NCBI RefSeq assembly: GCF_900199515.1
Contig: NZ_LT963434.1
Span: forward strand, 1,353,272 to 1,385,271
Length of the DNA stretch: 32,000 nucleotides
Direction: 5' to 3'
Source: Massilicoli timonensis
GTDB lineage: Bacteria; Bacillota_I; Bacilli_A; Erysipelotrichales; Erysipelotrichaceae
In this document: in pieces, positions 1 through 32,000 of the stretch
Numbering within the stretch: the first letter of the stretch is position 1
Layout of the letters: each line of letters starts with the position of its first letter
Notes under the pieces: generated by a model
What the model saw: only the letters and a program-made list of their open reading frames with translations
What the model was told of the DNA's origin: nothing
Databases searched by the model: none
Made by a program: the position numbers and the translations under genes

Positions 1-592
1 TAAAGATGATGGTCGCAAAGCCGATAGCCGGTAATACACCGCCCGCTACTTCAAGACCGTGCATGAGCCAGTCCGGAATAAATTCCATGACCGCATTGAC
101 TGCGTCTGCTCCGACATATACGGCCGCAAATACGACCGGAAAACGAAGCAGGAAATAGAAGATCTGCGGCAATACCGTACCGAGCATAAAGATTCCCTTG
201 CTGTTGCCTTCCTTGGCATACGTATCCGCTCTGTGAATAAAGAATGCGTTAACCGTACGGCGAATCTGATCGACAAATGCTCCTAATACGCCAAACGGCA
301 CTGCCAGTACCACTGCCGCTTCTGCCGATAAGTTTGATGCAAGTGCCAGCGGAATGGCAATCGCACCGGCAAGTCCCGCATCGGAAGGCAGATTACCGCC
401 CGCAAAGATCATTCCCAAATAGATCAACTGAATGCTTCCGCCTAAAATCATGGAAGTTTCCATATCCCCTGAAACAATACCGAAAACCAAACCATAGAAA
501 AGCGGCTGCCCTAATACATCATAAAACCAATACCCCAAACAGCAGTGTGCTAAATAATATAAGATACCCGCTGTGATCGCTAATTGTAACAT
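1..592 (-). CDS. PTS mannose/fructose/sorbose-family EIIC component (N-terminal ~197 codons; gene runs off left edge)
   Basis: Absent from the ORF track because there is no stop in the window. ATG at 592-590 lies 6 nt after GGAGGG. My translation MLQLAITAGILYYLAHCCLGYWFYDVLGQPLFYGLVFGIVSGDMETSMILGGSIQLIYLG...VLPAIGFATIIF is ManY/LevF-like and polytopic. It lies directly downstream of the EIIA and EIIB genes. Confidence 0.8.
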   Translation of the reverse strand, partial: MLQLAITAGILYYLAHCCLGYWFYDVLGQPLFYGLVFGIVSGDMETSMILGGSIQLIYLGMIFAGGNLPSDAGLAGAIAIPLALASNLSAEAAVVLAVPFGVLGAFVDQIRRTVNAFFIHRADTYAKEGNSKGIFMLGTVLPQIFYFLLRFPVVFAAVYVGADAVNAVMEFIPDWLMHGLEVAGGVLPAIGFATIIF

Positions 593-603
593 TTTAATCC
601 CTC

Positions 604-1095
604 CTATGAATAAAATTTCTTTAATGCGCTGTCTAACTCTTCTCTTGGCTCATTCGGCAGTACATGCAGATAAACATGGGTGCCTCTGCTTTGCATTTCC
701 TCTAGTAGTTTCGCATCTTTCGCATCAAAGGAAACCTGTCCCATCACCGTCTTTCTGCCACCGCTTCCGCCAAGTCCGCCGATCTGGAATTCTTTGATCG
801 GGAAGCCCTTGTTTAATGCGTCCATCGCTTCCTCCACGCTCTTGAACAACACCAAAATTCTTCCCTCTCCCATTTCGTTTTCTTTCCATGATGCGACTGC
901 TCCATCGACGCTCAGCACTTCCACCTTTACGCCCGGAGGCGCCGCCATGACGTAAATGCTCGCCATGAATTGATCTTTTGACAAGGCATCATTGATGACA
1001 ACGATGCGATTGGCATTTGCCTCTTTGACCCATTTAGTGATGACCTGCCCGTGGATCAAACGATAGTCTGCGCGAATCAGTTTAATTTCTGCCAT
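604..1095 (-). CDS. PTS mannose/sorbose-family EIIB component
   Basis: 163 aa. N-terminus MAEIKLIRADYRLIHGQV is the EIIB(Man/Sor) signature with the phosphorylatable His. It sits 4 nt after the EIIA stop. Confidence 0.85.
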   Translation of the reverse strand: MAEIKLIRADYRLIHGQVITKWVKEANANRIVVINDALSKDQFMASIYVMAAPPGVKVEVLSVDGAVASWKENEMGEGRILVLFKSVEEAMDALNKGFPIKEFQIGGLGGSGGRKTVMGQVSFDAKDAKLLEEMQSRGTHVYLHVLPNEPREELDSALKKFYS

Positions 1096-1099
1096 ATGC

Positions 1100-1504
1100 T
1101 TACTCCCTTCTTAATACCTTAATGACATCTTTGCCGCTCTCTTTTAATGTCTGAATGCCCAGCTCCACCAGCTCCTCTGCACTGCATCGCTCCTTTTGCG
1201 AATAAATTTCAATGAGCATGGCAAGATTTAATCCGGATAAAATATGCAGTGCATATCTGCCTGACAGCATCGCCATCGTATTTGACGGTGTACCGCCGAA
1301 TAAATCCACCAGCGCAATGACTTCCCTTGTTTCCTTTTGCAGTTTCGCTTCGATCAAAGCGCTGTATTCCTCCGGCGACATGCCCGGCAATAATGAAAAC
1401 ACCTGCACATCTTCCAGCTTGTCATAGATCATTTCCGCGCTCTTCACAAGTTCTTCGCCGAAACGCCCATGCGTACAAATATAGAGTATCTTTCCTTGGT
1501 CCAT
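1100..1504 (-). CDS. PTS mannose-family EIIA component
   Basis: The ORF track gives 1100-1537. I place the start at ATG 1504 (MDQGKILYICTHGRFGEEL...) because GGGAG lies 7 nt upstream and the sigma-54 promoter overlaps the longer version. The ICTHG motif is typical of EIIA(Man). Confidence 0.8.
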   Translation of the reverse strand: MDQGKILYICTHGRFGEELVKSAEMIYDKLEDVQVFSLLPGMSPEEYSALIEAKLQKETREVIALVDLFGGTPSNTMAMLSGRYALHILSGLNLAMLIEIYSQKERCSAEELVELGIQTLKESGKDVIKVLRRE

Positions 1505-1532
1505 CGTTTCACTCCCTTCTTGCTTATCATTA

Positions 1533-1548
1533 AGCAAGATTTATGCCA
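1533..1548 (-). promoter_or_regulatory. sigma-54 (-24/-12) promoter of the PTS operon
   Basis: The minus strand reads TGGCAT-aaatc-TTGCT, against consensus TGGCAC-N5-TTGCW. It lies ~30 nt upstream of the EIIA start and immediately downstream of a LevR-type sigma-54 activator gene. Confidence 0.8.
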
Positions 1549-1551
1549 AAT

Positions 1552-1588
1552 AAAAAAAGCAGCGAAATCAGGCTTCTGACTGCTGCTT
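1552..1588 (-). terminator. Rho-independent terminator after the LevR-type regulator gene
   Basis: Minus strand GCAGCAG-tcagaagcctgatttc-GCTGC followed by TTTTTTT, starting ~15 nt after the TGA stop at 1605-1603. Confidence 0.6.
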
Positions 1589-1602
1589 CTTATTTCAGTG
1601 TA

Positions 1603-4365
1603 TCAATCTGTGTCAAAAATATCCATAATATAACACACTTCCCCATCCGGAACGGTAATGTTAAATGTCGATTCGATGATCTCCATTGCGGTCCTGATGA
1701 TACGATATCGTTTTTCATCCGCTTTGATTCGTTTCTCTTCCTCACTGTAAGCCATCGCCTGCTTTTGAATGATCCTTTCGATCATACATCCTAAATGCAG
1801 CAGATAGCCGATCAAGATACGGTTATAATCCATGATCTCCATCATATTGTTGATGATCTGAAATGATTTGGTAATCGCATCATTGGCTTTCATCGGATCT
1901 AAAAACACCAATGAATCTGTTAATAAATTGTTGATCACAAAGTTAGGAAGCTGCGGTTTTACATTCTCTGCCCCGGTAACATTGATGATCAGATGTGAAA
2001 GCGTCGTCAAGCCATCGCCTAAGATCAAACGATCATTGGAAATATAAGTGGTATCGGGAATCGGCAGATCGATTGCGCCTACTACGGCCAATACACGCTT
2101 GCCTTCTAATGGCAAAGAAGAAAAACTGTCCGCATTGCAGGATAAGATCTCGATATGGTATTCATCTATGAGCGCAACTGCACTGCGTATGAGTTCTCCC
2201 AGCTTGATTGCCGCGCCTTCTCCCGTGATGCAGGTCGTAATAATGACAAGATCGTGGTCCATCTTCTGTTTGATGTCTTTTGCATAAGTCCTGCCGATAT
2301 AAGGGATATACGTTTTCATTTCCTCATATACCTGATCCAGTGTCTGTTCCGGCAGCATCGTCTTGCGGCTCGCCTCCAATACAAATGGAGTAGATACCAT
2401 GTCGATGGTCTTGACCTTGATGCCGGTCTTTTCTTCAATGATCTCGCCAAATGAAAGCAGCGATCCCATATCCACCAACAACAGGACCCCTTTGCCTTCA
2501 TTGATCTGTACGACCTTTTCAGTAACGATCGTTAAGAAAGCTTCGACATTCTGCTTCAGCGGCATATCCAGCGCGTGTGCATGGGTGCTGCGCATCAACG
2601 TATTGGCGGCATCCACCATATTGCGGGCAACGCCGTTTCCATGTGCCAGTACCAACAAACCGATCTTTTTATTTTCCAGTTCATGATTTTCCATTAACAG
2701 AAACATCGTCAAGAAGATCGTTTCCTGCTGCGGCAGTTCGATATCCAGTTCGCTTTGTAAAAAGTGCTTCATCGACTTTGCCACCTGAAATTCATTCGGA
2801 TGTTCCAGCGCAATATGATAAGCGCTTTGCTTGAGTGGATGACGCAGCTTGTTTTCCATAATAGCCGATACATGCAAGGCTAGTGCGATATAGATATTCT
2901 TCGGCAGCTTTTTATTCAGTTTGCTTTCCGCTAAGGAGATTGCGGTTTCCACCGCCTTATAGACACTGGGATGCACGATCTTAAACAGCTCTTCATTGCC
3001 GCCGTCGCCGTTTTTTACCATTCGATCCAGCAAATGCGCGATATAGTCTTCAATATAGCGCTTGATCTGACGATTGATCTCCTCATCGCTGCACCCTTGC
3101 TTTTCATAGAGCTCATACTGACGGTCAATGATCTCATATACATCTTCCTGATCCTGATGATCAAACGCTTCGATCATTGCCTCCTTATCAAACACAAGGT
3201 ATTCTTCCTGTTTCAGATCGAGGATAGAAGCGATTTCTTCATGGCGCTGGGTATTGAACAACCCGTTGTATAGTTGTTCAGGCAATAAAGAAGTTGTGAT
3301 CTTGATGCGGTTCTCGCCATTTGCAATACACTCTAAAAAACCTCTGGCACAGATCAGACGAATATCCGCTTTCAGCTGTCCGATATTGCCGGCGCACGCA
3401 TACGCTAACAGCGCGTCCATGATCTTGCGTTTGACATAGATCGGCAGCTGTACCTGTCCATATTCCTGACGAAAAAACTTTTCGATCAATTCCAATCGCT
3501 CTTTCAAAGGCCGTTCTTGCAACGAAGGCAAAGTGATCGTCATCGGAATGCGCCGCAGAAAGGTTTGAAGCAGGGCGGAATCGACATTTTCCGTCGTGGC
3601 GCCGATCATCAATAAATTCACCTTTCTGAGCGTATCTTCTCCAAGCCGCCGATAGCATCCTTTATCCAGCACCATAAACAGCATTTCCTGTCCTTCAGCA
3701 GGCAAACGATGGATTTCATCTAAAAACAAAATACCGCCATTGGCTTTTCCCACTAAACCAAGCGATTCCTTCATCGCGCCGGTATAAGCGCCTTTGGCAT
3801 AACCGAATAACTGCGCCAGCAGCAGTTGGGGATTATCCGCATACTCCGCACAGTTGAATACGATAAATTCCGCATCCTGCTCCAATACGCCATGACTTTT
3901 CGCATAACGGTACATGATTTCCGCAAACATCGTCTTGCCGCTTCCCGTCGGCCCGATCAGTAAAGTATGTAAACCGAAAGGCGGATAGATCATAGCTGCC
4001 TTTGCCTTTTGAATGTCCGTTTTCAAACTGCCTTCACTGCCGATGATGTGCATGAAATCATCTTCCTTATTCGTTTCTTGTAAAAAGGTTTTCAACGTCG
4101 CCACTTCATATGTTTGGATGTGGATAAAAAGCAGCGACTCCAGCACCTGCACATCAAAATAATAGACCGGCCTTCCCGTTATTTTCACAACACGTTTTTC
4201 TTCTAATAACCGATTCAATTCTTTACTGACATTGGCACGGTCAAGGTTCAATTGCTTCGCGATCTGCGCGGCGCTGCATCCTTCCACTCCGTTTGCGATG
4301 TCTTTTACTTTGATCGATTCACACTGTTTTCTCAGTTCATCGGCTATACGTGATTTTCGCAGCAT
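1603..4365 (-). CDS. LevR-type sigma-54-dependent transcriptional activator (HTH - AAA+ - PRD - EIIA(Man)-like - EIIB(Gat)-like - PRD)
   Basis: Walker A GPTGSGKT; LFGYAKGAYTGA (ESELFGH/GAFTGA-like); an EIIA-like segment IGLLVLAHGNGVA; a Cys-containing segment VIITTCITGEGAA. Start moved to ATG 4365 (MLRKSRIADEL...) because of AAGAAGGTG upstream. The resulting ~920 aa matches LevR size. Confidence 0.85.
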   Translation of the reverse strand: MLRKSRIADELRKQCESIKVKDIANGVEGCSAAQIAKQLNLDRANVSKELNRLLEEKRVVKITGRPVYYFDVQVLESLLFIHIQTYEVATLKTFLQETNKEDDFMHIIGSEGSLKTDIQKAKAAMIYPPFGLHTLLIGPTGSGKTMFAEIMYRYAKSHGVLEQDAEFIVFNCAEYADNPQLLLAQLFGYAKGAYTGAMKESLGLVGKANGGILFLDEIHRLPAEGQEMLFMVLDKGCYRRLGEDTLRKVNLLMIGATTENVDSALLQTFLRRIPMTITLPSLQERPLKERLELIEKFFRQEYGQVQLPIYVKRKIMDALLAYACAGNIGQLKADIRLICARGFLECIANGENRIKITTSLLPEQLYNGLFNTQRHEEIASILDLKQEEYLVFDKEAMIEAFDHQDQEDVYEIIDRQYELYEKQGCSDEEINRQIKRYIEDYIAHLLDRMVKNGDGGNEELFKIVHPSVYKAVETAISLAESKLNKKLPKNIYIALALHVSAIMENKLRHPLKQSAYHIALEHPNEFQVAKSMKHFLQSELDIELPQQETIFLTMFLLMENHELENKKIGLLVLAHGNGVARNMVDAANTLMRSTHAHALDMPLKQNVEAFLTIVTEKVVQINEGKGVLLLVDMGSLLSFGEIIEEKTGIKVKTIDMVSTPFVLEASRKTMLPEQTLDQVYEEMKTYIPYIGRTYAKDIKQKMDHDLVIITTCITGEGAAIKLGELIRSAVALIDEYHIEILSCNADSFSSLPLEGKRVLAVVGAIDLPIPDTTYISNDRLILGDGLTTLSHLIINVTGAENVKPQLPNFVINNLLTDSLVFLDPMKANDAITKSFQIINNMMEIMDYNRILIGYLLHLGCMIERIIQKQAMAYSEEEKRIKADEKRYRIIRTAMEIIESTFNITVPDGEVCYIMDIFDTD

Positions 4366-4537
4366 GTCATACACCTTCTTTCTTGCTTTCTTATGATTTT
4401 CATAGGTAATTTTAATTATAGAGGAAAAAAGAACAATACACAATTCCCATTCTGTTTCTTCTGCTATGGCGTTTTGCGGATAATGAAAAACGCCTTCTTA
4501 TTTAGAAAGCGCCGTTCTTTTTTCGGTATTGCGATTC

Positions 4538-5143
4538 TTATGCTTGATCTGATTCTTTTAAGCCCTCTAAACGCAGAGATGACTTTGCGGAGCGCAACGC
4601 TTTGACCAGCACCGGAATCACGATCAACGCCACGATCAGCGTGATCAGATTATAACCGAGGTTATATGTCCATGCTGAATAAATCCAAGCCGCTAAGCTG
4701 CCCGCAGCCTCTCCTTCCGGAAACCAGAAATAGACGCCGGACAGCACCTGACAAGCATATTTTAAGAATACCGCAAAGAAAATGCCGATATATAGATTGC
4801 TTCGTTTTTGCTTGCCCGCATAAACTGCCGGCATGATTGCCGCTAAGCCAAGTCCCATGAACGGTCCGATATAATCTAAGAAAGTCTGCATCGGTGTTAC
4901 CATGTATTTATTGAAACCGAACATCATGCCCAATACCCAAGCAATCAAACCGACACCTACGCCCCATTTCCAGCCTAAATGGAAAGATGCGAGAATGATC
5001 GCAATGACAAATAATTCTAAGCTGCCGCCATTTGGCATTTCAAAGATCGGCACCATCGTATTGAACGCCATAAATACGACCGCCAGTGCAGCATAAAATG
5101 CCGCAAACACCATTTTTTGAACTAGTTTTGATTGATTTGACAT
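4538..5143 (-). CDS. thiT: Thiamine transporter, ThiT-like ECF S-component
   Basis: 201-aa polytopic protein with a MPNGGSLEL motif, directly downstream of a TPP riboswitch. Confidence 0.7.
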   Translation of the reverse strand: MSNQSKLVQKMVFAAFYAALAVVFMAFNTMVPIFEMPNGGSLELFVIAIILASFHLGWKWGVGVGLIAWVLGMMFGFNKYMVTPMQTFLDYIGPFMGLGLAAIMPAVYAGKQKRSNLYIGIFFAVFLKYACQVLSGVYFWFPEGEAAGSLAAWIYSAWTYNLGYNLITLIVALIVIPVLVKALRSAKSSLRLEGLKESDQA

Positions 5144-5204
5144 AAAAAAACACCTCCATGATTGAGGCGTAGACAGTACGATCTTACTTTATCTGAAAAT
5201 AAGA

Positions 5205-5293
5205 TACAGGCTCCCTACGCTAGCATTAACTAGATCAGGTCATAAGGGACCGACTGTAAAACAGTACATCTCAGCAAAATGCGCCCCTGCCGA
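5205..5293 (-). promoter_or_regulatory. TPP (THI-box) riboswitch aptamer
   Basis: The minus strand reads CAGGGGCGC..GCTGAGA..(hairpin)..CCCTTATGACCTGATCTAGTTAATGCTAGCGTAGGGAGCCTG. This contains the invariant CUGAGA and ACCUGAUCUNGNUAAUNCNAGCGUAGGGA blocks. Confidence 0.9.
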
Positions 5294-5300
5294 CAGCTTT

Positions 5301-5328
5301 ATTATAAACATTCCTTTGTAAATTGCAA
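5301..5328 (-). promoter_or_regulatory. sigma-A-type promoter for the TPP riboswitch/thiT
   Basis: Minus strand TTGCAA - 16 nt - TATAAT, ~8 nt upstream of the aptamer. Confidence 0.5.
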
Positions 5329-5371
5329 GTATTCTCGCATAAAAGATTACTCAGCATGGCGTTTTCCATTT

Positions 5372-5983
5372 TCATGTCGTCAACTTCAAAAATGCAAGAA
5401 ATAAAAAGACGATACCACTGATCCAACTGATATCCAGTCGGCTTTTCCCATCCAGATAATTGCCGAGGCTAAGCCCGATCCCCAGCATTGCCATGCCGAT
5501 CAAAAAAGACAGCAGCACAATCACGACGCTCATCTCTTTCTGCATACCTGCCGCAAAGCCGGTTATCGCCGAATCAAGTGAAAGCGCCAATGCCAGATAT
5601 AAGGTTTCTTTCCAAGAGAGATCATTGGAATGGTCTTGATCCGCAGTTAATTCATCGGCATAAATATGCAGTACGATCGACACATTGCGGCAATGCAGGA
5701 TCCACTCTTTCTGTGCATGGATCCATTTTTTCAAGCTTGCCTGAAACAGCGTGCTGCAGCCGATACAAAAGAAAATGACAAAGGAAATGCCCTTGGTAAA
5801 TACGATCGACAGATCATCCTGCACGATGCCTGCCGCTCCCATCGAACAGCTCAAAGAAAGTGTTTCGATCAACGCGATGACCGCCATATTCAGCCACGAC
5901 ATCTTTACATGATTGCTGGCATAGGCAAAAGCCGCTGTTAAGCCATCTATACTGAGCGCCAATATCATCAGCAATAATTCCAC
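5372..5983 (-). CDS. DUF204 (MntP/YtaF-family) membrane protein; looks more YtaF-like than MntP-like
   Basis: 203 aa with two LSxD-containing halves (ALSIDGLTAAFAY; ALALSLDSAITGFAAGM) and a central ADQDHSNDLSWKE segment resembling sporulation protein YtaF. GTG start at 5983, 7 nt after GGGGAG. Confidence 0.6.
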   Translation of the reverse strand: MELLLMILALSIDGLTAAFAYASNHVKMSWLNMAVIALIETLSLSCSMGAAGIVQDDLSIVFTKGISFVIFFCIGCSTLFQASLKKWIHAQKEWILHCRNVSIVLHIYADELTADQDHSNDLSWKETLYLALALSLDSAITGFAAGMQKEMSVVIVLLSFLIGMAMLGIGLSLGNYLDGKSRLDISWISGIVFLFLAFLKLTT

Positions 5984-6040
5984 ACTATCACTCCCCGCTA
6001 GTCTATCCTATTAAGAAAGTGAAAGAACGTGCCTCTTTAT

Positions 6041-6078
6041 CAAAAAACGGAACCTCTCTAACAAGCTTCCGTTTTTTG
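6041..6078 (-). terminator. Rho-independent terminator after the MATE/83-aa operon
   Basis: Minus strand AACGGAAGC-ttgttagagag-GTTCCGTT followed by TTTTT; an A-run on the other side makes it look bidirectional. Confidence 0.65.
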
Positions 6079-6087
6079 CTTCATTGA

Positions 6088-6339
6088 TCATCCCTGTAAT
6101 CCTCTTGCTTGACGATCCATGTCCTCGATCACGATATCATAGATTTCTCCCAGCGTAGCACAATACGCAAGTACTAACCAAGGTGCATCGGTATGAAAGT
6201 GGATCTTGATCAATTCCTCATCACCGACGACCAAAAGACAATCGCCTTCAAAATGTTCTTGGAAATACGCGTGGATCGCATCTTCCGATAGATTGTTGCC
6301 CTCAATGAGCAGTTGGGTGTCATAACGATATGTAAGCAT
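6088..6339 (-). CDS. Small stand-alone protein resembling the central segment of FakA/YloV (DAK2-fusion) proteins
   Basis: 83 aa. GDCLLVVGDEELIKIHFHTDAPWLVLAYCATLGEIYDIVIEDM matches the remembered YloV pattern GDSLLVV.D..LVKVH.HT..PG.VL......G.L..IKI.NM. AAAGGAAG RBS 8 nt upstream. Located 24 nt after the MATE stop. Confidence 0.55.
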   Translation of the reverse strand: MLTYRYDTQLLIEGNNLSEDAIHAYFQEHFEGDCLLVVGDEELIKIHFHTDAPWLVLAYCATLGEIYDIVIEDMDRQARGLQG

Positions 6340-6363
6340 GATTTCGCTTCCTTTCTTTTTTTA

Positions 6364-7725
6364 TTATATCTGATTTTCGCTCTGCTTGCCAAACGCTTTC
6401 TTTCTTACCGCCATATAGCAAATGCCATGGGTCATGGCAGTTAAAAGCCATGAGATCGGATAGGAAATATAGAGAGAAAACAGCGTATGTTCCGCCTGAA
6501 AAATCGTAAAGATCCAGATAACGCGCAATAAACAGGCGCCGATCAGCGATACGATCATCGGCATGATCGAATATCCCAAGCCGCGGATACTGCCGACCAG
6601 TACATCCATCATACCGCAGAGGAAATAACTTGCGCATACGATGCTTAAACGACTTAGTCCTGCCGCTATTACCTGTGCATCGGAAGAATAAATGCCTAAC
6701 AAGAGATTGCCGCAAAGATAGGCGCCGCCACCAAGGGTGATGCCCACCACCGCAACCACACCGAGGCAGATCAGCAAAATACGATCGACCCGATGATATT
6801 GCTTTGCGCCCATGTTCTGGCTGGTAAAGCTAAGCGAGGTCTGATAGATCGCATTCATTGATGTATAGACAAAACCTTCGATATTGTTTGCGGAAGTATT
6901 ACCGGCCATTACGATCGATCCGAAGGAATTGACAGATGACTGGATCAAAACATTGGAAATGTTAAAGATCGTCCCTTGCAAGCCTGCCGGCAAACCGATC
7001 CTCATCATCTGCACGATCTTATCTCGGTGTGGACGCACTTTTTTCCATTCTAGTCGCAGCATTCCTTCCGATTGCTGCAAGCTCAATACGATCAATACCG
7101 CGGATATTGCCTGGGAAATGATGGTGGCGATCGCCACTCCCGCAACGCCCATATGAAAGACAATGACAAACAGCAGATTAAACAAGACATTGACGATCCC
7201 CGCTGCCAACAAAAAATAGAGGGGACGCTTCGTATCGCCGACAGAGCGTAAAGCCGCTGCACCGAAGTTATAGATCATAAATGCCGGCATACCGATAAAA
7301 TAAATGCGCATATATAGTACTGCCAGATCCAATACATTATCCGGTGTTCCCATCAGTTCCAACAAAGGACGCGCCAATAAGATCCCCACAAAGATCATGA
7401 CGATGCCCGAAACTGCCGCGGTAAAGATCGCACTGTGCAGCGTTTCTTCCACATTCTTGCGATCGTTTGCCCCATAATAGCGTCCGATCAGTACATTCGC
7501 ACCGACGGAAATACCGATAAATAAATTAACCAGCAAATTGATCAGCGAACTGGTGGAGCCTACCGCCGCCAGCGCATGACTGCCGCTGAAACGCCCGACC
7601 ACGATAATATCCGCCGCATTAAATAATAACTGCAAGATGCCCGACAAAATCAGCGGTATCGCAAAAAGGATGATCTGTCGAAACAGCGGTCCTTTGCACA
7701 TATTCATTTCATAAGATCGTTTCAT
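6364..7725 (-). CDS. MATE family efflux transporter
   Basis: 453 aa with ~12 hydrophobic segments. N-terminus GPLFRQIILFAIPLILSGILQLLFNAADIIVVGRF is typical of NorM/MATE. An extended -10 (TGcTATAAT) lies upstream at ~7760-7770. Confidence 0.85.
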   Translation of the reverse strand: MKRSYEMNMCKGPLFRQIILFAIPLILSGILQLLFNAADIIVVGRFSGSHALAAVGSTSSLINLLVNLFIGISVGANVLIGRYYGANDRKNVEETLHSAIFTAAVSGIVMIFVGILLARPLLELMGTPDNVLDLAVLYMRIYFIGMPAFMIYNFGAAALRSVGDTKRPLYFLLAAGIVNVLFNLLFVIVFHMGVAGVAIATIISQAISAVLIVLSLQQSEGMLRLEWKKVRPHRDKIVQMMRIGLPAGLQGTIFNISNVLIQSSVNSFGSIVMAGNTSANNIEGFVYTSMNAIYQTSLSFTSQNMGAKQYHRVDRILLICLGVVAVVGITLGGGAYLCGNLLLGIYSSDAQVIAAGLSRLSIVCASYFLCGMMDVLVGSIRGLGYSIMPMIVSLIGACLLRVIWIFTIFQAEHTLFSLYISYPISWLLTAMTHGICYMAVRKKAFGKQSENQI

Positions 7726-7785
7726 TTCCTCATCTTCTTTCTATCCCGATCTAAATAAGAAGTTATGCATTATTATAGCAAGTTC

Positions 7786-8328
7786 TTATTTGAATGTTAA
7801 GGGCGTGCATTCTATTTTGGAAACTGCATTCTTTTCAAAATGATATTTTACCTGTACCTTTGATCGATCCTGCTGCCATTCATCTACCTGCATACAGACC
7901 CCGCCGACATGTTCATAAAACTTTCTGGCATTTTCATTATAGCGATTACAAGATACGAAAAAGTGATCTGTTTTCTGCCATAGTCTTTCACAGGCAAATA
8001 AAAACAATCACTTTCCAAGTCCCTGCTTCCGGTATGCTTTTCTGATGTTCAATAAACCGATCTCATATTCATCATGGTCAAACGGAACACAAGCTTTCCC
8101 ATAACTCACATAGGCGATCAGCTCTTGCCACTCAAAACCCCCATATAAAAATACTTCCTCTTGTTTCAAATAGGCACGCCGCTTTGCCATCTGTTCTTCC
8201 ATTTGATATTGATCGATCTTGGTATCCGGATAGATCCCTCGATATGTTTCCTCCCATATCTGTTTCTTACAGTACGCCAAAGCATATGCGTCTTTTTCAT
8301 ATCATTTTGTAATCACCGTTGATTTCAT
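7786..8328 (-). pseudogene. GNAT-family N-acetyltransferase interrupted by two in-frame TGA codons
   Basis: ORFs 8008-8280 and 7786-8007 share one frame and are separated only by TGA (8010-8008). That stop falls inside the acetyl-CoA motif RKQGLGK*LFLFACERL. Upstream in the same frame, ATG 8328 gives MKSTVITK, then TGA (8304-8302), then YEKDAYALAYCKK. The C-terminal NENARKFYEHVGG is GNAT-typical. Confidence 0.7.
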
Positions 8329-8441
8329 GATATGATGATAGCAAGGATTGCTTTTCACAACAAGGAAAGAACGGCGCTCTCTCCTATTTATTGATAGAAA
8401 AAGCAATGCCGTTATTTCTATCAGAAAGCATGGTGATCGAT

Positions 8442-8987
8442 ATGAACAAAATTTTAGAAACAGAACGCCTGTATTTACGCAGACTGCATGATGATGACAG
8501 CGATCGTCTTTATGAAATGATGCGTGATCCTAAAACGATGTATGCCTATGAACATGGTTTTTCAAAAGCAGAAACGAAAGAATGGCTGAAACGACAGTTG
8601 GATCGCTATGCCGCTTATGGTTTCGGTTTATGGGCAGTGATCTTAAAGGAAAGCGGAGAGCTGATCGGGCAATGCGGCATTACCATGCAGGACTATCGCG
8701 AACATCAGGTCATGGAAATCGGTTATGTATTTGATCGCCATTTCTGGCAGAATGGCTATGCGGGCGAAGCGGCGTATGCGTGTCGTGAATATGGTTTTGA
8801 AGTGCTGCAAGCCGATGCGCTTTATTCCATGATCCGCGATAACAATCTTGCTTCGATATGTGTTGCCAAGCATAATCAAATGCGATGTGTCGATACGATC
8901 TGCAAGTATTATTATCACATGAACATGCCACACTATGTTTACCGCATTACCAAGCAGGAGTGGCTTTCACTGAAAGAAAAAGCATGA
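8442..8987 (+). CDS. GNAT-family N-acetyltransferase (RimJ/RimL-like)
   Basis: ETERLYLRRLHDDDSDRLYEMMRDP...GFGLWAVILKESGELIGQCGI...EIGYVFDRHFWQNGYAGEAA. Start set at ATG 8442 (MNKILETERL), 6 nt after GGTGA; the ORF track extends to 8391. Confidence 0.8.
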   Translation: MNKILETERLYLRRLHDDDSDRLYEMMRDPKTMYAYEHGFSKAETKEWLKRQLDRYAAYGFGLWAVILKESGELIGQCGITMQDYREHQVMEIGYVFDRHFWQNGYAGEAAYACREYGFEVLQADALYSMIRDNNLASICVAKHNQMRCVDTICKYYYHMNMPHYVYRITKQEWLSLKEKA

Positions 8988-9016
8988 GTTTTTCGCTCAT
9001 GCCTGATGCGCCATTC

Positions 9017-9457
9017 CTACGCGATCATTGTTTTTTCTTTCAGATGATCCAAAAACCTTTTTAGATCAGCCGGGGCGATGCGAATCACATCTGTTCCCAT
9101 TCTGCCGTTTTGCGGATGAAAGGCAATCGCTACGCCATCTACCGCATATTTGCTAAGACAGGTCAATCGTCTGATTTCATGAAATTCTTTGATGTCTTCA
9201 TAACGTAAATGCAAATGCAGGAAGCAGCCGTATTTGATCTCCAGCAAATCTTCCTTGATTACAAACTTGCGATCCAGCATGATCCATACGAATAAAGCGT
9301 CCATGATCCAGATCGACAATAAACCGAACTGTACGATCGAACTGTGCGTGCCGTAATAGCCCATAAAGAACGGACGCATGACGATATATGTTCCAAGCAG
9401 CATGCAGCATGCGCCCAGTATCCAAAATAAATTGATCTTAGATTTATATTTCATCAT
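9017..9457 (-). CDS. Membrane protein with C-terminal bacterial PH-like domain (hypothetical)
   Basis: Two N-terminal TM segments, then VIKEDLLEIKYGCFLHLHLRYEDIKEF...IRIAPAD, reminiscent of DUF304/bPH proteins. GGAGGG precedes the ATGATG at 9457/9454. Confidence 0.45.
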   Translation of the reverse strand: MMKYKSKINLFWILGACCMLLGTYIVMRPFFMGYYGTHSSIVQFGLLSIWIMDALFVWIMLDRKFVIKEDLLEIKYGCFLHLHLRYEDIKEFHEIRRLTCLSKYAVDGVAIAFHPQNGRMGTDVIRIAPADLKRFLDHLKEKTMIA

Positions 9458-9640
9458 ATCCCTCCAAGCCCGTCTATTATAACGTAAATTTCGATAAAAC
9501 ACAAATTGAATCGGGATAGGGATGCCGAAAACCGCTCAACAAAGGTAAAAAAAGGCAGTAACCTGCGGTAAAAACTGACTCCTTTTTTCATGAATTTATA
9601 GTATAATATTCCTGTTATGTCGAGAAAGGTGGGCTATGCT

Positions 9641-10186
9641 ATGTCTGAATATCTGACATTGTTTACAACTTTTTTTAAGCTTGGCGGATTTACCTTCGGC
9701 GGAGGCTATGCGATGCTGCCGCTGATTCAAAAAGAAATCGTAGAAAAACATAAATGGGCGAGCGAAGAAGAGATCATGGATTATTATGCCGTTGCGCAGT
9801 GTACGCCCGGGGTCATCGCGGTCAATGTGGCGACCTTTGTCGGTTTTTATCGAAAAGGCATCTTAGGTGCGATCATCGCGACATTTGGGGTGATCTTCCC
9901 CTCTTTGATCATCATTATGCTGATCGCTTCCCTGCTTCAAAACTTCGCACAGTATCCGATCGTGCAGCATGCTTTGGCAGGCATTCAGATCGCTGTCTGT
10001 GTACTGGTCTTTCAAGCGATCATCAAATTGGCAAAAAACGGGATTCGTGATCAGTTCGGATGGTGCGTATTCGGCGCTGTTCTGCTGCTTTCTTATTTTA
10101 CTTCCGTTTCTACCGTTATGATCGTAGTATTAGCAGGAATCAGCGGGATCGTAATGGTAAAACTGCGGAAAGGAGCATCCGCATGA
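9641..10186 (+). CDS. Chromate transporter family protein (short-chain CHR, first of pair)
   Basis: FFKLGGFTFGGGYAMLPLIQKEIVEKHKW...AQCTPGVIAVNVATFVG is the CHR signature. Start at ATG 9641, 7 nt after AAAGGTGGG. Confidence 0.8.
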   Translation: MSEYLTLFTTFFKLGGFTFGGGYAMLPLIQKEIVEKHKWASEEEIMDYYAVAQCTPGVIAVNVATFVGFYRKGILGAIIATFGVIFPSLIIIMLIASLLQNFAQYPIVQHALAGIQIAVCVLVFQAIIKLAKNGIRDQFGWCVFGAVLLLSYFTSVSTVMIVVLAGISGIVMVKLRKGASA

Positions 10187-10743
10187 GTCAATTATTGTTA
10201 ATGTTCTTTGAATTTTTTAAGGTTGGTTTATTCGCAGTCGGCGGCGGCTTAGCCACCATTCCCTTTTTAACGGAATTAGCAGAGCGCTATCACTGGTTTA
10301 CCATCGAGATGCTTTCCAGCATGATCGCGGTTTCTGAATCGACCCCCGGTCCGATCGGTGTCAATATGGCGACCTATGTCGGTTTTCATATCGGCGGGAT
10401 CATTGGCGGGATCACAACGACGATCGGTCTGGTTGCCCCAAGTGTGATCGTCATCTGCATCGTTGCGAAAATATTAAAGAAATTCAAAGAGAGCGAAGTG
10501 ATACAGTCTCTTTTCTATGGACTTCGTCCTGCGGTTGCGGCATTGATCGTAACTGCCGCATCCGGTATCTTTATCAGCTCTTTGCTTCATATGGATGCTG
10601 ATTCACAAAATCCATTTGCCTATATCAACTATATCGCAGTCGCATTATTTGTTCTTTGTTATTTGATCAATCGTAAATACAAGCCGCACCCGATCTTCAT
10701 CATTTGCTTGATGGCGGTTGTCGGTATCGTATTGCAGCTCTAA
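10183..10743 (+). CDS. Chromate transporter family protein (short-chain CHR, second of pair)
   Basis: FFKVGLFAVGGGLATIPFL...SESTPGPIGVNMATYVG. The ATG at 10183 overlaps the upstream TGA (ATGA), implying translational coupling. The longer ORF-track version (from 10060) lies inside the first gene. Confidence 0.8.
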   Translation: MSQLLLMFFEFFKVGLFAVGGGLATIPFLTELAERYHWFTIEMLSSMIAVSESTPGPIGVNMATYVGFHIGGIIGGITTTIGLVAPSVIVICIVAKILKKFKESEVIQSLFYGLRPAVAALIVTAASGIFISSLLHMDADSQNPFAYINYIAVALFVLCYLINRKYKPHPIFIICLMAVVGIVLQL

Positions 10744-10747
10744 ACAT

Positions 10748-10807
10748 AAAAACACCGTGCTTTTGATCTGATCTTGCTTGTTCAGATACGAAACCGGTGT
10801 TTTCTTT
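10748..10807. terminator. Bidirectional terminator hairpin between convergent chrA and the 228-aa gene
   Basis: AAAACACCG...(inner ATCTGA/TCAGAT stem)...CGGTGTTTT, with T-runs on both strands. Confidence 0.6.
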
Positions 10808-11494
10808 TTATATTTCTACGATATTGCCTTTGCGATCAGCTAAAATCACACTGACATGCAGACGTTCTTTGACATTTTGCGGAATTTCGTTCCATTGACG
10901 GCGATAAGCGATGGAATCGTTAAAAGCAATGCTGTAATGGGTATCCTCCCGATCCATCAGCTTGATCGCTTCTGACAGTTTGACCGGTAACGTCTGTTTT
11001 CTGCCGCGGCGAATGCCTTGCACATTGATCACCCATCTTTTTTCTTCTTTGCTTGCTTCAATACGTTCTTTTTCAATAATGTAGTTCCAACCGTGTTCTT
11101 CCAGCCACCGTGCGATCAGCAGCCCTAAATTTTCAGTATTGTGACGCATCTTCGCTTTGCGCGCCGCTGCTTTTTCTTCTTCACTTTTTGCCGGCCGTCC
11201 GCGCTTTTTATTCGGGAACATCCGTTCACGCCCATCCAGATCACATAAATCAAAGCACACCGTCAAATGGCTCCCAAATCCAGTCGTTCCCTTTGGTCTT
11301 TGCAGGATCTCATCGCCTACCAGCATGCGTTTATAAATAGCTTGGCAGCAAGTAGGCATCGTCGCATGTTCCGGCGATACTTTCGCATGCAGCGCCTTTG
11401 AGGTAATCGTCAGTTTCTTTTCTCCCTTTCGTATCGCTTCTTTTTTTAATTGGTCAATTACGGCTAAGTAATCTTTAATACCCGGACCTTTCAT
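10808..11494 (-). CDS. Hypothetical DNA-binding protein with central AT-hook (KKRGRPAK); the C-terminal half looks weakly Mrr/PD-(D/E)xK-like
   Basis: 228 aa. RGRP core at residues 98-101 (nt 11186-11209), followed by a Lys/Glu-rich linker. In the C-terminal segment, LIARWLEEHGWNYI...RWVINVQGIRRGRK...HYSIAFNDS...VSVILADRKGNI has the order of elements seen in Mrr-type catalytic domains, but no clean D..(E/Q)xK motif. No confident family assignment. Confidence 0.6.
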   Translation of the reverse strand: MKGPGIKDYLAVIDQLKKEAIRKGEKKLTITSKALHAKVSPEHATMPTCCQAIYKRMLVGDEILQRPKGTTGFGSHLTVCFDLCDLDGRERMFPNKKRGRPAKSEEEKAAARKAKMRHNTENLGLLIARWLEEHGWNYIIEKERIEASKEEKRWVINVQGIRRGRKQTLPVKLSEAIKLMDREDTHYSIAFNDSIAYRRQWNEIPQNVKERLHVSVILADRKGNIVEI

Positions 11495-11619
11495 AATTTG
11501 TTCACACTCCTTAATTACTTACATTGTAATCTTCTGCAATGTCGAATGGTACAAAATGCTGTCAGATCCGAAAATAATTGTAATTTTGCGGTATAATAGG
11601 CTTATAAGCAGGTGATAAA

Positions 11620-12660
11620 ATGAATAAGGCGACCGTAAAAGAATTATTGCAGTTTATCGACGATGTCGAAATTAACGGCATTTCTCTAGTTGCATTAAAG
11701 GATGCACTGATGAAGCAGACTCATTTTTCATATGAAACAAATGAGAAAGAACTCGAAGCTTTTTTTCACTTTTTGCTTCGACTTGATCTATTAAAGCAAA
11801 GCGCTGCCGGCATTGATCTGGTGCCCTGTGCTGCCGTTTTTGTACGCAGTCCGCATCATTCTTTATTAGAATCGCTTGCCTTGCTGGAACTGACCTTAAA
11901 AATTCCTTATTACCGGGAGTGCTTTTTTGCTCTTTGCGACGATAATGAACCGATGCCGCTTTATGAGATTCGACACTATCTCAAAGACGATCTGCTGTTT
12001 GATTTATTTTTAGATTCGTCCTTTTATGAACAGCTTGGTGATACTTATCGCATTCAGCCGAACTTGTTGGCTGATATACGTTTACAGATAAAGGAATATG
12101 AAGAACAGGAGGTCCTGCTCTCAACGATCCTTTGCGCACATTATGCCGATTATCTGATCTTTGCACGCAGCCATTCTCTTTCAATGAGAAACGAAGATCT
12201 GGAAATGATCGATTATCCTTTGCGATCGGAAATTTTACGGATCCTGCCGGTGAAAGGCATCCCTAAGGATCGTGAAGTTACCAGAGGCCTGCAGGCTTTT
12301 TACAAGGATACGTTATTCCATGAATTTGATCATCGCTGTCCGCTCTGTCATGCGGAAATCCCACATTTGTTAATTGCCAGTCATATTCGTCCGTTTCGTG
12401 ACTGTGCGCACATTTATGAAACGATTGATTATCAAAACGGGATCTTACTTTGTAAAAATCACGACTTCTTATTTGATCAGGGCTACTTCTCTTTTTTAGA
12501 AAACGGACAGATCATTTTCAGTGAAGCACTATTGAAACATGATCTTTCACATTATCAGCTAGATCCGGATTATCGTTTGCCGATTCGGTATCTGACCGAT
12601 GTCAGAAAGCAGTTTTTGGCCTATCATCTCAACCATATCTTTAATCATGAAAAGGAATGA
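11620..12660 (+). CDS. HNH endonuclease (HNH_2/PF13391-like C-terminal domain) with uncharacterised ~220-aa N-terminal region
   Basis: Residues ~220-300 (nt ~12277-12519) read TRGLQAFYKDTLFHEFDHRCPLCHAEIPHLLIASHIRPFRDC...YQNGILLCKNHDFLFDQGYFSF. This matches the R.GQ..FR...C..C....L.A.HI.P....NG.LL...H..FD.G pattern of restriction-type HNH nucleases. GGTGA RBS and a TGcgGTATAAT -10 lie upstream. Confidence 0.8.
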   Translation: MNKATVKELLQFIDDVEINGISLVALKDALMKQTHFSYETNEKELEAFFHFLLRLDLLKQSAAGIDLVPCAAVFVRSPHHSLLESLALLELTLKIPYYRECFFALCDDNEPMPLYEIRHYLKDDLLFDLFLDSSFYEQLGDTYRIQPNLLADIRLQIKEYEEQEVLLSTILCAHYADYLIFARSHSLSMRNEDLEMIDYPLRSEILRILPVKGIPKDREVTRGLQAFYKDTLFHEFDHRCPLCHAEIPHLLIASHIRPFRDCAHIYETIDYQNGILLCKNHDFLFDQGYFSFLENGQIIFSEALLKHDLSHYQLDPDYRLPIRYLTDVRKQFLAYHLNHIFNHEKE

Positions 12661-12775
12661 ACGATTACTTGTTTTCACATTCCATCTGCCTGCAGGAGCT
12701 GCTTCTCATTATCTGATATTGGCGCTGTCTTGACGTGCTGGATAAAGGTAAGACAGCCTGAGCGATCATAAATAC

Positions 12776-12804
12776 AAAACAGAACAGTTTATCCGTTCTG
12801 TTTT
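12776..12804. terminator. Bidirectional terminator hairpin
   Basis: AAAACAGAAC-agtttatcc-GTTCTGTTTT between the HNH gene (+) and the redox operon (-). Confidence 0.65.
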
Positions 12805-12843
12805 CATGATATCTATTTCATCCTTTTCCTTATCTACCAGGAA

Positions 12844-13443
12844 TCATTTTTGATCGCCATCTATTTTGAGAACACGATATGCACCGCATTCCTGTACTGC
12901 ACGCTCTAAGATCGCATCCTCTACATTCTGATGCAAATATACTTCTATATAGGTTTCACAGAAAACAACCTGTTTTACACCGGCAATCGTTTCCAATGTG
13001 CTCTTGATCTGATCCTTGTCATTTTCACTGTGTATTCCATCAATATCAATCACCTTATAATCCATTCTTTCAATTTTGAAAATAACCGGTCTAGTACCAT
13101 CTGAACAACAGGCTATCATGACACGTTCATCCTTCATCCAGCCTCGCATAATAGAGCCGCCCTGCAAGCCTGTATAAATATAGCGAGAGATCGCATCCCA
13201 TGCTTCTGAACAGTGCGGAAATGCGGCTCCTGCTATCATGCCGCTGCCGGTATACGCCGTTTGCTTCAATGTATTTAATCCCATATGCCAGAAATCATCA
13301 GCTGTACCATAGCGTTCAAAAATAAATTCATCACCTACATGATAGCAGGGACACATGCCTGCATTTTTATCTGCGCAATACTGTTCCTGCAGTTGTGGAT
13401 ATAACTTTTTATCAATAACGGTCAGTTTTACTTTGTGCAGCAT
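12844..13443 (-). CDS. TIGR04076-family domain fused to a C-terminal ferredoxin-like (HMA-like, no CxxC) domain
   Basis: N-terminal ~130 aa: KVKLTVIDKK..MCPCYHVGDEF...HCSEAWDAI...VMIACCSDGTRPVIFKIERMD, matching my memory of TIGR04076 proteins. The C-terminal ~65 aa (YKVIDIDGIHSENDKDQIKSTLETIAGVKQVV...) has a beta-alpha-beta-beta-alpha-beta HMA-like layout but lacks the metal-binding Cys pair. AAGGAGG RBS, 3 nt after the nitroreductase stop. Confidence 0.55.
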   Translation of the reverse strand: MLHKVKLTVIDKKLYPQLQEQYCADKNAGMCPCYHVGDEFIFERYGTADDFWHMGLNTLKQTAYTGSGMIAGAAFPHCSEAWDAISRYIYTGLQGGSIMRGWMKDERVMIACCSDGTRPVIFKIERMDYKVIDIDGIHSENDKDQIKSTLETIAGVKQVVFCETYIEVYLHQNVEDAILERAVQECGAYRVLKIDGDQK

Positions 13444-13446
13444 TAT

Positions 13447-13980
13447 TCAGTCCTCCTTGACATAAAAAACTCTGTTTTCTTTTCTCGGTGCTGCTTTCGG
13501 GTAATTTCCTTCTACATACCCAATCGCACAGTGTCCGATGCCTTCATATGCACCCTCGATTCCCAGTGAGCGCAAGAAGTTTTTTCCCCATTCCGTTTCA
13601 AATTCTTCTTTTGCCCTATGGATCCAACAGCTTCCGATTCCTAACGCATGTGCCGCAAGCATTAAATTCCCCATAACAAGACTGCCATCATACACACGAT
13701 TCGGCCAGTCTTTTTTTGCAAGGACGATCAGCATTGCCGGTGCGCCGTAAAACGGATCAAAGCCTTTTTTCCAACCGCCGATTTCCGCATTTAGCGCCGC
13801 AATTTCATCTCTTACTTTTTTATTTGTAACTTGAATGATGATCGTGTTCTGATACCCCATTCCATTTGCGGCATATAGTCCGGCTTCAATGATCTGATCG
13901 AGAATTTCCTGCGGTATCTTATCCTGTTTATATTTGCGGATACTTCTTCTTTCTTTCATTGCGCTTAATACATTACTCAT
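13447..13980 (-). CDS. Nitroreductase family protein
   Basis: RRSIRKYKQDKIPQEILDQIIEAGLYAANGMGYQ...GIGSCWI is the nitroreductase fold signature. Start set at ATG 13980, 7 nt after GGAGGA; the ORF-track start at 13995 is a TTG within the RBS. Confidence 0.85.
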   Translation of the reverse strand: MSNVLSAMKERRSIRKYKQDKIPQEILDQIIEAGLYAANGMGYQNTIIIQVTNKKVRDEIAALNAEIGGWKKGFDPFYGAPAMLIVLAKKDWPNRVYDGSLVMGNLMLAAHALGIGSCWIHRAKEEFETEWGKNFLRSLGIEGAYEGIGHCAIGYVEGNYPKAAPRKENRVFYVKED

Positions 13981-13995
13981 TTTTATTTCCTCCAA

Positions 13996-14562
13996 TCAAT
14001 ATTGCATATCAAATCCACTGACGATCCGTTCTGCATACATTTCCCCTGCTGCGACAAGTGCAGGAAGCATGTATTCTTTGTTATAACGGATAACAGGGAT
14101 ACGATCATAGGCGCGCATGCCCATGTTCTTCAGCGTTTCTTCCATATTATGCAGACACTCGATTGCGCCTAGTCCTGTACCGCCTGCACAGGCGATCAAA
14201 ATACATCGTTTCCCGCTCAGAAAATGATTATGTGCGGTTTCACATCTGCGAAGCCTATCAAGAAAAGCTTTCATACATTCTGTTATATCATGCCAATATA
14301 CGGCCGATACCAATACAATTCCATCTGCCTGCACCAATTTTTCATATACATTTGAAAAGTCGTCCTTTTTCCAGCACTGCCCAGTTACAGCACAGCTTCC
14401 CCAGCCTCTGCCACAGGCCTCACAATGCTCTATTTGAAGCTTATTTAGATGAATTTCCTCAATCTTTGCATCTGTTTTTTGCAGCCCCGATAAAAATTGA
14501 TCTTTTGCAGCGGCTGTCAGTCCATCTGTATTAGGGCTCGACCATAATACTGCGATCTTCAT
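13996..14562 (-). CDS. Flavodoxin-like NAD(P)H-dependent FMN reductase / iron-sulfur flavoprotein-like protein
   Basis: MKIAVLWSSPNTDGLTA...CEACGRGWGSCAVTGQCWKKDDF...ADGIVLVSAVYWHDI. Flavodoxin-like fold with a Cys cluster, as in Isf-type flavoproteins. Confidence 0.7.
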   Translation of the reverse strand: MKIAVLWSSPNTDGLTAAAKDQFLSGLQKTDAKIEEIHLNKLQIEHCEACGRGWGSCAVTGQCWKKDDFSNVYEKLVQADGIVLVSAVYWHDITECMKAFLDRLRRCETAHNHFLSGKRCILIACAGGTGLGAIECLHNMEETLKNMGMRAYDRIPVIRYNKEYMLPALVAAGEMYAERIVSGFDMQY

Positions 14563-14741
14563 CCTCAATCCACCATCCTCTCTAAATTTTCTTCCTATTC
14601 AAACACCAAACAAATAGCATCTGTTTTTCATAACAGTTATGCGCTTATTTCATTTTCCATTCCTCCTAAATACCTTGCTTTTTTATAAATAAAATGTATC
14701 ATAGTAATATATTGATAACAAGTACGATATTTTATTGCAGA

Positions 14742-14761
14742 TACTATACTTTTGTATAGTA
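14742..14761. promoter_or_regulatory. Perfect 8-bp inverted repeat TACTATAC-tttt-GTATAGTA (candidate HxlR-family operator)
   Basis: Read directly from the sequence. It lies 20 nt upstream of the hxlR-like start, in the divergent intergenic region. A related TGTAT(C)ATAGTAATAT element recurs at ~14696-14711. Confidence 0.45.
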
Positions 14762-14781
14762 ATATCATTAGGAGAACTATT

Positions 14782-15144
14782 ATGAAAAAACAAAACTTAC
14801 AGGAAGAAAAAAGTGTTTTCGCTGCTAATGGAATAAAAAATACAGGATTTTATTATACGAAATCTTTGATACAGGGAAAATATAAACTGCCTATTTTGTA
14901 TTGCCTACAACTGAATGGACCTACTCGCTACAACGAATTATTAAGGAAGATGGAAACCGCGACCTATCGTTCCTTAACAAAGGCTTTGAAAGAATTAGAA
15001 GCGGACGGTCTGATTATCCGCAAAGATTACGGCGAAATACCTCCAAGAGTCGAATACAGTCTTTCCCCTCGCGGCAAAACACTTGAGCCTGTACTCGATG
15101 CTTTCTGTCATTGGGGACAAGATCACAAAGACGATATATTTTGA
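14782..15144 (+). CDS. HxlR-family (MarR/DUF24) winged-helix transcriptional regulator
   Basis: GKYKLPILYCLQLNGPTRYNELLRKMETATYRSLTKALKELEADGLIIRKDYGEIPPRVEYSLSPRGKTLEPVL. Start at ATG 14782, 7 nt after AGGAGA. Confidence 0.85.
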   Translation: MKKQNLQEEKSVFAANGIKNTGFYYTKSLIQGKYKLPILYCLQLNGPTRYNELLRKMETATYRSLTKALKELEADGLIIRKDYGEIPPRVEYSLSPRGKTLEPVLDAFCHWGQDHKDDIF

Positions 15145-15209
15145 TTATAACCGGGAAAAGATCCCCTTTCACTTCTAAAAAACCTTGATCATGTGCAGAT
15201 AGCCTCCGC

Positions 15210-15359
15210 CTATATCGGCAAAGTAAGGCTTACCGGTGCCGTGTTTTTATCTGTAAGATAAGTACGATCATAAAGAAAAGAATATCCTACATCCGTTTCC
15301 TTCAAAGTTCCGGCAAAGCTATCCCGAACATAAACATATGCGATTCTATATGCTTCCAT
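15210..15359 (-). pseudogene. hipA toxin remnant (N-terminal ~49 codons only, ends in TAG)
   Basis: Below the ORF-track size cutoff. My translation MEAYRIAYVYVRDSFAGTLKETDVGYSFLYDRTYLTDKNTAPVSLTLPI* matches the HipA N-terminal 'couple_hipA' pattern (V...G..aG.L.....gY.F.Yd..Y.......p.SL.LP). No kinase domain follows. Confidence 0.6.
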
Positions 15360-15535
15360 TACGCATCCTTCTTTCCGGGAACCGCCTCCATATCAAACAT
15401 AGAAAGAGCTTGATTCACTTTATCCATCCGCACTGTTTCTTTTCCTTGTTCAAGCTCGCGAACAAAGCGAAGCCACAAAATAGCCTTTTCTTCGCAGCAA
15501 ATATTTGTATCTGTATATCCTGTGATAGAGCATCT
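15359..15535 (-). pseudogene. hipB-like (Xre-type) antitoxin remnant, 5'-truncated
   Basis: Open frame ...EEKAILWLRFVRELEQGKETVRMDKVNQALSMFDMEAVPGKKDA*. Its TAA overlaps the hipA-fragment ATG (TAATG). There is no start codon or HTH N-terminus, and the frame is closed by TAA at 15538-15536. Confidence 0.45.
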
Positions 15536-15562
15536 TTATCTCAAAAAATTTTAATTATACAT

Positions 15563-15592
15563 AAAAAAGAAGGAACCTATGCTCCTTCTTCT
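15563..15592 (-). terminator. Rho-independent terminator after divIC
   Basis: Minus strand AGAAGGAGC-atag-GTTCCTTCT followed by TTTTT. Confidence 0.7.
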
Positions 15593-15594
15593 CG

Positions 15595-15906
15595 CTAATT
15601 GTCATCAGGTAAAATAAACACCTGTTCTCCGTCCTTTGTAGCCATATACTTCCCTCTGGCATAATTCTCTACAAAATTCGGATCTTGTAAGTTTTCCTTC
15701 TCTTTTTCCAGACTCTCTTTTTCTTCCTTGATCTCATTCAATGTATCTGTTGAATTTGCAATATCTTTTTTCAAGGCAAACATATTGGAAACCTCGATCG
15801 CAATCTGATAGAACAAAAATAAAGAAATCGCAAACAGACAGGAACTCATTAAGAACCTACTGCTTTTCTTTTTGCTTTTTCTTTTCTTCACGTTTTCTCT
15901 TTGCAT
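15595..15906 (-). CDS. divIC: Septum formation initiator (DivIC/FtsB family)
   Basis: 103 aa: basic N-terminus, one TM segment, a coiled coil (LNEIKEEKESLEKEKENL) and NFVENYARGKYMATKDGEQVF. Follows yabP-yabQ, as in Bacillus. Confidence 0.8.
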   Translation of the reverse strand: MQRENVKKRKSKKKSSRFLMSSCLFAISLFLFYQIAIEVSNMFALKKDIANSTDTLNEIKEEKESLEKEKENLQDPNFVENYARGKYMATKDGEQVFILPDDN

Positions 15907-16300
15907 CCTGTTTCCTCTTTTCTCGTTTTCGTTTGTGTACTTTCATTATACCAAATATTTTGCGTTTGACAAGAACAAGTAGACGACGAAGCGGAAGAAA
16001 GAGGTGATAGATCCACTCATAAAAAGGAAGTACGACTGGATAATACCAGTGATAAAACAGCCATGCACCACATAAAAACAGTCCTAGCAGATAAATATTG
16101 CAATACCCGCCGTTCAAATAAAACAAACCTCGATATAAAAGCAAAGTAAATCCAATTCCATATAGCACTTCCATGATTCCTTTCAGCCGATACAGGAACC
16201 TTCTTTCAAAAATAAAACCGACCAAAGAGAAGCCCAGCGCAAACAGCCAGCCCATTAACAAATAATAACAAAGTGTTTGTACCTGAACAGAAAGCAACAT
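15857..16300 (-). CDS. yabQ: Spore cortex biosynthesis protein YabQ
   Basis: 147-aa multi-TM protein with a Lys/Arg-rich tail. Its ATG overlaps the yabP stop (TAATG), and its 3' 50 nt overlap the annotated divIC start in another frame. Confidence 0.75.
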   Translation of the reverse strand: MLLSVQVQTLCYYLLMGWLFALGFSLVGFIFERRFLYRLKGIMEVLYGIGFTLLLYRGLFYLNGGYCNIYLLGLFLCGAWLFYHWYYPVVLPFYEWIYHLFLPLRRLLVLVKRKIFGIMKVHKRKREKRKQDAKRKREEKKKQKEKQ

Positions 16301-16602
16301 TACTTAAACAGCTTAGAGAATACAGATTCACGGGCGCCGCTCTTCTTATTGGAAATATAAGACATATTTTCAACTAGTCCACGGATACTGACATCACCGC
16401 GTTCTGTATCCAGTTTCCCAAGTGTCAGCTCTTTTCCTTCTACAACCAGCCAACCCTGTGCGGTTTCCATTAAAAACTCATTGGAATCAAAGCTGTCGAT
16501 TTGCTTTACCCCGGTGATTTCCAATATTTTGCGATCCTTTAATACGATATTGTGATACGGGTTGGTTTCAAAACGTATCGGACTGTTATTGATTTCTTCC
16601 AT
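16300..16602 (-). CDS. yabP: Sporulation protein YabP
   Basis: HNIVLKDRKILEITGVKQIDSFDSNEFLMETAQGWLVVEGKELTLGKLDTERGDVSIRG. Start at ATG 16602 after GAGGAGG; the ORF track extends to 16644. Confidence 0.85.
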   Translation of the reverse strand: MEEINNSPIRFETNPYHNIVLKDRKILEITGVKQIDSFDSNEFLMETAQGWLVVEGKELTLGKLDTERGDVSIRGLVENMSYISNKKSGARESVFSKLFK

Positions 16603-16704
16603 TAGTTTTCCTCCTCGCTTCATTGTATGAGAAGAAGAAAACAATTATTCTATCAAGGTATCTTTACGATAGGGTTTGATCCTATTTTCTTAAAATGATC
16701 AGCG

Positions 16705-16740
16705 CAAAAAAACCTGCTATGCTGTGAGAACATAACAGGC
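16705..16740 (-). terminator. Rho-independent terminator after rubrerythrin
   Basis: Minus strand CCTGTTATG-ttctcacag-CATAGCAGG followed by TTTTTTT. Confidence 0.7.
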
Positions 16741-16750
16741 TCTTTGTCAA

Positions 16751-17290
16751 TTAGTAGTTTTCTTTACGTACTTCAAAGTAAGACTGTGCATGCTTACATA
16801 CCGGGCAAACTTCCGGTGCTGTTTTTCCTGTATGTAAATGTCCGCAGTTCAGGCATTCCCAAACTGTTTCTTCTGCTTTTGCGAATACCGTACCGTCTTC
16901 CACATTGTTTAACAGCGCTAAATAGCGTTCTTCATGTGTCTTTTCGATCTTCAATACGCCTTCCATCGCTTCGGCAATTTCAACAAAGCCTTCTTCGCGT
17001 GCTTCTTTTGCCATGCGGTCATACATATCGGTCCATTCATAGTTTTCACCTGCTGCTGCGTCTTTCAGGTTTTCTGCTGTGCTAGGCACTGCACCGCCGT
17101 GCAGGTATTTGAACCACAGTTTCGCATGTTCTTTTTCATTGTTTGCAGTCTGTTCAAAGATATTGGCAATCTGCACATAACCGTCTTTCTTTGCTTTTGA
17201 AGCGTAGAAAGTGTATTTGTTGCGCGCCTGGCTTTCACCGGCAAAAGCATCCATCAAATTCTGTTCTGTTTTCGTACCTTTTAAGTTCAT
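16751..17290 (-). CDS. rbr: Rubrerythrin
   Basis: N-terminal ferritin-like di-iron domain ([19 protein letters not shown]...EKEHAKLW) plus a C-terminal rubredoxin motif (CLNCGH...CPVCKH). Confidence 0.9.
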
Positions 17291-17328
17291 TTTATCTACC
17301 TCTTTCTGTCCTAATGTTCTCGTTATTG

Positions 17329-17378
17329 AGAATGATTCTTGACAATGATATTATAGCACTGCTTATCATCGGATACAA
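17329..17378 (-). promoter_or_regulatory. rubrerythrin promoter (TTGTAT-17-TATAAT, TGn-extended) with downstream palindrome AGAATcATTCT
   Basis: -35 at 17373-17378 and -10 at 17350-17355, read on the minus strand. The 5-1-5 inverted repeat at 17329-17339 sits just after the predicted transcription start, a Fur/PerR-family-like operator position. Confidence 0.45.
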
Positions 17379-17410
17379 GCATCTGGCTATCTTTTCTGCT
17401 TTTATTTCGC

Positions 17411-17683
17411 TTAAGCGACTTCATTCTGTTCGATCCGCCGTTCTTCTATGATCTCAAATAATTCGGCAGCCGCACTTTTATTCACTTGCTTTTCAATAGC
17501 ACGTACGCGCACACGCAGTTCCCGGTTGCCAAACAGGATCTGAATTTCATCACCGACCTTGATCTCGGTACTGGGTTTGACAATTCGTCCATTCACATAT
17601 ACGCGCTGTGAGTCCGCCAGTTCTTTTGACACACTTCTTCTTTTTAAGATGCGTGCAACCTTCAAATATTTATCCAATCTCAT
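17411..17683 (-). CDS. yabO: S4-domain RNA-binding protein (YabO/Hsp15-like)
   Basis: MRLDKYLKVARILKRRSVSKELADSQRVYVNGRIVKPSTEIKVGDEI; positioned after spoVT as in Bacillus. Confidence 0.8.
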   Translation of the reverse strand: MRLDKYLKVARILKRRSVSKELADSQRVYVNGRIVKPSTEIKVGDEIQILFGNRELRVRVRAIEKQVNKSAAAELFEIIEERRIEQNEVA

Positions 17684-17704
17684 ATTTTCTTCTCCTTCTT
17701 ATTC

Positions 17705-18199
17705 TTATCCACCCTGCTTTTTCAATAACAACTGTGTAAACGCCTTGAGCGCATCAAGCTGTAAATCACTTTCCTTACCGCTTTTACATACCATCACAAA
17801 AGCACCCATCCACTCTCCATAATCAGAAATAGGACAGATTACCCCGCTGTATCGCTCATTTTCCTGATAAATGGGATAATCCTGGAACATCGTCATGCGA
17901 TGTACGCTTTGACACTTGGAAATAAACTCACTTCGTACTTCCCGCATATAATGCTTCAAATATTCTTCCTGCACGAAAAAAGTTTCATTTCCGCTCATCT
18001 GCGCCAGTGTTTCACACATCAGTTTAATCTCTTTCAGATATTGAGAAAGCGGCTCGAATTTTTGAATCATGATCTGATTATCTACGATATAAAATTCGAT
18101 AGAATCTCCTTCCTTCATCTGAAATCGTTTCCGGATCTCTTTGGGGATCACCAGTCTGCCCAACTCATCTAGTCTTCTAACCACACCTGTTGCTTTCAA
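17705..18199 (-). CDS. spoVT: Stage V sporulation regulator SpoVT (AbrB-type N-terminal domain + GAF-like C-terminal domain)
   Basis: KATGVVRRLDELGRLVIPKEIRKRFQMKEGDSIEFY matches the SpoVT/AbrB swapped-hairpin domain. I place the start at TTG 18199, 8 nt after AAGGAG; the ORF track extends to 18256. It lies next to mfd. Confidence 0.75.
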   Translation of the reverse strand: MKATGVVRRLDELGRLVIPKEIRKRFQMKEGDSIEFYIVDNQIMIQKFEPLSQYLKEIKLMCETLAQMSGNETFFVQEEYLKHYMREVRSEFISKCQSVHRMTMFQDYPIYQENERYSGVICPISDYGEWMGAFVMVCKSGKESDLQLDALKAFTQLLLKKQGG

Positions 18200-18259
18200 A
18201 TCAAACACTCCTTTTTTCAAGAATAGTATTGACTGATTTGAAAACTTCATACGCACGAC

Positions 18260-21200
18260 TTACTGCTTTTCACAGGCTTCTAGTATTTCGATCACGACCG
18301 ATAGCCATTCTTTTGTCTTTGTAAGATTCATCTTGATACGCTTTTCTGCATAGCGGATCTTAATGTCTCTTGAAATCGTCGTCATTCTTTCAAATAAAGC
18401 AACGCCGTCTACCTGTGCGCTCCATGCTTCATCAAATTCCAGCAGAATATTACGCTCGTTTTCCTGGAAACGGAATACGTGCGGTTCGTTGATCAAAATC
18501 TCCAATCGCTTTTTCTCAAACAATAATTGTACGGATTTCGGCAATCGTCCGTAATTGTCTTTGATTTCCTCCTGCATAGCCAACAGATCCGCTTTTGTTT
18601 TTAACGTGTCCATTCGCTGATACAGCGTAATCTTTTCCATATCTTCCGGGGCAAACTGCTGTGGGATATAAGCGTCCAGCTTCGCATTTGCCTTTTTGAT
18701 TTGCGGCGGTTCTTCCTTAATGATGCCTTTTTGTTCCTGTATTGCTTCATTCAACATTTCAATATACATATCAATCCCGACGGTGTCGATGAAACCTGCC
18801 TGTTTTGCGCCCAGCATATCTCCGGCGCCGCGAATGGTCAAATCACGCATTGCCACCTTATAGCCGCTTCCCAGCTGGGTAAATTCCTTGATCGATTTTA
18901 ATCGTTTCATCGCAATCTCCGACATCTGCTTCTGCGGACTGTACATCAAATATGCGTAGGCAAGCCGATCGCTCCTGCCGACCCTGCCTTTGATCTGATA
19001 AAGCTGAGATAAGCCGAAACGATCTGCCTGGTCGATGATGATCGTATTGGCATTGGGAATGTCGATACCGGTTTCGATGATCGTCGTGCATACTAATATT
19101 TGATAGGCATTGTCGATGAAGCGCATCATCACATCCTCGATCTCTTCCCTTTGCATCTGCCCATGCGCAACACCGATCGTCGTGTCCGGCATCAGTTCTT
19201 TTAACTTTGCGGCAACCTGGTAGATTTCTTTGACATTGTTGTATAAATAAAATACTTGTCCCTCTCTTACCAATTCTCGTTCAATGACCTCTTTGATGAC
19301 ATGCATATTCTTTTCAATCACATAGGTCTGTACCGGCATACGGTTCTGCGGCGGTGTATCAAGCTGTGACAGTGCACGGATACCGATCAAAGACATTTGT
19401 AATGTACGCGGAATCGGCGTTGCACTCAGGGACAGCACATCAATGCTGTTTTTTAATTCTTTTATTTTCTCTTTGTGTTCAACACCGAAGCGCTGTTCTT
19501 CATCAATGACCAGTAAACCGAGATCGTGGAAACTGACATCTTTCGACAAGATTCGATGTGTACCGATCAAAATATCGATTTTTCCTGCTTTTACATCTTG
19601 TATGATCTTTTTTTGTAAAGACGGTTCTACATAGCGATTCAGCACGGCAATCTGTACCGGATAGTTTTCAAAGCGTTTACGAAAGGTGTGGTAGTGCTGC
19701 TGCGAAAGAATGGTAGTCGGACAAAGGAAAGCAACCTGCTTTTCGTCAATGACTGCTTTGAATGCGGCACGAATCGCCACTTCTGTCTTACCGAAACCGA
19801 CATCTCCGCATAATAAGCGATCCATCGGTTTATCTAATTCCATATCTGCTTTAATTTCTTTTACCGCTTTTTCTTGATCTGCCGTTAATTCATATGGGAA
19901 ATCTTCTTCAAACTGTCTTTGAAAAACACTGTCTTTGGAAAAGGCATGACCGATATGTTCTTCTCTGACGGCATATAAGTGAATCAATCGTTCTGCCAGT
20001 TCCTTGATGTTTTCGCTGATCCGTTTTTTTGTCTTTTCCCAATCACCGCTGCCCAGTTTATTGAGCTTAGGCCGTGCTCCTTCCTTCGATACAAATTTAC
20101 GGACAAGCTTAAACTGTTCCAAAGGTACAAACAGTTCATCGTTTCCTTTATAGATGATGTGTAGGAAATCTTTATGGACACCATCGTTTTCTCTCGTTAC
20201 GATTCCCATATACTGACCGATTCCATGCTGATTATGCACGATGTAGTCTCCGATTTCCAGTTCCATATAGTTATGTAAAACTTCTGCTTCTTTGAATTTG
20301 TTATGGTATCTTCCCAGTTTCACTTTTTCGTGGAACAGTTCTTTGTCACTGTAACAAACGATCTGTTCTTCTGCTAGGGAAAAGCCTTCGCCAAAGATTC
20401 CCGGATAGAAAGAGATACCGGATGTAAAAGGTGATTCCTCATCTATTTCCTGATAAGGGGTCAAATGCTCATTCAAATATTGTTTGATCTGTTCTTTATG
20501 TTTTTCATTAACGGATAAGAGCACAGTTTGTTTTTTTGCGGTTAAACTGATTTCCTCCATGATCTTTTCAAAGATCAGATCCGGTGGTGTCACGCTCACA
20601 ATACCGCTGCTGTTCGGATCTTTGAAATTCAAAAATAAACCGAAGGTAATGACTTCCCGCTGTGCGATGATCGTATGGAGATCATGGAAATGGGTAAATG
20701 TCGCCAGCGCTTGTTTTTCTTCCGCAAGCTCTTGCAGATAAGCGATCGTTTCTTCCTGAATTCTTTTTTCCGCATCCTTTACTTCTTCTTCACTGGATAA
20801 GATGACAAGCGCGCGCGGATCGTAGTCAAATAGCGAAGCATTCGTTTTTTTATAGGTAAAATAGCGGTAGATAAAGGGTTCATCCATATGATTGGCAATC
20901 TGATCGAGATCATCATTGATGCGCTCTTCCAGTGAACTGTCTTTTTCTTTTGTCATCTGCTTTTGTAATTGATGATTCACCTTTTCAACGATCTGCGCGA
21001 TCTCTTCTTCATCCAGCAGCAGTGTCGTTGCCGGAATGATGGTTACCGCTTGCAGCAGCTGTTTCGTACGCTGGGTATGAATATCAAAATAACGAATCGT
21101 ATCAATTTCATTATCGAAAAATTCAATACGGATCGGATCTTCGTGGTTAATGGAAAACACATCGATGATGCCGCCGCGGCTGGCATAACAAAGCGGCTGA

Positions 21201-21703
21201 TCCACTCGGGATACCGGCTGGTATCCTGCTTCAAACAGCAGCTGCTTCATTTGATCATAGTCCAAGCACATGCCTGTTTCTATGTGCAGACAATGGGATC
21301 GAAAACTCTCTGGATCAGGTAAATAGCGCATACATGCCCCGGTATGCGTAATGATGATCTTCGCGCTTGGATCAAGGATCCGATTTAATGTCTCTACCTG
21401 TGCTGCTTTCATTTCCGGTGATGCCGCAATCGCTTCTACCCGCAGTGATTCTTCCATGGCAAAAAGCAGCACCTGTTCCTTTAGGAGGGGGCGTAAACGC
21501 TCATAAAGTTTCTGTGCTGAATATAAGTTTTGTTTTACGATGAAATACGATCGTGGTTTTTGTTGAAAGGCCGCAGCGAGCAGCAATGCTTCTTCTTGCA
21601 GTCCGAGATTGCCTAAGCAGTTCTTTTTTTGAAGAATGGCATTTACAGCAGGATCATGCGCAAGTAATTTCAGCAGTTGATTCATACGCTGCCTACTTTC
21701 CAT
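18260..21703 (-). CDS. mfd: Transcription-repair coupling factor Mfd
   Basis: 1147 aa with helicase motifs (LLCGDVGFGKTEVA, DEEQRFGV, SATPIPRT) and a CarD-like domain (GDYIVHNQHGIGQY). The start could instead be ATG 21685. Confidence 0.95.
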   Translation of the reverse strand: MESRQRMNQLLKLLAHDPAVNAILQKKNCLGNLGLQEEALLLAAAFQQKPRSYFIVKQNLYSAQKLYERLRPLLKEQVLLFAMEESLRVEAIAASPEMKAAQVETLNRILDPSAKIIITHTGACMRYLPDPESFRSHCLHIETGMCLDYDQMKQLLFEAGYQPVSRVDQPLCYASRGGIIDVFSINHEDPIRIEFFDNEIDTIRYFDIHTQRTKQLLQAVTIIPATTLLLDEEEIAQIVEKVNHQLQKQMTKEKDSSLEERINDDLDQIANHMDEPFIYRYFTYKKTNASLFDYDPRALVILSSEEEVKDAEKRIQEETIAYLQELAEEKQALATFTHFHDLHTIIAQREVITFGLFLNFKDPNSSGIVSVTPPDLIFEKIMEEISLTAKKQTVLLSVNEKHKEQIKQYLNEHLTPYQEIDEESPFTSGISFYPGIFGEGFSLAEEQIVCYSDKELFHEKVKLGRYHNKFKEAEVLHNYMELEIGDYIVHNQHGIGQYMGIVTRENDGVHKDFLHIIYKGNDELFVPLEQFKLVRKFVSKEGARPKLNKLGSGDWEKTKKRISENIKELAERLIHLYAVREEHIGHAFSKDSVFQRQFEEDFPYELTADQEKAVKEIKADMELDKPMDRLLCGDVGFGKTEVAIRAAFKAVIDEKQVAFLCPTTILSQQHYHTFRKRFENYPVQIAVLNRYVEPSLQKKIIQDVKAGKIDILIGTHRILSKDVSFHDLGLLVIDEEQRFGVEHKEKIKELKNSIDVLSLSATPIPRTLQMSLIGIRALSQLDTPPQNRMPVQTYVIEKNMHVIKEVIERELVREGQVFYLYNNVKEIYQVAAKLKELMPDTTIGVAHGQMQREEIEDVMMRFIDNAYQILVCTTIIETGIDIPNANTIIIDQADRFGLSQLYQIKGRVGRSDRLAYAYLMYSPQKQMSEIAMKRLKSIKEFTQLGSGYKVAMRDLTIRGAGDMLGAKQAGFIDTVGIDMYIEMLNEAIQEQKGIIKEEPPQIKKANAKLDAYIPQQFAPEDMEKITLYQRMDTLKTKADLLAMQEEIKDNYGRLPKSVQLLFEKKRLEILINEPHVFRFQENERNILLEFDEAWSAQVDGVALFERMTTISRDIKIRYAEKRIKMNLTKTKEWLSVVIEILEACEKQ

Positions 21704-22253
21704 TATAACGGCTCATCACTTCATTAAATGGCCTTTTGATGCTTTCAATAGCCGCTTGTTTTGCCTGTTCTATGGCTAGATGGTGCGCCTCTGCTTCTTC
21801 CTTGCGGAATTTTCCCAATACATAATCAACGACCGGAATATTAGCATCTTTCCCAATACCGACACGAATACGGTTAAACTCCTGACTATGCAGGTGTGCA
21901 ATGATATTTTTCATGCCGTTTTGTCCGCCGGCGCTTCCTTTTTCCCGCAGCCTGATCTTGCCGACCGGCAAATCCAGATCATCATAAATGATTAAAATAT
22001 CTTCTAGGTCCAAATGGTAGAAATCCACTGCCGCACGCACTGCTTCTCCGGAAAGATTCATGAAAGTCTGTGGTTTCATGAGCATTACACTTTCATTTTG
22101 TACGATGCCTTTTCCGATCAAAGCTTTATGTTTTTTCTGATTGACAGTAATATTTAATGCTTTGGCAATTTCATCTATCACCATAAATCCGGTATTGTGA
22201 CGCGTAGCTTCGTATTCTTTTCCCGGATTTCCTAAACCGACGATCAGTTTCAT
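21693..22253 (-). CDS. pth: Peptidyl-tRNA hydrolase
   Basis: MKLIVGLGNPGKEYEATRHNTGF...GGQNGMKNI. Confidence 0.95.
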   Translation of the reverse strand: MKLIVGLGNPGKEYEATRHNTGFMVIDEIAKALNITVNQKKHKALIGKGIVQNESVMLMKPQTFMNLSGEAVRAAVDFYHLDLEDILIIYDDLDLPVGKIRLREKGSAGGQNGMKNIIAHLHSQEFNRIRVGIGKDANIPVVDYVLGKFRKEEAEAHHLAIEQAKQAAIESIKRPFNEVMSRYNGK

Positions 22254-22308
22254 ATCTTATCTCCTCCTTTTGAACATGCTAGTTTATCTATTCCCCAAAA
22301 CTGACTGT

Positions 22309-23088
22309 TTAATATAAATTTTTCAAACGCTTCAAATAACTGTATGGACGATATCTTGAGAAAACAACTTTTTTATTGCTCATACGGCAGGTTACTTTCT
22401 TTATTCCTTCCAACGAAGCATGTAAATGGTCATAACATAAGGTTGCTTCATCAAAGGTATGAGAACGGAAAGCAACCGTTCGAGTGTCTGTCATGATATA
22501 TGGCACATTTAAGGAACGATGCAGACTGTTTTGAATACCGGTAATCTCACACAACTGCATGATCGACAATCCACTGTCGATGACAGCACCCCGCAAAGAG
22601 CGGTTATATGCGGTTGAACCTGCCTGTGTACTTAAACAAACCCCGCTTCCGCGACATATTTCAAATGGTTCTTCATCTATGGAAATTTCCAATATCTGCG
22701 TGCGTATGACATTTTCAATGCGCATCTCATTTAACGCATAGTAGCGTTTTACTTCTTTTCCATAAGCGGTGATCTCCAACAGTTTGCTTTCATAAACTTC
22801 CGGTTCTGTGGTCAAGATCGCCTGTATGACCTCTTCTAATTCGTTTTGGGTGTAATCGGTCAAAAAGCCAAGTGTTCCTGTATGGACACCGAGAAACTGA
22901 ACATCTTGCAACTGATCCATATACTGATGTACCGCCTGCAAGATCGTACCATCTCCGCCAACGCAGATTACCAGCTCCGCTTTTTCTAAATCAAAGGTCC
23001 AGCCGCCTTCACAAAGCGCCGTTTTTATTTTGGCAGCGATATGATGTGAATGATCATCCTGTTTGACTACAAGTGCAAATTTATTCAT
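22309..23088 (-). CDS. nadK: NAD kinase
   Basis: GGDGT motif (VICVGGDGTILQAV), 259 aa. Confidence 0.9.
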   Translation of the reverse strand: MNKFALVVKQDDHSHHIAAKIKTALCEGGWTFDLEKAELVICVGGDGTILQAVHQYMDQLQDVQFLGVHTGTLGFLTDYTQNELEEVIQAILTTEPEVYESKLLEITAYGKEVKRYYALNEMRIENVIRTQILEISIDEEPFEICRGSGVCLSTQAGSTAYNRSLRGAVIDSGLSIMQLCEITGIQNSLHRSLNVPYIMTDTRTVAFRSHTFDEATLCYDHLHASLEGIKKVTCRMSNKKVVFSRYRPYSYLKRLKNLY

Positions 23089-23143
23089 GATCCACTTCCT
23101 TTTCTTCCTTACTTATTGTATCATAATTCCTAGGTGAGCGCAG

Positions 23144-23701
23144 ATGAACTTCAATATTGAAAAAGAATATAAATGCTTAGTCAGTAAAGAGCAGTTTGAA
23201 ACTTTATTAAAATACTACCCCGGGGTGTCTTTCCAAACTCAGACCAACACCTATTTTGATACAGCGGATCTTGCGGTCAAGCAGTTAAAGGGCGCAATGC
23301 GGATTCGGGAAGTGAAACAGCAATTTCTGTTTACCTTAAAGCTTCCCGGTAAAGCAGGATTACAGGAATTTGAATGTTTTGTTCCTAATGATCAGATAAC
23401 GACGCTTGAAAATCATGAGGAGATTGTCGAGCTGTTGAGCAGTCATGGCATTCACGGTCCGTTTCAAATGCTGTGTCAGCTTACGACCAAGCGCGGGATC
23501 GTACATCTTCCAAATGCAGAGTTATGTTTTGACATCAATTATTACGGTGATCAGTGTGATTATGAAATTGAATATGAATGGACGAAAGCACACGATGGAT
23601 TGACGCAGTTCAACCAGATATTAGCACCGATCCACCTTTCCTATGAGAAAAACTGTGACTCTAAGATCAAACGGGCGATGGATGCATTATGCAAGGATTG
23701 A
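23144..23701 (+). CDS. CYTH domain protein (YjbK-like triphosphatase family)
   Basis: N-terminal EKEYK (ExExK) motif, 185 aa; divergent from nadK as in Bacillus. Confidence 0.75.
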   Translation: MNFNIEKEYKCLVSKEQFETLLKYYPGVSFQTQTNTYFDTADLAVKQLKGAMRIREVKQQFLFTLKLPGKAGLQEFECFVPNDQITTLENHEEIVELLSSHGIHGPFQMLCQLTTKRGIVHLPNAELCFDINYYGDQCDYEIEYEWTKAHDGLTQFNQILAPIHLSYEKNCDSKIKRAMDALCKD

Positions 23702-23958
23702 TCCTTTATTATCTCATTATAAACAGCATGGCTTTCTTGTTTATGGGACTTGATAAACAACATGCCCGCCATGGCAAATGGCGCTATCGTGAGTCTTCTT
23801 TGTTGGGATGTGCTGTTTGCGGCGGTGCGTTTGGTGCTTGGATCGGCATGTATTTATTTCATCATAAGACGAAGAAAAGGAAATTCACTTTCCTTCTTCC
23901 TTGTTTTATCCTGTTTCACTGTTTCCTGTTTTTCGTCTTATCTAAGGCTGTTTCATAA
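23689..23958 (+). CDS. DUF1294 membrane protein
   Basis: GLDKQHARHGKWRYRESSLLGCAVCGGAFGAWIGMYLFHHKTKKRKF is the DUF1294 signature. Confidence 0.8.
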   Translation: MQGLILYYLIINSMAFLFMGLDKQHARHGKWRYRESSLLGCAVCGGAFGAWIGMYLFHHKTKKRKFTFLLPCFILFHCFLFFVLSKAVS

Positions 23959-24871
23959 TAACCGTTTGGATCTTTAATGCTTCAAGGAACGATTGCAGTT
24001 CCTTTTTTAGTGGTTTCTCGCTGATAAAAAACAAAGTGTTCAAACGATCTGGAAAATTTTGATCGACTTCATGCAAGAGCCATAATGCCTGTGCAATCAT
24101 CGCCTTACAAAGATTGAGATCGTTTGGCAGAAGCGGCATACAAATATCGGTTTTATTTTTATGAAAATGAAGCAGACAGGTTTTACTGATCAGATCGCTT
24201 GTCCCTTCTATGTTTTTTTGATACATCCTTATCAGTTTTGCGGCGTTTTGCAATTCTTTTCCGGTATAGGTCAGCTCGTGTATTTTTTCCAGTGTTGAAG
24301 ATACGACGCTGCTATAAGCGTCATATTGAAAGCGCATGCTGTCTTTTTCATGATACATACTGCTCCATGCGTCAATGCCGATCTTTTCAGCTTCCGCCAA
24401 GATACGAGAAGTGATATTGGTATGGCTGCGATCTAAATAGATATAACTTTCTAACTGATTGGATATTTTGATACCGATGTCACTTAAATAGAGCGGTGAT
24501 TGGAAAAAGACGACCTGCTTTAATTCAAGACAGTTTAGAATTTCTGGCATTTTCTTTGTTTTACTGACTTTTACGATTGCTTCATATAGTGTTTTTTTGC
24601 TTGGATATCCATTTAGCGTTTTATACTTTCTCCACATCTGTTCAAATTTCATCTGTGTGGATTTATGATAAATACCGTATCCGACAATTCCTTTTTCTCT
24701 TTTTCTGCCTCTTTCTGTTCCTTTTGCCAAAAAGAATAGAAAATCTCCTTCATGAAAATCCGCAAATTTTTTGGTTGAAGAGGAAGGTCGCCAAAAATTG
24801 ATCTCGCTATTGCCGTTTAAGCGATGAAATTCAATCATTTGTTGATCGGTTACATAAGCGATCGATGCCAT
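23942..24871 (-). CDS. Hypothetical protein: N-terminal PUA-like/'HNH-nuclease-associated' sensor-type domain + unknown ~160-aa C-terminal domain
   Basis: 309 aa. Residues 1-~150 read AYVTDQQMIEFHRLNGNSEINFWRPSSSTKKFADFHEGDFLFFLAKG...KGIVGYGIY...MWRKY...NCLELKQVVFF. This matches my recollection of the N-terminal module of COG3440-like HNH endonucleases (VTD..W..F....EVNFW.PS....F..L..GE.F.FK....IVG.G.F). There are no HNH, PD-(D/E)xK, Walker or other catalytic motifs in the C-terminal half. TTGACA/TAAAAT promoter at ~24939-24965. Confidence 0.6.
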   Translation of the reverse strand: MASIAYVTDQQMIEFHRLNGNSEINFWRPSSSTKKFADFHEGDFLFFLAKGTERGRKREKGIVGYGIYHKSTQMKFEQMWRKYKTLNGYPSKKTLYEAIVKVSKTKKMPEILNCLELKQVVFFQSPLYLSDIGIKISNQLESYIYLDRSHTNITSRILAEAEKIGIDAWSSMYHEKDSMRFQYDAYSSVVSSTLEKIHELTYTGKELQNAAKLIRMYQKNIEGTSDLISKTCLLHFHKNKTDICMPLLPNDLNLCKAMIAQALWLLHEVDQNFPDRLNTLFFISEKPLKKELQSFLEALKIQTVIMKQP

Positions 24872-25003
24872 ATCATCACTTCCTTTCCATCTTTCCCTGT
24901 AAAGAAAACAAGGTGCTCTGTTTGTTCTTTCTATTTTTATTTTAGCACATCTATCACACTGTCAACAAACAAAAAAAGGCAATCAGCCTCTTTTTCCAAT
25001 TCA

Positions 25004-25597
25004 TCATAATTCTGTTCGATTTTCCAATGCTTTCAAAAGGGTCAATTCATCTGCATAGTCGATATGAGAACCGATCGGCAGACCATGTGCCAAACGGGTA
25101 ACTTTAAGCGGATATTCACTTAACAGTTTTCCAAGGTATAATGCCGTTGTTTCACCTTCAATGGTCGGATTCATTGCGATGATTACTTCTTTTACTTCTT
25201 GTTGCTTTACGCGTTCTACTAAAGAAGCGATATTGAGATCATCAGGCAGGATTCCTTTACTTGTATTGATCACACCATTTAGGACATGATACTGTCCTTG
25301 ATATTCGTTGATCTTTTCGATTGCGGCAATATCTCTTACCTCTTGCACAACACAGATTACATGCTGATCTCTTGTGTTGTCTTTGCATATTTCACAAAGC
25401 GTCTCTTCACTGATATTCCCACAACGCTCACACTGATGCAATTTTGTTTTCGTATTTTGAATGGCATCAACAAACTGTTTCCATGTTTCATCTTCCCAAT
25501 TCAGCACCTCGAAGGCATAGCGCTCAGCAGTCTTTGCCCCGACACCGGATAATTTACGAAAACTCTCGATCAGCAGTTCAAATTGCTTTGGATACAT
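25004..25597 (-). CDS. recR: Recombination protein RecR
   Basis: Helix-hairpin-helix (LSGVGAKTAERYAF), Cys4 zinc finger (CERCGN...CEIC) and a Toprim domain. Confidence 0.95.
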   Translation of the reverse strand: MYPKQFELLIESFRKLSGVGAKTAERYAFEVLNWEDETWKQFVDAIQNTKTKLHQCERCGNISEETLCEICKDNTRDQHVICVVQEVRDIAAIEKINEYQGQYHVLNGVINTSKGILPDDLNIASLVERVKQQEVKEVIIAMNPTIEGETTALYLGKLLSEYPLKVTRLAHGLPIGSHIDYADELTLLKALENRTEL

Positions 25598-25598
25598 A

Positions 25599-25907
25599 TC
25601 AGAATCCTCCCGGCAATTTCACTCCACCGGTCGCTTTTTTCATCACTTCGTTTTTATCGCTGACTGCCTTTCGCAGTACCGCATTGACTGCTGTTGTAAC
25701 AAGGTCTTGTATTTTTTCTTTATCGCCTTCTTGAATCAGCTCTTCTTTGATCGTCAGTGATTGGATCTGCATTGCGCCATTGCACACTACATTCACATCG
25801 CCTTGATTTACAGTTGCGGCATATTCTCTTGTTTCCAATTCTTTTTCGATTACTTCTAATTCTTTCTGCATTTTTTGTGCTTGCTTTAATAAACTTTGAA
25901 TATTCAT
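25599..25907 (-). CDS. ybaB: YbaB/EbfC family nucleoid-associated protein
   Basis: MNIQSLLKQAQKMQKELEVIEKEL...; located between dnaX and recR. Confidence 0.9.
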   Translation of the reverse strand: MNIQSLLKQAQKMQKELEVIEKELETREYAATVNQGDVNVVCNGAMQIQSLTIKEELIQEGDKEKIQDLVTTAVNAVLRKAVSDKNEVMKKATGGVKLPGGF

Positions 25908-25911
25908 TGAT

Positions 25912-27711
25912 TTATTCCTCCATTACAACGATATGATCTTTCCCAAACAATTCTTCCACCAGTTCTTGTTCTGTTTTCTCCTTAATCGTTTCTTCTTGAT
26001 CATTTTCCAACTCTTCAAAAGTGATGGGTTCCGGCAGAGCATTGGCAGCCATCGCCTGTTTGAATTGTGCGATTACACGTTTTTGCTGCTCTGTTGTAAT
26101 CGCGAATACCTTTTTGTTTTTCTCGAAAATTTTAGCGGTAAACTGTAAAAACTGATTGTTACTGTCTAATTCATTGATTTCATTTACGATTGGCTGATTT
26201 TCTACACAGATAATCAAATATTGCGCACCGCTTGCCGTAATCGTACAATCACTCAATAAATTGGCATATTTCCCCCATTCCATATCAAGCAAATATTCCG
26301 GAATTTTTTTCATATATTCCATATCTTTCATTTTTTCCGGTTTATTGGCACCAACAAGCAGCCGTACCACCAATTCATCCTTAAGTGGCTTTACTGATGG
26401 TTCTGCCTCTGCGGCAGTCTCCTCATGCTCTTGTTTCATTTCTTCTGTATTTATTTCTTCTACTAATGGAATATCTGTTATTGCTTCACTATCTTCTGTT
26501 TTATCTTCTTCTATTGTTTCTGTATTGATTGTTTCACGTGAAACATCTTCTTTCTTATTTTTTTGTGCAACGCTGATCGTTTTCTGTTCTTGATGTGAAT
26601 GATTTTTTATTGCCGGTATATTCTGCGATTGGTCTTTCTCAAAATACATACATTTCAATAACGCTACTTCAAAATAGGAAGCCACACTGGCCGCATTGCG
26701 ATATTTATCATAAGTTTCCAGTAAAACATCAATAATCTGTAAACGCACATCAGTTTGATACAACGAAATGATCTCATTAACCTCACTTTCATTCAGATAA
26801 TGAAGCAACGCCTGATCATTTGTATATTCGAAAATAATTGACTCTTTCAGTAATTCAACTAGATCCATTGTTAAACGCTTGATGTCTGTTCCTTTTTCAT
26901 TCATTCGATCCAGCGCATTCATCAAATCCGCAATCTTTTTTTCTTTTACCCATTTCAATAAATGCAGTTTATCTTGTGTTGTTGTAATTCCATAAATTTC
27001 ATTGATATGCGTTACTTTTATATCATTTTGTGCATATGCGATACATTGATCTAAAATACTCAGGGAATCACGCATACCGCCATCAGACAGCTGTGCGATC
27101 ATTCTGATCACTTCATCTTCGCATTTGATCTGTTCCTTTTCTAATATTCCCTGTAAATACGGAATCATTTCTTCAGGATTGACCCGGTTGAAATCGAAGC
27201 GTTGGCATCTTGATATAATCGTAGGCAGCACTTTCTGCGGTTCAGTTGTTGCCAAGATAAAAATGATATGTGCAGGCGGTTCTTCGATCGTTTTTAATAA
27301 TGCATTGAATGCACCTGCAGACATCATATGCACCTCATCTATGATATAAACTTTATATTTTCCTTCGATCGGTGCATACTTAACCTTTTCGATCAAATTT
27401 CTTACTTCTTCAACACCATTATTACTTGCGGCATCAATTTCAACGATATCCGGGTGTGTTCCCTCGGCAATCGCAATACAGTTCGGACACTTTCCGCACG
27501 GTTTCTCACCTTCGCCGGTACAATTTACTGCTTTCGCAAAAATTTTAGCGATCGAAGTTTTACCTGTACCTCTCGGCCCACAAAATAAATAAGCATGAGC
27601 GATCTTATTTTGTTCTACTGCATTTTTCAATGTTTTTACAATATGCTGCTGACCGGCAACTTCATTAAAATTTGACGGTCGATATGTTCGATATAATGCT
27701 TTATATCCCAT
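25912..27711 (-). CDS. dnaX: DNA polymerase III subunit tau (DnaX)
   Basis: YRPSNFNEVAGQQHIVKTLKNAV...FCGPRGTGKTS...CGKCPNC...IIDEVHMMS. Confidence 0.95.
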   Translation of the reverse strand: MGYKALYRTYRPSNFNEVAGQQHIVKTLKNAVEQNKIAHAYLFCGPRGTGKTSIAKIFAKAVNCTGEGEKPCGKCPNCIAIAEGTHPDIVEIDAASNNGVEEVRNLIEKVKYAPIEGKYKVYIIDEVHMMSAGAFNALLKTIEEPPAHIIFILATTEPQKVLPTIISRCQRFDFNRVNPEEMIPYLQGILEKEQIKCEDEVIRMIAQLSDGGMRDSLSILDQCIAYAQNDIKVTHINEIYGITTTQDKLHLLKWVKEKKIADLMNALDRMNEKGTDIKRLTMDLVELLKESIIFEYTNDQALLHYLNESEVNEIISLYQTDVRLQIIDVLLETYDKYRNAASVASYFEVALLKCMYFEKDQSQNIPAIKNHSHQEQKTISVAQKNKKEDVSRETINTETIEEDKTEDSEAITDIPLVEEINTEEMKQEHEETAAEAEPSVKPLKDELVVRLLVGANKPEKMKDMEYMKKIPEYLLDMEWGKYANLLSDCTITASGAQYLIICVENQPIVNEINELDSNNQFLQFTAKIFEKNKKVFAITTEQQKRVIAQFKQAMAANALPEPITFEELENDQEETIKEKTEQELVEELFGKDHIVVMEE

Positions 27712-27764
27712 AGTTCACCAACTTCCGTTACTGTTATTATTATAACAAAAAACAACATCTAATC

Positions 27765-28268
27765 CTAGACATTGTTTTTCTTAATCTCTGCAATTCCTTT
27801 ACGTTCTGCCTTTTTTATGCTGCGCTTATTTTTGAAAAAATCTCTTAGCATCTGTGCGCATTCTTCTTCCAAAATTCCTGCATGCGCATTTGGATAGTGA
27901 TTGAACCCTTTTACTTCATATAGATTCATACAACTATGCAGACACCCGCCTTTTGGATCATAAGCGCCATAATAAACATTTTTAATACGTGATTGTAAGA
28001 TGGCACCGGAACACATTGGGCATGGTTCTAATGTTACATATAAATCACAATCTTCTAATCGCCATGATCCAATCTTTTTACATGCTTTTTCAATCGCAAT
28101 CATCTCTGCATGCGCCGATGCACTTTGCCTAGATTCCCGTAAATTATGACCACGAGCAATGACTCTATCATCTTTTACGATCACACATCCAATCGGCACT
28201 TCATCTTTTTCCAGTGCTTTTATCGCTTCCTTTATCGCTAATTTCATATATTTTTCATGTCTATCCAT
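27765..28268 (-). CDS. tadA: tRNA adenosine(34) deaminase TadA
   Basis: HAEMIAIEKA...PCPMCSGA zinc-deaminase motifs. Start set at ATG 28268 (MDRHEKYMKLAIKEA) because the 20-codon extension in the ORF track overlaps the SRP RNA and its terminator. Confidence 0.9.
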   Translation of the reverse strand: MDRHEKYMKLAIKEAIKALEKDEVPIGCVIVKDDRVIARGHNLRESRQSASAHAEMIAIEKACKKIGSWRLEDCDLYVTLEPCPMCSGAILQSRIKNVYYGAYDPKGGCLHSCMNLYEVKGFNHYPNAHAGILEEECAQMLRDFFKNKRSIKKAERKGIAEIKKNNV

Positions 28269-28313
28269 ATGCCGCACCTGCCTAGTATATGTTTCACGTG
28301 AAACGTATAAATA

Positions 28314-28396
28314 AAAACTACTACACATAACAGAGGCACCTTATGGCTGCTTCGTTCCCGACCTGACCAGATTCAGTACATGCTATTGTAGTAGCT
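28314..28396 (-). ncRNA. ffs: Small (4.5S-type, ~80 nt) signal recognition particle RNA
   Basis: The minus strand contains CTGGTCAGGTCGGGAACGAAGCAGCCATAAGG, matching the universal domain IV sequence (E. coli: CAGGUCAGGUCCGGAAGGAAGCAGCCAAGG). The closing helix is CTACTACA...TGTAGTAG, followed by TTTTT. An extended -10 TGcTATAAT (28402-28410) lies ~7 nt upstream. Confidence 0.85.
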
Positions 28397-28719
28397 AGTA
28401 AATTATAGCATGTTTTACCGTATTACACAATATAAATCCTTTATTTAACCGTATAACATATAAAATCAAATCCTTTGCATTATCACTTTACCGTAAGTAA
28501 GCATATTCTCCCCTTCAATTTATCCTTTTTATAGCCATAAAAAAGAAGAATCATCACTGCACAATAATTCAGTATGATCTGTTCCCTAACTATTGTATCA
28601 ACATGATTATATTTAATTTGATTATCAAAATATAAATATATCCGATCCTCTCAGTAACGACTCTTCTTGTTTATGAAATCTATGTTATACTATTAACAAA
28701 ACATGGAAGGAGAATTTTT

Positions 28720-29409
28720 ATGGATACCGCATCTCTATTAGAAGAATTAAAGAAACATCAGGATTTAGAATATAAACAGTTTCATAGCAGTTTAGGTGTC
28801 AATACCGATTTAATCGGCGTGCGCACGCCGATACTGGAACAGATTGCAAAAACACTAGCGAAAGAAAATCCAATATACTTCCTTGATCAATATCAAAAGA
28901 CATGCTACGAAACAGATGTCATCTACGGCTTCATCGTCGGCTACGCAAAATTAGACTATGCACAAAAAGTTCATTATTTTGATAAATTTACTTCTCTTGT
29001 CGATAATTGGGCAACCTGCGATCTTGTGTGCGCTCGCCAAAAATGGATCAAAAAGAAAGAGAATAAAGATCGTTTCCTTTCCTATCTTTCCAAACTATGG
29101 AATAGCAAAGATCCATGGAAACAGAGAATCGTTTATGTTCTGTTATTGGATCATTATTTAGAAGAGATCTATCTTCCTACTCTCTTTCAATATTGTGATA
29201 TGTCATATGAAAAAAGTTACTATGTCCAAATGGCAATCGCGTGGCTGCTCAGTGTCATGCTCATTCATTTTCCTGATCAAACCGAACTTTACTTGCATAA
29301 AAGTAAGATAGACACCTTTACTTTCAATAAAACGCTGCAAAAAGCAAGAGAAAGCACGCGCATTTCAAAAGAAAAGAAAGCATACTATCAAACACTGAAA
29401 AGAGAATAA
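28720..29409 (+). CDS. DNA alkylation repair protein (AlkD/PF08713-like HEAT-repeat protein)
   Basis: 229 aa; LEYKQFHSSLGVNTDLIGVRTPILEQIAK...DNWATCDLVC...QRIVYVLL resembles DNA_alkylation family proteins. GGAGAA RBS upstream. Confidence 0.65.
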   Translation: MDTASLLEELKKHQDLEYKQFHSSLGVNTDLIGVRTPILEQIAKTLAKENPIYFLDQYQKTCYETDVIYGFIVGYAKLDYAQKVHYFDKFTSLVDNWATCDLVCARQKWIKKKENKDRFLSYLSKLWNSKDPWKQRIVYVLLLDHYLEEIYLPTLFQYCDMSYEKSYYVQMAIAWLLSVMLIHFPDQTELYLHKSKIDTFTFNKTLQKARESTRISKEKKAYYQTLKRE

Positions 29410-29473
29410 TTTTTTCAGCACACTAAAATGATTTTTCACTCCATTCGATATTATCATATACACTCATCAACAT

Positions 29474-29531
29474 AAAAAAAGACAAACGCCTAACTCTATG
29501 CTTATCGCTCGCTTCGTTTGTCTTTTTCAAT
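29474..29531. terminator. Bidirectional terminator between the alkD-like gene and serS
   Basis: AAAGACAAACG ... CGTTTGTCTTT (11-bp arms, long loop), flanked by an A-run and a T-run. Confidence 0.55.
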
Positions 29532-29532
29532 T

Positions 29533-30816
29533 TTATTTACGCACGATCTTTTTCATACCGCCCATGTATGGCTGCAACGCTTCCGGGATATTGATCGTTC
29601 CATCTGCATTCAAATTATTCTCTAAAAAAGCGATCAACATTCGTGGCGGTGCCACAACCGTGTTATTCAATGTATGTGCAAAATACTTTCCGTCTTTTCC
29701 ATTGACCCGGATTTTTAAGCGGCGTGCCTGCGCATCTGTTAAATTAGAGCAGCTGCCTACTTCAAAATACTTTTTCTGTCGTGGACTCCATGCTTCCACA
29801 TCAACCGATTTGCACTTCAAATCAGCCAAATCCCCTGAACAACATTCTAAAGTACGAACCGGGATATCTAAACTTCTAAACAATTCCACCGTATATTGAT
29901 ACAGTTTTTCAAACCACATCGCACTTTCTTCCGGTCTACAAACCACAACCATTTCCTGCTTTTCAAACTGATGGATACGATATACACCGCGTTCCTCAAT
30001 ACCATGCGCTCCTTTTTCCTTACGGAAGCAAGGAGAATAACTTGTCAAAGTATAAGGCAGTTTGTTTTCATCCAAAATGGTATCAATAAACTTTCCGATC
30101 ATCGAATGTTCACTCGTTCCGATCAAGTATAGATCTTCTCCTTCAATCTTATACATCATGCTTTCCATTTCCGCAAAACTCATAACACCGGTAACGACAT
30201 TGCTTCTGATCATAAAAGGAGGAACACAATAAGTAAATCCTTTATCGATCATAAAATCTCGTGCATAAGCGATGACTGCGGAATGTAAACGGGCGATATC
30301 TCCCATTAAATAGTAAAAACCATTTCCCGCAACTTTTCTTGCACTATCCAAATCTAAGCCGTCAAATGCTTCCATGATCTCACTGTGATAAGGAATGTCA
30401 AAATCCGGCACTACCGGTTCCCCATATCGTTTTAATTCAACATTTTCACTGTCATCTTTTCCGATCGGAACAGATGGATCGATCAAATTCGGAATCACCA
30501 TCATAATTTTTTTGATTTCTTCCGCTAACTGATCTTCCTTTTCTTCCAGCTGGGCAAGCTCTTCGGCCATCGACTGTACTTGTGCCTTTTTAGCCATAGC
30601 TTCTTCTTTTGCGCCTTGCTTCATCAAAGTACCGATTTCCTTAGACAGTTTATTGCGCATCATACGCAGATCATCTGCTTTTTGTTTTGTTTCTCGATTT
30701 TCACGATCTAACACGATTACCTGATCAACCAGTGCAATCTTTTCATCCTGAAATTTCTTCCTGATATTCTCTTTTACCAATTCCGGATTTTCCCGAATTA
30801 CTTTCATATCCAACAT
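29533..30816 (-). CDS. serS: Seryl-tRNA synthetase
   Basis: MLDMKVIRENPELVKENIRKKF..., class II motifs, 427 aa. Start at ATG 30816, 8 nt after AAGGAGG. Confidence 0.95.
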   Translation of the reverse strand: MLDMKVIRENPELVKENIRKKFQDEKIALVDQVIVLDRENRETKQKADDLRMMRNKLSKEIGTLMKQGAKEEAMAKKAQVQSMAEELAQLEEKEDQLAEEIKKIMMVIPNLIDPSVPIGKDDSENVELKRYGEPVVPDFDIPYHSEIMEAFDGLDLDSARKVAGNGFYYLMGDIARLHSAVIAYARDFMIDKGFTYCVPPFMIRSNVVTGVMSFAEMESMMYKIEGEDLYLIGTSEHSMIGKFIDTILDENKLPYTLTSYSPCFRKEKGAHGIEERGVYRIHQFEKQEMVVVCRPEESAMWFEKLYQYTVELFRSLDIPVRTLECCSGDLADLKCKSVDVEAWSPRQKKYFEVGSCSNLTDAQARRLKIRVNGKDGKYFAHTLNNTVVAPPRMLIAFLENNLNADGTINIPEALQPYMGGMKKIVRK

Positions 30817-30839
30817 TGTCAATTCCTCCTTATTTTGCC

Positions 30840-31040
30840 AAATAAAAAAGGCATGTCCATAAAGGGACGATACCTCGTGTTGCCACCCTTCTTAAATATA
30901 GAATTTACGCAACATTCTATATTTCACTCGACAGCGATAACGGTACCACCGAAGCAGAATACTGAAATTCCTCTGCTCACTCATGGGTTGATTTCAAGAA
31001 TGATCATAAATGACTTGCACCAGCCGTCATCTCTCTGCTT
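30840..31040 (-). promoter_or_regulatory. T-box leader (tRNA-Ser-responsive) with terminator/antiterminator
   Basis: Read on the minus strand: AGAGAG bulge, GGTGCAAG distal loop, specifier region GAAATCAACCC, GAGTGA, F-box CCGTTA, T-box AAGGGTGGCAACACGAGG. The terminator is AGGTATcGTCC-ctttat-GGACATGCCT followed by TTTTTT. Confidence 0.85.
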
Positions 31041-31111
31041 ATAATTACATTCTTTACTTATCCCATTCAACGATTTATGTGTATTTTATATCATTGTTTC
31101 CATGAAAAGTC

Positions 31112-31147
31112 AATGAAAAGCGCCATAATCCAAAGACTATGGCGCTG
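31112..31147 (-). terminator. Rho-independent terminator after gyrA
   Basis: Minus strand AGCGCCATA-gtctttggat-TATGGCGCT followed by TTTTC. Confidence 0.7.
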
Positions 31148-31151
31148 TTAT

Positions 31152-32000
31152 CTATGCCTGTGCTGTTTCCGTATGATTTTCAGTTTCAACCTCATCATCA
31201 GAAACTTCTTCTTCCGCATCAATGATCGCAACTTTTGCCACTGACTGGCCATCGCTCACATTGATCAGTTTCACACCTTGGGTATTTCTGCCGTAAACAC
31301 CGACATTTTTCAAAGAAATACGAATGATGATGCCTTCATCTGTAACGATCATCGCATCTTCTTCTCCATGCACAGCACGTACGCTTACCAGATCACCGGT
31401 TTTTTCCGTAAGATTGATCGTTTTGACACCTTTTGTTCCTCGGCTAGTCAAACGATAATCTTCAATTGCGGAGCGTTTTCCATAACCATTCTGACTGACA
31501 ACCAAGATATATTCTCCTTCTTTGGTCGTAGCAGCGCCGACAACCTCACTGCCGTCTGTATTAAATCCTTTTACTCCGCTTGCCGTACGTCCCATCGGAC
31601 GAATATCATTTTCATTGAAACGCACCGCCTTGCCATTAGAACCGGCAATGATGATCTCATCAGATCCGTTTGTTTCTTTTACCGCAACCAATTCATCACC
31701 GTCACGCAATGTAATTGCGATCTTGCCGTTTTGACGAATAGAAGCAAATTCATCCAGCGCAACACGTTTTACTGTACCGTATTTCGTTACAAACAATAAA
31801 TAAGCGCTGTCACATTCCCTTTCAATAGAAATCAAAGCACGTACCTTTTCGTCTTTTTCCATGGAAAGCAGATTAACGATCGGCAATCCTTTTGCGGTAC
31901 GCGATGCATTCGGCACCTGATATCCCTTGATACGATAAACCTTTCCTTTATTCGTAAAGAACATCAAATAATCATGCGATGACATCGTTAAGATAAATTC
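31152..32000 (-). CDS. gyrA: DNA gyrase subunit A, C-terminal beta-pinwheel domain (5' part off right edge)
   Basis: The frame stays open to 32000 (..EFILTMSSHDYLMFFTNKGKVYRIKGYQVPNASRTAKGLPIVNLL). It shows repeated blade motifs, an acidic tail, and origin-proximal synteny with serS. ParC cannot be fully excluded. Confidence 0.75.
   Translation of the reverse strand, partial: EFILTMSSHDYLMFFTNKGKVYRIKGYQVPNASRTAKGLPIVNLLSMEKDEKVRALISIERECDSAYLLFVTKYGTVKRVALDEFASIRQNGKIAITLRDGDELVAVKETNGSDEIIIAGSNGKAVRFNENDIRPMGRTASGVKGFNTDGSEVVGAATTKEGEYILVVSQNGYGKRSAIEDYRLTSRGTKGVKTINLTEKTGDLVSVRAVHGEEDAMIVTDEGIIIRISLKNVGVYGRNTQGVKLINVSDGQSVAKVAIIDAEEEVSDDEVETENHTETAQA

Follow-up and report, generated by a model that had tools for sequence, protein, structure and literature searches.

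A two-domain protein family of Erysipelotrichaceae that joins a module shared with McrA-type HNH endonucleases to a probable degenerate nuclease fold

Here we describe an uncharacterised family of two-domain proteins, specific to Erysipelotrichaceae, in which an N-terminal module that profile comparison identifies as homologous to that of McrA-type HNH endonucleases is followed by a domain with the probable fold of a PD-(D/E)XK nuclease. The gene is vertically inherited and lineage-specific within Erysipelotrichaceae, and it is not a recent insertion. Our leading reading, which we hold tentatively, is that the product is a domesticated, non-cleaving reader of nucleic-acid modification or damage, the nucleic acid in question probably being DNA.

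Locus, inheritance and composition

Within the window (the whole 32,000-nt stretch of the Massilicoli timonensis genome that was analysed), the list of open reading frames confirmed an ATG-initiated gene of 309 codons plus stop at 23942..24871 on the minus strand, and its N-terminus, MASIAYVTD, agrees with that of aligned homologs. The gene lies between DUF1294 (23689-23958, plus strand; Pfam E 7e-24) and recR (25004-25597, minus strand; Toprim_4/RecR domains), and CYTH and nadK are further neighbours in the window. DUF1294 and the gene are convergent, with 3′ ends that overlap by 17 nt. An earlier interpretation made from the letters of this DNA (the sequence-only reading) had described the same arrangement, which the coordinates confirm.

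Upstream and co-directional with the gene is a dnaX-ybaB-recR block (25004..27711, minus strand; Pfam), from which it is separated by several candidate transcription signals. A terminator-like hairpin with a T-run directly follows the recR stop codon (24971..24995, minus strand; found by scan, RNAfold dG -11.4 kcal/mol), making it plausible that the gene forms its own transcription unit in the M. timonensis genome. Sequence reading and a regex search also located a promoter-like element (24939..24965, minus strand), consisting of TTGACA (24965-24960), a 15-nt spacer and TAAAAT (24944-24939), with a TGC preceding the -10 in the manner of an extended -10; the distance from the end of the -10 to the ATG is 67 nt. 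While both hexamers of the promoter claimed by the sequence-only reading are therefore present, an automated consensus scan made no call because the spacer is 15 nt. In the window, both the hairpin and the promoter-like element lie between recR and the gene. Closer to the gene, a Shine-Dalgarno-like AAGGAAG was read 7 nt upstream of the ATG (24879..24885, minus strand). A further terminator-like hairpin, located inside the 3′ coding region on the opposite strand (23984..24004, plus strand; found by scan, RNAfold dG -9.0 kcal/mol), probably ends the convergent CYTH-DUF1294 transcript.

The gene was found in 131 species-level genomes, all of them Erysipelotrichaceae or Erysipelotrichales. At ~65 of the 80 loci inspected it is co-directional, downstream of dnaX-(ybaB)-recR and upstream of CYTH/nadK, and fhs (the FTHFS gene) often intervenes after recR. 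Where recR or FTHFS was located upstream (69 loci), the gap to the upstream gene was 3-102 nt in 60 cases, mostly 8-93 nt. The same position is kept in genera where identity is only 40-50%, and tadA falls within the same conserved block, while DUF1294 is the variable neighbour, being present at 5/80 loci plus the window. Divergence in the gene is correlated with divergence in neighbouring RecR (Spearman 0.47, Mantel p 0.001). For dnaX, considered as a second marker, the correlation with RecR was only 0.19, with dnaX probably truncated by the 4-kb flank, and it was left out of the argument. The synteny with recR may simply mirror slow rearrangement in the family. The gene had been presented as inserted into conserved synteny. 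It is itself part of that synteny, and is largely a core gene at a fixed position in the lineage.

Composition was also found to be native. The GC content of the gene (0.371) is ~3 points under that of recR (0.402), DUF1294 (0.400) and CYTH (0.409), so that the impression of an AT-richer gene holds against these three neighbours, but not against dnaX (0.367), tadA (0.372) and alkD (0.359), with which it is on par. On codon usage the gene scores -0.999, in the middle of the window's range (-0.91 to -1.10). As a test of foreign origin, GC and codon usage show no compositional anomaly. Searches of phage and plasmid collections (tblastn) and of IMG/VR (family profile) returned no matches for the family. 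The locus lies outside any defence island.

Elsewhere in the window, 11620-12660 encodes an HNH protein that the sequence-only reading had called "reader-less" and had offered as a possible nuclease partner for a sensor acting in trans. This protein has an N-terminal region of its own, ~220 aa in length, preceding an HNH_2 domain at residues 240-292; the HNH is VcaM4I-type and the neighbouring genes are metabolic. The link in trans was rejected on an hhalign probability of 0.2%, this separate N-terminal region, the 11 kb between the genes and the metabolic surroundings.

Domain architecture

All 295 homologs, of about 310 aa, are named 'hypothetical', and in an exhaustive profile search the family comprised 104 clusters (50% identity, E<1e-30). 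No significant match to the protein came from Pfam, NCBIfam or PADLOC, a Pfam scan of 39 alignment members at E<=1 revealed no recurrent family, and PDB sequence searches with the family profile and the module profile returned noise only. An alignment of 39 homologs (38-46% identity) contained 39 invariant columns, the last of which is at residue 169. The N-terminal residue pattern picked out by the sequence-only reading is present and, judging by these columns, strongly conserved. Conservation of the N-domain is comparable to that of RecR (0.585 vs 0.616), and the mean pairwise identity of the C-terminal domain is 0.206.

The N-terminal conserved region (residues 1-170; 24362..24871, minus strand) contains all of the invariant columns. 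Its module occupies ~residues 5-148 and is followed by a family-specific extension up to G165-x-D167-x-W169. When the family alignment was compared by hhalign with an alignment of HNH-fused and standalone modules, the two matched with a probability of 99.8% (E 5e-30, 134 columns). This profile evidence makes residues ~1-150 a homolog of the N-terminal module found in McrA-type HNH endonucleases, which bears out, for the N-terminal half taken separately, the proposal that it is the PUA-like module of HNH restriction enzymes. The exchange of the HNH module for another domain was likewise upheld: neither the window protein nor a single one of the 39 members has an HNH match.

Outside the family, matches in the exhaustive profile search were confined to profile positions ~7-141 (E 1e-19 to 1e-10). 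Nine of these carry a C-terminal PF01844 HNH domain, and one, a McrB-like NTPase fusion, carries AAA_5 and matches PADLOC PDC-M26A. The HNH domain of the module relatives is McrA-type (6ghc, E 1e-24; PADLOC mREase_IV). Plasmid HNH endonucleases from Deinococcus (WP_124875929.1) and Mesorhizobium (WP_006205527.1) were matched by hhalign with a probability of 96% (E ~3-5e-9), the latter adjoining a Type ISP R-M enzyme. Standalone modules of ~154-155 aa occur in Type-3 BREX operons, between BrxC/PglY and an N6 methyltransferase, with an SNF2 helicase and PglZ present; this context was seen for the ~154-aa relatives only. These comparisons define a PUA-like reader module shared by McrA-type HNH enzymes, a McrB-like NTPase and Type-3 BREX operons. 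In the scans performed here neither Pfam nor NCBIfam had a model matching it, and PADLOC had none that covered the module.

An AlphaFold2 model of the protein (pLDDT 85, pTM 0.80) was used for structural comparison. Foldseek matched the N-terminal region to the ASCH structures 2kku and 5y6c/5gus (prob 0.96-1.0, TMt 0.5-0.67), with a TMt of 0.67 for 2kku and 0.51-0.61 for ZmASCH, these matches being weak by E value (2.5e-3 to 3e-2) and identity (11-13%). The Pfam models for ASCH, EVE, YTH, PUA and SRA gave no match at E<=1 in the window protein or the 39 members. ASCH domains carry a signature, GxKxx[E/T]xR, near the N-terminus; a regex search found it in 0/120 family members, and it is absent from the window protein. 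The predicted fold supports a place for the module in the PUA-like superfamily, with ASCH as the closest member.

The C-terminal divergent domain (residues 171-309; 23945..24361, minus strand) was delimited from AlphaFold2 models, Foldseek and conservation. The sequence-only reading had noted a C-terminal part of this kind with no recognisable motif, in agreement with searches of Pfam, NCBIfam, PADLOC and the sequences of the PDB, none of which matched these ~140-160 aa. The predicted order of secondary structure, α-α-β-β-β-α-β-α-β, is compatible with an alpha-beta-beta-beta-alpha-beta core, and Foldseek returned XisH, EndoMS/NucS, Cdn1, AF1548 and Card1, mostly PD-(D/E)XK proteins, with weak scores (prob 0.8-0.99 but E>=1e-2, TM 0.31-0.42).

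Among 77 representatives, residues 170-309 contain no conserved D, E or K and no column-consistent [DE]xK. The sole conserved position after residue 169 is G260 (91%). At the start of beta-2 the residue is D/E in 39% of members and Cys in the window protein, and beta-3 is hydrophobic. An intact PD-(D/E)XK motif confined to some subset of the family was also considered, and no subset has one. Since neither acidic residues nor lysines are conserved, the C-terminal domain is probably a degenerate nuclease fold, namely a restriction-endonuclease-like PD-(D/E)XK fold devoid of catalytic residues. This resemblance argues against the "novel effector" suggested by the sequence-only reading.

Proposed function and alternatives

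We tentatively favour a model in which this vertically inherited protein reads modified or damaged nucleic acid without cleaving it. The N-terminal module would bind DNA, which is preferred over RNA as ligand solely because of the partners of homologous modules. Residues W27, F46/F47, W80, E59-K/R60 and S142, a conserved aromatic/acidic set common to HNH-fused relatives, may line a pocket in which a flipped base, modified or damaged, is read, while the basic hairpin loop K50-K60 could touch the DNA backbone. Domain 2 may have lost, or may never have had, the PD-(D/E)XK catalytic residues. The dead nuclease-like domain might then provide a scaffold for dimerisation or DNA clamping, with no effector role, in which case the protein would mark or sense the state of DNA without cutting it. 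Expression is presumed to occur with, or beside, the replication/recombination genes dnaX-ybaB-recR.

Given vertical inheritance next to dnaX-ybaB-recR, the gene may be a defence part that was repurposed for housekeeping. If so, this would be a documented instance in which a sensor module from defence systems turned into a housekeeping gene passed on vertically, with a dead nuclease fold in place of its nuclease partner. Such a case would bear on the domestication of immune modules or, conversely, on their recruitment from housekeeping proteins. Erysipelotrichaceae are common gut bacteria, and the analysis flags a conserved, uncharacterised gene of theirs beside core replication/recombination genes.

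One alternative, which we regard as unlikely, is that the protein is a working Type IV-like, modification-dependent defence sensor that became fixed in the lineage, and that it either cuts through an unconventional C-terminal site or recruits a nuclease or other effector. Every detectable relative of the N-module is found in a defence setting (HNH, McrB-like NTPase, BREX, or a Type ISP R-M neighbour), and the overall layout, with a REase-like fold after the reader, mimics that of PUA/SRA-nuclease enzymes, with MspJI among the full-length fold matches. PMC6765204 and PMC7897488 describe Type IV enzymes that combine a PUA-superfamily reader with a nuclease: VcaM4I/TspA15I (EVE-HNH), ScoA3IV/TagI (SRA-HNH), YenY4I (EVE-DUF3427-PD-(D/E)XK) and MspJI (SRA-like plus PD-(D/E)XK). 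PMC6765204 further reports that DUF3427-PD-(D/E)XK fusions restrict phage with little in-vitro nuclease activity. With its PUA-like reader at the N-terminus and nuclease-type fold at the C-terminus, the architecture described here is most likely a new variant of this PUA-nuclease layout.

However, the window protein has no EVE or SRA sequence similarity (Pfam, PDB), its nuclease-type domain has no catalytic residues conserved across the family, and the gene, inherited vertically, keeps synteny with housekeeping genes. Type IV systems have a sporadic, mobile distribution, whereas this gene is fixed in position at ~65/80 loci, co-diverges with RecR across genera and has no defence island and no phage, plasmid, viral or PADLOC match. 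A conserved sensor joined to a fast-drifting 'effector' is also the opposite of the usual pattern for defence proteins, and the HNH_2 gene of the window is unrelated, 11 kb distant and set among metabolic genes.

A second alternative, to which we give a similarly small chance, is that the protein functions as an enzyme instead of reading nucleic acid. In this case the ASCH-like domain would hydrolyse RNA or a modified nucleoside (by ac4C deacetylation like YqfB, or ssRNA cleavage like ZmASCH), and the C-terminal domain would help to bind the substrate. ASCH proteins (AF2351/2kku, ZmASCH 5gus/5y6c and YqfB-type amidohydrolases) provide the best structural match to residues ~1-150, and they include a ribonuclease, ZmASCH, according to PMC5615036; proteins of this class are also reported as tRNA ac4C erasers in bioRxiv 10.64898/2026.02.27.708502. 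The N-domain is unusually conserved, with invariant polar residues H16, R17, E59, K60, E141, S142, Y145 and D167, and the conserved block also includes tadA, whose product modifies tRNA. The family has motifs of its own that set it apart from HNH-fused relatives (FHRLNG, FFQ.P, ESY.Y and G.D.W), and the invariant polar residues H16, R17, Q124, E141, Y145 and D167 are absent from those relatives; these family-specific residues could constitute a catalytic site instead of a reader pocket. Against an enzymatic role, the Pfam ASCH model (PF04266) is unmatched, the signature is missing from all members searched, and the Foldseek matches have the low identity and weak E values given above. The relatives of the window protein detectable by sequence all belong to DNA-directed defence architectures. 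ASCH proteins are usually single-domain and RNA-directed.

A more specific form of the non-cleaving reader is, in our estimation, quite unlikely. Here Erysipelotrichaceae would have exapted a modified-base reader of restriction/BREX type for core chromosome maintenance, as a factor in one operon with dnaX-ybaB-recR that reads DNA methylation or damage without cleavage and feeds into replication, recombination or nucleoid organisation. Such a factor might act behind the fork on hemi-modified DNA, much as SeqA does or as MutH would if it did not cut.

Finally, the scenario of the sequence-only reading, a defence gene with a novel effector domain that had only recently entered the recR-DUF1294 junction, is very improbable: the promoter-like element and terminator-like hairpin that separate the gene from recR, and a GC content slightly under that of its three immediate neighbours, are outweighed by its presence at the same place in genera at 40-50% identity, its co-divergence with RecR, a GC content and codon usage inside the range of dnaX, tadA and alkD, and the finding that DUF1294 is the neighbour that varies.

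Relation to known systems

Two further comparisons concern the C-terminal domain. EndoMS/NucS (5gke, 5gkj, 2vld) is a two-domain DNA-repair protein whose PD-(D/E)XK domain was matched by the C-terminal domain with a probability of 0.96-0.97, but the TM was only about 0.41 and the window protein lacks the catalytic residues. In NucS the nuclease catalytic motif is intact and the N-domain has a different, PH-like fold. Inactive restriction-endonuclease (iREase) domains are known as scaffolds in RapA and in the BREX BrxHII helicase (PMC12839542). The likeness to these is one of concept, in that a PD-(D/E)XK-type fold devoid of catalytic residues is kept for binding or as a scaffold; the protein context is different.

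For the N-terminal module, the nearest systems are the module-HNH endonucleases, annotated 'HNH endonuclease' or 'putative restriction endonuclease', which share a module of ~140 aa with the elements VTD, NFW, GD/E.F.F, E[KR]..G.G, AW..Y...NG and P..LS. These enzymes carry a McrA-type HNH and reside on plasmids, in variable regions or beside R-M genes, whereas the window protein has no HNH, carries the family-specific motifs and is fixed in chromosomal position. The standalone module of Type 3 BREX differs in context, since the gene studied here is not between brxC/pglY and a methyltransferase and has recR, DUF1294, CYTH and nadK as neighbours. The module-HNH group includes the Clostridia proteins P0274 and P0252 (~275 aa). 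The contigs carrying P0252 and another distant relative, P0247, were too short to reveal gene context. No viral relatives of P0274 were found, and in the phage collection just its HNH part was matched.

Family, locus and inheritance of the gene

The gene at 23942-24871 (reverse strand) is an ATG-initiated ORF of 309 aa in the ORF list, with a Shine-Dalgarno-like AAGGAAG 7 nt 5′ of the ATG and an N-terminus (MASIAYVTD) that agrees with all homologs in the alignment, confirming the ORF of the sequence-only reading. The two flanking genes were also as described there: a convergent DUF1294 gene (23689-23958, forward strand; Pfam E 7e-24), whose 3′ end overlaps that of the gene by exactly 17 nt and whose start overlaps a CYTH gene by 13 nt, and recR (25004-25597, reverse strand), which has ybaB and dnaX upstream.

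Neither the protein (no significant match) nor its family or N-terminal module matched models in Pfam, NCBIfam or PADLOC. A database search returned 295 homologs, nearly all of 300-325 aa, from Erysipelotrichaceae (e.g. Amedibacillus dolichus, Anaerorhabdus, Longicatena, Holdemania); the source-given names are all "hypothetical protein". An exhaustive profile search gave E<1e-30 for 104 clusters at 50% identity. The family alignment is sharply bipartite, with residues 1-169 conserved versus a divergent remainder. Within the conserved part, 39 columns are invariant in a 39-sequence alignment (including Y6, T8, D9, H16, R17, F26, W27, P29, G42, F46, F47, K50, E59, K60, G61, G64, G66, W80, G88, F123, Q124, P126, E141, S142, Y145, G165, D167 and W169), and most remain at >=80% among 77 more diverse representatives, while Gly260 is the sole conserved position past residue 169. 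Pairwise comparison of 59 species gave a mean identity of 0.585 for the N-domain, comparable with 0.616 for RecR, and of 0.206 for the C-domain.

With each GTDB species represented by a single genome, scanning identified 131 genomes with relatives; almost all are labelled Erysipelotrichaceae or Erysipelotrichales. The order in A. dolichus (41% identity) is tadA-dnaX-ybaB-recR-gene-CYTH (convergent)-nadK. In about 65 of the 80 loci listed, a co-directional recR precedes the gene, either immediately or with the formate-tetrahydrofolate ligase gene FTHFS in between; the majority of the others are contigs that end early. In most loci CYTH (reverse) and nadK (forward) follow downstream. FTHFS separates recR from the gene in Anaerorhabdus and a closed 1.2-Mb MAG contig, and overall in most relatives (loci L003 and L005 and about 47 of loci L007-L086), often merely 8-30 nt upstream of the gene; the window lineage has no FTHFS there. 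In 60 of the 69 loci with an identifiable upstream recR or FTHFS, the distance to the upstream gene was 3-102 nt (mostly 8-93), which fits an operon arrangement in many genomes. DUF1294 lies between the gene and CYTH in the window and in only five of the 80 loci listed, so that DUF1294, not the studied gene, is the variable element of the junction. Several metagenome assemblies from the human gut show the window's arrangement without change.

Pairwise divergence was correlated between the gene and its neighbour RecR (Spearman 0.47, Mantel p 0.001). The family gave no tblastn match to 50,697 phage records and 72,556 plasmids, and IMG/VR held no relatives. From the fixed order, the co-divergence with RecR and the absence from these mobile collections, the gene is essentially a core gene of the lineage at this position (131 species genomes, the counts covering gene-bearing genomes), rather than one inserted into conserved synteny as had been proposed. 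These results show vertical inheritance at a fixed site beside dnaX-ybaB-recR.

The N-terminal module and its relatives

Beyond the family, exhaustive profile matches were confined to profile positions ~7-141 (library-wide E 1e-19 to 1e-10), and comparison of the family with these modules gave a probability of 99.8% (E 5e-30, 134 columns). A C-terminal PF01844 HNH domain was present in nine of ten module relatives examined, so the suggested link to HNH endonucleases held. Shared motifs are VTD/S, NFW[RC], G[DE].FFFL.K, E[KR]..G.G, AW..Y...NG, C..L and P..LS; "ESYIY" is specific to the family, at the place where module relatives have "IVSGK". Plasmid-borne annotated HNH endonucleases of Deinococcus and Mesorhizobium carry the module (probability 96%; E 2.5e-9 and 4.6e-9) and reproduce the originally recognised pattern almost letter for letter; the Mesorhizobium gene adjoins a Type ISP R-M enzyme. 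In the nine HNH fusions, the nuclease domain belongs to the McrA type (E. coli McrA 6ghc, E 1e-24; PADLOC "Type IV methyl-directed restriction enzyme").

Other contexts were also found. In P0264, a metagenomic protein of 869 aa that matches PADLOC candidate PDC-M26A, the module is fused to an AAA_5/McrB-like NTPase, which suggests that it can stand in for the N-terminal DNA-reader domain usual in McrB. Among the relatives are also several standalone proteins of ~150 aa. Forms of ~154 aa from Stomatobaculum longum and gut Lachnospiraceae (~6001-6465 in each of loci L092-L096) lie in Type-3 BREX-like operons between BrxC/PglY and an N6_N4 methyltransferase gene, followed by SNF2 helicase and PglZ. 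This order is the Type-3 BREX layout of PMC12839542; the standalone gene is not among the core components in the passages of a 2026 BREX survey. From these fusions and contexts, the module appears to be a defence-associated, non-catalytic sensor-type domain without a Pfam model. No description of it was found in the literature searched.

A ~275-aa HNH fusion (P0274), named "putative restriction endonuclease [Caudoviricetes sp.]" by one source, lies in a variable region, where its neighbours include HTH/RHH genes and a gene of the RdRP family. The latter, directly downstream (7362-10478 in loci L089-L091, Clostridia-like contigs), encodes 1038 aa with a Pfam RdRP hit (PF05183, RNA-dependent RNA polymerase) and is flanked by small RHH/antitoxin-like genes.

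The HNH_2 gene at 11620-12660 (forward strand, 346 aa, HNH_2 at residues 240-292) had been called reader-less and offered as a possible partner in trans. Its HNH_2 domain is similar both to the nuclease domain found in VcaM4I, an EVE-HNH enzyme (6yex, E 4e-12), and to PADLOC HNH/REase models. The protein has an uncharacterised N-terminal region of ~220 aa of its own, so the description as reader-less does not hold, and it may itself be a Type IV-like enzyme. It shares no similarity with the studied protein and lies in metabolic surroundings (chromate-transporter, nitroreductase and FMN-reductase genes) rather than a defence island. With nothing linking the two genes, the partnership was rejected.

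Predicted folds and a candidate function

The AlphaFold2 model, for which the family alignment served as input, was confident (pLDDT 85, pTM 0.80). [quoted passage not shown] The ASCH signature is GxKxx(E/T)xR. This pattern occurred in none of 120 family members, and the Pfam ASCH model did not match the protein. As modelled, the module is a PUA-superfamily domain that is ASCH-like by fold but not an ASCH member by sequence.

For the C-terminal half, PD-(D/E)XK-fold proteins ranked first whether the query was the full-length protein or residues 146-309 modelled separately (pLDDT 84.9): XisH (2inb, 2okf), the EndoMS/NucS nuclease domain (5gkj, 2vld, 5gke; probability 0.96-0.97), Cdn1, AF1548, Card1, splicing endonuclease, Nt.BspD6I, arenavirus cap-snatching endonucleases and MspJI. 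Because all these matches have E >= 1e-2 and TM <= 0.42, the predicted PD-(D/E)XK fold is graded as probable. At the predicted start of beta-2, D/E occurs in only 39% of 77 representatives (Cys232 in the studied protein), beta-3 is purely hydrophobic, and no alignment column of the 77 has a recurring [DE]xK. Whichever fold holds, the catalytic constellation is missing. Taken together, these results show a fusion of two parts: a conserved PUA-like module, homologous to sensors of HNH, McrB and BREX contexts, and a REase-like fold that evolves fast and lacks catalytic residues.

We tentatively favour, at a little under even confidence, a model in which the protein would bind DNA via its N-terminal module. 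A pocket of residues shared with the HNH relatives (W27, F46/F47, W80, E59-K/R60, S142) may accept a flipped modified or damaged base, by analogy with EVE, SRA and YTH readers, while a basic, low-confidence hairpin loop (K50-K60) would touch the backbone. The dead-nuclease fold would serve as a scaffold for dimerisation or DNA clamping, a role that parallels in concept that of the inactive REase domains of RapA and BrxHII (PMC12839542), and the protein would report DNA state rather than cut.

A continuing role as a defence sensor, with an effector that is unconventional or acts in trans, is rather unlikely: every relative of the module is defence-type, but the conservation pattern and synteny speak against such a role. 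We are similarly doubtful of an ASCH-like enzyme with RNA or nucleoside modifications as its substrate, for which the extra invariant polar residues (H16, R17, Q124, E141, Y145, D167) and ASCH precedents (PMC5615036; bioRxiv 10.64898/2026.02.27.708502) could be cited, against the DNA-directed partners of every sequence-detectable relative. The recent insertion envisaged at the outset is highly improbable for a gene whose composition is not foreign: its GC of 0.371 is indeed below that of recR (0.402), but the supposed AT-rich anomaly disappears beside dnaX (0.367), tadA (0.372) and alkD (0.359), and its codon-usage log-likelihood (-0.999) is mid-range among window genes.

In architecture the protein resembles the Type IV PUA-nuclease restriction enzymes, as described in PMC6765204 and PMC7897488. 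Two features define those enzymes, catalytic competence of the nuclease and a sporadic or mobile distribution, whereas this protein has no catalytic residues and its gene is fixed; it should therefore not be filed as a Type IV enzyme. The most fitting description is a reader module joined to a probably degenerate nuclease fold, which has become fixed as a core gene of the lineage. Domestication is an attractive and testable reading, drawn from comparative evidence.

Expression signals in the window

The 132-nt spacer between recR and the gene holds, on the reverse strand, a terminator-like hairpin (24995-24971, dG -11.4 kcal/mol, then a T-run) and two promoter-like hexamers, TTGACA (24965-24960) and, 15 nt later, TGC-TAAAAT (24944-24939). 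The previously noted promoter hexamers are thus present; their spacing is non-canonical, with a TG extended -10-like element. No terminator was found for the gene itself, whose transcript would therefore continue antisense into DUF1294. The convergent CYTH-DUF1294 transcript has a terminator-like hairpin (23984-24004, forward strand) inside the 3′ coding region of the gene.

Elsewhere in the window, an SRP RNA (28305-28402, reverse strand; Rfam, 67 bits) shares ~24 nt with the 5′ end of the mechanical tadA ORF (27765-28328); because gene callers elsewhere give tadA 167 aa, the true start is probably a downstream ATG. A T-box leader upstream of serS (30860-31079) and a TPP riboswitch (5195-5298), both on the reverse strand, are ordinary.
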